In this document: piece by piece, positions 1 through 64,000 of the stretch
How positions within the stretch are numbered: the first letter of the stretch is position 1
How the letters are laid out: every line of letters begins with the position of its first letter
From: a virus
Strand: one strand, 5' to 3'
IMG/VR virus record: IMGVR_UViG_3300028549_002288
Length of the DNA stretch: 64,000 nucleotides
The notes under the pieces: generated by a model
What the model was told of the DNA's origin: nothing
Seen by the model: the letters and a program-made list of their open reading frames with translations, nothing else
Databases searched by the model: none
Position numbers and translations under genes: made by a program

Positions 1-437
1 AGCGACTCAACGCTGATAGCCGATAAACCCGACGTCGATTCACTTAGCTTATTACAGGCTTCGGAAAATAGATCTAGAAACTTGTTTAATTGCTCAATCG
101 TAAATCCAAACCCTCCGAGTGCATCTTCGATATATTTCATTATTTGTTTATACATCTCGTCGAGTCCTAGCTTATCTAGCCAAAAATCAAGGTTGAGCAT
201 CGATTTTATTTGCCCTATCAATTTCTCAATATCTTTTACAGGCAATCCTAAAGATTCGAAGAGCTTCTTAGGATCTTTTAACAACTCTTCGAATTCCTTT
301 AGCTTTTGCTCGTACTCTTTGACCTTTGTCGTATTGAAGAAATTACTGTGACTATATTTTCTATCTTTCACAGTGGAGTGGACTTTAGTGTTCTCCGCCT
401 TATTTTCCTTAGACTTTGCTGTTTTTGTATCTGTCAT
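1..437 (-). CDS. Partial ORF (runs off window start), putative virion structural protein following the gp27-like gene
   Basis: Manual translation from ATG at 437 (MTDTKTAKSKENKAEN...) is open to position 1; starts 2 nt after the stop of 440..2671. Function inferred from context only. Confidence 0.6.
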   Translation of the reverse strand, partial: MTDTKTAKSKENKAENTKVHSTVKDRKYSHSNFFNTTKVKEYEQKLKEFEELLKDPKKLFESLGLPVKDIEKLIGQIKSMLNLDFWLDKLGLDEMYKQIMKYIEDALGGFGFTIEQLNKFLDLFSEACNKLSESTSGLSAISVES

Positions 438-439
438 TT

Positions 440-2671
440 TTATTGTCCGAATGTTTCATGTAATTCCTTCTTAAGATCTCTAGTCATACCGATCTGGCCA
501 ATAAACGGCATATTAAACGAAGTCAAACTTCTTAAATACGCAGCGGATGTTCCGACGGAAAAGTCTGATGATAATCCAGCCATCCGCATCCTCGCCCTAG
601 GCAACCAATGGTTTGATTCGTAAATATTAGATCCGGCTACCATTTTTAAATATCTCATCAGGATGCTATTATTATCCATTGAAATATTTTTAACGCCACT
701 TTTTAACGGCATAGCAATCAAATTATCTAGGTCAGTAATAACAAACTCTGCTTCTATTCCTAAAGCTAAGTTATCTTTGTTATAAGGCATACTTCCTATT
801 CCCTTTTTAATATTAACGCGACTCATAATTCCTTTCTTTATATCTACAAATCCTGGTAAATGGGCGCTTAATATAAAAGGCGAACCGTGCGACGATTTTC
901 CTATGGCTCTTGGGGCGCCAAGCGGAAGAAGCAATGCTATAAGCATATATATGTTTTTAAACAGATACATTTTGTTTCCATATATCGCAGGTAGCGTCAT
1001 TTTGAAATGATAGTTAGGTAAGGACACAGAACTCGAAGCCCACATCTCTGGCATATGTATTACACCACCGCCGATCAGTCCTTCAACAACGTTTGATAGT
1101 CCTAACGACACACCGTCAATATTACCGGACAGTAAATCGCTCATAGCCGCCGTTACTTGCTTCCCGACATTACCTATCAAGTTACCATCGGCCATGGAGA
1201 ACCTTATATCTCTAGCCGTAGCCGAAAAACCATTCATCATGGATTGTGTCGGAATTTCTTGTGTTGAGTTGCTAAATTCTATCGTATGGTCTGTCAGGTA
1301 ATCAACTACTAAAGCGACGTGTCTCGCTCCATCGTTACGGATGGCTCTAAAATAATTTATCTGACTATCGGAACGCTGTTTATGCATTTTCAATTCTAAA
1401 TCAGATAGACCATTTTCCCTTATTTTATTTACGACGTCGGTTGTCTTTTTTGTTGCTGTTTCATACAAAGACTTACCTTGTTCGTATATTTTTGTACCCG
1501 TTTCGTAAAGTTCTTTCCCAGTATCGATCATACTTTTAATGGTGTCGGTAGTAGAACTTATCATATCCATTACTCCACCACCTGTTCCGGCTGTACTTTC
1601 TGTAGTATCTGTAGAAGCCGCGGCTTCTTTTTCTAATGACTCTTTCTTTTTTTGTATATATCCATAGGTCTCGCCTCCCATTTCATTCACTTTCTTTGTG
1701 AACTCGGCTAGTGCCGTGATGCCAGATTCGAGCCTACTGGCTATATTATCATCGTCCTTTCGGACCAGAGAACCAAGGGTAACGTTTTTTCCCTCCTTTA
1801 ACGCCATCATTCTTTTCTCCACGAGCCTTTGGCCTTTTGTGAAAATAGAAAAGACATCGACGTAACCGTCCGGACTAATTATATCCGGCAGATACTTTCT
1901 CGCGTACTCTATAGAGTTTCTATCTAGCGTGAGTTTAATACCTTCAGGTCCACTATTATCTATTGGTTCTTCAGTAACCAATATGCCCATTTCAAGAGCC
2001 AATGTATTCGCGACGTCAGAAACCATTTTCCAATAATGGTGCATTGTTGGTTTCAGAGAGTAATATTCTATATTGGGATCGCCGAGCGCTATCTCGGTTA
2101 TCATTTTTAAACCCCACACTATAGTAGCTGTTACAGGAAATAGTCTCAGGGCCAAAGCGCTCCCTGTGAGTTCCCCAATAAACGCTGCCGTTTCGTAAGG
2201 CTCCCTACCTGTTCGTACTACGATAGAGTCTCTATAATCAGTAGCGTGGTAAAAGAACGATAGTAAGCTTGCAAATTCAGGAACTCCAGCTTCTATCAGT
2301 AGTGTCTGTTGATGTTGTCCAAAAGCTTCGGCCCAATAGTGTCCTACGCCGACGTCAGTACTACTATCGCCGTATCTTACCTTCTCTCTATTCGCTATAA
2401 CACCTGGACTTCTCGGGTCGGTATATCTACTGTATTGCGGTTTACCACCGAACCCATATGCGCCACCTATGGTGCTATCAAAAATAAAATCATCAGCGAT
2501 AGACTTAAACCTAGTATGATCAACGACTTGTTTTAAGAAATTGTCGTCCTGTGTGTTTTTAAAAGAAAGATCATTACTGGCCCTTTTTATCCAGTTGCGA
2601 TCTAAAATCCTGATGCTTGTTATACCTAGTATAGTCCTTACTTCTTTCTCTGTCTGATCAATTGTAGGCAT
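440..2671 (-). CDS. phiKZ-like virion structural protein (gp27-like, baseplate/tail associated)
   Basis: 743 aa; N-terminal DSTIGGAYGFGGKPQYSRYTD and C-terminal MPEMWASSS/LLPLGAPRAIG motifs resemble this conserved family as recalled. Confidence 0.6.
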   Translation of the reverse strand: MPTIDQTEKEVRTILGITSIRILDRNWIKRASNDLSFKNTQDDNFLKQVVDHTRFKSIADDFIFDSTIGGAYGFGGKPQYSRYTDPRSPGVIANREKVRYGDSSTDVGVGHYWAEAFGQHQQTLLIEAGVPEFASLLSFFYHATDYRDSIVVRTGREPYETAAFIGELTGSALALRLFPVTATIVWGLKMITEIALGDPNIEYYSLKPTMHHYWKMVSDVANTLALEMGILVTEEPIDNSGPEGIKLTLDRNSIEYARKYLPDIISPDGYVDVFSIFTKGQRLVEKRMMALKEGKNVTLGSLVRKDDDNIASRLESGITALAEFTKKVNEMGGETYGYIQKKKESLEKEAAASTDTTESTAGTGGGVMDMISSTTDTIKSMIDTGKELYETGTKIYEQGKSLYETATKKTTDVVNKIRENGLSDLELKMHKQRSDSQINYFRAIRNDGARHVALVVDYLTDHTIEFSNSTQEIPTQSMMNGFSATARDIRFSMADGNLIGNVGKQVTAAMSDLLSGNIDGVSLGLSNVVEGLIGGGVIHMPEMWASSSVSLPNYHFKMTLPAIYGNKMYLFKNIYMLIALLLPLGAPRAIGKSSHGSPFILSAHLPGFVDIKKGIMSRVNIKKGIGSMPYNKDNLALGIEAEFVITDLDNLIAMPLKSGVKNISMDNNSILMRYLKMVAGSNIYESNHWLPRARMRMAGLSSDFSVGTSAAYLRSLTSFNMPFIGQIGMTRDLKKELHETFGQ

Positions 2672-2683
2672 AGGAACGCCTCA

Positions 2684-3481
2684 TCACGAAAAAATAATTT
2701 CTAGAGATCTACCATTTTGAAATTCAGCAGCTGTAGCTATCGAGTCGCCAGATAATAAAGATACATCACTATATTTGCACGCTCCGTCGACGCACATAGA
2801 CCCCTTGACTAATTTAGACAACATGGAATAATCCATAGAATCCTGTTTTGTCGCACCGTCATACGCCCCTCTAAGTTCCTGGTCATATGTAATGATATTA
2901 TTTATCCACTGTACCTTTTGCTTGCCTATTAATTCCGGTTCCCCGAAAGCTCTCACCGAATACGCTGTGTTAGCGTCTGGATTCTTTAGTGAACTTTCCA
3001 ACTGGTCTTTATACGGACCTTCCGGTTTAACATGAAGAACAACGAGAATTACATTGCCAGATGCTTTTAGACATCTAGGATCTGACTTACCTATATCTAT
3101 AAGAAATATATTTTTGATATGTCCGGATTGGTTTTTCATATCAATTTTAGCTATTCTCTCCTTAAAAACAGCCATTTCTATTTTCTTTTCGTTGTCTGTC
3201 ATGAATTTGAATTTAGGATCCATAGTCGGATGTCCCATCTCTGACCCAAGCGATCCTTTTCTTAGATAATCCATGATTTGTGTCTTTTCGGAAAAGATCG
3301 CTGGTTTAAACGGGAAGGAAACATACTCTCCGCCTATTTCTACAGCTACGTTGAAAGCTCCCCCGTTAACCATCCAGTATCCGTTTTCGTCGGGACGAAA
3401 AATCTTGTTAACTACTAAATCTTTATATTGTTCATTGGTTTTGGACAGTTCGTCGATTGTCCATATCTTTAACCCGTTCAC
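2684..3481 (-). CDS. Prohead (head maturation) protease, phiKZ gp175-like
   Basis: 265 aa; motifs SEMGHP, SGHIK, KPEGPY, NPDANTAYSVR typical of T4 gp21/phiKZ gp175 serine proteases; lies downstream of the vRNAP beta gene as in phiKZ. Confidence 0.85.
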   Translation of the reverse strand: MNGLKIWTIDELSKTNEQYKDLVVNKIFRPDENGYWMVNGGAFNVAVEIGGEYVSFPFKPAIFSEKTQIMDYLRKGSLGSEMGHPTMDPKFKFMTDNEKKIEMAVFKERIAKIDMKNQSGHIKNIFLIDIGKSDPRCLKASGNVILVVLHVKPEGPYKDQLESSLKNPDANTAYSVRAFGEPELIGKQKVQWINNIITYDQELRGAYDGATKQDSMDYSMLSKLVKGSMCVDGACKYSDVSLLSGDSIATAAEFQNGRSLEIIFS

Positions 3482-4182
3482 GATTTGTTCCTTATTATTT
3501 TTTCTAAATTAGAGGCCTCTAAATATTTTTCAGACCTTATTATAAGCTCTTTACGACCTTCTCTGAAATGCGAAGCCGTAAATATGGCCCAGTTGGCTCT
3601 CATGTATTTCTTATCTTCTAGGTCGATGAAGTGGACTTTTTGACCTTCCGGCGCATATCTATAGTAATCCCTAGGGTTATCTTCTAACCTTCCGGCTACA
3701 GATAAAATCAAATCTACCTCTCTCCAGTGCGATAAGAACTTGACATTTGTTTTCTTCGCTATGTTTGTCAAGAAGATCCTGTATATTTCATAAGTTACGA
3801 AAGAGGGAATTTTTCCTCTCTTTATCATCTCCTTGAAAAGAGGTTCTACAAGATCGCCACTTATAGAGTTACGGGCCATCATAACCTTTTGTCCCTTTTT
3901 GAATATAACATGGTTATATTCACCTCTAGTCACCACCATCCTTGAAAATAGTGTAATGCTATTAGGCCTAGGTAAAACGCCGTACTTTCCGTTTTTACCA
4001 GTGATAGCAAACAACCCCAATGTTTCCACATTACTACCCATTTTTGCTAATTCTTTTTCGAAATACAATGTAGGTATTACGACATTTAAATCTTCCTTTG
4101 CGTAGTAAGCATCATCTATTTTTTCAAGCAACGATTTGCCCGCCTTCGGATCACGCTCTACTAAAGAAAATATTTGATCCAT
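3478..4182 (-). CDS. Conserved phiKZ-like protein (gp176-like)
   Basis: 234 aa, overlaps neighbours; synteny between gp178-like and gp175-like genes; AGRLEDNPRDYYRY motif. Confidence 0.55.
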   Translation of the reverse strand: MDQIFSLVERDPKAGKSLLEKIDDAYYAKEDLNVVIPTLYFEKELAKMGSNVETLGLFAITGKNGKYGVLPRPNSITLFSRMVVTRGEYNHVIFKKGQKVMMARNSISGDLVEPLFKEMIKRGKIPSFVTYEIYRIFLTNIAKKTNVKFLSHWREVDLILSVAGRLEDNPRDYYRYAPEGQKVHFIDLEDKKYMRANWAIFTASHFREGRKELIIRSEKYLEASNLEKIIRNKS

Positions 4183-5612
4183 TAGGATTTCCCAACATAT
4201 TTTGAAATTATTAGTGTCGACACTATATCTGACACTGCTAACAACGATAACTGCACACTGTCATATTTCGAATACATTTCATTTGCTTTGTAATACTCAA
4301 ACTTGTCGTTAATTGTTTTCACGTTGCTGTCTTTAAATATCACATCAGTTACAATCCTATCGACCATTACCTTTACATTAAGGATATCTTCTGGTTTGCT
4401 AGCAAGGAACAGATCGTTAAGCTTCGGATAAAAACCACTAATGCTTATAGCGTCATTAGAATCGACTATTTCCATTATCATTGTCTGTAGATAAGAGGTG
4501 TATATAGAAATAGCAGTTTTAGCATCCTCTCGGATAGTTTTGACCTTCGTAGTCGCTATAAATTCGGAATGTTTTTTCATAAACGCTTCCGAATTCTCTA
4601 ATAGGAATGCCTCGGTGGTCTTATACGGAGGTACGTTGTTCAGCACGCAATGTATTATCAAATCTTTAAGATCCGGAATCCTTGTAACTGCTACGCTGTA
4701 TGTAGATGGTACAATATACGTATAAATCTTTCTCTCCGACTCATTAACGCTATACTTTGCGATGATATTTCCGTTTTTATCTGAATCTAATAGAACGGAC
4801 CTAAGTTTTATAACAGCGTCCACTATTTCGGATCGCTTAATAATGATATTTTCATTATTAAGGTTATCGCTTTCAATAACCAAATGGATCATGAATAAGG
4901 CTGTGAATAAAACCTTAGGGTCGACCCCCGATGGTGTAAACTTTTTCGATAAAACCTCTACTATGGCTGCTTGGATATTCTCCATCGTTAGTTGATTATC
5001 TGGATTTTCCATATATGAGGAAAATATTTGCCTGCTACTAAGCGACTGGACATTTTTCACACGATCTTCCGCGTCCAACAAGTTCGTAAATGCTTTGTTA
5101 ACAAAGAACTCAAGAACCTCGGCTTCGTTATATCGAAGCGCCGATCTTTGATTTTGCATATCTTGTCTTTCGATATCCGTGTCGACAATGTACATTATCT
5201 CATCAGGGATCGATTGTTCTATTAGAACGACACTCGGCCCGTCATATGATCTTAAAAACACACGACGAGAAAGCTCTTCGACGAATAACTTTTTCTTTTC
5301 CACAATTACCTTATAATACAACTCCATCTCGTCTTTCAGGACGCTACCAATATGACGCGATGAGACCGAAGCGTCGTTATAAAAAATAGGAGTGTCAAAT
5401 GATTCGCTATGCATGTGCTTGCTCTGAAAGTTAAATGACACTATACTCGTGATGTCGTCTAATACAGTCGATGTCTTTACATCATTCGACGTCATATCTT
5501 TTACAGAATTATGACCTCTATATACGGCCATTATCTCCAATGTTTTTTCTATAATAGCACGTAATATGGCTACGCGCGATTCTGTTTCTCTATCAATATC
5601 TCTGAAACCCAT
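4182..5612 (-). CDS. Conserved phiKZ-like protein (gp177-like)
   Basis: 476 aa ORF with SD (AAGGA) directly after the vRNAP beta gene; assigned by synteny. Confidence 0.5.
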   Translation of the reverse strand: MGFRDIDRETESRVAILRAIIEKTLEIMAVYRGHNSVKDMTSNDVKTSTVLDDITSIVSFNFQSKHMHSESFDTPIFYNDASVSSRHIGSVLKDEMELYYKVIVEKKKLFVEELSRRVFLRSYDGPSVVLIEQSIPDEIMYIVDTDIERQDMQNQRSALRYNEAEVLEFFVNKAFTNLLDAEDRVKNVQSLSSRQIFSSYMENPDNQLTMENIQAAIVEVLSKKFTPSGVDPKVLFTALFMIHLVIESDNLNNENIIIKRSEIVDAVIKLRSVLLDSDKNGNIIAKYSVNESERKIYTYIVPSTYSVAVTRIPDLKDLIIHCVLNNVPPYKTTEAFLLENSEAFMKKHSEFIATTKVKTIREDAKTAISIYTSYLQTMIMEIVDSNDAISISGFYPKLNDLFLASKPEDILNVKVMVDRIVTDVIFKDSNVKTINDKFEYYKANEMYSKYDSVQLSLLAVSDIVSTLIISKYVGKS

Positions 5613-5645
5613 GAATATCCTTTTTCATTATTTTTTTTCAATAAA

Positions 5646-8600
5646 TCACTTAACGTTCTTTATTCCTAAGCTTACTTTACTCAGGTATAGATTATATATA
5701 CCGTTTTCGTTAGTAGAGTTCACAATACGTTTATCGGTACTGATAGGACTATATGTAAGCTCTATCAAATTCCCGTCCTCATCGTACGTGTTGAACTCAT
5801 CGCCCTCGAGGCCGGTACCTTTACCTTCGTAGACACTGCCTATAGTGTTTTTCAATTGAGCTGATAGAATAGTCTTATCGGCTATTTGCGCAGGGTACAA
5901 ATCCGATTCAATATATATAGCTATAAATACTTCATTGTCCAACATAGTTTTACCACTTATTGAAAATTTTGTGGTAACTCTGCCAGATACACCTTCCGTA
6001 TCCATTCTTTGTTCATCACATAATTTCGCTATCTTTCTCAACGACGGCGTCATATCCTTTAGTTCACAGCGATATAGACATTCTATCTTAACAATATTAC
6101 CTCCAATCGAATATTTCGGTATGTCGGTTTTCATTTCTGTCAGAATCTCTCTCACCTTCTCATCAGTCCATTTGCTTTCATCTATAGCCTGACCAGTAAT
6201 CAACATAGCTGGTTCATTCGCCTCCACCCTATCGCCTATATTTTTTATACCGCTAATATGTTGGTTACTCATAATAGTTACATCGGTTATTTTGGTTTTC
6301 TTGGCTGATAATTTTGAAAGTAACGACGCGTGTACCCCGATAGAATCCTCATACGTCTCCTGCGACTCTTTAAATCTAGTTCTAGCTAACTTTCCGGTTT
6401 TCATCGATACTTGTTTACTATAAAAGAAATCTGGTTGAAAAAAGGCAGAGTTGTATGTTATGTTTTCGCCTGCTTTTATAATATCGCCTACTTTACGCAT
6501 AGTAATAATTCTATGCGTGTGCGACGATTTGTTTTCTGGCCTTGTTGTGTAATTACCTAAGAAGTATTTACTTTCAACTTTTGTCTTCACATCGGCCACT
6601 ACAATATACGCTGTCTCTTTTATATTTATTACCTTAACATCCGTTAAGGCGTTAACGCACATGTTTTCCGACACAATGTTTCCTATCGTTGTTTCGTAAC
6701 CTGTTCTTAACGGCAGAGTCATCTCGCCGTCAATTGGTATGACACCGACTCCTTGTGTTTGTATGAAGTTAGCCCTTTTACTATCATCTTTATACATGTT
6801 AGGTATTGTTAGAAGTATAGAATCGTACACTTCCGAAGGTTCTAATTCCGCATCACTGATATCTATAAATCCCCGCGAATTGTTGATTCTAGGATTATTA
6901 ACCTTAAACCTAGTGATACCAGCGTCTCCGTTGTCTCTATTCGTTACTGATATCACACCTAACGAGGAATCGTGAAAGATTCGCGTATCTAGCGTCATCG
7001 CTTCCTTTGGCCTTCCTTCCACAAGATACGAGAGATCCGACGCTTGTCTTACATCAGCATACGGATTTAAATCATCTTTAAGCGCGACGTCTTTCGATAA
7101 TCTATCCCATACCGCATACGGCTTAACTTTAGGCGGTTTTGCTCCAAAGCTAGAGTAGTTATCGACCGAACCGATTGCCTTAGCTAGCTCGCTATACATG
7201 ATACCGGCAATCCTTTCGTGTCCTCTTAATCTGACATCCGACATATCCGTTTTAAATTTAACACTGTTTACTGTTAATAGACGATTAGCTTCTTTAATTA
7301 TTCCTACAAAAGTCGTAGGTTGTTTTAGTTCTTTAAGAACCGAAAGAGTTATGTCGTCTATAAACATTTTGTTTAAAAATTTTAATCTTTTAAACAAACT
7401 TCTCGGAAATCCAAGGATCTCGTTCATATTTCCTAAACCTGTTGAACCTTCTAGTTCAAAATTGACAGATTTGAGATATATGTGTTTCTTTACAACCCCG
7501 TTGAGTATTAATTTGCTTTCTTCATTTACGCCAGATAGAAGTACATGTTTATCAGCAAACCTTATCAACATTTCGTCGTTTTCTAGCTCATGGTGATTTC
7601 TACTAGGTAGGTTTACGGTATAGTCTATATTTAAAAACGCCATCGTCTGCCTAAACCCTAGTATGTTTATTAGAATAACTATAACGGGTATCTTATCTCC
7701 CATCATGCTAGCGTAGCTATATGTTTTATCTTCCGTCTCGTCTACGCCAATCAATTCATACAGACTTATGTCTTCAATCAACTTTTTGCCGTCATATCTA
7801 AATAACCTATCTGTCTTAATATCTACAAATAACTCAGCGTCCTTAGTACTATCATTATCGTTTCTTAACATACCACATAAGATGTATCCTTTTGATTCTA
7901 TCTCCAGTATCTTTTCTTTTGGCGTATTCGATATAGAAAACCTATCTCTATAGACAAAGAACATATCGTAATCTTTTATTCTATAATAACTAAATACATT
8001 ACTAGATTTTATATATAGCTTAGACATGGTCACGTCAGATGGTGTTTTGTTTCTAGCGACTTCTAGATAGAACTCTGTTTTTTCCGCAACGGACGCTTTT
8101 ATATTCTTATCGTTTTCGATGTCGCTCTCTACAAATATTTTAGAGAAATTGGATGTTAAAACCACAACTGAGATTGATATCTTTCTTATAGGCATATCTG
8201 AAATATGTTCCCTTAACCGATACTGATTACCGTAAACCTTAAAGGTGCCGTCTTCTTTTATAGTTGGTATAAATTGTCTCTGTGTATGTTCGCCATAGCC
8301 GGGAACAAACATCGATATCTTGTATTCTTCGAAATCAGATACGGCATCTTTATGAGGCGTTACTTCTAAGTTTGTTACGATGATTCCTTTCTTCTCCATC
8401 CCCATTATCGACTTCGTCATATCTTTACGAAACAGTTTCTTTACATAGGCTCTTTCGGCGTCTATGGATTTGTTACTACTCGATAGCTTATCAAATACGA
8501 CTCCTGAGTTATCTACAAATACTCTTTCGTCTATTAATATATCGTCTTCCGCGTAGTCTATATCTAGCTTATCTTTATTCGCCTCTCTTTTCTTTAAAGC

Positions 8601-9716
8601 TCCTTTAATGGCTTTAACATCTTTTTCGGTTATCGACACAGATAACTCGTTTAGTGCCGTTCTTAAGTCTTCCGACATAAATGATTCATCTTTTTTAAAA
8701 TACTCTTCTTTCTCTTCTACAATTTCTTGTTCTGGTGAAACGGTAGCTTGGTTATATTCTTTTAGTCCTTCTTCTATAAGCAATTCCGATTTTTCTATTC
8801 TTGTCTCTAACTCTTCCTCCGATATCTCCTCTTCGACATTACTATTCTCTACTATCGGAGTTTCGTTTTCGTTTTCTTCTTCCGTCGCTACGCTAACAGG
8901 CGAGTTTTTTAACTTTATAAACGATAGATATAGACCAGAAATTAACTGAATCGGAGTAATCCTTCTCATTCCGTCGAAATTCTTATCGAACATCGCCATT
9001 AACTTAAGCATCGATAATAATATCATCTTTTTACCATTGGTAAATATAATATATAAATTATCATACTTATCTTTATCTATCTTAGAGTATATACTTTTCT
9101 CTCCGTTTACGAATTTAAATAAATTCACTAGATTCATTATCCTATAATCGCTAACTTTTCGCGAAAGAACCTCGTTATCGAATCTCATCATTTTCTTAAG
9201 TTCTTTAAAATCTAATAACGTATCCGGCAGCGGAAATGCTAGAAACATAATATGGTCAAAAATAGTGTCGTTGATATTATCTATTATCGACGAATTAATG
9301 TCGTTCCAATACTTAAACGAGTTAAGACCGCCGGTTGAAAACGAATACGTAGCTAAAATATACGAATAATCCAGAATTGTTATATTGTTTTTTTCTGGGT
9401 TTGTTCTAAAATCTTTAATCCTTACGCTACTAACCGACTTATACTTCTTTATTATATCAAACCCATTCATGATATTCTTCTGATATCTCATGCTTTCGTC
9501 CTGTAGTTTTCGTACAGGATTTATCACAATTCTTTTATTTCCAAAAAAACTATGAGTAAGTGTACTATCCGACCTGAAAGAACATAGTATGATTTCTACA
9601 CCAAATGGAAAAATTTGCTCTTCCAAATCCAATAACTTAGGAGAAAAAATATCATTCGTCCTAAAAACACCATGGTTTTTGTAGTATTTAACTACTTTAT
9701 CCTTAATAATATCCAT
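5646..9716 (-). CDS. rpoB: Virion RNA polymerase beta-like subunit (phiKZ gp178-like)
   Basis: 1356 aa; RLRGHERIAG, DSSLGVIS..RDNGDAG, SKRANFIQTQ, QETYEDSI and ADKTILSAQLK match RNAP beta segments; central acidic linker. Confidence 0.88.
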   Translation of the reverse strand: MDIIKDKVVKYYKNHGVFRTNDIFSPKLLDLEEQIFPFGVEIILCSFRSDSTLTHSFFGNKRIVINPVRKLQDESMRYQKNIMNGFDIIKKYKSVSSVRIKDFRTNPEKNNITILDYSYILATYSFSTGGLNSFKYWNDINSSIIDNINDTIFDHIMFLAFPLPDTLLDFKELKKMMRFDNEVLSRKVSDYRIMNLVNLFKFVNGEKSIYSKIDKDKYDNLYIIFTNGKKMILLSMLKLMAMFDKNFDGMRRITPIQLISGLYLSFIKLKNSPVSVATEEENENETPIVENSNVEEEISEEELETRIEKSELLIEEGLKEYNQATVSPEQEIVEEKEEYFKKDESFMSEDLRTALNELSVSITEKDVKAIKGALKKREANKDKLDIDYAEDDILIDERVFVDNSGVVFDKLSSSNKSIDAERAYVKKLFRKDMTKSIMGMEKKGIIVTNLEVTPHKDAVSDFEEYKISMFVPGYGEHTQRQFIPTIKEDGTFKVYGNQYRLREHISDMPIRKISISVVVLTSNFSKIFVESDIENDKNIKASVAEKTEFYLEVARNKTPSDVTMSKLYIKSSNVFSYYRIKDYDMFFVYRDRFSISNTPKEKILEIESKGYILCGMLRNDNDSTKDAELFVDIKTDRLFRYDGKKLIEDISLYELIGVDETEDKTYSYASMMGDKIPVIVILINILGFRQTMAFLNIDYTVNLPSRNHHELENDEMLIRFADKHVLLSGVNEESKLILNGVVKKHIYLKSVNFELEGSTGLGNMNEILGFPRSLFKRLKFLNKMFIDDITLSVLKELKQPTTFVGIIKEANRLLTVNSVKFKTDMSDVRLRGHERIAGIMYSELAKAIGSVDNYSSFGAKPPKVKPYAVWDRLSKDVALKDDLNPYADVRQASDLSYLVEGRPKEAMTLDTRIFHDSSLGVISVTNRDNGDAGITRFKVNNPRINNSRGFIDISDAELEPSEVYDSILLTIPNMYKDDSKRANFIQTQGVGVIPIDGEMTLPLRTGYETTIGNIVSENMCVNALTDVKVINIKETAYIVVADVKTKVESKYFLGNYTTRPENKSSHTHRIITMRKVGDIIKAGENITYNSAFFQPDFFYSKQVSMKTGKLARTRFKESQETYEDSIGVHASLLSKLSAKKTKITDVTIMSNQHISGIKNIGDRVEANEPAMLITGQAIDESKWTDEKVREILTEMKTDIPKYSIGGNIVKIECLYRCELKDMTPSLRKIAKLCDEQRMDTEGVSGRVTTKFSISGKTMLDNEVFIAIYIESDLYPAQIADKTILSAQLKNTIGSVYEGKGTGLEGDEFNTYDEDGNLIELTYSPISTDKRIVNSTNENGIYNLYLSKVSLGIKNVK

Positions 9717-9790
9717 TCACTATCCTTTTTTTATTATCAGAAAAAATAAAAAAAGATAGATATCGTCTATAGATGTTAGGAACGGCATGG

Positions 9791-9992
9791 TAACCGCACG
9801 ACGGCTACCCCGTAGCCTTACGTACATGCTGTTCCTACGGAACAGAGAAGTAAGCATAGAGGGAGGCCGTAGCCTCCCTCTATGCTTATATATAATATAT
9901 ATATTAATTAACCCCTAACCCAGAACCCCCGGCCCGGGAACCCGGTCGGTATAATATATTATTCATATAATAGTTTTTTTTAAATAAAAAAA
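9791..9992. repeat. Copy 1 of a ~200-bp dispersed element: three hairpins, AT-only tract, C-rich/G-quadruplex block
   Basis: Near-identical to 41580..41810 by direct reading; hairpins at 9803-9817, 9829-9845, 9851-9888; C-runs at 9912-9943. Confidence 0.95.
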
Positions 9993-10003
9993 CCAAGAAC
10001 ACG

Positions 10004-10034
10004 TGCCGTAACCCGCACCGAGCGGGTTACGGCA
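10004..10034 (-). terminator. Stem-loop terminator of the 73-aa gene
   Basis: 13-bp perfect stem tgccgtaacccgc/gcgggttacggca overlapping the stop codon. Confidence 0.75.
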
Positions 10035-10248
10035 TCATACCGTCGCTAATTTCGTAGAAATTAGCGTTAAACGACACTTCAGTGTCATAACTCTTTGCTA
10101 CAGTATGCAACAAGTTTTGAGGTCTATCTGTTCCGAATGCTGATGACAACATTCGGACCATTTTTTGTGCCATGCTCAACGTCGGGTACACGCCCAACGT
10201 CGCCATATCTTCTTGAGAAGATAGTAACTCTTCGTGTTTTACTAACAT
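10027..10248 (-). CDS. Hypothetical protein (73 aa), accessory cassette
   Basis: AAGGAG SD, upstream promoter motif and downstream hairpin; leader identical to that of 22518..22823. Confidence 0.75.
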   Translation of the reverse strand: MLVKHEELLSSQEDMATLGVYPTLSMAQKMVRMLSSAFGTDRPQNLLHTVAKSYDTEVSFNANFYEISDGMMP

Positions 10249-10294
10249 GTCTTACTCCTTATTTTTTTATTTTCATTTATATCATATGTGAATA
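10241..10294 (-). promoter_or_regulatory. Putative early promoter (TATTCACATAT) + SD + start; 48 bp (10241-10288) identical to 22816-22863
   Basis: Exact match actaacatgtcttactccttatttttttattttcatttatatcatatg at both loci. Confidence 0.75.
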
Positions 10295-10430
10295 GAGTTT
10301 TTTTTATTTCCATCATCTCGATTATTTAACATATGTAATATAATTAAATCCCTTTCTATAAGTAGCAACAATATATACTTTATATATGAGTAGTATTACC
10401 TTATCTTTTTTGATAAATAAAGGAGCCGTA

Positions 10431-10802
10431 ATGGCTATGTTAACACTAGACGGTTCTATTAAAAGTAATAGAATATGGTTGAAAAAACTTATGGACTATT
10501 ATGTTTTGTCCGACTTCACAAAAACCTCAAGACATACAGCTAAGATATATTCGCTGAAAAACGTAATATCTAAATATTACGGAATGGACTATTTCGGTTC
10601 CTACGAAGCGATGGAAAACGAAGTAAAGGAAAATATAAAAGAATATTTATCCTTGTATTATAATGATGGAGCTGTAAAAATGGAAGTAAACTGTAAGACT
10701 GTTAAGGAATCGTACGGACCTCCAGTTCTTAAAATCTTGGCTTTACTAAATATCAACTCCAATATAATAAAAGAAGTTCGCACAGTCGAGCTAGAAATTT
10801 AA
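10431..10802 (+). CDS. Conserved phiKZ-like small protein, possibly baseplate-associated
   Basis: Likely start is ATG 10431 after AAGGAG (track start 10386 has no SD); MAMLTLDG...KKLMDYYVLSDF resembles a recalled phiKZ-family protein. Confidence 0.5.
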   Translation: MAMLTLDGSIKSNRIWLKKLMDYYVLSDFTKTSRHTAKIYSLKNVISKYYGMDYFGSYEAMENEVKENIKEYLSLYYNDGAVKMEVNCKTVKESYGPPVLKILALLNINSNIIKEVRTVELEI

Positions 10803-10811
10803 AGGAAAAAT

Positions 10812-11408
10812 ATGAATACTGACGCTATTGTGGCTAGCATAAACGCAAGTGTAGGTTCCAGATCGTCTAATGTGGATGTTCACACATTTGTGGAGAACAA
10901 GCTACACGATTTCTATTATACATATTTTGTTCAACCGAATATGTCCGTAGATGATTATGAACATGCTTATAAAAAATGGGGTTCTTTAACCAACTTTGGA
11001 ATGCGGGAACTAGACGTTACTGACCAAGGAACGGTTATTTTCACAATGCCCGCAACTATACCTGATATTCGATTAGATGTTGACATAGCGGATCTCGGGA
11101 TTCCATCTATGCATCAAGGGAACGGACATAGTCCGTTTATTACTGATAGTATTGTCAGCAATGTATCTATACCGTATATGGACAACGAATTTGCAAAACG
11201 AAGACAAGACGTAGAGCAAAGTAACATAACGAAATACAGGACTGTAGTGGAAAATCTCGCCTTGTTCGTAGCCAAAGAGGATAGGGATAAATACATAGAG
11301 GATCATTTGGCTATTTTGAGCAAAGATGAAGAGACGCTAGATGATAATATCAGTTGCGATAATGCAACTGCAAATGACGATCAGAAAAATAACGGATTCA
11401 AATTTTGA
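10812..11408 (+). CDS. Conserved hypothetical protein (198 aa)
   Basis: AAGGA SD; W..ELDVTD.GTVIFTMP motif recalled from phiKZ-like phages. Confidence 0.6.
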   Translation: MNTDAIVASINASVGSRSSNVDVHTFVENKLHDFYYTYFVQPNMSVDDYEHAYKKWGSLTNFGMRELDVTDQGTVIFTMPATIPDIRLDVDIADLGIPSMHQGNGHSPFITDSIVSNVSIPYMDNEFAKRRQDVEQSNITKYRTVVENLALFVAKEDRDKYIEDHLAILSKDEETLDDNISCDNATANDDQKNNGFKF

Positions 11409-11438
11409 TAACACAAGCACCTAGGTGCTTGTGTTATC
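11407..11438. terminator. Perfect 32-bp palindrome, bidirectional terminator between convergent genes
   Basis: gataacacaagcacct|aggtgcttgtgttatc overlaps both stop codons. Confidence 0.8.
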
Positions 11439-11789
11439 TTTATCTACCATATCGTATATAACTCCGTTCGCCATAGGATGATCAATAACTGTAATTATCT
11501 TTCGGTTACAAAAGTATAGCATGGACGAGTCGACCTCGATGTAATACGGCACATTTCTTGTTATCTTTACTCTTTTTAAAAAGATAGCGACGACATACCT
11601 AAGCCATATAAGCTTTGTAAACGATAGTTCGTTTACTGTCGATATTTTGATATTATCGTCAAGTTTCAAACTTGCTGAAACATCGCTCATAATTTTTTCC
11701 ATATGTTTTTTTTCTGTCGCCGTCCCTGTTGTTATAAATGTCAATTTAAATCTAGTACTGTCGCCGTCTTTTTTTATAAAATCATACAT
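11421..11789 (-). CDS. Hypothetical protein (122 aa)
   Basis: Start overlaps the stop of the beta'-like gene; GGGAG SD. Confidence 0.7.
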   Translation of the reverse strand: MYDFIKKDGDSTRFKLTFITTGTATEKKHMEKIMSDVSASLKLDDNIKISTVNELSFTKLIWLRYVVAIFLKRVKITRNVPYYIEVDSSMLYFCNRKIITVIDHPMANGVIYDMVDKDNTST

Positions 11790-13402
11790 TATTTAATCTC
11801 CCTATCGTAGTAATTAATTGTTCTCTCTATAGTCCTTACGACCTCGTCACCATTTGATCTAATCGCGCTACCGAACATATCGACATAATAACTTACAGAG
11901 TTCAATAACTTCTTTACAGATTCTTTACTCTCTTCTGTTTGTAAAATTTGTAGGGTTTCTTTATCTCCATCAAAATCCGCTCCGGTTGTTGGTATTGTGC
12001 TAAAGTGAGGCGCCATAGAATTAAACACGGAACTATCCCGGACAGGAAAGTCTTCATACACTCTTCCGTTATTTAATAAAACAACACGTCTAGTTTTAAA
12101 CGTCGGTTTTATATTTATCTTTGCTGGGAAAATGTTGCCCTCGGTAGCTATAGGATGTCTCGTAAAAAGCCCATATATATCGCCCATTTCCATAACTAAG
12201 AAATAAAATAGCTCAATGTAAGTTATTGTTCTAACCAATTCTTTTTTCTTACCAGAGAGTTGCGTCAAATCGTCATTCGGTCTGAATATTTGAATTTCCG
12301 ACCCATCGTCGTATATTAAAGCAAGAGGCTTCTTTTGCACTTCTACTGGCTTATTAAATAACTTATTTTCATAAACCTTGTCTAATAGTTTAACTATTCC
12401 CTCGTCGGACGTGAAGAGGTCAAAATCCTTTTGTCTAATATTCTCCATAGCTTCTACATTAAATGTCTTTGGGTTGATATACATCATACGACCGGCTATC
12501 GATTTGTCGAAATTTGTACTTAGGAAGTGTTTTTCGAACATGTGTAAATATAAAGGCTCTAAGCCTTTTAGCGTTTGGTATACACCAACGTACGAATCGT
12601 TCATTGTTGTCTTTATATCATTAAAGTTATGTATTTCTTCCTTACTAGCAGTGATTACGTTTCGGGTTCCGTAATCCGTAGCCCTCTTCGCTAGATATCC
12701 CTGAATAGCTTTATGCTTCCCGCTTATAAGACCATCGAAATGATTGTACAATTCTAGGATATTAAATTGTTGACTCGCTAAGAGCTTATCGATGTTTTTT
12801 CCAGCTATACCATCACCGATGCTATTTAACATAACCGAGTTTGATATTATCTTTCGATATATGTCATTAACCTCATCCTCAGATGGTTGTCCGGATTCAT
12901 CTATAGAATAATCGCGTAGCCCCGCAGGCAATACCGACTGTTTGTTTACAAGCAAAGTATTTTCTTTCTTTGCCTTTTCAAAAATCTTAATGAGATTTTC
13001 TCTACCTTCACTTTCCGTGTGCGGTATCTTCATATCTTTAATATGTTTGATATAGAAAGAAAATCCAGTCTCGCCTTCGTTCTCGTTCGACAAAACAAAG
13101 TTTTTAATTTTGTCATCAAAAACAGCATACGAGGTTCCTCTAATAATGCTTTTATGTAAAGCCATAGAAGATATCAGCTCCTTAAATATCTCTGGAGTGA
13201 TAAACTCCCTTTGTAGATTTATATATCCAGTTCTTTTATTTCTCTCTCTGGTGTGTGGCGCGCCAAAGATGCCGGTTGAGAACAACCCTTCTGGATGAAA
13301 ATCATCTGTCGATGACGACATTATCGCGACTGACTTAACTTCTCTTTCGGGTCTGGTATCGGCCTCTTTGTAGAAGTTAAGCACTATAGCATTTTTTTTC
13401 AT
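11789..13402 (-). CDS. rpoC: Virion RNA polymerase beta'-like subunit carrying the catalytic motif (phiKZ gp180-like)
   Basis: 537 aa; HPEGLFSTGIFG, LPAGLRD, GTRNVIT, TRHP and catalytic GADFDGD. Confidence 0.9.
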   Translation of the reverse strand: MKKNAIVLNFYKEADTRPEREVKSVAIMSSSTDDFHPEGLFSTGIFGAPHTRERNKRTGYINLQREFITPEIFKELISSMALHKSIIRGTSYAVFDDKIKNFVLSNENEGETGFSFYIKHIKDMKIPHTESEGRENLIKIFEKAKKENTLLVNKQSVLPAGLRDYSIDESGQPSEDEVNDIYRKIISNSVMLNSIGDGIAGKNIDKLLASQQFNILELYNHFDGLISGKHKAIQGYLAKRATDYGTRNVITASKEEIHNFNDIKTTMNDSYVGVYQTLKGLEPLYLHMFEKHFLSTNFDKSIAGRMMYINPKTFNVEAMENIRQKDFDLFTSDEGIVKLLDKVYENKLFNKPVEVQKKPLALIYDDGSEIQIFRPNDDLTQLSGKKKELVRTITYIELFYFLVMEMGDIYGLFTRHPIATEGNIFPAKINIKPTFKTRRVVLLNNGRVYEDFPVRDSSVFNSMAPHFSTIPTTGADFDGDKETLQILQTEESKESVKKLLNSVSYYVDMFGSAIRSNGDEVVRTIERTINYYDREIK

Positions 13403-13447
13403 ATTTTCTCCATATTATAATTTATCAAATAAAACAAAAAAAATAAA

Positions 13448-13480
13448 TAGACATGGTAGCTAAAAGCTACCATGTCTATA
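13448..13480 (-). terminator. 15-bp stem hairpin followed by T-run on minus strand
   Basis: atagacatggtagct-aaa-agctaccatgtctat. Confidence 0.75.
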
Positions 13481-13534
13481 CGCAGGAGCGACTAAGTTTT
13501 TAGCATACCCCTGTGCCTCTCCTAGCTCTTACTA

Positions 13535-15334
13535 TCACCACCAGTATAATTCGGAATCCATTCTTTTAGGACCCTTCTTGTAAGACATAGAAGGGTCGAG
13601 ATCGCGTGCCGAGAGGGCTATGTTTCTTACTCCGAAACATAGTTCGGTGTTACGCCACGGCGTAACATCGATTTCGCTGTCAACTGTTTTGATTATACTT
13701 AAAAGATAGTTCGTTTCGCTACTAAGCAAATCTGTCTCCGAACTATTATGTTTTGGGGTTTTGAGGATTTCTATTAAATCCTCCCAGCTTATGCTGTAAA
13801 ACTCTACAGCATTATATCCTCTAGATTTTAGGAAATCTAGAGTACCTTCCCTACATACCTTCGCCGCAGATAGTACGGGAAGGTCTATGACCTTCCCGTC
13901 AGCGGCGAATCTTTTCATGATATTTTCTAGTTTCAAGTCCGCTGTGTTGTCCATATACAACATAGCCTTTTCAAATAAATCACTTTCTGCAAACGATTTT
14001 GCAGATGTGAAAATTGGGTCGGTAGCTATAACTTCCGCCGACCCCGCGATACACTCTATTGTAAATATGTGTCTTCGACAACTAGCGAGCCCGTGGTCTT
14101 TGACTACGCCTAGGCGCATCATGACGCTTATACCGTTGGGAGTGGTATAAGCGTCCAGAAGTTTCTCTTTACTTAACGCCTCCGCGGCTTTAAAGCCGCG
14201 GATTCCTTTTCGGATTTCCCTTAAAGGGTCGAAAGTTCCCTCTCCATTGTCCGACAGCATTTTTGTCACGTACGTGCCGAGAGTCGTATTTGTTCTGTTT
14301 TCTAGCGCGTAGAAATACTTTTCCTCGTCTAAACATACCAGTTTGTTTATTACGTATTTATTATACGTATATTTTTCAGCAAACATACCAGTTTGTTTGC
14401 TGAATGGATATTTAGCATTTCCACTTTCGTCGGTATAAGCGACGAAAGTGGAAATTTGTTTTGAATATGTGGATATTTTTATTTTCTTAAAATTTATCCC
14501 GATTCCTTCCCAATCGGGCAAAGGCGATTGATATTCGTCGGACGTTCGTATCTTTTGCCCATCTGGCAAAACAGTCACTTGTATCACTTCGGATACGTTC
14601 GCTGTTTTGCGTTCGCTTCGGTGTATAAACTCTTCGTCACTTTGTAACGGAAACGACTCCGTTACGGCGTTCTGTGCTTTTCTGCGTCTGACCTCTAGGT
14701 CGACTAAAGCATCCCGGAATTGCGAGTACTTTTTATACTCGCTTTTCTTTAATCCTAGCCAAATAGCAAAAGCTATTAAGGCCGCTTTGCTTCTCGAGGA
14801 AGTATACTCTAAGGCCTCCGCAGCGTCCTCTATACTTATCCTGACCTTATGAGTCTGTCTAGCAGACTCTATGACGGCCCATATTTTTTTTTCGAGATAG
14901 TATGGGCTAAACTTTGTGTATTTCGAAAAATACACAAATGCGAACTTTCCGGTGTACGCACGGTTGTCAATCGTGCGTAAGGCTTCTAGCCTTGGGTCCT
15001 CTTTTATGAGGACTTGAAATCTCAAAAACCTATATAGGTTTTTGAAAAATCTGTCTATTTCGTGTTTACCGAATAATATACCGGTAGAGACGTCGGCCGG
15101 TCCCCATTTTTTTTTATTTGATAGAGTGTTACACTCTAGTCCTAGAGCGTGTCCTAAACCGTTCAGTGTCGTGTCCGACAATATGTAACCATGATTGATT
15201 CCCATTTTTAATAGGATCTTTTGTGCCGTGTAGTTTCCTACACAAAGGAAACTTCGGTCCTTTTTTTCATATTGGTATTCTGCAATACCACATTCTACTA
15301 TATTTTTTAAATCTTTATTTTTTAAGTTTTTCAT
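13535..15334 (-). CDS. Hypothetical protein (599 aa), accessory
   Basis: Long ORF with AAGGA SD and own promoter/leader; no family recognised. Confidence 0.8.
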   Translation of the reverse strand: MKNLKNKDLKNIVECGIAEYQYEKKDRSFLCVGNYTAQKILLKMGINHGYILSDTTLNGLGHALGLECNTLSNKKKWGPADVSTGILFGKHEIDRFFKNLYRFLRFQVLIKEDPRLEALRTIDNRAYTGKFAFVYFSKYTKFSPYYLEKKIWAVIESARQTHKVRISIEDAAEALEYTSSRSKAALIAFAIWLGLKKSEYKKYSQFRDALVDLEVRRRKAQNAVTESFPLQSDEEFIHRSERKTANVSEVIQVTVLPDGQKIRTSDEYQSPLPDWEGIGINFKKIKISTYSKQISTFVAYTDESGNAKYPFSKQTGMFAEKYTYNKYVINKLVCLDEEKYFYALENRTNTTLGTYVTKMLSDNGEGTFDPLREIRKGIRGFKAAEALSKEKLLDAYTTPNGISVMMRLGVVKDHGLASCRRHIFTIECIAGSAEVIATDPIFTSAKSFAESDLFEKAMLYMDNTADLKLENIMKRFAADGKVIDLPVLSAAKVCREGTLDFLKSRGYNAVEFYSISWEDLIEILKTPKHNSSETDLLSSETNYLLSIIKTVDSEIDVTPWRNTELCFGVRNIALSARDLDPSMSYKKGPKRMDSELYWW

Positions 15335-15445
15335 TTTCTATTCCTTTTTAATTTTAATTGCCTTACTAACAAATTAGCAAGTTTTGACTCTTCGAAGAAG
15401 AGTAACTATGTTTCATTTTTATTATATGTGAATAAAATTATTTTA
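15335..15445 (-). promoter_or_regulatory. Putative early promoter + two-hairpin leader (diverged copy)
   Basis: TATTCACATAT at 15424-15434; hairpins actcttc/gaagagt and cttactaa/ttagcaag; same layout as 16842-16950 and 43613-43720. Confidence 0.6.
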
Positions 15446-15525
15446 AACGGCATTGATTAGGAAACATATACATCAAACTATAAGTTCGTTTTCTTTTTTT
15501 TTGATAAATAATTAAAGGGGCTTAT

Positions 15526-16710
15526 ATGGAGTATAAAGTATTTATGGAAAAACATCTGGAAATTGGCAATCTGAAAAGTGTAATAGATAACATAGCTAAT
15601 TTCAAAGCTGATATCATTCAGGATAATCCCGAGCATCTAGACTATCTTTCTGCTCACACAGTCGGAACAGAAAAGATTGTATTCGCTATTAAACACGAGC
15701 ATATGCTTATCGAAAACGTATTCGGTTGCAATTCATACGATATTATTAAGGATAGCGTTAAGGATATCAATGGTATCGATATGAATAGAAAGGTAGCGTC
15801 TAACGTAGTATACTTGGCTATAACTTATGTAATGCATAAGATAATTCGCTCTACTTTACCTCAGGCGTTGAAGGATAAATCATTAAGAGATTTATATTTC
15901 ATAATGGCGTTCAAAATGGTGACCTCGTTATACTATAGATATTATCCAGAACCATTTAACAAAGCAAAAGCAAAAATGGTATACGAAAAGCTATCTAACA
16001 ACTTCCTTATAAAGAAACTAGGAAATTGGTTTGAAGTATATAAATATCGAGCGGATAATGAATTAGAATTACACTACGATAGGTTACAGAAATTAGATAT
16101 AAATGTAGCAATGATATTTATAGCTGATGTTCAAAACAGATGGAGACGGATGCTTGTCGAGTTAAATAAAGTCTTGTATAACATGGTAGATAGCGAGTAC
16201 GCTATGAATATAACTTCTTTATTAACCACCGATGAGGAAAAAGGAATGGTGTTTTCTGATACGAAACTATCCAGTACGGCTTATACCGATAAGCTCGCCG
16301 ATATGCTACATAAGCCAGAATTTGTTAATAAAGATTTAGCATATCTCATATCTGTATTATCCGTAAACGTTTCTATCGATGTTATATTCTCGGTCGTGTT
16401 GGTAATATCCGATCCTGATTCGAAATATCATAAAGAAGTTGAAGAATTGGTGCCGTTAATAATAGAAATGTCTTTTATCTTTATTAAGAAAAGCGGCTTA
16501 GATATTAACAATAAAGACGATATCGAGGATATTATAATCGAACTTAGAAATATGTGGTCTGGTTCTAGAAGGAAAGAACCACAGGTTATAAAAGTAAGGA
16601 TGGTGTTGGAGACTATCATATCAGACACAGGTATTAAAATTAGTCAAAAAGCAATAAAGCCTATGGCTAACTTGTTGCCGGTCTATATGTTCTTGCTAGT
16701 CATACAGTAA
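15526..16710 (+). CDS. Conserved phiKZ-like hypothetical protein (394 aa)
   Basis: YEKLSNNFLIKKLGNW..V..YRA motif recalled from phiKZ-like core proteins; TTGATAAA upstream. Confidence 0.6.
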   Translation: MEYKVFMEKHLEIGNLKSVIDNIANFKADIIQDNPEHLDYLSAHTVGTEKIVFAIKHEHMLIENVFGCNSYDIIKDSVKDINGIDMNRKVASNVVYLAITYVMHKIIRSTLPQALKDKSLRDLYFIMAFKMVTSLYYRYYPEPFNKAKAKMVYEKLSNNFLIKKLGNWFEVYKYRADNELELHYDRLQKLDINVAMIFIADVQNRWRRMLVELNKVLYNMVDSEYAMNITSLLTTDEEKGMVFSDTKLSSTAYTDKLADMLHKPEFVNKDLAYLISVLSVNVSIDVIFSVVLVISDPDSKYHKEVEELVPLIIEMSFIFIKKSGLDINNKDDIEDIIIELRNMWSGSRRKEPQVIKVRMVLETIISDTGIKISQKAIKPMANLLPVYMFLLVIQ

Positions 16711-16730
16711 TAAAAAAAATAATGTTGAAA

Positions 16731-16841
16731 TCAGTCTGGACGTGCGTGGCCAAATTTTGACGAGAGCTCGTAACGGTCACGTTTGATAGCGTCGCTAAAC
16801 GACGCGCTTTTTGCTAACATAAATAAGATTTTTTCTTTCAT
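16731..16841 (-). CDS. Small ORF, 36 aa (MKEKILFMLAKSASFSDAIKRDRYELSSKFGHARPD)
   Basis: Manual translation; AAGGA SD 7 nt upstream inside the shared leader. Confidence 0.55.
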   Translation of the reverse strand: MKEKILFMLAKSASFSDAIKRDRYELSSKFGHARPD

Positions 16842-16950
16842 TCAATTTCCTTTTTGAATTTAAATACCTTACTAATTTATTAGTAAGTTCCGGTCCTTTT
16901 AAAAAGAACAAGATTGTTTTTCAATATTATCATATGCGGATAAAATTATT
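16842..16950 (-). promoter_or_regulatory. Putative early promoter + hairpin leader + SD (repeat copy)
   Basis: 67/71 nt identical (16841-16911) to 43612-43682; motif TATCCGCATAT at 16932-16942. Confidence 0.75.
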
Positions 16951-16991
16951 TTAATTACTTTATTCCCATTTAATTTTTACGGAACGCGTAA

Positions 16992-17489
16992 TTAACCACC
17001 AAACATTTTTTTTAAAATCGATGCAAATTCATCTGTAGCTTTGGAGAGTATATCACCTTTCTCTTTTTGTTCTATTAACATCCGATCAGTCTCTTTCAAT
17101 ATGGAGTCCAGATGTTTCTTATAACCTCCGTTTTTAGATACGACTGGGAATACGATAGTAGTGAACCTATCCTGATTTCTTCTAGATTTACCATGATATT
17201 CATTGTAGAAATCAAGCATCACATTGCCCGTGAATAATATATCTATATTAGATTCGTAACAAACAGTAACATCAACCGCTATTTGAACGGATTTAATTAC
17301 TGATAACTCAGTTATCAACCTAGATAAAATGGATTTATCATAACTATATTCAAATAGTATCTTACCATTATCAAATTTCAACGATGTACCGTCTACAATG
17401 CTAGATGGATGTTTTTGGTATCCGTCTTTAGTAAGGTAATCGACCAATTGTCCTATGAAGATATCTACTTCCGATTCATCTATTTTCAA
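16992..17489 (-). CDS. Hypothetical protein (165 aa)
   Basis: ORF track; TTG start after GAGGGA. Confidence 0.7.
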   Translation of the reverse strand: MKIDESEVDIFIGQLVDYLTKDGYQKHPSSIVDGTSLKFDNGKILFEYSYDKSILSRLITELSVIKSVQIAVDVTVCYESNIDILFTGNVMLDFYNEYHGKSRRNQDRFTTIVFPVVSKNGGYKKHLDSILKETDRMLIEQKEKGDILSKATDEFASILKKMFGG

Positions 17490-17536
17490 TATTTATCCCT
17501 CGCATATCATTTATTTCAAATAAAGAAAGGTAAGCG

Positions 17537-17773
17537 TTAATGCTTACCTTTAACAACAATAGTTAATTTACAGTTTTTGATATCATACTGCGATATCTTC
17601 TCTCCGTCCAGAAGTACTACGCCGGAATATACAACATCGCACACATATTTCCAGTCAGATACTTTTTCTGACATGTTTTCGTCTAGCCTATAGAACTTAC
17701 CTTCTTTAGGTACATCTATAGTCTTTGATACTGACATAATTGTCAGTATCGAAAAAAGTATTAATTTTTTCAT
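17537..17773 (-). CDS. Small protein with N-terminal hydrophobic signal/anchor (78 aa)
   Basis: Likely start MKKLILFSILTIMSVS at 17773 after AAGGA; shares DW..[VI]CDVV...KNCK with 19413..19604. Confidence 0.7.
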   Translation of the reverse strand: MKKLILFSILTIMSVSKTIDVPKEGKFYRLDENMSEKVSDWKYVCDVVYSGVVLLDGEKISQYDIKNCKLTIVVKGKH

Positions 17774-17787
17774 TTCATTCCTTATAG

Positions 17788-17922
17788 TTAATGTGTATGG
17801 AACTCTTCCATAAACTTTTTCATCACTGATATTCCTTGATGAAATCCGACGGCGTTGCTGATAGATATATCGTTGATACCTGTCAGATGCCAAGCGTAGC
17901 CCGTATTGATCCTAGAAGGCAT
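17788..17922 (-). CDS. Small ORF, 44 aa (MPSRINTGYAWHL...)
   Basis: Manual translation; strong AGGAGG SD. Confidence 0.55.
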   Translation of the reverse strand: MPSRINTGYAWHLTGINDISISNAVGFHQGISVMKKFMEEFHTH

Positions 17923-18164
17923 TACGACTCCTCCTTTTATTACTTCGATATCTTTTTGATATCGAAGTAATAATATATCGCTCGACGAGATTCATATGCT
18001 CTTCCTCAGAAAGACCTATAGAAAACGGAATTCCTGTTCTAGTCATACTTTCGACTGATACTTCTACGCAAGTATCAAGATCTAAAAGTTCTTTTTGTCA
18101 ATTGCATCGATTGAAAAACCACCCGCGAACCGTCAGCGTGGGTTTTAACAACAACTACTTTCAT
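17912..18164 (-). pseudogene. Possible frameshifted ORF (one extra A in an A5 run near 18092-18096)
   Basis: ATG overlaps the upstream stop (ATGA); the frame closes after 29 aa but the +1 frame stays open to 17912; the span is 3n+1. Confidence 0.35.
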
Positions 18165-18907
18165 TTTATCGACTTATTAAATAAGTCGATTTTTAAATTA
18201 AGTAAATTTTCGTCCAAATATTTTTGGACTCCCTTCATTACTTCGTCTTTTTCGCCCATGTTTATAAGGCTGGCGAAAAACATATTGTTATCCTTTAGAT
18301 AACCTACGGTGATGCGCTCACCGCCACGCGATCGCTCAATCGTTACTTTCACGTTACTCCTTCCTGAAAGTAACGCGATCGCGAAAGATTTTGTCCATAA
18401 GTTGGTGATCTTAATAGTCATAACACTGTCACGGCTAGTATCGTCCTCGTACATGTAGGAATATAGCGCCTTTAATTCTCCACACTGCCCGACGAAATTT
18501 TCGCGTAGCTTTTCCGTCTTATCGCCCGCGCGTTTTAAAAACGCTCCGACAAAGTGAATATTTTTATCAACAATAGGGCTGTTGTTGTAAACGTAGATTT
18601 CCTCTACCTTTCCGGAGTAATCATATGTGAACCTACTAACTATTTTAGTTAGTAGGTCGTTATAAAAACCTAGTGTTTCTTGTATTAGAAACATTACGAT
18701 CGCGATGCCTTTATCCGAAGTATCGAACTCTAACTCGATCACCTCCGGTAGCGATGATGTTTCCCTCTGTAGGACGAGGGCCTTCTCGTTCGTTCTTTGT
18801 ACAAGAAGGCACATCGAGTACGTACCTTCTTTTTTTACAAAATATATATGGTCACTATTTACATCCCTGTAAATAGCTCCTTTTTCCGGCAACTGCAACA
18901 ATTCCAT
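18161..18907 (-). CDS. Hypothetical protein (248 aa)
   Basis: ORF track; AAGGAG SD. Confidence 0.75.
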   Translation of the reverse strand: MELLQLPEKGAIYRDVNSDHIYFVKKEGTYSMCLLVQRTNEKALVLQRETSSLPEVIELEFDTSDKGIAIVMFLIQETLGFYNDLLTKIVSRFTYDYSGKVEEIYVYNNSPIVDKNIHFVGAFLKRAGDKTEKLRENFVGQCGELKALYSYMYEDDTSRDSVMTIKITNLWTKSFAIALLSGRSNVKVTIERSRGGERITVGYLKDNNMFFASLINMGEKDEVMKGVQKYLDENLLNLKIDLFNKSIK

Positions 18908-18958
18908 TTTGACTCCTTATAACTTAAGTTCATTAATATTATATATAATGTAATTATA

Positions 18959-19348
18959 TTAACTTTCCTGTTTAGCTATCAAATCTTTAAAAGTATTTAA
19001 TAGATTATTTAGGTTTTTGTTTCCCGGATTACCGGGGTAATGGAACACAAACTCCGTAGTCTTGTTTTTACATTCCATGCTAGACGTGGATATCAAAGTA
19101 ACAGCTGACACTATATTGCTATCATCGTATAGCGGTAACACATTATCTTTTGCTATATGAAACGAAATTTTAGAACAGCCCGATAGAACCAAAATATTTG
19201 ACTTTATCCTCTCGATATGTTTATCGTCGTCAATTTTAAAGCCAGCCATATTACAAGATTTCCTTGCCTCACCACCTTTACATAGCATATCTAGTAGTTC
19301 AAATACACAAGGCGCGACATGCGTTAGGTTTACTTTATTAATCTTCAT
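18959..19348 (-). CDS. Hypothetical protein (129 aa)
   Basis: ORF track; AAGGA SD. Confidence 0.7.
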   Translation of the reverse strand: MKINKVNLTHVAPCVFELLDMLCKGGEARKSCNMAGFKIDDDKHIERIKSNILVLSGCSKISFHIAKDNVLPLYDDSNIVSAVTLISTSSMECKNKTTEFVFHYPGNPGNKNLNNLLNTFKDLIAKQES

Positions 19349-19393
19349 TTTTTTTCCTTACCTTTTTTTATTCAATCAAATCAGCAAGAAAAT

Positions 19394-19425
19394 AAAAGAA
19401 GACTAGCATCGGCTAGTCTTCTTTT
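19394..19425 (-). terminator. 14-bp stem hairpin overlapping stop of the 63-aa gene
   Basis: aaaagaagactagc-atcg-gctagtcttctttt. Confidence 0.75.
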
Positions 19426-19604
19426 TTCTTAAATTTACAGTTTTTTACGGTACATGTTCGTACCGTATTTTCGGCCGGGACCGGAACCACGTCGCATATG
19501 AATCCCCAGTCTTTAGGGACCCATTTTTTATAAGCATGTTTACTTACATTATTGTCTGCGCTTATAAATAATGTAAGTAACACTACAATTAATATTTTTT
19601 TCAT
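19413..19604 (-). CDS. Small putative exported Cys-containing protein (63 aa)
   Basis: MKKILIVVLLTLFISA signal-like N-terminus; GAGG SD. Confidence 0.75.
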   Translation of the reverse strand: MKKILIVVLLTLFISADNNVSKHAYKKWVPKDWGFICDVVPVPAENTVRTCTVKNCKFKKKED

Positions 19605-19613
19605 TTTTTTCCT

Positions 19614-19778
19614 CTATTTTTCTGTATTGTACTTCGAAAGTACCTTTAATTTTTCACTAACATCTAAGTTAATGTTGGTGAAAACCTCTTTGCCTTTTTC
19701 ACTATCGATGTGTTTGCTAATATAAACATTAGCAAGTGTCCAAATAACAAAAAGCGTAGCTACAATTTCTCGTTTCAT
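19614..19778 (-). CDS. Small protein with N-terminal hydrophobic segment, 54 aa (MKREIVATLFVIWTLANVYISK...)
   Basis: Manual translation; AAGGAG SD; own promoter motif at 19906-19916. Confidence 0.7.
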   Translation of the reverse strand: MKREIVATLFVIWTLANVYISKHIDSEKGKEVFTNINLDVSEKLKVLSKYNTEK

Positions 19779-20020
19779 CAATCTCCTTTTATATAAAATG
19801 ATGCTGGCGTTTTTCTTTATCGGCGTTCCCGCCGACGACGCGACAAAATTCTTCGTTAGTAATTGTTTATAAACAAATACTAACGTCCTTAATTACATCA
19901 ATATAATATGTGTATTGTGTTTTTTAACTATTCTATTTATTAAAAAAATAAATTAAATAATTATATTTCTTACTCTGAAATATACACGATATGTATTTAT
20001 AAAAATAAAAATAAGGTATT

Positions 20021-20295
20021 AATTAGCACCAGAGTAATCTGGTACTAATTAAACTATCGGCATCGGTTCGCGATCCCCAATGCTGAACTTGTCGAGGTCC
20101 TCTAGCCCGAAGGTTAGTCGGATCTCTTCCCCCTCATGCTCAGGGTCAGGGACGGTCAATAATATATTGACCGTGTCGATTACGACGACACCGCTCGCCG
20201 ACAATCTTGTCGGCGATTTTTCCGCCTTTAGATATACAAAGTGCTTTTCCTAACAGAAAAGCACTCTATCACTTTTAACATCAAATATGTGAATA
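20021..20295 (-). other. Promoter-to-terminator unit rich in hairpins: structured RNA or frameshifted small gene
   Basis: TATTCACATAT at 20285-20295; hairpins at 20240-65, 20195-216, 20152-74 and 20102-17 (cUUCGg on minus); terminator 20021-50 with a G.U pair only on the minus strand. Confidence 0.45.
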
Positions 20296-20388
20296 GAAAA
20301 AAAAATAAATTACCCAAAGCCGTGTAGGAACATAGATTGAACTTTAGTATCGGCCTGATTGAAATTTAAATTATTTTCCCCTATCGTA
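20293..20388. repeat. Terminase 3' end plus downstream tract, duplicated at 22867-22961
   Basis: 96 vs 95 bp; one substitution and one A-run indel. Confidence 0.95.
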
Positions 20389-22457
20389 TCCAAGAACTCC
20401 TTGACGTTAATATCGGTCACTGCGTTTCTCGGTAAATGAGATTTTAATTTCTCGATGCCTTCCATTATACGCCTATTAGCAAATTCACTATTTGTAGAAC
20501 TCAACATATCCTTAAGAGTTTTTATGCCATCTATTATGGAATTAAATATTCTGGCTCCTTCCTCATCACGTCCTATTTCAGCCACATCTGTTAAGAATCT
20601 TTTGTTCTTAAAAACATACTTATGCTTATTCTTAGCTTTAGATAAGAACCAGTATCCTAATAACCACGAAACGCATATGTCATCGTTTTTCTTATCAGGA
20701 TGATCTATTCTCCCGTCTTTATCTATAAGCGATAACAGTGCGTCGGATAACCCATTATAGTTAACAGACTTACCTATATATTTTATTGCCTTCCCTAAAT
20801 TATCACTACCGTATAATCTTACTCTGCTTTGTTTTGAATTTCCGCCGGAAGTAGCAAATCCTATTTTTTCCTTATGGCTAATGAAATAATCAGGGTCTCC
20901 GAATTTAAAGTTATAGGAGACATTATCAAAAGCCTCTGGGTTGATATCGTAATCATCAACTAACCAATTGAACATCTTTTCGAAAACATTTAGTCTATTA
21001 GCTTGCAATACTGACACTATATTCTCTGTCATAGTTACAGCATTTAACCTCTTTTCTATTATAAGAACACCGTGCTTAAACGCAACAAGCTTCTCTCCTA
21101 ACCAAAGAGCAAATTTTGCAGTATTTATTCTGTTGTATTCTCCAGCAGCTATAACCTCACCGGTTTGGGTATCCATTACTGTTAGTGCTAGAAAATCCCC
21201 ACCGGCTCCGTCGGATGTATCTAGCGTGAAGAGAACGTCCTCTCTCATATAGCTATTCATTCTTTGTTCATCAACAAACCATAGTAGCGTAAAACCATCT
21301 TCCGATATTTCTATATGTTTTGGGTCAGATATAGAAGATGTTAGTATATCCTGTTCTTCTTTTGTAAGAGGAGATCTTGAAGAACCATCCGACCATATAT
21401 TTAGCATATCTATCTCGGCCATTTGTCTAGAGTTACGTCCGAAATTTATCGTGTCTCTCCACTCTGCGTCTGTATATCCAAGTTGTCTATGGTTTACGTC
21501 TATTATAACTATAACAGACGGATCTTTTGACGCCTGTTCATATATTTTTTCTAACTCGTCCCTGTCTTTGGCATCAAAATGACTATACGTAAACTTAGGT
21601 CCGTTCTTATATATACTGTACATATAAGCGCCATCCCTATCGCTTTTCATCCCAACGGTAGATGAGTAAATAACTCCGGCAAATTGTCCGTTTCTTCTAG
21701 CCGCTTCTATAGCGGCTCTCATCCCGTTTATGGCTGTCGATATTATTATCTCAATGTTATCGGTATAACACGCCTCGTCAAAAACACTGAAGGGTAATGA
21801 AAGACCACGACCGACGTCCATAGCATTCGTCGGCGCACTTTGACCGACCGCTGTTTTTAACTCATTGGAAGTAAAGCCGATATTTAAACCAAGTTTATTA
21901 TCGCTATCTAACTTTGTCCTAAAATTTAAATACGACGGAACATACGAGAATATGTTTTTAAGTTTATCTATCGCCTCGAGCCTGTTCTCGTTCGACTTAG
22001 TTATGAAACCTATTTTACTGTGTTCGGATAGAAAACTCATATACGCGAACAATAAAATGTATATCGAAAACGACTTACCTGTTTGTCTTGGCTGTATTAA
22101 GAACAGCGTAAACCCTAAGAAGAAATTCCAATATAAAGCTATGTTAGCTATGTTTAGCCTAAACTCTTCCGGTAATGGTCCTGCCATAGGCGGTACCCTC
22201 ACGCATTCTCTAAATATGTACCACGGGTTCTCTTCGCATTCTATAGCTATAGCTATTTTTTGCTCTTTTGTTAGATGGTCTTCATCGAATACATCGATGT
22301 CCTTTAACGCAGGATTGTGTAACGCGAGAAAAAAATAGTAATTTTCAACACCGGCTAGTTTTAGCAACCTAGCTAATTTTTTAGCCGATTTATTTTTAGT
22401 ATTAACATGCGCTATTGCCAGTGGGTATTTTTTCCAATCGGCCTTAAAAAGTATCAA
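20310..22457 (-). CDS. terL: Terminase large subunit (phiKZ gp25-like)
   Basis: 715 aa; Walker A IQPRQTGKS, Walker B VFDEA, RNase H-like nuclease LDTSDG and DD in KKNDDICV. Confidence 0.92.
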   Translation of the reverse strand: MILFKADWKKYPLAIAHVNTKNKSAKKLARLLKLAGVENYYFFLALHNPALKDIDVFDEDHLTKEQKIAIAIECEENPWYIFRECVRVPPMAGPLPEEFRLNIANIALYWNFFLGFTLFLIQPRQTGKSFSIYILLFAYMSFLSEHSKIGFITKSNENRLEAIDKLKNIFSYVPSYLNFRTKLDSDNKLGLNIGFTSNELKTAVGQSAPTNAMDVGRGLSLPFSVFDEACYTDNIEIIISTAINGMRAAIEAARRNGQFAGVIYSSTVGMKSDRDGAYMYSIYKNGPKFTYSHFDAKDRDELEKIYEQASKDPSVIVIIDVNHRQLGYTDAEWRDTINFGRNSRQMAEIDMLNIWSDGSSRSPLTKEEQDILTSSISDPKHIEISEDGFTLLWFVDEQRMNSYMREDVLFTLDTSDGAGGDFLALTVMDTQTGEVIAAGEYNRINTAKFALWLGEKLVAFKHGVLIIEKRLNAVTMTENIVSVLQANRLNVFEKMFNWLVDDYDINPEAFDNVSYNFKFGDPDYFISHKEKIGFATSGGNSKQSRVRLYGSDNLGKAIKYIGKSVNYNGLSDALLSLIDKDGRIDHPDKKNDDICVSWLLGYWFLSKAKNKHKYVFKNKRFLTDVAEIGRDEEGARIFNSIIDGIKTLKDMLSSTNSEFANRRIMEGIEKLKSHLPRNAVTDINVKEFLDTIGENNLNFNQADTKVQSMFLHGFG

Positions 22458-22517
22458 CTTCTTTCCTTTTTTTAAATAATATTAATCAAAGAAAAAAATA
22501 ATATTAGAACTGGATTC

Positions 22518-22823
22518 TTAATCCAGTTCTAAAAATCTTTTTATTTCGTCGGGAGAGTTAATAAATAACTCTATCAACGATTCATTCACAAGCTGAACAA
22601 GCTTGTTATCACTTGGTAGGTTTAATTTACCAAAGTGACCGTTAATTGCAAAAGAGTTTATTTCTTCTACATAGAAAATAAACTCTTTTGTTTTTATAAT
22701 TATACATCCGTTACTAATTAACGGTTCTGGCGGCGTATCTGACCGCAACTCCACAATATTATTATTATTATTCTTAATCATATTAATGATTAGAGAACAA
22801 TCAGGCAGTGTCGATACTAACAT
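22518..22823 (-). CDS. Hypothetical protein (101 aa), accessory cassette
   Basis: AAGGAG SD; 13-bp stem hairpin 22504-22532 over the stop. Confidence 0.75.
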   Translation of the reverse strand: MLVSTLPDCSLIINMIKNNNNNIVELRSDTPPEPLISNGCIIIKTKEFIFYVEEINSFAINGHFGKLNLPSDNKLVQLVNESLIELFINSPDEIKRFLELD

Positions 22824-22869
22824 GTCTTACTCCTTATTTTTTTATTTTCATTTATATCATATGCGGATA
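22816..22869 (-). promoter_or_regulatory. Putative early promoter + SD + start, 48 bp identical to 10241-10288
   Basis: Direct sequence identity; motif TATCCGCATAT at 22859-22869. Confidence 0.75.
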
Positions 22870-22961
22870 GAAAAAAAATAAATTACCCAAAGCCGTGTAG
22901 GAACATAGATTGAACTTTAGTATCGGCCTGATTGAAATTTAAATTATTTTCGCCTATCGTA
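22867..22961. repeat. Second copy of terminase 3' end (non-coding remnant)
   Basis: Matches 20293-20388; abuts the hairpin at 22961. Confidence 0.95.
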
Positions 22962-22999
22962 GTAAATACGAAGTCCTATTTCAGGACTTCGTATTTACT
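22961..22999 (-). terminator. 17-bp stem hairpin overlapping stop of the 335-aa gene
   Basis: agtaaatacgaagtcct-atttc-aggacttcgtatttact. Confidence 0.75.
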
Positions 23000-23983
23000 T
23001 TTAAGTGCTTTGAAGCGAAGTAGAAAATCCTCTTCGTTTCGTTTAAGATGTTTGTTTAGCTGAAGCATTTTATAAAACCCTGTCATGTTGAAGGATTTGC
23101 CTGATAACGATATATATACCATTGCCAAAAACACAGGAATGTTAGTCAGCGCCATCTTTACGATGTCGTCCCTATTCCAACCTATCCACGACTGTGCTAA
23201 TAAATCTGATAAAATTCCAGTATTTAATTCCTTCAAGGCTATATTGTTTATGTTCGATTTGAACACGGCCATTGTTTCTTCTAACAGATATTTATTTTCA
23301 AGATCAATATCTGCTCCATTGATTACAAGCTTCACTATGTCATTATTAGGATACCATTTATGCAGGAAAGTCATCTTGTAGTAATTAAGATCCGAATTTT
23401 TCAACGACTGGTTCTTTCCTAACAATTCTAACGATATCCGCTGTGTCATTAAGTAGTAATAAAATTCCATACACGAAGTTATTACTAATTCCTCTTGGGG
23501 GGTAGTCGTAGTTCTTTTTATGATATTAAAACTAACCCATTTTCCGAATATTTTAATAGCATCGTCTTTGATATTACCAATGGTGTTCTTGGCTGTTATC
23601 ATGTCAAGCATTTGAAACGCTGTTATCATTTGAAATTCGTACAAATGCCTATCCCTGACGTACTCATAAATATTCATGTCGTTAGGACTTTTTGTTTTGA
23701 TGTCCCTTTTATAACTCTCCTTGATGTTACTTCTAATATCTATAACCACATACCTTGTGTCGGCTAATGTAACCAGCAACGGCATTTCTATAGGCTTATC
23801 CAATTCTGCGTTTTTGTCCGTCACGAAGTAAAAAGAAAATCCCGCTCCGGCGACATTGGCGAATTGTGGTTTATAATAATAGCTGCCGATTATTTCTGTA
23901 AGCTTTGTTTTTAGCCTAGCTATGTCTTTCCTAAGCGGTTCCCAAAAGTAACCTTCGTACGGTTCGATGTAATTATCATTCAT
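22976..23983 (-). CDS. Conserved phiKZ-like protein, probably virion structural (335 aa)
   Basis: W.G.NR..IV.MAL...P.FLAMVY..L motif recalled from a phiKZ-family protein. Confidence 0.55.
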   Translation of the reverse strand: MNDNYIEPYEGYFWEPLRKDIARLKTKLTEIIGSYYYKPQFANVAGAGFSFYFVTDKNAELDKPIEMPLLVTLADTRYVVIDIRSNIKESYKRDIKTKSPNDMNIYEYVRDRHLYEFQMITAFQMLDMITAKNTIGNIKDDAIKIFGKWVSFNIIKRTTTTPQEELVITSCMEFYYYLMTQRISLELLGKNQSLKNSDLNYYKMTFLHKWYPNNDIVKLVINGADIDLENKYLLEETMAVFKSNINNIALKELNTGILSDLLAQSWIGWNRDDIVKMALTNIPVFLAMVYISLSGKSFNMTGFYKMLQLNKHLKRNEEDFLLRFKALKSKYEVLK

Positions 23984-24037
23984 GATATGTTCCTTTTATT
24001 CTTTTCACTGAAATAAAAAAGGGAGAAGGAGGTTTGT

Positions 24038-24295
24038 ATGGCAATATTCAACATAAAAGAATACATAGCTATAGCAGGTGGCGTTAAGGGACACTACATG
24101 ACAGATTGGGAAGTTTATCTTGACAGAGAGATGACAGTTCTTATAGCTAGTAATTTATGTTCGCGTAAAGACCTGTTAGAATGGATAGTTACACTGAGAC
24201 ACCCAAGTGGTAGGCTTCTCGATGACGCTGATATGGTTTTTCCACGAGCTAGGATTTATGTTGGAAAAACAATATCAGCGTGGTATAATTTTTAG
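24038..24295 (+). CDS. Hypothetical protein (85 aa)
   Basis: GGAGG SD; ends at the hairpin 24295-24323. Confidence 0.7.
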   Translation: MAIFNIKEYIAIAGGVKGHYMTDWEVYLDREMTVLIASNLCSRKDLLEWIVTLRHPSGRLLDDADMVFPRARIYVGKTISAWYNF

Positions 24296-24323
24296 GATAT
24301 GTTTGGCAGTGCCAAACATATCC
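24295..24323. terminator. 14-bp inverted repeat between convergent genes
   Basis: ggatatgtttggca-g-tgccaaacatatcc. Confidence 0.75.
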
Positions 24324-24330
24324 GTTTCGA

Positions 24331-24705
24331 CTAAGACTTTTTTATATTTTCTAAAAAAGTCTTACTGTGCTCATTGAGCGCATCGTCGAGAGGAGAAAAA
24401 GTGGCTTTGTACGATAGCGTAACATCGCTCCCTTTACGCTGGTAACCAGTTTTGAATCTCCCGACATCCGCTATATGATAATGCTCGGAGAAGTTTCCGT
24501 CTTTTTGCGAACTTCTTTCGTATAGTCCGCTTTTCACTTTAAAGTCGAATTCAACTAGGGCTCTTTGCCCTTCCGCAATAGCTGGTCTCGTTACTCGTGG
24601 AAATTTTTCCACAAGGAACGCTTCAAACTCTTTCGTCCTGTCAACTTTCGTCGATTTTTCTATGGCTTCCTTTACCATATCTTTTTTATTATGAGGGTTA
24701 CTCAT
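24331..24705 (-). CDS. Hypothetical protein (124 aa)
   Basis: AAGGA SD; ORF track. Confidence 0.7.
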   Translation of the reverse strand: MSNPHNKKDMVKEAIEKSTKVDRTKEFEAFLVEKFPRVTRPAIAEGQRALVEFDFKVKSGLYERSSQKDGNFSEHYHIADVGRFKTGYQRKGSDVTLSYKATFSPLDDALNEHSKTFLENIKKS

Positions 24706-24764
24706 GTCTATCCTTTTTTTAACGATAACCTCTTATTTGATATTACAACAATAGAGGACAGCTT

Positions 24765-24995
24765 ATGACAATCGCGGATTATCATTCAGCACGCATAGCG
24801 CTTGAATTAAACGACTACCAAACCAAACCAGTTCCGATACATGAACAGAGATTTACAAATTTCGTACGTCTTTCGTCACAACTGCAAATTACAGAAACAT
24901 CCGAAGTCGGTAAAATGTTAATACTGAACAGTTCCTGTTCTCTATACTATAATAAAATAGAGTCATTTAATTTTAACATTGGACTAAACAATTAG
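24765..24995 (+). CDS. Hypothetical protein (76 aa)
   Basis: GAGGA SD; 14-bp stem hairpin 24974-25005 over the stop. Confidence 0.65.
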   Translation: MTIADYHSARIALELNDYQTKPVPIHEQRFTNFVRLSSQLQITETSEVGKMLILNSSCSLYYNKIESFNFNIGLNN

Positions 24996-25026
24996 TCCAA
25001 TGTTATTATATATAGACAGATTATTT

Positions 25027-26187
25027 TTATATAGGTCTTCTGCCTCCTCCTCCTCTGTTTCTAGTAGAGCCATAGGGGCCTACTTGTCCTCCTCTCGGAT
25101 CTGAACACATATGTTCTTTTACGAGATCGAGAATAGACGTATTACCTTGCTGGGCTCTATACCTATTCGTCACGACGTTTTCGTTAGTTACTCGAGGAGC
25201 AGTATCATTACGATAGTCGCGATAGTCGGTTCTTTCAACAGCTGGTCTTTCCGAAATAGTCAATGCGGATCCTCCTTTGTTTATGTTCGTTAAAGAGTTC
25301 TGAATCCGCGACATAAAGTTGTCTGGTCCGCCACCTGACGATAGTTTATTTAGTTTCAATGCATGGTCTGACATTGCGTCTAAAAAAGACGAAACATCAA
25401 CATTGGCCATATCTGTAAGTCCACTTAGAAACTCGTCATCGTGCGGAATATTTTCCGCCATCTTGGCTAGTTCCTTTAGTACATACGAATAGGCGTTCGT
25501 TAACGACACAAACGCTGGAGAATTGGCGTTGCTCGAAGCCATGATGACGTTTTTATCGTCGGGGTCCAACTTCAGAAGACTTGGTATGCCTTCTACAAAC
25601 GAGGTAGCTATCGCCTCGTCGGTTTTTGTCAAGCCTAACGTGCCTATAATTTTTGGATTTATATCCAGAATGCTATAGAACAAGCATCCTTTCAGATACG
25701 TTTTGTTTCCGTAAAATACGTCAGCTTTCACTGACAAATTGAAAATACCACCGCCTTCCATGGAAATCAGCTTAAGCGGGATCTTTGACGATCCCTTAGT
25801 GAATTTGACAATCCTGTTGTCAAATATTCGTTTATCAAACCGCATCGCGGTCTGATAACTATTTTCGTCGTCCTTATTTGTTCTAAAGACGATATACGCT
25901 AACAATAATTTTGTTAACGCGGTGTTGATTGTGACGTTAGCCACGGCCAACAACATATCTATCGTAGGGCTTTTTACTTCCCCTACCTTATCCCGAAAAG
26001 GAATAAACCAGAAATACTTTTCCTCGTCTATTCCTTCGGAGATATTTTCCTCTAAAGGCACCTTAAAATACTTACCGCTTACTTTCAGCGGCACATCGAA
26101 GGCGACAATTCTGCCTTCATTGTCTGTCGATAACCCAAACATCTTAAATATGTTTTGGAAATCTTCCTCTATTATCTTTTTTTTCAT
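25027..26187 (-). CDS. phiKZ gp70-like conserved protein (386 aa) with RG-rich C-terminal tail
   Basis: N-terminal PL.V.GK...VP...I......WFIP.....SP pattern and position after the gp68/gp69-like genes. Confidence 0.5.
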   Translation of the reverse strand: MKKKIIEEDFQNIFKMFGLSTDNEGRIVAFDVPLKVSGKYFKVPLEENISEGIDEEKYFWFIPFRDKVGEVKSPTIDMLLAVANVTINTALTKLLLAYIVFRTNKDDENSYQTAMRFDKRIFDNRIVKFTKGSSKIPLKLISMEGGGIFNLSVKADVFYGNKTYLKGCLFYSILDINPKIIGTLGLTKTDEAIATSFVEGIPSLLKLDPDDKNVIMASSNANSPAFVSLTNAYSYVLKELAKMAENIPHDDEFLSGLTDMANVDVSSFLDAMSDHALKLNKLSSGGGPDNFMSRIQNSLTNINKGGSALTISERPAVERTDYRDYRNDTAPRVTNENVVTNRYRAQQGNTSILDLVKEHMCSDPRGGQVGPYGSTRNRGGGGRRPI

Positions 26188-26202
26188 TTTTTTCCTTAAT
26201 CC

Positions 26203-27858
26203 TTAATATTGTTCTCTACTTATCGTCTCGTACGCACGGCCCATCACAGCCTTTACGTTTTCGTGGACCTCGCGTTTCCCGTCTATCCAGCAGGTATTCC
26301 TGCCAATTTTGGCATCAAACATAGACGGGATGATGTAGGTCATCTCTTCTCCGTTGTTTCTGTCTGATCGTTCTACTATTAAAAACGAGCGTCTATGAAC
26401 GAATATCATACACTCAACTATAACAGTTTCCTCATCGTAATCCCATTCGACCCCGGACAGCATTATGTCCCACACTGCTTTTTTCACAGCTGGAATGAAA
26501 TTCCAGAGCAGTTCGTTCTCCAACACTCTGTCATCAATGTTAGTATTGTTGCTGACGGTAAGAGCCCCGTCCTCATAGACGACATCTCTATTAGGATTAT
26601 TGCTAGCAATAATGGTGAACGATTTACCGTTCAGCTGACAGCGGTTCATTATCGCGCATATGTCCTCGTATAAACTTAGCGCGTCAAGCGCGTGCGTGTC
26701 CGTTCTATTGATATTATCGAAAGCGTTCGGTTCTCTTTCTAAAATATCTTCCATGGCATGAACCTGCTCGTCTGAATCGTCGTTAATGATAGGATCATAT
26801 ACTATATCGTATATACTATCAGAATGGGCCGATCCGAGAAGATCCTTTCCGGTGAAAGAATTTCGCATTCCTGTAGATCCAAACGCTTTTGTTACGTAAA
26901 GGAAATCTAAAGACTCTAGGTCTGGTCCCCTCAACGCGCTTTCTGTCGCTACCGAGCTAAAAAATCTATCTTGTTTAGTTACTTTTCTCTTTGGAAAAGA
27001 GAATCCTCCGGTTCCGTTATATATATCGTCGTCATTATAGGACCGGTATTTCCAGTCCTTAATTTGCGTGGCTAATGTGGTAGAACTACCATATCGCGTT
27101 TTATTGTACGCAGAGATAGCTTTTACCTCACTAGGAAAAATGACATTATCATCATCATTGTTTCCCGCCATGACCATGACATTGATAGTACGAAAAGCAT
27201 CGTCTATCTCCGCCACTTTTATATTCGCGCCGTCAAGCACGGAAGAGTCATCCTCGTGGACAAGGTTGACGACGTAGGTTCTCATTATGCCTTGGTCGTC
27301 ATGTTTATACACAATCATGGTGTTGATGTGGAACATAACGTCGGCAGGGTTTAATATCTCAATCCTACCTCCAGGTAAATGTTCTATATCGACACCGCCG
27401 GTTGTGTAGCCGAAAATGGCTATCTCCACGACGCTGTCGTCGTTGGATTTCTGCGTAGGCATCTCTGTGACCCAAAGACGGAACGCATATCTATCTTCAT
27501 CAACAGCTTCGTAGCCATCGAGCGACTTGAATGTAAGTTCGTCGAAGGCTCTCGTGTTTTTTCGAGTTAAAGCATCTTTTAAAGAGGATTCTGCTATAGC
27601 AGTTGGATCTCTATCCTTCTCTATCCCTTTCAGAAAATTATACATATTCATTTCGGATATTTCCGAATCTATGTCGCGCAAAGCAACGCTTTCGTTAAAT
27701 CTAGGCATAACCTCTAAAACAGCAGACACGGTTATAGTCTTTGTGTTTCTGTCATGGTTAGCGTTAATAGCCTCCCTACCTCTACCTGCTCTAGAGCTAC
27801 CTTTATCGAAACTTTTTTGATTGCTATTACCGTTTCGTGGTAAAATTGCTGGTCTCAT
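26203..27858 (-). CDS. picA: PicA-like protein (phiKZ gp69 family; phage-nucleus import factor in characterised members)
   Basis: 551 aa; R..FRL.V....FGYT..G...P.DVMFHIN segment resembles gp69 homologues; directly follows the gp68-like gene. Confidence 0.55.
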   Translation of the reverse strand: MRPAILPRNGNSNQKSFDKGSSRAGRGREAINANHDRNTKTITVSAVLEVMPRFNESVALRDIDSEISEMNMYNFLKGIEKDRDPTAIAESSLKDALTRKNTRAFDELTFKSLDGYEAVDEDRYAFRLWVTEMPTQKSNDDSVVEIAIFGYTTGGVDIEHLPGGRIEILNPADVMFHINTMIVYKHDDQGIMRTYVVNLVHEDDSSVLDGANIKVAEIDDAFRTINVMVMAGNNDDDNVIFPSEVKAISAYNKTRYGSSTTLATQIKDWKYRSYNDDDIYNGTGGFSFPKRKVTKQDRFFSSVATESALRGPDLESLDFLYVTKAFGSTGMRNSFTGKDLLGSAHSDSIYDIVYDPIINDDSDEQVHAMEDILEREPNAFDNINRTDTHALDALSLYEDICAIMNRCQLNGKSFTIIASNNPNRDVVYEDGALTVSNNTNIDDRVLENELLWNFIPAVKKAVWDIMLSGVEWDYDEETVIVECMIFVHRRSFLIVERSDRNNGEEMTYIIPSMFDAKIGRNTCWIDGKREVHENVKAVMGRAYETISREQY

Positions 27859-27866
27859 ACTGCCCC

Positions 27867-29420
27867 TTAAATATAATATCTTTTCGTTTCCGCCTTTGGG
27901 AACGAGACAATAAATTCATGTAAATCATTACGAAGATTTGCAAATTCCTCTTTAGGCACTTTTCTATTTTCGTAAAAGTGTCTAAAAGTATTCCCGTCTA
28001 CTACAGTAAGGATATCTTTTATTCCATCATAACCGACAGGATTCCCTAAAGAGTCTTTTATGTACCGCGACTTCGCTTCTTCCATCAACTCCTTAGGTAT
28101 CGATATGTTCACTATCGAACTTGTTGAATGAGCCTCAAACTCAAAACTACTCCAATTCTTAGGTAATATTACTGAAGATAATAGCGTACCCAAGCTACCC
28201 CATCCCATTTCCATACATAGCAAAATAGCACACGCGTGCAAAACAAGAATAGGACTGTTTTGTTGCACTTCGCCTGGTAACTTTTCGTAATAGTCCATAG
28301 TCAGGTGCGAGACCTGTATATCCGTAAACATCGAGCTGATTAACGGATACATAAATTTGGCGACTTCGTAGTCACCCGGGTATGATCTAAGCTTTACCAT
28401 TAGATCATTAACTATACCGAGCGAATGCTCATCATCTTTAAGACCTGGTTTGTCTCTGAGAATAAACCTTGGATTCGACGCGTACCATGACGCCTCTATA
28501 ATGTTAGCGAACTGTCCCGCAACTGCGGAATTCGATTCCTTATAGTCGTCGTCGGGATCGACCCCGATACCTTTTGTATCTGTGAACTGAGAACCCGCCT
28601 GTTGACGGTCGGTGACTTTTGTGAAGATGTAAGAAATCAACGTTTTTTCCGGTTCGTCGTCCTGAAGAAACTTCATTATGATTTGAAATGTTTCTGCTTG
28701 GACATGTGTCACAATTTCGTCAAACGTTTGTTGTCTCTTCAGGCCAAGTTCTCTAATCTTGTTGGTCTTAGTATGCCCTTGTTGCATACGTTCTTCTATG
28801 AACTCATGCAGTCTCCTATTGGCATCTAACTCGTCTAAAAACTGACGAGCCATAGAGTAAATCTTGTATGGCTTCTCCAAAGTATCATTGATACTTTTAT
28901 CGATGAAGTAACCTGCAAGATATACCCCAAGTAGAAATCTAGCAAAATACCCCATAGCGACTAATTCTTTATACTCTTTTTCAGAGTACGAAGTTTTCCT
29001 TTCGGATCTAGACACTATCTTTGCCATATCCGAATCGCTCTTTATAAGCGACGGAAGTGGTATTTTATCCTTTACAAAATCGTAGAACCTATGATAATTC
29101 AACGTCGATAACATTGAATATATCTTGTCTCTAAGTCCATCGCCGGTTAATGATCTGGACAGGCCTTTCATTTCGGCGTCTATAGATTTCAACGTAGAAA
29201 ATATCGAAATCTTCTCGGCGTTTGGTATTGTCTCGATATACATATTGAGATGTTTTAATTGACCCACAGGGTTTTTTCGTATATCCTCAATATGAGTACT
29301 ACCATACGGCTTGATGACAAACCAAATCTCTTGGACATCAATTCCGTCCGAAAGCACATATAATTGCCTCAGGTTAGTAGGCGTCGATATGTACTTAACC
29401 CTAAAATCTATATATTTCAT
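27867..29420 (-). CDS. Non-virion RNAP promoter-specificity subunit (phiKZ gp68-like)
   Basis: 517 aa; SY.EKEY.ELVA...AR.LL..Y and E...RL.EFIE patterns; early-type motif upstream at 29454-29464. Confidence 0.6.
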   Translation of the reverse strand: MKYIDFRVKYISTPTNLRQLYVLSDGIDVQEIWFVIKPYGSTHIEDIRKNPVGQLKHLNMYIETIPNAEKISIFSTLKSIDAEMKGLSRSLTGDGLRDKIYSMLSTLNYHRFYDFVKDKIPLPSLIKSDSDMAKIVSRSERKTSYSEKEYKELVAMGYFARFLLGVYLAGYFIDKSINDTLEKPYKIYSMARQFLDELDANRRLHEFIEERMQQGHTKTNKIRELGLKRQQTFDEIVTHVQAETFQIIMKFLQDDEPEKTLISYIFTKVTDRQQAGSQFTDTKGIGVDPDDDYKESNSAVAGQFANIIEASWYASNPRFILRDKPGLKDDEHSLGIVNDLMVKLRSYPGDYEVAKFMYPLISSMFTDIQVSHLTMDYYEKLPGEVQQNSPILVLHACAILLCMEMGWGSLGTLLSSVILPKNWSSFEFEAHSTSSIVNISIPKELMEEAKSRYIKDSLGNPVGYDGIKDILTVVDGNTFRHFYENRKVPKEEFANLRNDLHEFIVSFPKAETKRYYI

Positions 29421-29462
29421 TATTCTCCTTTATCTTATATTGCCATATCTATAATATGTGTA

Positions 29463-30746
29463 TCAATATGGTTTAGAGTAATACCTCACTACTTTTGGAT
29501 CGGTATATATTATTCTACCAAAACAAGATTTAGGATCTTCGTTTCCTATTTCCAGTTTAAGACTTTTAGGGTCTTTGGCCCTACTTATAGCAACATAGAA
29601 TTGGCTCGGTAGAAATATACCTACAACGTCACATACCAGGTTATCTATAGACATGCCTTGCGATTTATGTATCGTTATCGCATACCCCAACTTAATTGGA
29701 AATTGAGACATAACGTACTCTACGTTCTTAGAGTACTCTCCGTTAAGTATACGCGATTTCTCGAGAGAGAAATTATTACGCTCTAGGGCGATTGTCTTAT
29801 TGCCCTTTCGTATGTAGATGACATCGTCGTCTATTTTCTCTACGATACCTCTATCGCCGTTAACGTACTCGTTCCATTTATTAACAGTAAATAGAACCGG
29901 AGCCCCTACCTTTATGACCAACACTTCCGGTGTAGTAAGGTTCTGTTTCCAGCTCGAAATCTCATTAGGATTTAGCTTCTTGTTTAACAATCTGCATTCT
30001 GCTACGATTCTATATTCTACGCCTTCGAGTTTACTAAGCTTCTCATCATTCATTTTATCAGCTTCGCTATTTGTCGCGAATAGGAAAGTCGCATCTTTAT
30101 GAACATTCTGATTTTCTGTAAGTTTAGTCAAAAAAGTCAAAACTTCCTCGTTGGCGTCGCCGGTTCTAATGAAATTTAAAATTCTAGCAAAAACCATATC
30201 TTTGGTTCTTTGCATTTTGGTTAGCGTAACAACCACTAAGCGCCAACTTTTCCAAATGCTACTCTCGAAAGCAAAGACATCTTTATTAGACATATAATTA
30301 CTCCTGTCTTTCAGAACAGGAGGTAGTTGATAAAAATCGCCGACTAATAATAATACACCTTTATACCTAGCCTGTTTTAGCCGGTAGTCTATCATTTCTA
30401 TTGTGGACGAACTTATCATAGAGATTTCATCTATGATAATCAACGATGTTGTTTTGCAAATCGCCTTGAACTTCTTTGTAGAAGTTCCGTATCTATACGC
30501 ATTAGACCTAAGCTCCTGTATGGACTTAGATACTCCTAGGGCGAAGAAACTATGTACAGTCTGTCCGCCTATATTAATAGCCGATACGCCAGTACTGCCT
30601 AGCGCAACAACTCCCTTTCCACTATCTCTGAAGTGTCGTATAATCTTTCTAGTTTGGTAACTTTTTCCGACACCGCCTCCGCCTGTTAGGAACACATTGT
30701 TTCCAGTTTCTAGTAAATGTATAAGCCCGTCCGTATCGAGTTCCAT
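29463..30746 (-). CDS. Pif1/RecD-like SF1B 5'-3' DNA helicase
   Basis: GGGGVGKS, IIDEISM, GDFYQLPPV, QRTKD, QFPIKLGYAITIHKSQG, YVAISRA. Confidence 0.9.
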   Translation of the reverse strand: MELDTDGLIHLLETGNNVFLTGGGGVGKSYQTRKIIRHFRDSGKGVVALGSTGVSAINIGGQTVHSFFALGVSKSIQELRSNAYRYGTSTKKFKAICKTTSLIIIDEISMISSSTIEMIDYRLKQARYKGVLLLVGDFYQLPPVLKDRSNYMSNKDVFAFESSIWKSWRLVVVTLTKMQRTKDMVFARILNFIRTGDANEEVLTFLTKLTENQNVHKDATFLFATNSEADKMNDEKLSKLEGVEYRIVAECRLLNKKLNPNEISSWKQNLTTPEVLVIKVGAPVLFTVNKWNEYVNGDRGIVEKIDDDVIYIRKGNKTIALERNNFSLEKSRILNGEYSKNVEYVMSQFPIKLGYAITIHKSQGMSIDNLVCDVVGIFLPSQFYVAISRAKDPKSLKLEIGNEDPKSCFGRIIYTDPKVVRYYSKPY

Positions 30747-30814
30747 TTTAATCCTTTTTACATATCAAGTAATAAACGGACAAAAAATAAATAGAAAGGT
30801 AACAGCTGTTGCTG

Positions 30815-31657
30815 TTACCAATCGCTCCATTTCTTCGTATGAGTTTTTAGCATGTCTGTTTTACTAAAAACTTCAGTTTTTTTTGCAGCTCTTTTGAACG
30901 ATACCGAATTGAGCTCATTCTTCTCGTTCATGTATTTCAAGACCGCATGAAGTTTAGTTCTAAAGACAATCCCAAACGGATGAGTCTTATACTCATCTAG
31001 TTTCGAAACCATTTTCCCATCCCCGTATATAATCAACATTACTTCCGTGAACGGAACAAATGACATGTCGTTTGTTCCAAATTTTTCAAACAACCTATAG
31101 AAGTCAGGCTTCTGAAGAATCTGGCCTGTAGTTGATCTTAATAAATCTACATTTTCCGTTTGTAAAAGATCAAACGGGAAGTGCGACATAATCAAAATCT
31201 TACCCTTTGGCAAATTAGTCGTTACCAAAGCCGGGAACTCAATTACGTTCTGCGCCTCTATCGAATTTGAAAACTCAATCATATTCCAAAACTCGCTAGT
31301 GAATCTCATACTGGTTTGTTTAAGAATATAATAGTTCGGTCTATAAAAGACAACCTCTTTTTTATTAGCTTCAAATAGAAGTCTTAGCGTTTCGAGCTCG
31401 CTGAAAATAGCATTTTTAAATTCTATGGTGTAGAACTTCGTTACTTTCAGGTATTTTGATAACGTTTTGTCTTCAAGAACGCTAAAAATATTTCTGACTA
31501 ACGTATAGAAGTTTATGTAAACGTAATCGTAATCTTCTATGTTAGCCATTTTCACCTCTCTGTTATTATCGTACCTATCATGAGTAGGCGCAAATAATGA
31601 TTCTAACGCCAAGCCCGTTGGTAACGATAAATCGAATGACGATTTCAAATATTGCAT
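30815..31657 (-). CDS. Conserved phiKZ-like protein, putative 5'-3' exonuclease/RNase H (FEN-like)
   Basis: SLPTGLALESLF, INFYTLVRNI, SHFPFDLL, VPFTE...YGD motifs as recalled; the activity is inferred. Confidence 0.5.
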   Translation of the reverse strand: MQYLKSSFDLSLPTGLALESLFAPTHDRYDNNREVKMANIEDYDYVYINFYTLVRNIFSVLEDKTLSKYLKVTKFYTIEFKNAIFSELETLRLLFEANKKEVVFYRPNYYILKQTSMRFTSEFWNMIEFSNSIEAQNVIEFPALVTTNLPKGKILIMSHFPFDLLQTENVDLLRSTTGQILQKPDFYRLFEKFGTNDMSFVPFTEVMLIIYGDGKMVSKLDEYKTHPFGIVFRTKLHAVLKYMNEKNELNSVSFKRAAKKTEVFSKTDMLKTHTKKWSDW

Positions 31658-32484
31658 TTAGCTCCTTCTATTTTAGGAGCCACTACTTTGGCGAAATTCA
31701 TGTAGTGGAATCTTCTGCTATTAACATATAACAAATAATATGCGATAGCCCTCCTGCTAAAACCTGTAATCCTTTCGAGTTCGTCGTGTGTTAACGAGAA
31801 AAGAGCGTAGATAAACTCTTCTCTCGTGGACGATGTATTGCTCGAGGCTACATATTCGACTATAAGCCTTGCGTCCACGCTTCTCATATTAGGTATAAGC
31901 ATTGACTTAAAGAATGTGATTATATCACAGCCTTTTGTTTTTTCTATCTCTGCGAATAACGAATCCGCAGTTTTTTCTCCAAACCTTTTCTGGACTATAA
32001 GAACATCCCTTTTTTCGTGTAGACTATAAAAATCTATAGGGTCTCTTACGAGCTTTAGGTCATATAGGGCTTTGACCTTTTCCGTTGATATTCCCTTTAT
32101 GTTCATGAATAGAGGAGATACAAAATCCTCCAAGACAGATATTCTCCTACCGCGACACTTTGGGTTAAAACAGACCGGCGATATGCCACCAACAACATGG
32201 TCACATTCCGGACACACTACAGGTGAAAAAATTTCTTTCTCCGCGCCGGTTCTTTTTTCAACTAGAACCTTAACTATCTTTAGGGCTTTTTGCTTCTTGA
32301 GTCCTAAGACAACAACGTCGCCAATTCGTAAATCTCTCCTATTGACAGTTGTGTAGCTGTCGAAAACAATATCTATGCTTTTTTTAAATACTGGCTCTAC
32401 TACTATAATAGGGATCAAATCACCATTTCTGTTGATTTTATTCTTTACTTTTACTATCTTGGCGATTTCTTCTTTTTCGCGCAT
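31645..32484 (-). CDS. C-terminal half of an NAD-dependent DNA ligase (OB, Zn finger, HhH), no adenylation or BRCT domain
   Basis: P....EPV, DLRIGD.V, CPEC..C.NPKC, NIKGISTEK, D.Y.L, FGEKTADSL..EIEKTK align by eye to LigA; own AAGGAG SD. Confidence 0.8.
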   Translation of the reverse strand: MREKEEIAKIVKVKNKINRNGDLIPIIVVEPVFKKSIDIVFDSYTTVNRRDLRIGDVVVLGLKKQKALKIVKVLVEKRTGAEKEIFSPVVCPECDHVVGGISPVCFNPKCRGRRISVLEDFVSPLFMNIKGISTEKVKALYDLKLVRDPIDFYSLHEKRDVLIVQKRFGEKTADSLFAEIEKTKGCDIITFFKSMLIPNMRSVDARLIVEYVASSNTSSTREEFIYALFSLTHDELERITGFSRRAIAYYLLYVNSRRFHYMNFAKVVAPKIEGAKCNI

Positions 32485-32559
32485 TATACTCTCCTTATCT
32501 TTATTTTCATCACTATTATATATTCATAAATAAATTAAAAAAAATGTATTACAGTAAAT

Positions 32560-32596
32560 AGAACTACCGATCCCTATTTAAAGGATCGGTAGTTCT
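32560..32596 (-). terminator. 14-bp stem hairpin
   Basis: agaactaccgatcc/ggatcggtagttct around the stop of 32574..33455. Confidence 0.7.
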
Positions 32597-33455
32597 TATA
32601 TATATGAAAGTTAAACCTAGCATCTCCTATAGGAGATATTTCGCTATGCGGTATCTTCGCTCTTTTGTGGAGAACGAAATTTTTTGTCGCAATAGTATTC
32701 TCGTCGATTATCGCGAAATCGTTGATAATTTCACCATCTATAACCAACTTCCCGATGAATGTACCAAGAGGTATATGTATATCGGTACTAGCGCTGTTAA
32801 AAATCAGCGTGCCAATTTTTGACGACGCAAGGTCGTTTGTCAGATGTATTTTGGTAGACATTGACTGTGACGATCTAACAGATAGTGACTCTATTTCCGA
32901 TTCGGAAATATATATGCCGGTGTCTGGAGACAGCACAATATCTCCAAGAACTGATTTTTTTATTTCCGTAACAGTTCCTCTAAGCGCGAACACGTCGCGG
33001 CGCGTGTTATTTATTACGATACATCGCAGACCCCCTTTACATACGATAAGGGGTCTTTTGTCTTTCCTAACTATACGGTTATCCGATATTACGTCGGCAT
33101 TTATAGGCCGATGTTCTTCGGCGAGTATTTTTAATAACCCGACGCCATATCTTTCATCGACCGTCTTGTTCGAAACGGCTAGCGAAATGAAAACGGATAC
33201 GAGGTCTCTAAGATTATATTCTCGAACATCATCCGTGAGATGCACCATCCCGCCGATATCTGTACCAAATCTCGGAATTGTGAAAATAATATTGTTTTCA
33301 ATATTAATATTTACAATTCCGTCACTATTATTTTCTGCGACAACGATTTCTTTACTATATAAAGAATCGAAAAGATTCGGATTATTTACGAATTCCAGAT
33401 TACGTTCGCCTAACCACGAATGTAACTCATGTATCTTTCTACTAATTGTTTTCAT
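32574..33455 (-). CDS. Hypothetical protein (293 aa)
   Basis: AAGGGG SD; same strand as the operon. Confidence 0.75.
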   Translation of the reverse strand: MKTISRKIHELHSWLGERNLEFVNNPNLFDSLYSKEIVVAENNSDGIVNINIENNIIFTIPRFGTDIGGMVHLTDDVREYNLRDLVSVFISLAVSNKTVDERYGVGLLKILAEEHRPINADVISDNRIVRKDKRPLIVCKGGLRCIVINNTRRDVFALRGTVTEIKKSVLGDIVLSPDTGIYISESEIESLSVRSSQSMSTKIHLTNDLASSKIGTLIFNSASTDIHIPLGTFIGKLVIDGEIINDFAIIDENTIATKNFVLHKRAKIPHSEISPIGDARFNFHIYKNYRSFK

Positions 33456-33464
33456 ATGTCCCCT

Positions 33465-33638
33465 TTATAATATGAAGTTTATTTCAAAGCGCACCATCGA
33501 GTTACGGCGCAACATTGAGATATGTAAAAGTTCGCCGTAACCCGCAAACCCAAGCAGTATCTCATAACGGATATATCCATGCTTTACTAATAACAAGCGC
33601 AACATTTGTCTTATTTCGGCATGAATGCGTTCTAGCAT
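33465..33638 (-). CDS. Small ORF, 57 aa (MLERIHAEIRQMLRLLLVKHG...)
   Basis: Manual translation; fills the gap and overlaps the upstream stop. Confidence 0.5.
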   Translation of the reverse strand: MLERIHAEIRQMLRLLLVKHGYIRYEILLGFAGYGELLHISMLRRNSMVRFEINFIL

Positions 33639-34327
33639 ATATCATCCTTTAGAATATATCGTCCGAAGTTTTCGCTGATTTCGACGAAAGGTAACTCATC
33701 GCTTTTTCCTACACTTTGTGACCAGAATATGGTCATAGTTGTATTAAGCGGGAGCAAATCGGACCGGTTAACCCCGAATGTCTTTTTAATAACAGACGCC
33801 AACAGTCCTTTTGGCGCGAAATCCACCTTTATGGTCAGGAACGGTTCCCCGGCCTTATACCCCGCAACTATGCTCTTTTCCAACAACCGCCGAAACGAAG
33901 CTATTTCACTAACAGCAATTGTGCCTGTAGATATCTTCTCTACCCACCAGTTACATGCTTGGTCGATAATAGACTTAGCCTTGTCCAAGTAGTAGCCAAC
34001 AATGTTATCGAAAATAATAACATCCGAAGTCACGTTAAGCGTGACTTTCGTCTGGCTACATGAAACTGTTACGTGAATGGTTTTTTCCAAATGCGTAAGA
34101 CGACTTTGAATCCCGCCGGACTCTCTTAATTCGCGTAGCAATTTGTTTTTCACTTCATGGTAGAAGTGAATGTTTTCCAGAGACCTATCTAAAATTTCCC
34201 ATAGATCATCTTCCAGTAGCGAATCGATAACGGAAGTTGTCATGGCTTCGTCCAGTGTTGGTTTTAAAATAAGCACAGGAATCAACGAAACGATATCCTC
34301 CAATGAAATTGGTTTTGTATATTCCAT
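33632..34327 (-). CDS. Hypothetical protein (231 aa)
   Basis: Coupled to the upstream gene (TAATG); AAGGA SD. Confidence 0.75.
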   Translation of the reverse strand: MEYTKPISLEDIVSLIPVLILKPTLDEAMTTSVIDSLLEDDLWEILDRSLENIHFYHEVKNKLLRELRESGGIQSRLTHLEKTIHVTVSCSQTKVTLNVTSDVIIFDNIVGYYLDKAKSIIDQACNWWVEKISTGTIAVSEIASFRRLLEKSIVAGYKAGEPFLTIKVDFAPKGLLASVIKKTFGVNRSDLLPLNTTMTIFWSQSVGKSDELPFVEISENFGRYILKDDIC

Positions 34328-35298
34328 TAATTATCCTTTACCATGAAAGCCGGGAGTAGTTTGTGGTAGTTATAGTTCTTCTTGTACAAATCTAGAACGA
34401 AAACGCTAGATTTGCAAGAAAGACCTTTTTTATGGTTTCTCGCTATCGATTTGAATATATCGTGCGGATACCATTGTCCTTCGTAATAGATGCCCAAACT
34501 AGTCAACATCGCATCATTTGAAAATCTATACTTTCTTCTCGGGAAAGACATTTTTCTGTACAGATTTCCAAGCGTCAGCGATTTCACTAGAACTTCCTTT
34601 CCCAGTCTCACGACTCCGCCTACTTCAATTTCGAGTTTGGATATTTCTCCTTTCTCGATTTCAATCGTATTAGTCGTACCGACTAATACTCTTTTTACAG
34701 AGCATTCTAACAGTATTAGCTCTGTACCGTCGGCCATCCTGAGATCTTCAGCTTCAAGATTATAAAAACTACAATCCAAGTTTTCTGAAAGATATACCGC
34801 TTTACCGGTAATATAACCTCCGAGTATGTTACTATATACTCGAACGGCCTTGACATCTTTGTTAGATACTATCTTAGAAAAACTTCCGTTTTGACATACC
34901 ATATTTTCAAAATTATGGTATCCGACCCTATCGTTCAGAAAAAGCAGACCGAGAAGGTCTGCGATTTCGACGTCTTCTGCTATCTTTACGTTTTCGACCG
35001 AGTCGGTATATGACGCCGTCACGATAGGATGAGTGCTTATCGTACTATATTCAACTGACCCTCCGTTGTCGTTAGTGACAGTAATTAACATACCAGTATC
35101 GGATACGCGCGTGACCGCTGCTTTCGCATTCGGTAGTGTCAAGCTACCAATATCCTTCTTGAGATCGTCTTCGGACCCAAGGTTTTTCATATTCATCATA
35201 GCGAAGTTTAGAGCCTCGCTATGATTTTCCATATTTTTAAGAGCATACGTCTTTAGACCTGCTCTCGCTTCCGCCCATGAAAAATAATCTCTTACCAT
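34327..35298 (-). CDS. Hypothetical protein (323 aa), beta-rich repeat-like C-terminal part
   Basis: AAGGAG SD; promoter-like motif at 35335-35345. Confidence 0.75.
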   Translation of the reverse strand: MVRDYFSWAEARAGLKTYALKNMENHSEALNFAMMNMKNLGSEDDLKKDIGSLTLPNAKAAVTRVSDTGMLITVTNDNGGSVEYSTISTHPIVTASYTDSVENVKIAEDVEIADLLGLLFLNDRVGYHNFENMVCQNGSFSKIVSNKDVKAVRVYSNILGGYITGKAVYLSENLDCSFYNLEAEDLRMADGTELILLECSVKRVLVGTTNTIEIEKGEISKLEIEVGGVVRLGKEVLVKSLTLGNLYRKMSFPRRKYRFSNDAMLTSLGIYYEGQWYPHDIFKSIARNHKKGLSCKSSVFVLDLYKKNYNYHKLLPAFMVKDN

Positions 35299-35348
35299 TT
35301 TTTCTCCTTTTTTATTTTTGATTTCGTTAATATTATATGCACACAGTA

Positions 35349-36446
35349 TTACTTTAATTCACACAATACTTCTAGTATTGCATTATTTATTTCGTCGGCG
35401 TACTCGTCGCCTAATCTTTCTAACGACATTTTTTTTATATTTTCCTCGAAAGTTCCTTTGTTTAATTTAGAAAGATCGAATTTTCTAAAAATAGATTTTT
35501 CGATTTCTTCTTTTTCTTTTTTGTTTCGCTTCTCAAACTTAAATCTATACGGCAGAGAAGTTAACGCTTCTCTCAATTTCAACTCTTCGTTATTATCGTT
35601 TACAAAAAAACGAAAACTAGAATTATCTGGCTTTCCTTTGACAATCTCAATGATTTTGTCTATTGGTATATAGGACATTATATCCATAAAAATATCGGCG
35701 TTTATGTTTTCCATAAACTTATAGACTTTCGTATCTCCATTAACAATGGCTATAGTAGACCCTTTCGGTTCCTCTTCGCCGTGCTTGTATCTACCAAAAC
35801 TTCCTGTTGGTATAATTCTTCCTTTGGGATAGAAAGTATGGTGATGTCCTATAAATATAAAATCCCTAACAATATCTTGGTAACTTTTTGAATCATGACG
35901 TATATCATGGTTGTCGTGGTCGGCCCTCATTTGATAATCGAAAACGCCATGCATTACAGCCATAGTCACTTCTTTAAGCCCGTATCTTTCTAATGTTTCC
36001 TGAACCTTAGCCCAAATTTCAAGAGCCGTACCCATATTATCGGGAACAAAAAGTACTGAAATATTTGTTCTTTTGTCTATAAATATATCAATCTCCTTGT
36101 AATATTTGATTGTCTTATTCTCTGGTTTTATTCGCATAAGAGCACCCACCTGTTCGTAGTCGTGACTCTCTGTACCCTCGACCCATAAGATCAACACGTT
36201 ATTATTAGTAGCCCATTTTTCAAGAAAGTTAAACAGCCTGCCTGCTTCTAGAAATCCTACGGAAGCCAAATCGACAAGTTTATCAAAAAAATCGCCAGCA
36301 ATAACCAAATAATTGACAGTTGAGAACTCCCTGTTATTATTGATGAAATGATAGATTATATCGTCTACCAGTTTTACACTATTCGACTTTCCTATATGAA
36401 GGTCTGATAGTGCTAAGACTTTATAGTGTTTATTACTAAATATCAT
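35349..36446 (-). CDS. sbcD: SbcD/Mre11-like metallophosphoesterase nuclease
   Basis: SDLHIG, AGDFFD, GTESHD, MHG, GHHH motifs. Confidence 0.85.
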   Translation of the reverse strand: MIFSNKHYKVLALSDLHIGKSNSVKLVDDIIYHFINNNREFSTVNYLVIAGDFFDKLVDLASVGFLEAGRLFNFLEKWATNNNVLILWVEGTESHDYEQVGALMRIKPENKTIKYYKEIDIFIDKRTNISVLFVPDNMGTALEIWAKVQETLERYGLKEVTMAVMHGVFDYQMRADHDNHDIRHDSKSYQDIVRDFIFIGHHHTFYPKGRIIPTGSFGRYKHGEEEPKGSTIAIVNGDTKVYKFMENINADIFMDIMSYIPIDKIIEIVKGKPDNSSFRFFVNDNNEELKLREALTSLPYRFKFEKRNKKEKEEIEKSIFRKFDLSKLNKGTFEENIKKMSLERLGDEYADEINNAILEVLCELK

Positions 36447-36509
36447 AACGCTTCCTTATTTTATTTCACTTAAAGTGGTTAATATTTTTTTAGTAAAAAA
36501 ATGAAAAAA

Positions 36510-36542
36510 AACTAACTACCGACGTAACGTCGGTAGTTAGTT
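36510..36542 (-). terminator. 16-bp near-perfect palindrome over the stop of the macrodomain gene
   Basis: aactaactaccgacgt-a-acgtcggtagttagtt followed by T-runs on minus. Confidence 0.75.
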
Positions 36543-36986
36543 TGTGAAAACCCAAACATCAATGTTTTGTGGCAAATCGTTAATAAGATTTGCCACATCC
36601 GATACTCTCAGACCACCGATTCCTATACCAGGAATCGGTAGTGCGATTTTCACATTAGGATTTGCGTTAGCAAATTCAGATAACTTGTCTAAGCTATCCG
36701 AGACTAACGAGATCGGGGAGTTTTTACGATAGTCAATTTTCGTTTGTAAAGCGAAAAATTTGCTTTCGTCATCAAAAATCAAATGGTAAATAGACATGTT
36801 TTCTATTCTTGCACCCATTCGCTTAGCTATTCCCGGACACGCCATCCTGACAGAATAGGCATTTCCTTTACCCATCACGAGCCCGCCACTGGCGTTGATT
36901 GTCGAATTGCCAGTGAAACCTATCCAATCATATTCCGGACGATCTTTCTTATAAAGATCTCCGTAATGAAGATTTCTTTTTATCAT
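36537..36986 (-). CDS. Macrodomain (ADP-ribose processing, TARG1/DarG-like) protein, 149 aa
   Basis: Start MIKRNLHYGDL at 36986 after GGAGG; GN..IN..G.LVMGKGNA and IALPIPGIGIGGL motifs. Confidence 0.75.
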   Translation of the reverse strand: MIKRNLHYGDLYKKDRPEYDWIGFTGNSTINASGGLVMGKGNAYSVRMACPGIAKRMGARIENMSIYHLIFDDESKFFALQTKIDYRKNSPISLVSDSLDKLSEFANANPNVKIALPIPGIGIGGLRVSDVANLINDLPQNIDVWVFTN

Positions 36987-37074
36987 TTCGCCTCCTTTTT
37001 TAATTTCATCATAATTATATATTAACGAAAATATTATTAATGTCTGATAATATGAAATTAAAAAAAGGACGACT

Positions 37075-37764
37075 ATGAATAGTTTATTAATTAACCTCCT
37101 CGCATTACAGCAAAATCTAAACGATGATAGTAATGGACCAGGCTGGGAATCTGGCGTAAACAAATACGGAAAGAAAATTAACTGGGGCCTATGCGTAACC
37201 AGTGAGGCTATGGAGCTGATAGATTCGTTCGCATGGGAACATTGGAAATTGGTGGATAGACCAATTGATCTTCCTAATGCTAAGACCGAACTAGTGGATA
37301 TTTTCCACTTCGTAATGAGTGAGGTAATAAGAGTCGTCGAAACGGAAGTTGCTTACGAAGAACTAGATGAGGCTATAGACAAATCTGTTAAATACCTCGA
37401 TAGTAAAAATAACAATGAATGCAAATCATTGGATATAATATCAGAATGCGTGAGGGTGTTAATCATCACCTTTAATTCAAAAAGTTCCATAGACGAGAAG
37501 TTTTTTGCCTTTTGGGATTTAATGGATGCGATGGGAGTAAGCTTCAGAGAATTAGCCGTTAGGTATTTGGCAAAAAATGCTCTTAATACACTTAGACAAG
37601 ACAACGGATATGCGAAGGGAACGTACAATAAGTTCTGGAACGGAAAAGAGGATAACTATTACGCTCAAACTGTAGCCGATGAGATTATTAGTTCCGGCTC
37701 AGAGACGCCAACCGTTGGGATTATTTATTCCAAGTTGCAAGAAATATACATGACGACAAACTAA
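37075..37764 (+). CDS. dut: Dimeric (all-alpha) dUTP diphosphatase
   Basis: EAMELIDSFAWEHWK, ELVDIFHF, KNALN.LRQDNGY..G.Y.K.WNGKEDN. Confidence 0.9.
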   Translation: MNSLLINLLALQQNLNDDSNGPGWESGVNKYGKKINWGLCVTSEAMELIDSFAWEHWKLVDRPIDLPNAKTELVDIFHFVMSEVIRVVETEVAYEELDEAIDKSVKYLDSKNNNECKSLDIISECVRVLIITFNSKSSIDEKFFAFWDLMDAMGVSFRELAVRYLAKNALNTLRQDNGYAKGTYNKFWNGKEDNYYAQTVADEIISSGSETPTVGIIYSKLQEIYMTTN

Positions 37765-37770
37765 TAAATG

Positions 37771-37802
37771 TATCATACTGGACTTACCAGTCCAGTATGA
37801 TA
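37771..37802. terminator. 14-bp stem bidirectional terminator
   Basis: tatcatactggact-tacc-agtccagtatgata between convergent genes. Confidence 0.75.
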
Positions 37803-38548
37803 CCTAATTTTCCTTCGACAGCACTAGCGTCGTAAATAGCTGATGATGTGGATAATAATCCTCTAGTTTCCATGTATACTTTAGATATTCCTATCTTAAA
37901 ATTGGTATCGTCGAAAACGGATGACAAAGTTCCTAAATCAATAAAGATGCCGGGAACAAATCGAGATCCGGTATAGTTATAAACCCCGTTAAACATTGTT
38001 TCACAACCACCTGTAACGCCTTCATTTTCCCGACCTAGCATTCTTATCACTCTTACGACGGATGGAACATTTAATAATCCATCTTTCGGTTCAGTAAACG
38101 AACAAACAGATTTAGAATAGTATCGCTCGTCAGATTTAACGTTAACGGTTGGCTTATTTGTTTTAATATTGACGGAGACGATACTATCGACTTCTATAGC
38201 TACTGAGGGTATCCCGTCAAAATTTTTATCAATAATGTCGAAATCAGGACAGACTAAAAAGTCATTATACTTTTTATCAAATATAATAGATATAATCGTA
38301 TCCGAGAAAGGAGAGATAAGTCTTTTTACGTTTTTGAATCTGTCTGGATAATCCGGATCATAGATGTCATTATCCGGAGCACTCATATCTGATGGACTTT
38401 CGGATACAGACAGTGCCTCTAAGGATCTTTCCTTTACAGCTAAGAAATTACGCACGGCTACGACTTTTAGAATGACATCAGCCGTAACATTGGTGGTTCC
38501 GAAAGAAACCACCTTTACTTTTCTAATTAAAGCCCCTTGCGTCTCCAT
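37784..38548 (-). CDS. Hypothetical protein (254 aa) downstream of tail tube
   Basis: ORF track; starts 2 nt after the tube gene stop. Confidence 0.65.
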   Translation of the reverse strand: METQGALIRKVKVVSFGTTNVTADVILKVVAVRNFLAVKERSLEALSVSESPSDMSAPDNDIYDPDYPDRFKNVKRLISPFSDTIISIIFDKKYNDFLVCPDFDIIDKNFDGIPSVAIEVDSIVSVNIKTNKPTVNVKSDERYYSKSVCSFTEPKDGLLNVPSVVRVIRMLGRENEGVTGGCETMFNGVYNYTGSRFVPGIFIDLGTLSSVFDDTNFKIGISKVYMETRGLLSTSSAIYDASAVEGKLGIILDW

Positions 38549-38550
38549 AT

Positions 38551-39507
38551 CTAGATGTTACCGTTATTTTTGAGAACATCACCAGTTTTTAGTAAAGGTG
38601 ATCTCATAATTGGTTCTAGCTCAGTAAAGCCTGGGGTTGTCGATGTTAGAAGAGGGTTATACACATTCGACTTAGCACCTCTCATCTCGTCCCATATTTT
38701 TTGCCCGAGGGCTCTTGTAGCGTCGTCAACAATCGTAAAATGTTTGAACGGAATAGAAAGTTCAACAGGTGTTAAGTCCTCACCAAGCACCCTTTTACCT
38801 TCCACAGTACCTGATGTTTCTGGTATTTCATTGTACGTTATCCAGCATCTTATAACGTGACGCTGAGTGCTTTCTAGCTCAATATACGCACATGAAGCGC
38901 CGATGATATCTGGTCGCTTATCAAATCCGGGGTCAAATGGCAATTGTCGGATTTCGTATTCTCTAACCACACCACTTTGTCTATTATACTCACCTGGGAA
39001 GGCCATATATAACCAATGTTCCAACAAAGCCTGGTAAGTACCGTTACCTACGTCCTTTATCTCCCTAGTGATGGCACTGGCTTCCGTCATGATGCCGATG
39101 GGGGTAAAGAATTTCTCCTGCGAATTATGAATAGCGGTCTCGTCGAATTTACCTGTTCTTGTAGCATTCAATCCTGTTATGGATCTACATGCTGTTGTTA
39201 ATAGGTGATAATATCCTTGTCTGAGCGTAGCTCTGTATGCTTCTTCGAAGACGCTCAGCATTCCCGGCAAAGCCAACGGTATAACAATAACGTGGCTTTG
39301 TATTTTGGGCGTTTGGTTTAGAAACGCCCATTTGGTACTTTCACCTACCTTAGTACCAAGAGAAGGTATCAACGTACCTTGTCCTGGAAGGGCGGGGTTG
39401 AAGTGCAACAACGGCGAATTGTTTGTAAAACTATTGCCGAAAATTGAACTAGATTTTTTTATGAGGTCGTCGACGTTTTTTCTCGTTTGATCACCTGATA
39501 TTGCCAT
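38551..39507 (-). CDS. Tail tube protein (phiKZ gp30-like)
   Basis: 318 aa directly after the sheath; SITGLNAT, LLEHWL, C...N.IP...G..EGKR patterns. Confidence 0.7.
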   Translation of the reverse strand: MAISGDQTRKNVDDLIKKSSSIFGNSFTNNSPLLHFNPALPGQGTLIPSLGTKVGESTKWAFLNQTPKIQSHVIVIPLALPGMLSVFEEAYRATLRQGYYHLLTTACRSITGLNATRTGKFDETAIHNSQEKFFTPIGIMTEASAITREIKDVGNGTYQALLEHWLYMAFPGEYNRQSGVVREYEIRQLPFDPGFDKRPDIIGASCAYIELESTQRHVIRCWITYNEIPETSGTVEGKRVLGEDLTPVELSIPFKHFTIVDDATRALGQKIWDEMRGAKSNVYNPLLTSTTPGFTELEPIMRSPLLKTGDVLKNNGNI

Positions 39508-39521
39508 GGTTTATCCTTTTC

Positions 39522-41516
39522 CTATAAAGAAGCTATAGCTTCTAGTTTCTTGGCAGTTACAGATGATCTCATGATTGTCATCTGTTCTGGTGTTGTAATG
39601 GTAACTTCAACTGCCCATCTTTGTCCTCTTTTCACGTCCTCATCACTTCTACCAACAACAGCATCTATAATAAAGCTAGATGAATAATGAGTGTTGTTGA
39701 TTAAATCCATTAAGAACACTTTTATCTCTGCAAAGAGAGCGTCCGGCGGCGTCGTCTGGTCGCCGGCAAACGTGACCCATGTTTTCACTAACTGTGTCTG
39801 TATGTCGCACATGGCTAACATTGGCAATGTGCTGTCTAGAATGCTGTTAGCCTCTGGGTAGATGGTTTGATGTTTTGTAAATTTATATTGACCACCGCCC
39901 ATTGGTTCTGGATACATAGCATGTAGGTCGTGCAATGCCTTCTTGGTATGCTCATTAAGAATGCCTCCGGATATGCCGTCTATAAGTAACGGAGATCTTG
40001 TCATTCTAACGATCGCGTTATTATTCCATTCTCTGTTTTCGCCACCTGCTATATCCAATAACAACTGAGCCTTAATAGTAGCTAGCGGTATGTTATCAGA
40101 ATCTGAGTGCGAAACGATAATACCTCTAAACGCAGGAGTGTTAAAATACTTAGACTCTAACACGGAAGAATTGATTGCTTCCATAGCCGAAACGATAGCT
40201 ATCCTTTTTTCATTATCCATCACCTCACCATCTATTTCTGACGAAGCAATGAAGAAATTGTTCTGTCGAATAGCGATAAACTTATAGATAGATGTCTTTA
40301 CCTCACTACTAAAGCCGGTGTCGAGTAGCATGGTCTCTTCACTTGTTAATGGATTAAGCACGTAAGAATTTGGATCGTTGTATTCGGACAAAATCTTCAA
40401 CATCTCGTTATCCAAATCAGCATTTGTAAATGAACCGTCACTTCCTCCGGTCATACGATGAGCAATTCCTCTTCCGAAGTTTATTTCGCTTCTGTTCTTA
40501 CTGGCGTCCGGAATTATGATATTGTCTCGGTCTAAACATACTGTTCTGTACGGTACTTTTCTATTTTGACTTTTTAGGGATATGATATCAATAAGCAAAG
40601 GATAATCCTGAGCCGTCGCTACTGTTTCGAAGTCGTACTGTTCGATAGTATCTTCATTCACGAAAGCGAGTTCCGTATTTAAAATCATTTTGGATAATTT
40701 TAATATATTAGAATGATACACTTGAATTCCCATTTCTTCCGGGACTATAGGACCGTTTTCCAAGTTACTATTGAAGTACTTCTCGGTTACTTTAGCAAGA
40801 TCTCTTTCGATATTGTAACTGTCTACCGCCTCTTGCTGAAAGGACACGTGACTTTCCTTAATCCCTGTTAAGTTTTCCATAACTCCTTTAGAATTGAACA
40901 TGGAAAATACATATGTTAATGATTTCTCCATATCGTCATTTCGTAATTCTGGTGAAGACAATGAAATTCCAAGATTATTATAGTACTTTCCGTAACCGCC
41001 AAAAAGACTAAACATCGGAATCATAACAGATTTAACTCCGTTTATCTCCCGACACCCTTCTTTCTCCTCTGTAGAGATACCATCCTCAACAATGAATTTG
41101 ACTGAATATCCTGCTATTGTTGGGATTGTGGGATCTGTTTCTAGTGGTATAATGAAGCGTGCGTCAGCGTCCCTCTTGTAATTTTCGATATTGTCAGTAA
41201 TGATATCGGCGAAGAATGTTCTGCTAGCCATTTGTGCGTTATTGGGAACAAACCTCTTAATAATAAATGTACCGGTTAGCTTTTGCATATTTCTAGAGAT
41301 ATGGGTATAAAAAGTATTCCCTTTTTGATATATTTCCTCTCCGAAATAATGCGTGATCAAGTTAGAGTGAATTTTTAATTTACCTACAGGTCCTTTAGTC
41401 GCAGGCAATAAAAATAACGGAATCAACTGAGGATTACGTAGTCTGTCAAATACATAATTTGTATATGAATCGTCACGTACCCCTCTACCATCGTGATGAG
41501 GTATATTGAAACTCAT
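39522..41516 (-). CDS. Contractile tail sheath protein (phiKZ gp29-like)
   Basis: 664 aa; PQLIPLFLLPATKGP, G.YYNNLGISL, M.GGSDG, DTGF..EVK motifs. Confidence 0.8.
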   Translation of the reverse strand: MSFNIPHHDGRGVRDDSYTNYVFDRLRNPQLIPLFLLPATKGPVGKLKIHSNLITHYFGEEIYQKGNTFYTHISRNMQKLTGTFIIKRFVPNNAQMASRTFFADIITDNIENYKRDADARFIIPLETDPTIPTIAGYSVKFIVEDGISTEEKEGCREINGVKSVMIPMFSLFGGYGKYYNNLGISLSSPELRNDDMEKSLTYVFSMFNSKGVMENLTGIKESHVSFQQEAVDSYNIERDLAKVTEKYFNSNLENGPIVPEEMGIQVYHSNILKLSKMILNTELAFVNEDTIEQYDFETVATAQDYPLLIDIISLKSQNRKVPYRTVCLDRDNIIIPDASKNRSEINFGRGIAHRMTGGSDGSFTNADLDNEMLKILSEYNDPNSYVLNPLTSEETMLLDTGFSSEVKTSIYKFIAIRQNNFFIASSEIDGEVMDNEKRIAIVSAMEAINSSVLESKYFNTPAFRGIIVSHSDSDNIPLATIKAQLLLDIAGGENREWNNNAIVRMTRSPLLIDGISGGILNEHTKKALHDLHAMYPEPMGGGQYKFTKHQTIYPEANSILDSTLPMLAMCDIQTQLVKTWVTFAGDQTTPPDALFAEIKVFLMDLINNTHYSSSFIIDAVVGRSDEDVKRGQRWAVEVTITTPEQMTIMRSSVTAKKLEAIASL

Positions 41517-41579
41517 AAAATCTCCTTATTCTTTTTTATTTTATAATCATTGAAATAAAAAAATAATTATCTACGCGTA

Positions 41580-41810
41580 TAACCGCACGACGGCTACCCC
41601 GTAGCCTTACGTACCTGCTGTTCCGTAGGAACAGAGAAGTAAGCATAGAGGGAGGCTACGGCCTCCCTCTATGCTTATATATAATATATTATATATAATA
41701 TATATAGTAATAATATATATTAATTAACCCCTAACCCAGAACCCCCGGCCCGGGAACCCGGTCGGTGCAATTTTATTATTCATATAATAGTTTTTTTAAA
41801 ATAAAAAAAA
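41580..41810. repeat. Copy 2 of the ~200-bp hairpin/AT/G-quadruplex element
   Basis: Same orientation as 9791-9992; AT tract expanded; two hairpin loops reverse-complemented; C-runs at 41728-41759. Confidence 0.95.
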
Positions 41811-41823
41811 TAGAAATATTATT

Positions 41824-41860
41824 AATATACTAGGTCTAGGATAACTAGACCTAGTATATT
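41824..41860 (-). terminator. 16-bp stem hairpin after the 286-aa gene
   Basis: aatatactaggtctag-gataa-ctagacctagtatatt. Confidence 0.75.
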
Positions 41861-41861
41861 T

Positions 41862-42722
41862 TCAGCAAACTATATAAACCGAAGAACACATTGCGAAATG
41901 TTTTAGAAAAATCTCTGGAGATATTCTATCCGCCTCCGGTGACATCATGACCTCTGACAACTTGAATGTTTGTTGCCATGGTTTGGTCGTATCATCAGAT
42001 GACGGCTCGTCTATACGAACACCAATTACATCTGACCCGCTTCCATCATGACCTATTGTCATTTTGTTTTTTTCTTTATCCAATAGGTAGATGCTCTTAC
42101 CTGAACCGTCTTTGTTTGGTGTCAGGAATAGTCGCCATTCTGCCGAAATTTCAGCAGGGTGTATGTCGTGACCGACTGGGATTCCTCCGGTTGCTATTTT
42201 CCACGCCATAGGAATTGGCAGTTGTCCGTATAGAGCTTGAGCTGTTAGACCTATAGCTTCATAGATCGGTTTTCCGATCAATAGGTTACAGATTTGGAGC
42301 TTCGATAGCTTTCCGGCGTTATCGAGGATCTTGGGCAAATCGCATGTAACGAAAATCCCCATTTCATTACACACGTCATTGACAATTGCCATGGATTCGG
42401 CTGTTATGTCAAATCCCTGTTCTTTCAAATATTTTATCCAATTGATCGACACCTTTTCCAATATCAAACTTTCTGGCACTGGTACGAAAAACCAGTGTTC
42501 TGGAATTTCTTCATCGAAGGCTTGTGAGGCGTCGATAAATCCTCCATGGATTAGGTTATATATAGCCTCGGCGGAATAATCGATATTCCGCGCAACGATT
42601 ATAGATGTTACAAGATCAATGTACAAGACGTGCACTGCGTCTTTTTTACTTAACATCAGTAGAGATGTCATGATCTCTGCTTTCTTTTCTTTGAACATCT
42701 CTGTTCTTTCTATTGTTTCCAT
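41862..42722 (-). CDS. Hypothetical protein (286 aa)
   Basis: AAGGA SD; AT-rich promoter-like region near 42785-42800. Confidence 0.8.
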   Translation of the reverse strand: METIERTEMFKEKKAEIMTSLLMLSKKDAVHVLYIDLVTSIIVARNIDYSAEAIYNLIHGGFIDASQAFDEEIPEHWFFVPVPESLILEKVSINWIKYLKEQGFDITAESMAIVNDVCNEMGIFVTCDLPKILDNAGKLSKLQICNLLIGKPIYEAIGLTAQALYGQLPIPMAWKIATGGIPVGHDIHPAEISAEWRLFLTPNKDGSGKSIYLLDKEKNKMTIGHDGSGSDVIGVRIDEPSSDDTTKPWQQTFKLSEVMMSPEADRISPEIFLKHFAMCSSVYIVC

Positions 42723-42806
42723 TCTGTTCCTTTCTGTTTAAATTGTACGGCTCTTTAAAAGAGCACCTCTATGTTTCTTCAGTATAATATGTATATATAA
42801 AAAATA

Positions 42807-42844
42807 AAGTATACAGATGAGGGTTAACCCTCATCTGTATACTT
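42807..42844 (-). terminator. Perfect 38-bp palindrome containing the stop codon
   Basis: aagtatacagatgagggtt|aaccctcatctgtatactt. Confidence 0.8.
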
Positions 42845-43612
42845 ATCTATTTCGTTAAGGCTTCTTACTATAGTAAGAAGCCTTTCAATCGCACTTTCCG
42901 ACCACCCTACGCGGTGTTCAATGTCACTATAAAGAGAATAGCCACATCGGCTTCCTTCATATCGATTGAAGGGGAATCCTCCTTTTTCCCCTTTGTGCAA
43001 CTCAAATAAGAGTGCCATAGGAATCCTCTTTCTTCCCAGCGCCTTCAGTTGCACTTTTAGTTTTTTCACTAACTCTTCTTTTCGCAAAAATGCGAACTTA
43101 TTTTCCAACCGATAGTTGGAAAATTTCTCTAGTTTTTCGATAAAGAGATTTTTTAATTCTCTTATCTCCTCGATTTTTTTATTTTCGATCTCCTTGCGGA
43201 GGACGAATTTCGTCCCCGGGTCGTTGAAAAATAAGACGTGCGGTATATCCGTAAACTTATAGAAATCCACCCATGTGGCGTAGGCCTGTATTTGCTTACA
43301 AGCCTCTTCTAGGGGCTCGTACTGAGCCTTAAATCTTTCTTCATAGATGGCCAAGGCCCTAGAGGGATTTGTGTCCAAACAGGCCAGCTCGCTGGCCTTT
43401 AGTTTTACTTTTACTATTACCGGGTCGATCCCGATCGTTAACCATACATATTCAAGGTCGATTTCGGCCTTTGAAAGATATCTATAATCTATTCCTGATG
43501 AATAGATTGTGTTTTCGGAATTTGGCTTTTTCAGCACTTCCAGCCATTCAGCCGAAAATCCGACAAGTTCGACTTCTTCGCCGTACGCTTTTATACCAGT
43601 ATTGCATTTTAT
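42824..43612 (-). CDS. Hypothetical protein (~262 aa), probable ATA start
   Basis: Frame is open 25 codons upstream of the track GTG (43537), to an ATA lying exactly where ATG sits in the homologous leader at 16841. Confidence 0.65.
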   Translation of the reverse strand: MKCNTGIKAYGEEVELVGFSAEWLEVLKKPNSENTIYSSGIDYRYLSKAEIDLEYVWLTIGIDPVIVKVKLKASELACLDTNPSRALAIYEERFKAQYEPLEEACKQIQAYATWVDFYKFTDIPHVLFFNDPGTKFVLRKEIENKKIEEIRELKNLFIEKLEKFSNYRLENKFAFLRKEELVKKLKVQLKALGRKRIPMALLFELHKGEKGGFPFNRYEGSRCGYSLYSDIEHRVGWSESAIERLLTIVRSLNEIDKYTDEG

Positions 43613-43720
43613 TCAATTTCCTTTTTGAATTTAAATACCTTACTAATAAATTAGTAAGTTCCAGTCCTTTAAAAAAGAACAACGCTGTTTCTGTTTTATT
43701 ATATGCGAATAGATTTATTT
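43613..43720 (-). promoter_or_regulatory. Putative early promoter + hairpin leader + SD (repeat copy)
   Basis: Matches 16842-16911; TATTCGCATAT at 43701-43711. Confidence 0.75.
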
Positions 43721-43773
43721 TAACTACAATACAGTCCTTTAATAGGTTTATTGATAGATATAAAGGAGAAGTT

Positions 43774-44844
43774 ATGTTGGTTATAATAAACAACAATGGT
43801 ATAGGCTTTAGAAATAACAATTTCTACAACTATACCGCATATACTAGAATAAAAAAACACTTACAATTTGAACTCAGTAAGGTAAAGGAATTCTATAGAG
43901 AGACATCGATCGCGACATCTGTTTTTAACGATAACATTTTTAATAGCATATATAAATTAAAAGGTCTCGACGTAACAAAACCAATTAATGAGTATATTAA
44001 GGATGTTAGATTACTAAACATAAACTATTTTAATTTTATAAACGACCATAACGAGGGTAAGATAACAGAAACGGATCTCGGTAAAGTAATAATACTAGAG
44101 GAGGATTTCGATAGATACAAAGAAATCACGAACTCTAATTACTTAGAGTTTAAACCGCTACGTGTTGTTTATACAAGCAAAACAGATCTGGATATGGCAC
44201 ATCCGTTTGAGAAGTATATATTTAATGTGGATAGTACAGATAGCTACCTCGATTTCATTTCAGTAGACGTTAAGGGAATGTTTATACAATATAAGTACTG
44301 GTTCGATAGCTCTCTTGGAATAGGAGAGAGTTTTGCTAGTTTTGTCTATAAAATCCCGTACACCAATATGATAGGTGACTATTTAGATTGGGCGATTGTA
44401 AATAGAGCTATAATGTCCGGAGGTGTGGTTTCTAAAATAGACATAGATAACCCGCATTCGTTTATATTTAATATATACGCGAACGATACAAAGAAGTATA
44501 TCGAAAGTGTATTAAAAGTATTTACAAACGATAGAGAGTTTCTAATAGATATCTTTAGTAACATCAAATTGATAGATTCCGATAATTTATTTAATTTGAT
44601 TAAATTAGAAGATACAATTTCGAAGCACAAAGAAGTTGATTTCTACAGAATAGCTCTATTAGAATTATTTCATAGTTTTGCTGAAAAAAACAAATCATCA
44701 CGTACGATAAATAAGCCTCTCTTCACAACCTTTCAGAGGGAGGTTAGAAACTACAAATTACGAGGCGGTTTTTTTAGGTTGAATGAGAAGTATATTAAAT
44801 ATAAATATAAATTACTACAAGATCAAATATTGGAGGTAGTGTAA
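43774..44844 (+). CDS. Conserved phiKZ-like virion protein (356 aa)
   Basis: Start ATG 43774 after AAGGAG; PLRVVY...L, QYKYW, NMI..YLD.AIVNR motifs as recalled. Confidence 0.6.
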   Translation: MLVIINNNGIGFRNNNFYNYTAYTRIKKHLQFELSKVKEFYRETSIATSVFNDNIFNSIYKLKGLDVTKPINEYIKDVRLLNINYFNFINDHNEGKITETDLGKVIILEEDFDRYKEITNSNYLEFKPLRVVYTSKTDLDMAHPFEKYIFNVDSTDSYLDFISVDVKGMFIQYKYWFDSSLGIGESFASFVYKIPYTNMIGDYLDWAIVNRAIMSGGVVSKIDIDNPHSFIFNIYANDTKKYIESVLKVFTNDREFLIDIFSNIKLIDSDNLFNLIKLEDTISKHKEVDFYRIALLELFHSFAEKNKSSRTINKPLFTTFQREVRNYKLRGGFFRLNEKYIKYKYKLLQDQILEVV

Positions 44845-45602
44845 TGATAACCGAAGAATTAATGGAGGAGATAAGTTATTCTATCCCTAAGTCCGTTTTA
44901 GAGATGGCTTATGGTAGAATGTATACAAGTAGAATTATCTACGATGTTCTGCATGGAAAGATGATAAAAGACCTTAATATAGGTGGCGGGTCGACAGTAG
45001 ATTATCCTATACGCCCACAGGACATAGTTGGTAGGCAGGACGATGAGGTCTTTATTAAAGTCGATATTCAATCTAGAGTTATTGTTCCAGTAGAAATTAT
45101 ATTGTACGGCCAATGGGCGAAGCATTTGCATTCGAACTATCAACATCCGATGTATCGCGACGAAACAAGTTCCGTAATACGCGCTATGAATTCGTTTATG
45201 AATTCAAATGGTCCCGAATTAAATATAATAACTGATATAGAGAGAAAAGATGTCAATATCTTTTCTGTTAGAGCTATGGGTGTAGAGCTGACCAGTGCTA
45301 TATTTAGAGTGAGGGTATTTAAAAAACTAGAGGAATTTTCATTTGCGTCTAAAGACAAATTAGGAAAATTTGCTGTTCTTTTAGTGAAAGCTGATGTATA
45401 TAATAAACTCGTAATAAGTAGCGAGTTTGGATTTAACGTTAGAGGAGTTCCCAACTCCGCACTTCAAAATGTGATAAATGGTTATGCTAACGCGTTGGAA
45501 GAATATAACACAATGAGAGAAAGTGATATCCCTAGGTTAGTTATTTCCGAAGACAAAAAAATAAATTACGAGATAGCTAAATTACATATACCACGAATAT
45601 GA
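44844..45602 (+). CDS. Conserved phiKZ-like virion protein (252 aa)
   Basis: IPKSVLE.AY, KDLNIGGG, I..YA.A.E.Y motifs; GGAGG SD. Confidence 0.6.
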   Translation: MITEELMEEISYSIPKSVLEMAYGRMYTSRIIYDVLHGKMIKDLNIGGGSTVDYPIRPQDIVGRQDDEVFIKVDIQSRVIVPVEIILYGQWAKHLHSNYQHPMYRDETSSVIRAMNSFMNSNGPELNIITDIERKDVNIFSVRAMGVELTSAIFRVRVFKKLEEFSFASKDKLGKFAVLLVKADVYNKLVISSEFGFNVRGVPNSALQNVINGYANALEEYNTMRESDIPRLVISEDKKINYEIAKLHIPRI

Positions 45603-45604
45603 GT

Positions 45605-46642
45605 TCATTGGTCATGACCAATGAACTCATATTTTTCTTTTTCCTTTATGCTTTTGTAAAACCCTTTCGGGTCTGTAAACATTGGTAGCGTTTTCTTCAA
45701 CGTACCGTAATTCCCCGGAGACCTTTTATAATTATATAAGATGTTTTTTGTTTTTCCGGAAAGATCTACGCTAATAACTTCCCAGAATATAATCTCACCG
45801 TTGTCCGACTCGAATCTTGTTTTATATAAGTTTCGAGTTATCTTGCCACTATCGTTTATCAATAGTGAAAATAACGGGACGTCTTTTAGTTCGTCGTACG
45901 TTATAATATCTCTATTGACAGCGATAAAGTGGTTTTCACCAAATAAAGCTCGGCACATAGGATCTACTAACGCCAGTAGGGAGTTAGTATGTATTAACAT
46001 ATTCGTAGGGATCAAATCGCCTACATCTATATTAATAAGTCTAATCTTTATATGCTTGCCGTTAAGCTTTGCTTTGAGATTTAAGACTTTCGTTGACTGC
46101 GAAGAAGATAAGCAATCGTTATTTCGAATTTCAATATACGGATACTGGTCTTTATAAAAACTAATATCCGTATAAATACGATGCGTCTTTTCCTGTCCGC
46201 GTACAAATGTCTCTCCAGGTTTTACGACAAACGCATTATATACAGTGATTATACTGTATTTTTCAGCAGGTTCGTCTACCTTTACCGATGTACCTTTACC
46301 GTTCATAGACGGGTAGATGATTTTATTTTGATCTTTTATCCACAACGCCTGAGTAGAAACAATCTTGTTTCTTACTACGGTTTTAGAGAGAGGCACGACT
46401 CCCTCTCCTTTTTCATAATCCGGATTTGCAGGTAAGGCCGACCCGATAATCACCTCTTCGATGTCTATAACATTGTTGTTAAGTAACGGCACCAGCAACT
46501 TAGACGTAATTCTGAACCCGCCTACCTTTAAGACATCGCCCTTCGGCACCAGCTCGTGCTTAACCGGGTTATAATATGTTTCCGCCACGTCTATACGTGT
46601 CGCGAACGCGTTAGGTAATATTGGTCTTGAAAATACGGCCAT
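45605..46642 (-). CDS. Hypothetical, probably structural protein (345 aa)
   Basis: ORF track; follows the chaperonin gene. Confidence 0.6.
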   Translation of the reverse strand: MAVFSRPILPNAFATRIDVAETYYNPVKHELVPKGDVLKVGGFRITSKLLVPLLNNNVIDIEEVIIGSALPANPDYEKGEGVVPLSKTVVRNKIVSTQALWIKDQNKIIYPSMNGKGTSVKVDEPAEKYSIITVYNAFVVKPGETFVRGQEKTHRIYTDISFYKDQYPYIEIRNNDCLSSSQSTKVLNLKAKLNGKHIKIRLINIDVGDLIPTNMLIHTNSLLALVDPMCRALFGENHFIAVNRDIITYDELKDVPLFSLLINDSGKITRNLYKTRFESDNGEIIFWEVISVDLSGKTKNILYNYKRSPGNYGTLKKTLPMFTDPKGFYKSIKEKEKYEFIGHDQ

Positions 46643-46643
46643 T

Positions 46644-48227
46644 TCAGTAGACTACCGTATACGAGCTCGACGTGAGCCACATAACTTGGCTCAGTGCTAC
46701 TTTTAGCACCTCTAAAGGCACGTTCGACGGCTCAATGATGCCGTCCTCTAATGTGTTCGTGTAACCGCCTTTACAGAATACGGCCGGCATAATGGGGTAT
46801 TTATACTCCGTTATGTAATTAGCCCCTATTGACGTGTCGTTGTATAGGGCTTGTAAATAATCCTGCACCGCCGAATTTATCAGCCCCTTAGCCTTGTCTG
46901 ACAGAACGTCAGAATTGGTAGCTCTTTGCGCTATCTCAGCATACGCAGCGCCGCCGCCAGGCACTATTCCGAATTCTATTGCGCGCCTTACGGCCTTTAT
47001 CGTATCTTCGATACGGGTCGCGTGATAAGCTCGATCCTGGTAGTTTAACCCACCAACTTTAAAGACGTAATAAGCTCCGTCTAGATTGGCTATCGATCTC
47101 CTGATAACCGTTTTCTCCCTATATTGGAGATCTTTGTTCTCCAGAGCTTTGAACAGATATGTCTTCCTAGACTCTCTAGTTATTTCCGCCACATCCTTAT
47201 TGTCAACACCTTCGAAGATAACTCTGCTAGAGTTATATACGCCGTTACAAAGGCACAATGTTCCTTTGTTCTCGCCTACTTGACTAAAAGGAATTAGGCC
47301 AAGGTAAGATACGATGTCTTTTATCGTATTAACTTTTCTATCGCCGTAATCCGGCGCAGGAACGAACAGCACGTTGCTTTTAGTGCTTTTCGATATCCTG
47401 CTAGACATCTCTATAAGAGCATGTCTGTCGAACCCTGCGTTTTCTAAAATCAACAGAGTTGTCGCGCCCTCTGTTAAATTCATTATTATTTCCGGTAACA
47501 TATCGTCGTCGATCTCGTCTTTGACGACGCCGAGGAAGAAGTTACCGGAAATATCCTCCCCTGACATTGTTAACGGTCCTGATTTCAACAGAAATCCGTC
47601 AGCCCTTTCGACGCTATGCGTTTCTAGTTTTTTGACCGATATGTCGATCACCGCGTGTTGGTTTTCGTCAAAAATATCAGCAATAAGTTTACTGATAACG
47701 ACGTCTCCGTTAGAAGACACTAGAGCTATTTGCTCTAATTGGCCTTTCGTCAACGGTCTACTTAAACCGTTGATAGTCTCTTCTATAAATGAGATAAGAT
47801 TCCTTATCTCATTTTCACTTATTAAATTTTCCATGATGTGAGGATACCCTTCGTCGGGTACACCTTCGGTAATATTGCGTTCTTTCCGTATTGTGTTGTA
47901 TATGTGCGCACACATAGATGCCGTAAACACAACAGCCGACGTGGTGCCGTCGCCTGTTCTTTCCTCCTGAGTAACCACTGCGTTTAATAATTGCGCAATA
48001 GCTTTGTCGGAAAGTGTTTCCTCCGGCGTTCTGTGCTTGCTAACATATTCCGGCACCAACGCCGATAGAACAGTCAGGCCGTCTTTTGTCAATGTCACGT
48101 CGCCACGACCTAAAACTAAGTTTACGGAAGTGCCTAAAGGGCCTAGTGTCGACCCAACGATTTCAGCAATTTCTTGCATCTTCTTATTTACAATATCAAT
48201 TGTTTCTTTTGTATTGTATATTTTCAT
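46644..48227 (-). CDS. groEL: GroEL-like phage chaperonin
   Basis: STLGPLG, TKDGLTV, GDGTTSA, SSNGD, RIED.I.AVR.A...GIVPGGG. Confidence 0.9.
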   Translation of the reverse strand: MKIYNTKETIDIVNKKMQEIAEIVGSTLGPLGTSVNLVLGRGDVTLTKDGLTVLSALVPEYVSKHRTPEETLSDKAIAQLLNAVVTQEERTGDGTTSAVVFTASMCAHIYNTIRKERNITEGVPDEGYPHIMENLISENEIRNLISFIEETINGLSRPLTKGQLEQIALVSSNGDVVISKLIADIFDENQHAVIDISVKKLETHSVERADGFLLKSGPLTMSGEDISGNFFLGVVKDEIDDDMLPEIIMNLTEGATTLLILENAGFDRHALIEMSSRISKSTKSNVLFVPAPDYGDRKVNTIKDIVSYLGLIPFSQVGENKGTLCLCNGVYNSSRVIFEGVDNKDVAEITRESRKTYLFKALENKDLQYREKTVIRRSIANLDGAYYVFKVGGLNYQDRAYHATRIEDTIKAVRRAIEFGIVPGGGAAYAEIAQRATNSDVLSDKAKGLINSAVQDYLQALYNDTSIGANYITEYKYPIMPAVFCKGGYTNTLEDGIIEPSNVPLEVLKVALSQVMWLTSSSYTVVY

Positions 48228-48280
48228 TTTTTCTCCTTTGAAATTAAGTTCATTATTATTATATATGTGTATAAAAAAGA

Positions 48281-48318
48281 TAGAAATTACGAACAGTCAC
48301 CACTGTTCGTAATTTCTA
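48281..48318 (-). terminator. 17-bp stem hairpin over stop codon
   Basis: tagaaattacgaacagt-cacc-actgttcgtaatttcta. Confidence 0.75.
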
Positions 48319-49562
48319 ATAAACATCACTATCTTAGTTATACTATTTTTACTACTCCCAGAGTACACGGAAAATGTACCTATAACCGTACCAGTAAGTT
48401 TATCAACTTCGCCGGACAGGTTTTCGTACACATACGTAACACTCATTCCTGGAAATATCAAATCCGGGTTACTATTAAACCAAGTGACGGTAACAACCAT
48501 CCCTTGTCTGGATAATACTTTAGATTGCGGATGATAGTAGTTATTTGTTAAAACGACTTCTGACGGTTTAACCACTCCATCTTTTTTCTTTTCGTGCACC
48601 ATCGTCGTTCTGACATTGGACGGTTTAATATTTACTTTACCATCTTTAACCTCGTGTGCTCTTTTCGCAATCGTATCAGAATCTACAACTTCAATCGCAT
48701 TCCCGTGGTCCATAGCAGATTCGTGCATTCTATCGTTGATAGCGTTGTCGTCGCCTACTATTATCTCCAGCAGACTGCTGGAGTCTACATAAGATTTAGT
48801 TAAGACCTTCGCTTCGTCAGAAGACAACGACACAACTTTCAGTTTTTTTGTCGTCGAGTCGAGCCTGTACGGAGGGAAGATATAAATAACGTCATTTGTC
48901 CCCGCTCTTTGAAGGTAAGTAGCTACACTTCCATTATAGATACCGAATTCGCCTTCTTGAAGTATTTTGGCTATATTAAAAATAGTTCTTCCAGATGGTA
49001 TTATCATGCTTGGATATTTTCTTTGATTATCGGCTTTTGCCATTACCAGTTTCAATTCTCCACGTGTTTTCACATCGTCTTTTATATCGTTAAAAGATGA
49101 CGATATTGCGTCCGATACTGTACCATCTTTTATTACAAATGGCTCTATATTAACGGCTCTTAAATTATACACTGCGGGATTTATTAGTTGAAATTCTATG
49201 ACCGCCATCCGATTTTTTGATTCTGTTGTATCTCTAAGATCCGCGTTGTCTTTAGATCCCTTCCCGGAGTTTAATACTGCTTTTAGCTTTTGTTGGTGCT
49301 TGACACTATTTATCTTGTATGTCAATATCGCTTCCAAATTAGCTCTGTAGGTCCAAATATTTCGGTAATCACTTACGCTAAATGTTGCCCTGACATATAC
49401 ATAGTCGCCGTAACTCTCGAGATATGCTCTTTTTGTCACTACTTCTTCTATAACAAGCGACTTGTACTGCTCGTCGTTAGCTATCACTGTCATGGAATAT
49501 TCAATCGTGGCGCCTTCCGACTTGTCGAATATTCTTTGTTTTTCAGAATCTAGTCCTGGCAT
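48297..49562 (-). CDS. phiKZ-like virion/baseplate protein (gp101-like, 421 aa)
   Basis: DY.Y...D..Y, DN......IIP.G, GIY.G....YLQ, W.NSNPDLIFPGM.V motifs as recalled. Confidence 0.55.
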   Translation of the reverse strand: MPGLDSEKQRIFDKSEGATIEYSMTVIANDEQYKSLVIEEVVTKRAYLESYGDYVYVRATFSVSDYRNIWTYRANLEAILTYKINSVKHQQKLKAVLNSGKGSKDNADLRDTTESKNRMAVIEFQLINPAVYNLRAVNIEPFVIKDGTVSDAISSSFNDIKDDVKTRGELKLVMAKADNQRKYPSMIIPSGRTIFNIAKILQEGEFGIYNGSVATYLQRAGTNDVIYIFPPYRLDSTTKKLKVVSLSSDEAKVLTKSYVDSSSLLEIIVGDDNAINDRMHESAMDHGNAIEVVDSDTIAKRAHEVKDGKVNIKPSNVRTTMVHEKKKDGVVKPSEVVLTNNYYHPQSKVLSRQGMVVTVTWFNSNPDLIFPGMSVTYVYENLSGEVDKLTGTVIGTFSVYSGSSKNSITKIVMFIRNYEQW

Positions 49563-50167
49563 TACCAGTCCCCGAACCCGCGATGAATAAAGCCAGCGAC
49601 ATTTTGCACAGTAGTCTTAATATCCTCTTCTTTAAAGCTATTGTCTTCATTTTCTGGAAACCAATACTTAGAGCGAAAATCACTAGTAGTGATTTTTCTT
49701 ATACTATTACTATTAGTGATAACATCATTTAGATAAACATCCGAGCGCTCAGCGTTCCTTTTTCTGTTAATTCTATTAACAAGCATTTCTGTGTTTAAAT
49801 CGCTAATGTTGTACTGTAGCCGATCTAATGACAAATTGGTAGCTTTATTGAAAGCCCCCATGTAGTATGCTTCTTCTATCGACCGAAAACTATGTATAGC
49901 CTCGAGGTAATCGTTAACGATATCAAATATTTTGTAGTACGTGTCGTCGGCTGACGACACAGATACAAAGAGATTGTTCTCTTGTAATAATAGTATATCT
50001 ATTATTGTACATTTTGTGTCTATATATCCTTCTCTTTTGACTTCGGAACCATCTATCATGTCGACTTCGCTAGGGACATTTCCGCCTATTAGAGATATCC
50101 CCTCGGCTGTCGTTTGAATGTCGTAGATTTGTGTTCGAATCTCATTTACTAATTTTACTATGTTCAT
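49562..50167 (-). CDS. Conserved phiKZ-like hypothetical protein (201 aa)
   Basis: Likely start ATG 50167 after AGGAG (track TTG at 50185 has no SD). Confidence 0.6.
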   Translation of the reverse strand: MNIVKLVNEIRTQIYDIQTTAEGISLIGGNVPSEVDMIDGSEVKREGYIDTKCTIIDILLLQENNLFVSVSSADDTYYKIFDIVNDYLEAIHSFRSIEEAYYMGAFNKATNLSLDRLQYNISDLNTEMLVNRINRKRNAERSDVYLNDVITNSNSIRKITTSDFRSKYWFPENEDNSFKEEDIKTTVQNVAGFIHRGFGDW

Positions 50168-51308
50168 TTCTTTTTCTCCTAACAAAGTCTCTAATTAAAA
50201 GAATTATTAGAAACAAATCGTGCATATTGCATTTGCCCCATTTCACAATTCCAATTAATCTTTTAACATTAGCCGTATCTATCACGGTGCCTTTCAAGAC
50301 TGCGTCGATAGAACTATCCACGATACCTGTTTCGTCTAAGAACGCACTATCATCGAGTATCGGATATGTCTTCGTTAAGTCATTTATATTCTTATACACC
50401 TCTACATACTTCGTGATGCCGTGCGCTGCAGTATCGACCACGTATGAATCTGCGAGACAAAAGTACTTTTCCTGTATCTCGATATTATTATCCGTATCAT
50501 AAAGAGAATCAAAAATTGTAACGTTTTTATTCTCATATCCCTTACCGATGCCAAAGGAGAACTCATGACTTTCGATATTTACCATAGACATAAGTTTGTC
50601 AATTACCGGGTCGGTTATAACGTCCGCATTCTTATCGTCGTATAAATATCTAAACGCGGAGGTGTCGTAGTACTCCCTATTGAACCTATTAACAAAATTC
50701 GTAAACTCTTTTTCTAGTTCGGCTATTTCGTTAACTATAGAAGTTTTCAGTAGCTTGTTTTGACCATATACACTGCTGTCGTAGGTGTACGATTCTGTAA
50801 CTCTATTTTTTAGAGAAACGAATCTATCTATAGATTCTGTAATAAAACTATCTAGAACATATGATATTTTATAAATGGTTTTAAAATCATATGTAGCTTT
50901 TGTTACTTCTGTAACAAGTAACATAACGTCTCTGTCGCCTATAACTGAAACGATAATGTCCCCTTTCTGAGCCACAATTCCTAGATGGACGTAAGCGGAC
51001 CCTAAAACTCCGTCGGCGTTTGGCGATAGTATTTCTAGATCATCAGTTACGAACAACAAAGCCTTTTCAACGCATATAAACATCGCGTCGACTATGGAGG
51101 AGGATGAATCGAAGCCTACTTCGTCGCTTGTGGCTGATTTGATTCTGTTATAGTACGTGACGACCTGTTTCTTTCCCGGTAGGTTCGAAGTTATAACATC
51201 TTCTATGTTAGCCTCATCGGTTCTTACTGTCGGTTTTGTATTTGTAGTGTCGCTAACGCCAGGACTTATTGCGTCGATGTTAAATTCTTCCTCAGTTACT
51301 AACGGCAT
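50142..51308 (-). CDS. phiKZ-like virion structural protein (388 aa)
   Basis: VTYY, G.AYV..G...KGD.....G, V.EV.K.T...TIY.I.Y patterns as recalled. Confidence 0.55.
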   Translation of the reverse strand: MPLVTEEEFNIDAISPGVSDTTNTKPTVRTDEANIEDVITSNLPGKKQVVTYYNRIKSATSDEVGFDSSSSIVDAMFICVEKALLFVTDDLEILSPNADGVLGSAYVHLGIVAQKGDIIVSVIGDRDVMLLVTEVTKATYDFKTIYKISYVLDSFITESIDRFVSLKNRVTESYTYDSSVYGQNKLLKTSIVNEIAELEKEFTNFVNRFNREYYDTSAFRYLYDDKNADVITDPVIDKLMSMVNIESHEFSFGIGKGYENKNVTIFDSLYDTDNNIEIQEKYFCLADSYVVDTAAHGITKYVEVYKNINDLTKTYPILDDSAFLDETGIVDSSIDAVLKGTVIDTANVKRLIGIVKWGKCNMHDLFLIILLIRDFVRRKRNEHSKISK

Positions 51309-52090
51309 TGTTGTATATCTCCTTTTAAACTATTATTATATGCTGTGATTGTCCGGACTATTAATCCTATCATTATGACTTTATTAAGAACTGCAACAAC
51401 TTCGCTTGCTAAAGTTACTTTGTCTATCTCGTTCAAGATTGTATTTAACATCTCGCCGGTGAACGCCGTTGTAGTGTCTATAAACCCAATGTATCCTATG
51501 TTTTCGTTGGTAGAGTATATCTTATTTTCTCTTTTTATTCTATCATCACTGATAAAATAGTTATATTCCCCTATCGTGACTTTTACATCCCACGGGACGC
51601 CCATTATTATCTCGTTGATACCTTTAACCAATCTATCGGTTATTGTCTCTATCCTTTCGTCGCCTGACATAAAAAACAATTTTATACTAGCCGGAATGTT
51701 GCTATTCCTATGTCTGAAATCGCCATCTTGATTAATTTTATTAATCGCTAATACCATATCGAACATATTATATTCATAATGATCTGTTTGATCGGACATA
51801 GCAGAAAACGACTCTCCTATTTCGCGTACCATAAATTTTTTCACGAAATCAATTAACGCAATTTCCCTCTCTCTATGTATATTGGTTAGGATATCTAGTA
51901 TAGGCCGAATATCCTCTTTTTTAAGATTTTTAATCTTGTTTTCATCGTAGTTTGCTTTTACTACTTTAATCAACCGAAGTATTTCGGAACTATCTTTAGC
52001 ACTTGCTATGGAGCTTGAAATCTTTTCATGCGCTTCTATAGCTTCGATCATATCCTTATAATCACTACCTATTGTCATATGTCTGAGCAT
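51299..52090 (-). CDS. Hypothetical protein (263 aa)
   Basis: AAGGA SD; ORF track. Confidence 0.7.
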   Translation of the reverse strand: MLRHMTIGSDYKDMIEAIEAHEKISSSIASAKDSSEILRLIKVVKANYDENKIKNLKKEDIRPILDILTNIHREREIALIDFVKKFMVREIGESFSAMSDQTDHYEYNMFDMVLAINKINQDGDFRHRNSNIPASIKLFFMSGDERIETITDRLVKGINEIIMGVPWDVKVTIGEYNYFISDDRIKRENKIYSTNENIGYIGFIDTTTAFTGEMLNTILNEIDKVTLASEVVAVLNKVIMIGLIVRTITAYNNSLKGDIQQCR

Positions 52091-52146
52091 ATTTATCCTT
52101 CTTAATTATATATATCAAAAAAATGTAAATAGGACTAATTTTAGTC

Positions 52147-53598
52147 CTATCCCCTAACAGCGGTAAGTGTCGATTTCATAATTTCGACACTGAAAGGCTG
52201 ATTGATGGTGGTAGTTGTATTTATATATAGCGACGAGCCGTGCACAGGGACATTGTCCTTTAACAATATAGACAAAGCAGTATTTAATAAATACTCATTT
52301 TCTAATATAGCCTTTATTGAAAAATTATAATTCCCGTTCATAGAATTCCCGGAAACCATATCTATATAGTTAAGACCATTTATAAGCCCAAAACTATCAG
52401 GTATTGTGATAATAACCCTGGCGATATTCTCTTTATTAATCAAGTCTGGATTTACAATGATAACATTTAGATTTTCATCTATTCGTACGGTAACCATCAC
52501 ATACTCGTCTCCTATAAGAACCCTCACTTTGAAAAACATTTCACCAATAGCGATCCCGTTCGCCACACAGTATTCGATATATCGCAAAATCTCCGGACTA
52601 AAATAGAAACCGGCACTAGCGTCCCTAAGGTTAAATAGTATATTAGTATCGTCGAATGTCACCAACATACTAAAAATTATCCGTTCTCCGGGTATAGTAA
52701 TTGGCACATTTATATCTTGACTAGGGTTCGTGACATATGTCTTTGTTTCAAGCAAATCCCTCATTTCAGCTTCGCTTATTACATTAAAAAGATCGTTATG
52801 TAATCTTCTATTATAAGCGATGAGCTGATATTCCAGAGATAAATATGATGGTAATATAACATGGTATTTGGCGGTAAATACAGCTCTATAGTATCCGGTA
52901 GCGTTATCATATGTTATTTTTGCTAGACTTTCGCTTATCATGTATTGAACCTGCACATTAGGGTTTGTTTTTCTGTACCCGAACGCTCCAAATTTCTCCG
53001 GATCTTTGGAATTTGCTTCATATACCACATCTGTACTGGCATTCCTTGCTATGTAATCAGCAATATATATCGTATCCTCTGGATATAGTTTATTTCTGTT
53101 ATAATGTAAGTTAGAAATCAATTTCATAACAAACACTGGAAACGAATAGTATACGCTTATATCTTCGATTACTCTGTTTATGGTTTTAACTTGAAATAAG
53201 TATACTAACGATCTAAATCTTCCTATTTCGGATTTATTTTTAGAATACATATTAAAGCTAACACTCTTCGCATATAAGTGAGAAATAGGCCTTACGTAAC
53301 ATTGAGCTGATTTATCCATAAATACTGGGGCTTCTGCTTTAGTTCGCAATAAGATATCGGACAAAAGATCAGGACTCGTTTCGTCTTGACCAAGTATGTT
53401 TATAAATGTGTCCGGTTTAGAGACAAATTTATCTACCCTTAATTTAACGTTACCTCTTCTATCGCTCTCTTCTAGTTCTTCGTTGTAAGAGATAACGAGG
53501 TCGTTATACGGCCCTAATTTCGTTAAAGTCTCTCGCGAAACCTGTTCCAGTATCGCTAGATCATCATGTCTACTAAAGACAGGGATTAACAAATCCAT
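52147..53598 (-). CDS. phiKZ-like virion structural protein (483 aa)
   Basis: VRPIS.LYA, Y...F...Y....P..L.L.Y.L...N..L patterns as recalled. Confidence 0.55.
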   Translation of the reverse strand: MDLLIPVFSRHDDLAILEQVSRETLTKLGPYNDLVISYNEELEESDRRGNVKLRVDKFVSKPDTFINILGQDETSPDLLSDILLRTKAEAPVFMDKSAQCYVRPISHLYAKSVSFNMYSKNKSEIGRFRSLVYLFQVKTINRVIEDISVYYSFPVFVMKLISNLHYNRNKLYPEDTIYIADYIARNASTDVVYEANSKDPEKFGAFGYRKTNPNVQVQYMISESLAKITYDNATGYYRAVFTAKYHVILPSYLSLEYQLIAYNRRLHNDLFNVISEAEMRDLLETKTYVTNPSQDINVPITIPGERIIFSMLVTFDDTNILFNLRDASAGFYFSPEILRYIEYCVANGIAIGEMFFKVRVLIGDEYVMVTVRIDENLNVIIVNPDLINKENIARVIITIPDSFGLINGLNYIDMVSGNSMNGNYNFSIKAILENEYLLNTALSILLKDNVPVHGSSLYINTTTTINQPFSVEIMKSTLTAVRG

Positions 53599-53599
53599 C

Positions 53600-54100
53600 T
53601 CAATATCTTTTCAATGCTTTTATTACATCTACGGTCTGATCAAAACCAAACATAGTTATTAACGTAAACATGGCATCTATGTGTACATTTATATCACTGA
53701 CCGTGGGGTTAGTATATATATCCCTTAGGAGCGTATTGGATACGTTCCAATGATTATCTGTCAGGTCCGCGATTTCGAAATTTATTGTAGCCAGAGAGGT
53801 TTCTAAGTCGTATTGACTTTCATATTCTTTACGAACATTATTCTTTTTCTCGTCTATTTTTTTTAAAAGATTTATTGTTGCGTTTCTCAATGTGAAATTT
53901 ATACCTTCGGTAACTGCTATCTTATTTAAAAATGACAGAATATCGGTGTTATATCCTATTTTACCTTGGTAGTAAAACTTAAACAGTTTCTTGGTCTTTT
54001 CGACCACACATTCCGTATTTTTTATATCGCTAGCTTCTAACGATATGTGCGCTAGTCTTTTACCACCGAATGGTTCTCTATCTTCGTATGTTCCTAACAT
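53600..54100 (-). CDS. Hypothetical protein (166 aa)
   Basis: AGGAG SD at 54109-54113. Confidence 0.75.
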   Translation of the reverse strand: MLGTYEDREPFGGKRLAHISLEASDIKNTECVVEKTKKLFKFYYQGKIGYNTDILSFLNKIAVTEGINFTLRNATINLLKKIDEKKNNVRKEYESQYDLETSLATINFEIADLTDNHWNVSNTLLRDIYTNPTVSDINVHIDAMFTLITMFGFDQTVDVIKALKRY

Positions 54101-54179
54101 GCTATTTTCTCCTAACTGTTTTTTATCAATAAAACAGTTAGGAGAAAATAGCGAGGTCCTTTACGGACCTCGCTATTTT
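54101..54179 (-). promoter_or_regulatory. Overlapping hairpins: terminator (54145-54179) and 22-bp SD-sequestering stem (54101-54152) with TTGATAAA at the loop
   Basis: Perfect inverted repeats read directly; they share 54145-54152 and are mutually exclusive. Confidence 0.75.
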
Positions 54180-55384
54180 TAAACAATGGCGTTTACTAAT
54201 TTTGCTCCGCCTGTCATTGTTGATAAAACTGAGTCGACGTAGTTGAGATATAGTCTTACATATTGACTTGCCAATGATGTGGCTAGACCCGCTCTTTGCT
54301 CGGATTTTCCTTGAGCCTCAAACATTTTGTTCAAGTCTTGTTTGATACTTTCGTATCCTTTATCGAGAAGATGTTTAGCATTTTTACTAATGCTTACTAG
54401 CTGATCGTATGTCATCCCTATCGTTTGTACATCCGGACCACCTGGGTTCATTCCTTCGAGGGAAAGTTTAACAGTCACGTTCTTGATGTTTTTTTCGTTT
54501 ACAACGATAACGGACACGTTCTTGCCTTTAACAGCATATGGAACTGCACATTTGAAATCGTTCTTTTCGATCTTCTCATCGGCGTTTTTGTTTACAAACA
54601 CTTTGACGTCTGGTAGACCTGCTAAAAAGGCGTTTGATTTCTTTCCCCAACCTGCTGGGTTACTAATGATTTCAGATGGTTTATACCCCCACGGTGTTTG
54701 ATCCGTGATTTTACCCAGGTAAGCGGCGAATATGTTATCATTAAACGCATTAACATTCGCATGGCCGTAAGATGGAAATCTATTATCTAGAATAGATAAT
54801 ACGGAACTGTCAATATTGCCGTCTTTTCCTTCGGTCTTAGCGTCGAATTTTTTCACGGCGTCTTTTAAATCATCGATATCATTCATATACGACCCGATCA
54901 TTTTTTTGATGCTAATGGTTGTTTTCTTAACTTGGTTCATTACGTCAGCAAAGATTTTAACCAAGATCGCCTGGACTTTAGAAAGCACTCCGTCCTTAGC
55001 CATCAGGATTATGTCTCCTGAACGAGTACCGCTTTTTGACAAGGTCGTCACTTCCGAGTATGTGAATACATCGTACTCTGGGTCGAGATCTTTTGCAAGT
55101 AAAGATATAGCTTGCGCTTCGATTTCACCGCCTTGATACCCGCCCTCGTTCTGTCTAATTTTAGACATTTCGATGATTTGCGAATAAGCGGCCCACATGT
55201 TCGCCTCCACTTCCATTCTAGCTAGAAGACTGACGTCTTCTGTTGCCTCTACGACTCCGCCCGCAGTCTCTATATCTGTGTAATAGGATAGCGTTAACGG
55301 TAAATGACGTTCGTCGTCGTCAATCTCCAAAGATCTATCTTGAACGGAAGATAATCTTCCTTCATTGTATATAATGTCAAACAT
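54179..55384 (-). CDS. Internal head protein, phiKZ-like paralogous family (401 aa)
   Basis: Acidic N-terminal propeptide-like region with a GG motif followed by an amphipathic helix; in tandem with similar genes. Confidence 0.55.
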   Translation of the reverse strand: MFDIIYNEGRLSSVQDRSLEIDDDERHLPLTLSYYTDIETAGGVVEATEDVSLLARMEVEANMWAAYSQIIEMSKIRQNEGGYQGGEIEAQAISLLAKDLDPEYDVFTYSEVTTLSKSGTRSGDIILMAKDGVLSKVQAILVKIFADVMNQVKKTTISIKKMIGSYMNDIDDLKDAVKKFDAKTEGKDGNIDSSVLSILDNRFPSYGHANVNAFNDNIFAAYLGKITDQTPWGYKPSEIISNPAGWGKKSNAFLAGLPDVKVFVNKNADEKIEKNDFKCAVPYAVKGKNVSVIVVNEKNIKNVTVKLSLEGMNPGGPDVQTIGMTYDQLVSISKNAKHLLDKGYESIKQDLNKMFEAQGKSEQRAGLATSLASQYVRLYLNYVDSVLSTMTGGAKLVNAIV

Positions 55385-55397
55385 GTTTTACCTTTTT

Positions 55398-57143
55398 TTA
55401 ATTTTTTACCAAATTATCGAGACCGGCTTCCAGCACTTCCATCCCGTCGTTCATGGCTTTCCACAGGTTGTTATACATAGCTCGCGCTACAGAGATAGCC
55501 AAAGCCACGTTGCTATAATTATCATCATCGCCACTTCTAAACGTTTTATGGACTTGGCTAATGAATTTTTGCATATTGCCGGAAACCTTTGAGAAGTTGT
55601 CGAATATTTTCTTTGAACCACTAGCACCGGCTTTTAACAATACAATAGATGTCGCGTAATTTGTATTATCAGCAATGTCGATATAAGGTGTTTTTTCACA
55701 TACGATAGAACGCATATCCCAATCACCACTTTTGTTAACGAATAGGCATCGGCAGGTTGTTTGCGAAAAACCATAAAAGACTCGTTGTTTAGACGCGCCG
55801 TCTTTCTCTTCTTTTTCAATATCTTTTATGGAATTTATATACATATGCATGTTGACCGACGATTCCTTATAATCAGAAGATAGCAAGTTAGCTATATCCG
55901 CTATCGATTTTGCGCCGGCGAGTTGCGTCACCATTATGTCAATAAGCGACATGCTGACAGCGGTTGCGTCGTCGATCGGTTTTTCGTACTTCTTAGATTC
56001 CACAGCGTCTGGTATATGAACCAGCGCAGTGCCAGGTCGCACAACAAGGTCTTTTCGGCGTTTTCCGCCAACACCTTCTCCGACAGTCCGCGATGATCCG
56101 GGTACGCTTGACATTCCTCTACTTGTGCTTTCCTTTTGACCTCCATCATCAGCTTGTTTGTTTTGTTTCGCGTTTACAATTCTTAGCTGGGCCTCAAGTT
56201 GTTTTATCAAGTTTTTCAGTTTTTTTGGAGAGAGATCTTTATCTTTCTTATTTTGAAGATCATATTTTAGAATATTGATCAATTTTTCCAATTTACTTGC
56301 ATTTGTGATTTTTTTATATTTGCCGATATTACTCGAGATATTTTTTCCTTCCGGACTCATGGTCGTAATATCTTGTACGTAATCAGGATCATCTTCCATT
56401 GTTGTGATGAAAGCATCTTCGTCGGGTTCGTATCCGTCATCGTTCATTAAGCGCGTACTGTCGTCGTCTTTTGGAAACTTAACTGTCTCTTCAAATCTCA
56501 TCTTATAACTACCACAAACTACTCCGTACATTCCCGCAAAGTTAGAAAGTGCATCTGTGTATCGTCGACTATTCGCTGCCTTAGCAGTGTTATAATCAGA
56601 AGCCTTAAGTTTAAGCACCTCTTCGAATGTGTCATTATATCCGGAGATATGCTTTTTCCACTTCAACTGCACAGCCTTTACTAGGTTAGTAAAGGCCTGC
56701 ACTGCCTTAGTAATAAACGCCGAACCGCCTGATTTGGCTGTTTGCATCAACGACGCCTTCTTTTGGAGTATTAAGTCCATAACCTGATGGGGATTTTCGG
56801 CTATTTGTCTACCATCTATTTGTAGTGGTACTATTCTCCCCGTGGTTTTATACGATAGTTTACTAAGGGCTATAAAGGCACCCTCTGTATCTGAAGCGCT
56901 CCATTCGTCAAAACTGCTTTGTCTGACGCGTTCGTACATATCGATTTCATCCTCAATGATGTCCGCGTCTTTGCCCAAAAAGATGAACTCGGCACCATCC
57001 AAATTACCACGTCCGGTTAACTCCATGAGGTCAAGCTCTCTATTAAGAGATACTATCTCTTCTTCTACCCCGATTGCTTCGGGAGACGATCTGTCGGCGC
57101 TATATACAGCCGCGTCGTCAAATCGGTATCCAAGTCTTGGCAT
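55398..57143 (-). CDS. Internal head protein, phiKZ-like (581 aa)
   Basis: Same N-terminal architecture; central low-complexity G/S/K linker. Confidence 0.5.
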   Translation of the reverse strand: MPRLGYRFDDAAVYSADRSSPEAIGVEEEIVSLNRELDLMELTGRGNLDGAEFIFLGKDADIIEDEIDMYERVRQSSFDEWSASDTEGAFIALSKLSYKTTGRIVPLQIDGRQIAENPHQVMDLILQKKASLMQTAKSGGSAFITKAVQAFTNLVKAVQLKWKKHISGYNDTFEEVLKLKASDYNTAKAANSRRYTDALSNFAGMYGVVCGSYKMRFEETVKFPKDDDSTRLMNDDGYEPDEDAFITTMEDDPDYVQDITTMSPEGKNISSNIGKYKKITNASKLEKLINILKYDLQNKKDKDLSPKKLKNLIKQLEAQLRIVNAKQNKQADDGGQKESTSRGMSSVPGSSRTVGEGVGGKRRKDLVVRPGTALVHIPDAVESKKYEKPIDDATAVSMSLIDIMVTQLAGAKSIADIANLLSSDYKESSVNMHMYINSIKDIEKEEKDGASKQRVFYGFSQTTCRCLFVNKSGDWDMRSIVCEKTPYIDIADNTNYATSIVLLKAGASGSKKIFDNFSKVSGNMQKFISQVHKTFRSGDDDNYSNVALAISVARAMYNNLWKAMNDGMEVLEAGLDNLVKN

Positions 57144-57181
57144 AAATCTTCCTTTTATTTTTTTTTATTCAATATAATATA

Positions 57182-58198
57182 TTATTCGTTATCGTAATAT
57201 TTTATAGTTTTACTGGCTAACGAGTTCACTAATGTAAACTTATCAGAAACAGAAAAGTGGACAGCCCTATATAATTTAAAAATTGATGATAATAATTTAC
57301 CGGTCTCTTCTTTATCTATTGTAGTTTCCATATAGTCTAATCTATCAACTATGGATTTGGATAAAGCGAGTATATCGTTGAATAAAGATTTGACTTTTTT
57401 ATTCATCATCTCGGCATCGTTTTCCAGATCGTTCAATTCCGTGATTAAAAATTGTATCGGAAGAAGATCTATTTTTGACGGCATCTGGCTTTCAGAAAGA
57501 TTTAGTGTTTTTATTTTAAACCCAAATTCTTCAGTTAGGATTATTCCGTCCTCGTCCCTAAAGAAAGAAGCGACCGTTGCTCTATGACCTTTTTCCAATA
57601 GATATAAAGGCAATATTGTTTCTGTCTTTAGACTGAGTTGACCTACTTCATCCATTTTTACCTTTTTTATCTCTTCGTCCATTCCATCTACAGTTACGCG
57701 CTCGTCGCCTACCTTAATAGCCTCTAGTATTGTTTTAATGCTCTTAAGCGTCTCTATTTCTCCTTCATATGTGATGGCTTGTTTCACGACACTAGAATTG
57801 AACGTTCCTCCGTTTATACGTATAAACCAGCCAAGATAACTATTGATATATAACTCATCTTTCTCGTTATATCTCGCGGATAGGGGTTTTTTATCTAAGA
57901 GTTCCTTTAGCTTAGCTATATTCTTTTTCGCGTTCGATCTGTTCCCTGTAGTCTTTTTATGTATAAACAAATATAACGAATTAAACCCTTTTGCTATTGA
58001 AGCAAAAAAGCTCTTAAGTCCTCTCATCAAGGCATTGCTTTTTTCTTTTGATTGTTCTCCTTTAATAGACATGAGGAGAACATCTTGTTCCGAAAGAAGC
58101 GCATAATCGTCGAAAGAACTATTAAGTAGGGCTAACATATCAGATTCTCTAAAATCTTCCTCTACGGACGGTACACTATTATGTTCATCGTACAACAT
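57182..58198 (-). CDS. Internal head protein, phiKZ-like (338 aa)
   Basis: Acidic N-terminus then amphipathic helix (LKSFFASIAKGF); cluster context. Confidence 0.5.
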   Translation of the reverse strand: MLYDEHNSVPSVEEDFRESDMLALLNSSFDDYALLSEQDVLLMSIKGEQSKEKSNALMRGLKSFFASIAKGFNSLYLFIHKKTTGNRSNAKKNIAKLKELLDKKPLSARYNEKDELYINSYLGWFIRINGGTFNSSVVKQAITYEGEIETLKSIKTILEAIKVGDERVTVDGMDEEIKKVKMDEVGQLSLKTETILPLYLLEKGHRATVASFFRDEDGIILTEEFGFKIKTLNLSESQMPSKIDLLPIQFLITELNDLENDAEMMNKKVKSLFNDILALSKSIVDRLDYMETTIDKEETGKLLSSIFKLYRAVHFSVSDKFTLVNSLASKTIKYYDNE

Positions 58199-58202
58199 GC
58201 TT

Positions 58203-59156
58203 TTACCTGTTCTCGATTTTCATAATTTTAATATTAGCCTTACGAAGCTCGTTTTCGTAAGTCTTTATTATCTTATCGATGCGATCTTTCTCCTCTTGAG
58301 TGATAGCGTTGTTCCTTTCTGACTCGTACCTAACTAACTTCGCTTCATATAGACGACTTAGATACCTTTGTCTATCTAGATACCACATTTCTGTTCTTAC
58401 GATGAGTTTACCTATTGCAAACAAAGGATTCCAGTTAAAATGGCTCGTTGCTAATGCGTAAAGGCTATCGGCCTTTGTCATTCTAGATTGCAGCAACTCA
58501 AGAGAATTTCCTAACATAGGAGCAGATAATTTGAACAAAGAAGATAGTTTATCGTCCATATTCTTTTTATTCATCTGGTTCATTGTTCCGATGTATGCGT
58601 ATCCGTGGTCTGCTATTATCCTGAGCTGAGCATCGCTCAGCGTTGTGTCTTCTTTGCTCTCCATGGAATAGTACAAAGCTTCGTGGGTAAATAACATAGC
58701 AAATACTAAGTTATCTACTAAAGAAATAATCTGCGCGTCACGGTATGTTAGTTCTTTTTCGCTAAGTAAATTGCTCATCGTTTCGGGTGTAGACTCTATC
58801 ATTTCTACTATCCTAACCAAGCTATTATACACAGTATCTAAACTAGCTTGCATATTAAAACTTATTTCGAGGAAGTTATCGCCCTTCAGTCTTCTCGCAC
58901 TGAAGAAGTAATCCATCGCAGTGCCTTTAGGACCATACTTGTTCCCTTCCGGATCTGCTCTATAATTATCCTCGTGTATAGCCAGAACGCGCTTAATATC
59001 GGACTGCCACGATAGTGTCTTCCTATTATCATTTGTAACGTGTTCGTTTTTGAAATTATGAATAATTGTTTTCACAAAATTCAGAAAATCTTTTTTTGTC
59101 TGTACCTTATTATCGGGAATGTATATCTTCTCGAAAATGTTTATCTGTTTAGGCAC
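58203..59156 (-). CDS. Head protein, phiKZ gp90-like (317 aa)
   Basis: T...AQ...L.D, WNP...I......W...R...L..KL......K.I..YE..L pattern; follows the gp89-like gene. Confidence 0.6.
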   Translation of the reverse strand: MPKQINIFEKIYIPDNKVQTKKDFLNFVKTIIHNFKNEHVTNDNRKTLSWQSDIKRVLAIHEDNYRADPEGNKYGPKGTAMDYFFSARRLKGDNFLEISFNMQASLDTVYNSLVRIVEMIESTPETMSNLLSEKELTYRDAQIISLVDNLVFAMLFTHEALYYSMESKEDTTLSDAQLRIIADHGYAYIGTMNQMNKKNMDDKLSSLFKLSAPMLGNSLELLQSRMTKADSLYALATSHFNWNPLFAIGKLIVRTEMWYLDRQRYLSRLYEAKLVRYESERNNAITQEEKDRIDKIIKTYENELRKANIKIMKIENR

Positions 59157-59171
59157 TTTTCTCTCCTTTCT

Positions 59172-60347
59172 TTAAAATATGCTTTTGTTTGAATTTTGGG
59201 ATCCGACGAGTTGGGACAATATGTTCGTGAGATCTTCTCCTGGTTTTTTATGCTTAAGGTCTTTCAGTGCTATGCTCGACGTATGAGGCATATCTAGAAC
59301 ACTATAGTCCATATTACCAAACCCGTCGTCGACGATATTTAAGATCATTTTGTTTGCTGCGTTTAGTAACCTATCTGGAAAAGATTTATGTTCTCTATTA
59401 GTCATCATAGATTTGGCTAAGATGCCAGCTTCCATTTCGCTTATCGCCAACGCGCCGTAAAATCTCTCAAATCCTATAGCACTAATATTTCCTATACCAG
59501 ATCTGCCAGTAGTCGGATCGATGTTTCTAAGAGTTTTTCTACTATAGTTTTCCTGCGCCTCCATTGATTTCAAGACATCCGAACTATCCTTCAAGAGACC
59601 CTGTCTATATTCTCTTAATAATTTTAGTGGCAAGAAAAATTCAGCGACAGATATTTCGCCGTACCAAAGTTCCTGCGCTCTTGTCACTATAGAGAACTTA
59701 TCGCCTCTTACAATAACAGCGTTTTTAATTTGTTCGAAATCCACATATCGCGGTATGGCTCTAATTCCGATAGGGATAGTTATTTCTGAAACTTTCCCCG
59801 GCACATGCTGAATATGTAGGGTTATTTTTATTTCGTTAAATATCTCCTTCCCTGCTGTAAATCCTCCATCGCCGTCGTCTTTTAATAAAACAGGTTCATC
59901 GTTTAGATTAAGAATGTCTTTCCCGAGAAGGTTGAAAGACTTTGTCACGCTCCAATTTCCCCTATTATCGGCGTCGTACATAGCTCTCGTTAGTTTAGAT
60001 GTCGACAATATATCTATCGTGGCACGCGGGCTTAATCCATTTAACGTCGCGAGCATTGTAAATACTTGTCTATAAAATAAACTGAATAGCTCGATATTAA
60101 ATCTATTAATGTATTTTGTATAGTCGTTGGAACGAAGACTATCACTTATAATCAACGGAAACGATACAATCAGCGGTTGAACGAACTTAGCTATAGACCC
60201 TCTTGCCTCTACAATATCTACAAGATGTTCGGGAAACTCATATTCCAGTAATGAATCGTTACTGGAATTATTCTTATTATCCATAAAATTTAACAGGTTT
60301 ATAAAGGAGGTTATTAGACCCCTACTACTGTTAAGAATAACACTCAT
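59172..60347 (-). CDS. Head/inner-body protein, phiKZ gp89-like (391 aa)
   Basis: P.I.S..L, S.FY.QV, IP..IR, R......GEIS...F.....L..EYR..L.KD pattern; divergent from the gp88/gp87-like genes as in phiKZ. Confidence 0.6.
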   Translation of the reverse strand: MSVILNSSRGLITSFINLLNFMDNKNNSSNDSLLEYEFPEHLVDIVEARGSIAKFVQPLIVSFPLIISDSLRSNDYTKYINRFNIELFSLFYRQVFTMLATLNGLSPRATIDILSTSKLTRAMYDADNRGNWSVTKSFNLLGKDILNLNDEPVLLKDDGDGGFTAGKEIFNEIKITLHIQHVPGKVSEITIPIGIRAIPRYVDFEQIKNAVIVRGDKFSIVTRAQELWYGEISVAEFFLPLKLLREYRQGLLKDSSDVLKSMEAQENYSRKTLRNIDPTTGRSGIGNISAIGFERFYGALAISEMEAGILAKSMMTNREHKSFPDRLLNAANKMILNIVDDGFGNMDYSVLDMPHTSSIALKDLKHKKPGEDLTNILSQLVGSQNSNKSIF

Positions 60348-60455
60348 GTGTGACTCCTTTTGTTTTTAATATCAATGAAGAATGAATGATATAGCCTAGT
60401 GTAATATAAATATAGTTATTTTTTGATAAACATAACTAAATACAGGAGGAGTACA

Positions 60456-61553
60456 ATGCCAAAATACACGGATTATACCTTACCATCTAATCTAGATAAT
60501 ATGGTAAATATAGATGAGCTAATGGAACAAATATCGCCAGTATTTCATTCGGCGCAGGCGAGTACATACGCCGCGTTAGGATTTAACATAAATGACTCTA
60601 TGTCCTATATGCATAGTCCTATATTAAAAAGACCTGGTGCGACTTTTATGACTAGGCCTAACCTTAACCTCACCGACGAAAATCTAGCGCTAGACGATAG
60701 TGGCGTTTTCCAACAACTTTTGGATAAAAGTAAACTTTCAGTAGAAGCCATGGTGAGAGCTACTCTAGATCCGGATTTGCATAAACTAAGAACAGGTGAC
60801 GATGCTATAACTGAACTTATAGATAGGGAGAATCCATTCATAACAGTTTTCTATAATACATTAGAAGAGATGAGCGGGTTCCCGGATGAAGTAACAGCAG
60901 TAAGCACTAGCGAAGCTGGTATTATGGGTGAGACAAGATCGTACATAGACGGAATTCCGGATATCTATAGTTCATATGACACTGATGCTACTGTAAAAAA
61001 TATAAACGGTATGCTAACATTTTGGATTGTGTATTACTGGTCTAAATATATAAAGAATGTAAAAGTTCTAGGCACAATGATGCCGTATACCAAAAACATG
61101 ATTACAAACGAGGAAGATTACACCACTAGAATATATAGATTTGTATTGAGCTCGGATTATAAAACGGTAGAATATATGTATCATTCAGGTGCGTCGAAAA
61201 TACTTAACTTATCTATAGGTAAGTTTTTTAATTACAATAGAGAAGACATGTATAGTCAGGAATTTAACGATTTCACACTCAGATTTAGCAATGACGGGGC
61301 GGTTTACATGACGCCGAAGATTATACGTACGTTTAATGAACATCTTGTTCAGGCTAATGTCGGCATGGCGAAGATGATAGAAGGCGGGGACGATTCTCTC
61401 GTCCAAAAGTTAAAACCTTTAGAATATACCTTGTTTAAGTTCGGGACATATCCATATATACATCCCGTGACGAGAGAGTTAGAGTGGTGGGTCTATAAAG
61501 ACTTCTACGAAAAACAAAAAATAAAAATAACAACAAAAGGAGTTCGTAAATGA
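60456..61553 (+). CDS. Baseplate/tail protein, phiKZ gp88-like (365 aa)
   Basis: Start ATG 60456 after GGAGG; G.TFMTRPNLNL, VRATLDP, D..NPFI, SGFPD, DYTTRIYR motifs. Confidence 0.7.
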   Translation: MPKYTDYTLPSNLDNMVNIDELMEQISPVFHSAQASTYAALGFNINDSMSYMHSPILKRPGATFMTRPNLNLTDENLALDDSGVFQQLLDKSKLSVEAMVRATLDPDLHKLRTGDDAITELIDRENPFITVFYNTLEEMSGFPDEVTAVSTSEAGIMGETRSYIDGIPDIYSSYDTDATVKNINGMLTFWIVYYWSKYIKNVKVLGTMMPYTKNMITNEEDYTTRIYRFVLSSDYKTVEYMYHSGASKILNLSIGKFFNYNREDMYSQEFNDFTLRFSNDGAVYMTPKIIRTFNEHLVQANVGMAKMIEGGDDSLVQKLKPLEYTLFKFGTYPYIHPVTRELEWWVYKDFYEKQKIKITTKGVRK

Positions 61554-64000
61554 TATCTATACCAGATACTATTGAAAAGTCATTAAATTTTCTAAAAAAT
61601 AAAATGAATGGTGGGGATGTTATAGTCGACGACGCGACTAATCCTCTCGTCAATCTCATCGAAATGGCATCTATTATACAAGCAGATGCCGTTTTAACAA
61701 ACGAGATAAATACATTTGGATTATTTCCGGAAAGTGCTTTTACGACATCTCAGATTATGTCGTTTGTTAATAATATAGAAAACATGAAGTTCGCGTCGCC
61801 AGCTAGAGCTATATTTCTAGTTTATGTAAACGTACTCGATATGATAGCACAAGGAGTCGAATATAATCCAAACGAATTTTTAATAACTATACCAAAGTAT
61901 ACAAAAATCGTAGTGGAAGACTCGACCACGTTTACTATAATAAACGATATAGAAATTCGTTACAAAAGACTTAATACAATAAAATCGTCAGTTCAAATGA
62001 TGGTGAACAGCGATTCTGCGGAAATAACAAATGACATGAGTAATCTGGTGTCCGATATTGTAACTGATAGAAATGATAATGTAGATTGGTTGGTTTTCGA
62101 GATGCCGGCTGAGCAAATTGTCATAGATTTCCACGAAGATACTATATTGGCAGGCGAAGAATATTCAGAAACATTCAAGCTTCCGGGCAACTTCCATAGA
62201 ATAGAAGTGTTTGTGAGGGAAAGTAATAGTACGGATTTTGTGCAATACAAAACCACTTTCAATAAAAACGTGTATTCGATTATCGAAAAGTTAGCACTGA
62301 TTGAAGTGTTACCTACTACAGTAAAAGTAACTTTAATAAACACATCCAGCTTCTTGAGAAACCAAATATCTGGATCGGTACTTGTTAAAATTTACACGAC
62401 ATCGGGATTTGTCGAAATACCACTAGTTGATCTGGAGGTTAATGATTTTAGATTAATATTCGGAGATAGTGGTAACATAGCATCCGCCGCCGCTATTGAT
62501 AGAGTTAACTACAGGATAACATCAAACATGATTGTTAGTGGCGGAGATAGCGGTGATGATTTCGACACTATTAAAAATAGGGTTATATACAACACAGTAT
62601 ATAACCCTGACAACCACGTAACACTCGACGATATGCGACTTAATAACCTTGGCTTCCTTGTTTCGAAAGTCGAAACGTTTAACGACACTACGTTTTTGTT
62701 AAGCAAGGACCTAAGACTATCTTCCGAGAAAAGTAATAGTAGTTATCTTGGAATGTTTGGGGATATAGTATTTATCGACACGGCCAACGTCGACGAGTTA
62801 AAAAATATATCTGTGATAGAAGATAGGTTGACTATAATATCTGGGGCTACATTTAAGAATGAAAACGGAACATTGAAACCGGTATCTAATAAGGAATATA
62901 GCGACGCCGTGAGTGGTATTAAGTATAATCCTGACGAATACGGTAACAGATACTTTACGACCCCGTTTTTTTACACATCGAAGGTTACTGATATTAACGT
63001 CCCTGCGCAAATGTATTATTTGGAACCAAGCTTGAACGGGTTTTACATAGACAGTATAAACAGCTCCAACATCTCGTATAGTTCAAACATAGACAAAATG
63101 CACGTGTTGAGACAAGATACAAAATTTGTATTAATGTTTACCGTAATAAGCAACGATGAAGTTAAGTCTAATAAAAGTATCGGATTAAGATTGCAGTTAT
63201 CGATACCGATAACAAACAGCGACGAGTTTATACATTACGAGGCGACATATGACTCGGGACGTGATTTATATTTTATAGAGGTAGAGACGGATTTCTTCCT
63301 CAACGACGACGAAATTAGAATAATAAACGGAACAAGGTTTATAGAAAGCAGAAATGTTAAAATCAATTCTAAAGTAAAAGTAATTGTTTTCTATAAAAAT
63401 CAATACGCAATAAACGAATTTTCTTCAAATGGAGAAATAGTAGTCGACGAAGATTGTATTGCTCTTTCAAAACAGTTTGTGAATTTTAATTTCGGATATG
63501 TATTTAAAAACATGGAGACTACTGTGTACGATACTCCACCGATGCCAGTTTACAAGAGATATGAAGAAGATACATATTTAAGATATAAGACTGACGTTTA
63601 TCCTAACGTGGAGGATGGTTTAGAATTATATAATTTAACAGAATATAATCCTGACTTTGAAGCGGATAAATTCTTGAATCTAAAATATAAAGCTGGTGAT
63701 TATGTTCTTGACGAGGATGGCAATATGATTATAGAACATCACATCGGGGACGCTCTTTTAGACGAAGCTGGCGAACCTGTCGAAATCGGTAAAACCGACG
63801 GGTTCAAAAACTTAATCGTAATGACATATCAGTTAGAGAATTTTGTAGCAAAAGATACTGTGACCATGGGCGAACAGATAAACAAAATGATTTATCAGAT
63901 AGATCAAATAGATATGAGAAGCATGTCCGATAAATCGTTAGAAACAACAACGTTATTGTTTAGACCTCTGCATAGTAACGTAAGAATATATGTTGATAAT
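61550..64000 (+). CDS. Baseplate wedge-like protein, phiKZ gp87-like (partial, runs off window end)
   Basis: ATG 61550 overlaps the upstream TGA; MISIPDT...DATNPLVNLIEMAS...LFP..A...FASPA; absent from the track, consistent with no in-frame stop before 64000. Confidence 0.7.
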   Translation, partial: MISIPDTIEKSLNFLKNKMNGGDVIVDDATNPLVNLIEMASIIQADAVLTNEINTFGLFPESAFTTSQIMSFVNNIENMKFASPARAIFLVYVNVLDMIAQGVEYNPNEFLITIPKYTKIVVEDSTTFTIINDIEIRYKRLNTIKSSVQMMVNSDSAEITNDMSNLVSDIVTDRNDNVDWLVFEMPAEQIVIDFHEDTILAGEEYSETFKLPGNFHRIEVFVRESNSTDFVQYKTTFNKNVYSIIEKLALIEVLPTTVKVTLINTSSFLRNQISGSVLVKIYTTSGFVEIPLVDLEVNDFRLIFGDSGNIASAAAIDRVNYRITSNMIVSGGDSGDDFDTIKNRVIYNTVYNPDNHVTLDDMRLNNLGFLVSKVETFNDTTFLLSKDLRLSSEKSNSSYLGMFGDIVFIDTANVDELKNISVIEDRLTIISGATFKNENGTLKPVSNKEYSDAVSGIKYNPDEYGNRYFTTPFFYTSKVTDINVPAQMYYLEPSLNGFYIDSINSSNISYSSNIDKMHVLRQDTKFVLMFTVISNDEVKSNKSIGLRLQLSIPITNSDEFIHYEATYDSGRDLYFIEVETDFFLNDDEIRIINGTRFIESRNVKINSKVKVIVFYKNQYAINEFSSNGEIVVDEDCIALSKQFVNFNFGYVFKNMETTVYDTPPMPVYKRYEEDTYLRYKTDVYPNVEDGLELYNLTEYNPDFEADKFLNLKYKAGDYVLDEDGNMIIEHHIGDALLDEAGEPVEIGKTDGFKNLIVMTYQLENFVAKDTVTMGEQINKMIYQIDQIDMRSMSDKSLETTTLLFRPLHSNVRIYVDN

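Follow-up and report, generated by a model that had tools for sequence, protein, structure and literature searches.

The window analyzed here is a stretch of 64,000 nucleotides of viral DNA, with ~37% GC and genes mainly on the minus strand. It encodes RNA polymerase beta-like proteins of the phiKZ-type multisubunit enzymes (phrog_3148 and phrog_2986), a tail sheath of the phiKZ gp29 type, a tail tube, a phiKZ vertex protein and a PIF1-family helicase, and in the phage collection it matches jumbo phages best, at just 21-23% identity. Given these phiKZ-type genes and best matches, we assign the window to an uncultured phiKZ-like giant phage. This phage is known from metagenomes only, in the form of two JGI contigs from one sample (98.8 and 45.5 kb) and Logan contigs of SRR21758067. 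The window was joined to the JGI and Logan contigs to give a 98.6-kb composite, which spans window-equivalent positions -11,950 to 86,653 of an incomplete genome; the full genome is likely to be larger than 200 kb. The genes of this phage also include those for an RNase H, a split family-B DNA polymerase (PolB) and a Suv3-like helicase.

Two intergenic sites of the window carry the same non-coding sequence of ~200 bp as a direct repeat, at 9791-9992 and 41580-41810. Positions 9791-9900 and 41580-41689 are 93% identical, and the stretches that hold the G-rich block (9897-9955 and 41713-41771) are 97% identical. Judged by this alignment, a 200-nt repeat of such identity cannot be chance. The initial annotation had reported this pair and had suggested a search for more copies and their spacing. 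BLAST analysis against neighboring contigs located three further copies just outside the window, so that the module exists in at least five copies of ~200 bp, all non-coding. All five are in direct orientation and 20-32 kb apart, with gaps of 20.1, 31.8, 24.7 and 21.5 kb. The copies and the genes around those in the window are as follows.

5646-9716, minus strand: RNA polymerase beta-like gene (1356 aa), downstream of copy 1
9791-9992, minus strand: copy 1 (c1), between the terminator of the 73-aa gene and the proximal promoter and SD of the RNA polymerase beta-like gene
10027-10248, minus strand: 73-aa gene, upstream of c1
29463-30746, minus strand: PIF1-family SF1B helicase gene (PF05970, E = 3.5e-27), a possible G4/R-loop-processing factor, unlinked to the copies
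39522-41516, minus strand: tail sheath gene, downstream of copy 2
41580-41810, minus strand: copy 2 (c2), between the terminator of the 286-aa gene and the proximal promoter and SD of the tail sheath gene
41862-42722, minus strand: 286-aa gene, upstream of c2
L013:3822-4041, window-equivalent ~66.4 kb: copy 3 (c3)
L025:16520-16741, window-equivalent ~-10.2 kb: copy 4 (c4)
L029:1-75, the broken start of a Logan contig, window-equivalent ~87.9 kb: 3' part of copy 5 (c5)

At c1, c2, c4 and c5, the terminator hairpin of an upstream minus-strand gene is followed by the element and then by a gene whose separate promoter lies beyond the repeat. This promoter is of class B (T-rich/TTGATAAA) ahead of the RNA polymerase subunit, sheath and 234-aa genes, and of class A (CATATAATA..AATGAA) ahead of a 387-aa gene. 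The c3 site lies at the 3' ends of two convergent genes, those of the Suv3-like helicase and a 131-aa ORF. We considered whether the element is the promoter or leader (5' UTR) of the downstream gene; this was ruled out by the class A and B promoters outside the repeat and by c3, which faces a convergent gene. Given these settings, the element is, as far as its surroundings tell, an autonomous module rather than a promoter or leader of its neighbors.

The spacing of the copies is more even than expected by chance: when 5 of 46 intergenic sites were drawn at random, a minimum gap this large occurred in 0.06% of trials (P ~6e-4), in what is a post hoc test on five points from an incomplete genome. 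The Logan contigs are interrupted at c2, c4 and c5, as a repeat would predict. The copies are also mosaics, in that c2 agrees with c1 in its G-block, with c3 in its spacer and upstream terminator (H0), and with c4 in one point variant. This pattern indicates gene conversion, or recombinational homogenization, among the copies.

We also compared the phage with its nearest relative (found in Trout Bog and a MAG; tail sheath 47% identical), which is syntenic over ~25 kb, the position of c2 included. Throughout this ~25 kb of syntenic DNA, the relative has neither the element nor a G4-like window nor a comparable TA tract. The two genes next to c2 are likewise missing from the relative, and c2 thus comes with a two-gene insertion. 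Scans for the exact patterns of the G-block, H1 and H3 gave no related match in viral_contigs, metagenome_contigs or genome_contigs; 8 matches in metagenome_contigs were unrelated chance matches, mostly in GC-rich or coding DNA.

Anatomy of the element

On the minus strand, each complete copy shows the same order: promoter-like box, G-rich block, variable TA tract and then the hairpins H3, H2 and H1. The module starts with a T-run, an A-run and a C, followed by the invariant box TATTATATGAA. A spacer that varies between 12 and 14 nt separates this box from the G-block, which consists of the invariant CCGACCGGGTTCCCGGG, five G residues, a variable octamer and four G residues. The repeat terminates in GGTTA. 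We found no conserved ORF and no coding potential in the element. Its parts in the two copies of the window, together with the adjacent hairpins (H0), are listed below.

9962-9992, minus strand: c1 promoter-like module (T-run, A-run, C, TATTATATGAA), invariant in four copies
9907-9949, minus strand: c1 G-rich block, a G4 motif (G4Hunter 1.96) that holds a CCGGG..CCCGG inverted repeat
9889-9906, unstranded: c1 TA-rich tract, DUE-like and of variable length, fifth least stable 30-bp window of 98.6 kb
9851-9888, minus strand: c1 H3, 17-bp perfect stem and 4-nt loop TACG (CGTA in the JGI assembly), terminator-type
9829-9845, minus strand: c1 H2, 7-bp stem and 3-nt loop
9796-9825, minus strand: c1 H1, GGG loop on a core stem of 6 bp, enclosed by an imperfect outer stem of 5 bp; the repeat runs on to 9791
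10004-10034, minus strand: H0 beside c1, locus-specific terminator hairpin of the 73-aa gene, which abuts c1 outside the repeat
41779-41810, minus strand: c2 promoter-like module (T-run, A-run, TATTATATGAA)
41723-41765, minus strand: c2 G-rich block, a G4 motif
41678-41722, unstranded: c2 TA-rich tract, least stable duplex of the 98.6 kb at window sizes of both 30 and 50 bp
41640-41677, minus strand: c2 H3, loop CGTA (TACG in the JGI assembly)
41618-41634, minus strand: c2 H2, loop flipped relative to c1
41585-41614, minus strand: c2 H1, core and outer stem
41824-41860, minus strand: H0 beside c2, terminator hairpin common to c2 and c3, loop flipped

Motifs of four G-tracts of at least three residues occur in the 98.6 kb only in the four complete copies, and all of them lie on what would be the non-template, RNA-like strand. 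They are canonical G4 motifs, with loops of at most 7 in c1 and c2 and of at most 12 in c3 and c4, where one tract has been lost. Their G4Hunter scores are 1.76-1.96, as against a 99.9th percentile of 1.2 for the genome, and GGGGG is otherwise under-represented (16 observed versus 47 expected). When we calculated ViennaRNA minimum free energy structures with G-quadruplexes allowed, Watson-Crick hairpins formed in seven of eight folds, and a marginal G4 appeared in c2 only. The C-runs interleaved in the G-block can pair with the G-tracts, which are 3-5 long, and we count this against a G4-based origin reading.

When the 30-bp duplexes of the 98.6 kb are ordered from the least stable upward, the TA tracts of c2, c3, c4 and c1 come first, second, third and fifth, respectively. 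The weakest duplex lies within ~60 nt downstream of the promoter-like box, as expected of an unwinding element.

Most of what the initial annotation had said about this anatomy was confirmed. The A/T-only tract is longer in c2, as described, and it alone makes the length difference between c1 and c2 (~18 nt versus ~45 nt); these tracts are in addition among the least stable duplexes of the 98.6 kb. The 17-bp perfect stem is present at both 9851-9888 and 41640-41677, and the predicted Pif1-like helicase at 29463-30746 is borne out by its match to PF05970. As to the five G-tracts that had been pointed out, the minus-strand G-block is indeed identical in c1 and c2, but the fifth tract, the telomere-like GGGTTAGGG, is replaced in c3 and c4, and four tracts are kept across the copies. 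Three hairpins are present as well, but the statement that all of their tips carry CCGTAG/CTACGG does not hold in general: H2 of c3 carries TGC, and the hexamer is unenriched elsewhere.

Hairpins and loop flipping

On either strand, folding of the element region is much stronger than that of shuffled sequence (z = -6.6 and -6.3). Perfect hairpins whose stems measure 12-26 bp are found every ~1.5-2 kb in this phage, where they are the usual terminators, and the 17-bp stem of H3 is therefore not unusual here. H3 was flagged as terminator-like on the minus strand in both c1 and c2 for its 17 pairs and the 5 T among the 8 nt that follow, which is the form of an intrinsic terminator, and its tail is U-poor compared with typical terminators of this phage. 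The H3 pattern scan also showed that the core of the stem serves as a convergent-gene terminator in other, unrelated jumbo phages. In c5, H1 forms a 14-bp palindrome without mismatches, and its loop is flipped. Because c2 and c3 share H0, their homology runs ~55 nt beyond the repeat.

The loops of H2 and H3 are reverse-complemented between c1 and c2, and those of H0 and H1 also flip between copies. Comparison of the window with the JGI assembly over ~52 kb revealed 13 differences, four of which are loop inversions, located in H3 of c1, in H3 of c2, at 43087-43091 and at 54160-54164. An element-specific flip-flop was ruled out, given that two of the four flips are in other hairpins. Loop flipping is, on these comparisons, a general process of palindrome micro-inversion that acts genome-wide, and it offers a clean natural case of palindrome-mediated micro-inversion outpacing point mutation. 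With loops that flip in this way, a strand-specific loop sequence is not required.

This bears on the complementary-strand origin of phage G4, to which the element had first been compared. That origin belongs to an ssDNA genome and uses three stem-loops for primase, with strand-specific recognition. The element resembles it in having three adjacent stem-loops, but its loops are reverse-complemented between copies and between assemblies, and the H2 loop is mutated in c3. As the loops flip genome-wide and are unconserved on either strand, we abandon this analogy.

Two further candidates were rejected. CTACGG/CCGTAG is no iteron, since it is neither enriched outside the element (33 observed versus 24 expected) nor strictly kept inside it. 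As to a 5'/3' closing helix, or terminal inverted repeat, the prediction was confined to c2 and c3; in c1 and c4 the helix is disrupted, with no compensating change.

Promoter-like box and a candidate origin

The sequence TTATATGAA occurs six times in 98.6 kb, each time on the minus strand, in intergenic DNA and after a T/A-run. These sites are the four complete copies and two paralogous sRNA-like units, X1 and X2.

L027:1700-1925: X1, headed by TTATATGAA on the minus strand
L027:3185-3395: X2, headed by TTATATGAA on the minus strand

Both units fold strongly (z = -8.2 and -5.7) and have terminators of 17 and 26 bp with U-tails at their ends, and because of these two properties they look like sRNA genes. 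A motif scan with X1/X2 returned a single type of match, in a lysine-rich coding region, which we attribute to chance. A close variant of the box is found ~55 nt ahead of the SD of another gene, and the relative phage has a repeated gene-proximal promoter module built around the same 12-nt core as the box. These occurrences suggest that TATTATATGAA is likely a promoter, and we consider it rather probable that the element is transcribed from it. With the box as a promoter, the G-block would form the 5' part of the RNA, with the G-rich strand as the non-template one; the G clusters on that strand start ~12-14 nt after the box. A sigma-70 consensus scan of c1 and c2 showed nothing convincing. We also looked at a small peptide, as the ATG in the TATGAA box opens a frame of 20 codons through the G-block of c1. 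However, the spacer of c2 differs by 1 nt, which puts the frame out of register, and an SD is lacking; the frame was therefore rejected as coding sequence.

We propose that the copies may be short non-coding transcription units that act in cis as R-loop/G4-primed replication origins, and we put the probability of this reading at about 0.35. It starts from properties that can be observed directly, namely the anatomy, copy number, orientation and spacing of the copies, the uniqueness of their G4 motifs, their minimal duplex stability and the promoter-like box that they share. In this proposal, an early-type promoter (T-run/A-run and TATTATATGAA) would start a minus-strand RNA whose first ~15-60 nt would comprise the block of G clusters. 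The G-rich RNA on the C-rich template, together with the G4-capable displaced strand, could then form a persistent R-loop, and the hybrid would end at the TA tract, the easiest melting point of the genome. There, the phage DNA polymerase might take over the 3' end of the RNA, perhaps after cleavage by the phage RNase H, whereas H3, with H2 and H1, would halt transcripts that do not prime and insulate the next gene. The resulting zone of replication initiation would be unidirectional.

Several observations were counted in favor of this reading. A role in cis is indicated by the even spacing, the uniform orientation and the two extremes at the DNA level; spacing and orientation suit such a role on the chromosome better than they suit a trans-acting RNA. 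The genes downstream have separate promoters, and c3 has no downstream gene. In addition, the phage encodes an RNase H, a split family-B DNA polymerase and both Suv3-like and PIF1-like helicases. On the opposing side, the syntenic region of the relative is without the element, no relative of the element emerged from the exact-pattern scans, and homogenization is the fate of any repeat, which weakens an origin-specific meaning of the similarity among the copies. GC skew, which had been recommended as a check, gave no signal: it tracks gene direction throughout, with no inflection at the repeat copies. We list this on the opposing side too, but a skew of this kind is uninformative on where replication starts.

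The proposed arrangement has precedents. At oriF (uvsY) and oriG (gene 34) of T4 and at the primary origin of T7, a DNA unwinding element comes directly after a phage promoter, and a persistent hybrid made by the transcript primes the leading strand; work from the Kreuzer laboratory reportedly established several origins per T4 genome. Similarly, the element has a conserved promoter-like box with the weakest duplex within ~60 nt of it. Unlike the element, however, the T4 and T7 origins have no G-cluster/G4 block and no trio of hairpins, are not repeats of one another and are unevenly spaced. A promoter, G clusters near the 5' end of the RNA and an unwinding element, in this order, make up the general layout of transcription-primed origins, for which T4 oriF/oriG, T7, ColE1 and CSB II stand as examples. 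The ori/rep sequences of yeast mitochondria, which belong with these examples, combine multi-copy, dispersed GC clusters with AT stretches and a promoter in a very AT-rich genome, and the element is likewise a multi-copy GC/AT module in an AT-rich genome. At mitochondrial CSB II, G-rich RNA on a C-rich template forms a stable hybrid, or a hybrid G4, by which transcription is ended and the primer made (PMC3488243). The element has no sequence relation to CSB II, ColE1 RNA II or ori/rep, and differs from them in that its G-tracts are 3-5 long and lie amid C-runs with which they can pair. It also differs from CSB II and ColE1 in its system, a dsDNA phage with multisubunit RNA polymerases of its own.

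Alternative readings and implications

Given that H3 is of the ordinary terminator type, a plain sRNA unit from promoter to terminator would explain much of the anatomy. The element might then be a multi-copy gene for a trans-acting sRNA of ~130-220 nt. Such an RNA would have a 5' domain rich in G (possibly an rG4), then an AU linker and 1-3 terminal hairpins; it would act on targets of the host or the phage, be it as a sponge/decoy or by G-rich pairing, and the several copies would raise its dose. We regard this as possible but doubtful. It gains from the box in common with the sRNA-gene-like X1 and X2 with their strong intrinsic terminators, from the terminator-like H3 on the minus strand and from the strong folding z-scores. 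Short TSS-to-TTS units are also documented in 201phi2-1 and phiKZ, where an intergenic promoter is followed by a terminator within 250 nt upstream of structural genes, including tail genes, along with intergenic and 5'UTR-derived sRNAs (PMC11512511). With its promoter-like box, the element would share this intergenic promoter-to-terminator layout, and also its place upstream of structural genes. However, those units are single-copy and conserved in position among genera, whereas the element, missing from the nearest relative, has at least five near-identical copies that contain G4 motifs and TA tracts.

The searches for RNA families speak less for such an sRNA. No Rfam 15 family reached its gathering score anywhere in the window, where the best sub-threshold match was NrrF (29.7 bits versus 60), and a tRNA/tmRNA search of the window found none. 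None of 50 predicted pairs was doubly changed among the copies, which are too alike for compensatory changes to inform. The conserved ncRNA that had been offered as the alternative in the initial annotation has some support from the shared promoter-like box, and none from covariation or Rfam. Further points against an sRNA are a TA tract of 20-55 nt that would vary in the middle of the RNA, the variable spacer of 12-14 nt and the U-poor tail after H3, as compared with the usual terminators of this phage. The absence from the relative also disfavors it, and the even spacing and the extreme instability of the duplex would be left unexplained.

A regulatory cassette is another reading. In T4-type phages, PeSLs (promoter-early stem-loops) are repeated intergenic units of a promoter and a stem-loop at the borders of accessory genes, and they recombine with one another. 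The element could be a comparable mobile regulatory cassette, a terminator/insulator with a promoter, that marks the borders of transcription units and accessory insertions and has been spread and homogenized by intergenic recombination; the G-block and TA tract would then do no more than block or insulate transcription. Like a PeSL, the element has a promoter-like box and stem-loops, and c2 sits beside a two-gene insertion that is missing in the relative. Every copy is placed exactly in the interval from a terminator to the promoter that follows it, or at a junction of convergent genes, c2 and c3 have the upstream H0 in common as well, and the mosaic copies carry a signature of gene conversion. 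Other repeated promoter/leader modules exist in this phage (families D1, D3 and D6), and the terminators of giant phages share sequence motifs genome-wide (PMC11512511). PeSLs are, however, shorter, clustered in hyperplastic regions and without a G-block or TA tract, whereas the copies of the element lie evenly 20-30 kb apart. Ordinary intergenic regions of this phage consist of one hairpin and a short promoter, and unique G4 motifs, minimal duplex stability, strict co-orientation and even spacing would not be expected of a cassette. In addition, direct 200-bp repeats around 20-30 kb of essential genes would be a recombination hazard unless selected. We find this reading somewhat less convincing than an sRNA gene, and unlikely overall.

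It is improbable that the element is a selfish, non-autonomous element without a function for the phage, either resembling a MITE or of the type of IS200/IS605 or REP, which is mobilized in the form of folded single strands, and that it spread recently in this lineage. Such an element would be lineage-specific, and the repeat is indeed absent from the relative and from all collections scanned; the high identity between copies, their single orientation, the subterminal imperfect hairpins and a weak complementarity of the start of the G-block to the 3' end of the repeat in the folds of c2 and c3 would also be in keeping with it. However, this complementarity is lost in c1 and c4 without compensation, and the true ends of the repeat show neither terminal inverted repeats nor a target-site duplication, unlike a MITE. 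No transposase is among the Pfam annotations listed for ~100 kb of this incomplete genome, and the even spacing would be unexpected for random insertion.

Least probable of all is some other DNA site in cis, such as a recombination hotspot, a site for packaging or series initiation, or one for anchoring or organizing the phage nucleus, at which a protein would bind the invariant CCGACCGGGTTCCCGGG or cruciform hairpins: even spacing, uniform orientation, a GC-rich invariant segment with an internal 5-bp inverted repeat, and a TA tract with perfect palindromes able to extrude under supercoiling would suit it, but none of the copies has a candidate binding protein linked to it, a spacing of 20-30 kb makes no sense for headful packaging of a genome that is likely larger than 200 kb, and the promoter-like box would be left unexplained.

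We return to the transcription-primed origin as the preferred reading and regard the element as a variant of either promoter-plus-DUE origins or short phage non-coding units, with a putative function. As an origin candidate it is compact, at ~200 bp, and can be synthesized. In a wider and more tentative version of this reading, a jumbo phage of the nucleus-forming (phiKZ-like) type would have a regular array of identical unidirectional origins, each with an early promoter and a G4-stabilized R-loop that ends in the weakest duplex, and with processing by the PIF1-like helicase and RNase H. To our knowledge, neither the place nor the mode of the start of DNA replication is known for the phiKZ-like giant phages. 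No primase is known from these phages, and non-canonical priming has been proposed (PMC4889955), which we count in favor of the origin reading. If the reading is true, the element would be the first origin, and its priming mechanism the first, to be defined for this group of phages. Should it prove instead to encode an sRNA or to work as an insulator cassette, it would still be unusual as a regulatory device present in several copies.

Inverted hairpin loops

Over ~52 kb compared, the window and the JGI 3300033558 assembly of the same phage show 13 differences, four of which are micro-inversions of hairpin loops; per site, such an inversion is far commoner between the two than a point change. 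The window sequence was identical to the Logan SRR21758067 contigs in this comparison.

Hairpin loops inverted between the window and JGI 3300033558
9868-9871, loop of H3 (17-bp perfect-stem, terminator-type hairpin) in repeat copy 1
41657-41660, loop of H3 in copy 2
43087-43091, hairpin loop
54160-54164, hairpin loop

In c5, a copy of the ~200-bp repeat lying outside the window, a quasi-palindrome has been turned into a perfect one, which is a template-switch signature.

Promoter-like sequences and sRNA-like units

Two sRNA-like intergenic units, X1 and X2, lie beyond the window end (locus L027) and flank the genes adjoining the RNase H gene.

sRNA-like units
L027:1700-1925 (window-equivalent about 84.7-84.95 kb), minus strand, X1
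L027:3185-3395 (window-equivalent about 83.26-83.47 kb), minus strand, X2

The two are paralogous, and both carry a promoter-like box of the TATTATATGAA type, as in the repeat. Their 5' domain (~55 nt) is conserved, with a GGCCGC..GCGGCC stem around an A-rich loop; the middle part is divergent between them, and the 3' end is a 17- or 26-bp terminator followed by a U-tail. Neither unit matched Rfam.

Upstream of many window genes, we found two further recurrent promoter-like classes. Class A (CATATAATA..AATGAA) lies ~25 nt 5' of the start codon of mainly small genes, and class B (T-rich sequence plus TTGATAAA) ~20 nt 5' of the ribosome-binding site of genes for the sheath, an RNA polymerase subunit and other structural proteins.

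Example promoter-like sites in the window
13403-13534
15335-15525
18908-18958
22824-22975
48228-48296

Window genes and comparison with other phages

A PIF1-family helicase (PF05970, 95.9 bits) is encoded by the ORF at 29463-30746, its tail comprising RecD-like SH3 and UvrD_C_2; for the neighbouring ORF at 31645-32484, the sole match was a weak LigA OB-domain (19.7 bits, below cutoff). An ~81-bp overlap of the two JGI contigs of the phage, at about 33516-33597, marks an assembly break.

Two minus-strand genes (286 and 237 aa; 41862-43537), neither with a family match, lie together with copy 2 between a 356-aa gene and the sheath gene. Given that the syntenic relative has just a 157-bp divergent intergenic region at this position (L007:9844-10000), the two genes represent an accessory-gene insertion adjoining the repeat. 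Trout Bog assemblies of the relative differ in gene content, and the relative carries a repeated module of its own, a promoter plus structured leader of ~110 nt, 5' of consecutive small genes.

Promoter-leader modules of the relative
L007:13740-13875
L007:14440-14578
L008:14280-14400

GCATAGAGGGAGGC with its complement, the core of the H3 stem, was found again as a convergent-gene terminator in other jumbo phages, namely Pseudomonas phage pPa_SNUABM_DT01 and IMG/VR jumbo-phage contigs whose GC is much higher.

Recurrences of the H3 stem core
L001:1490-1535
L002:885-916
L003:9225-9256
L004:972-1003

This recurrence could be due to chance, or it could reflect a common terminator motif akin to the conserved terminator described in phiKZ (bioRxiv 10.1101/2023.10.13.562163).
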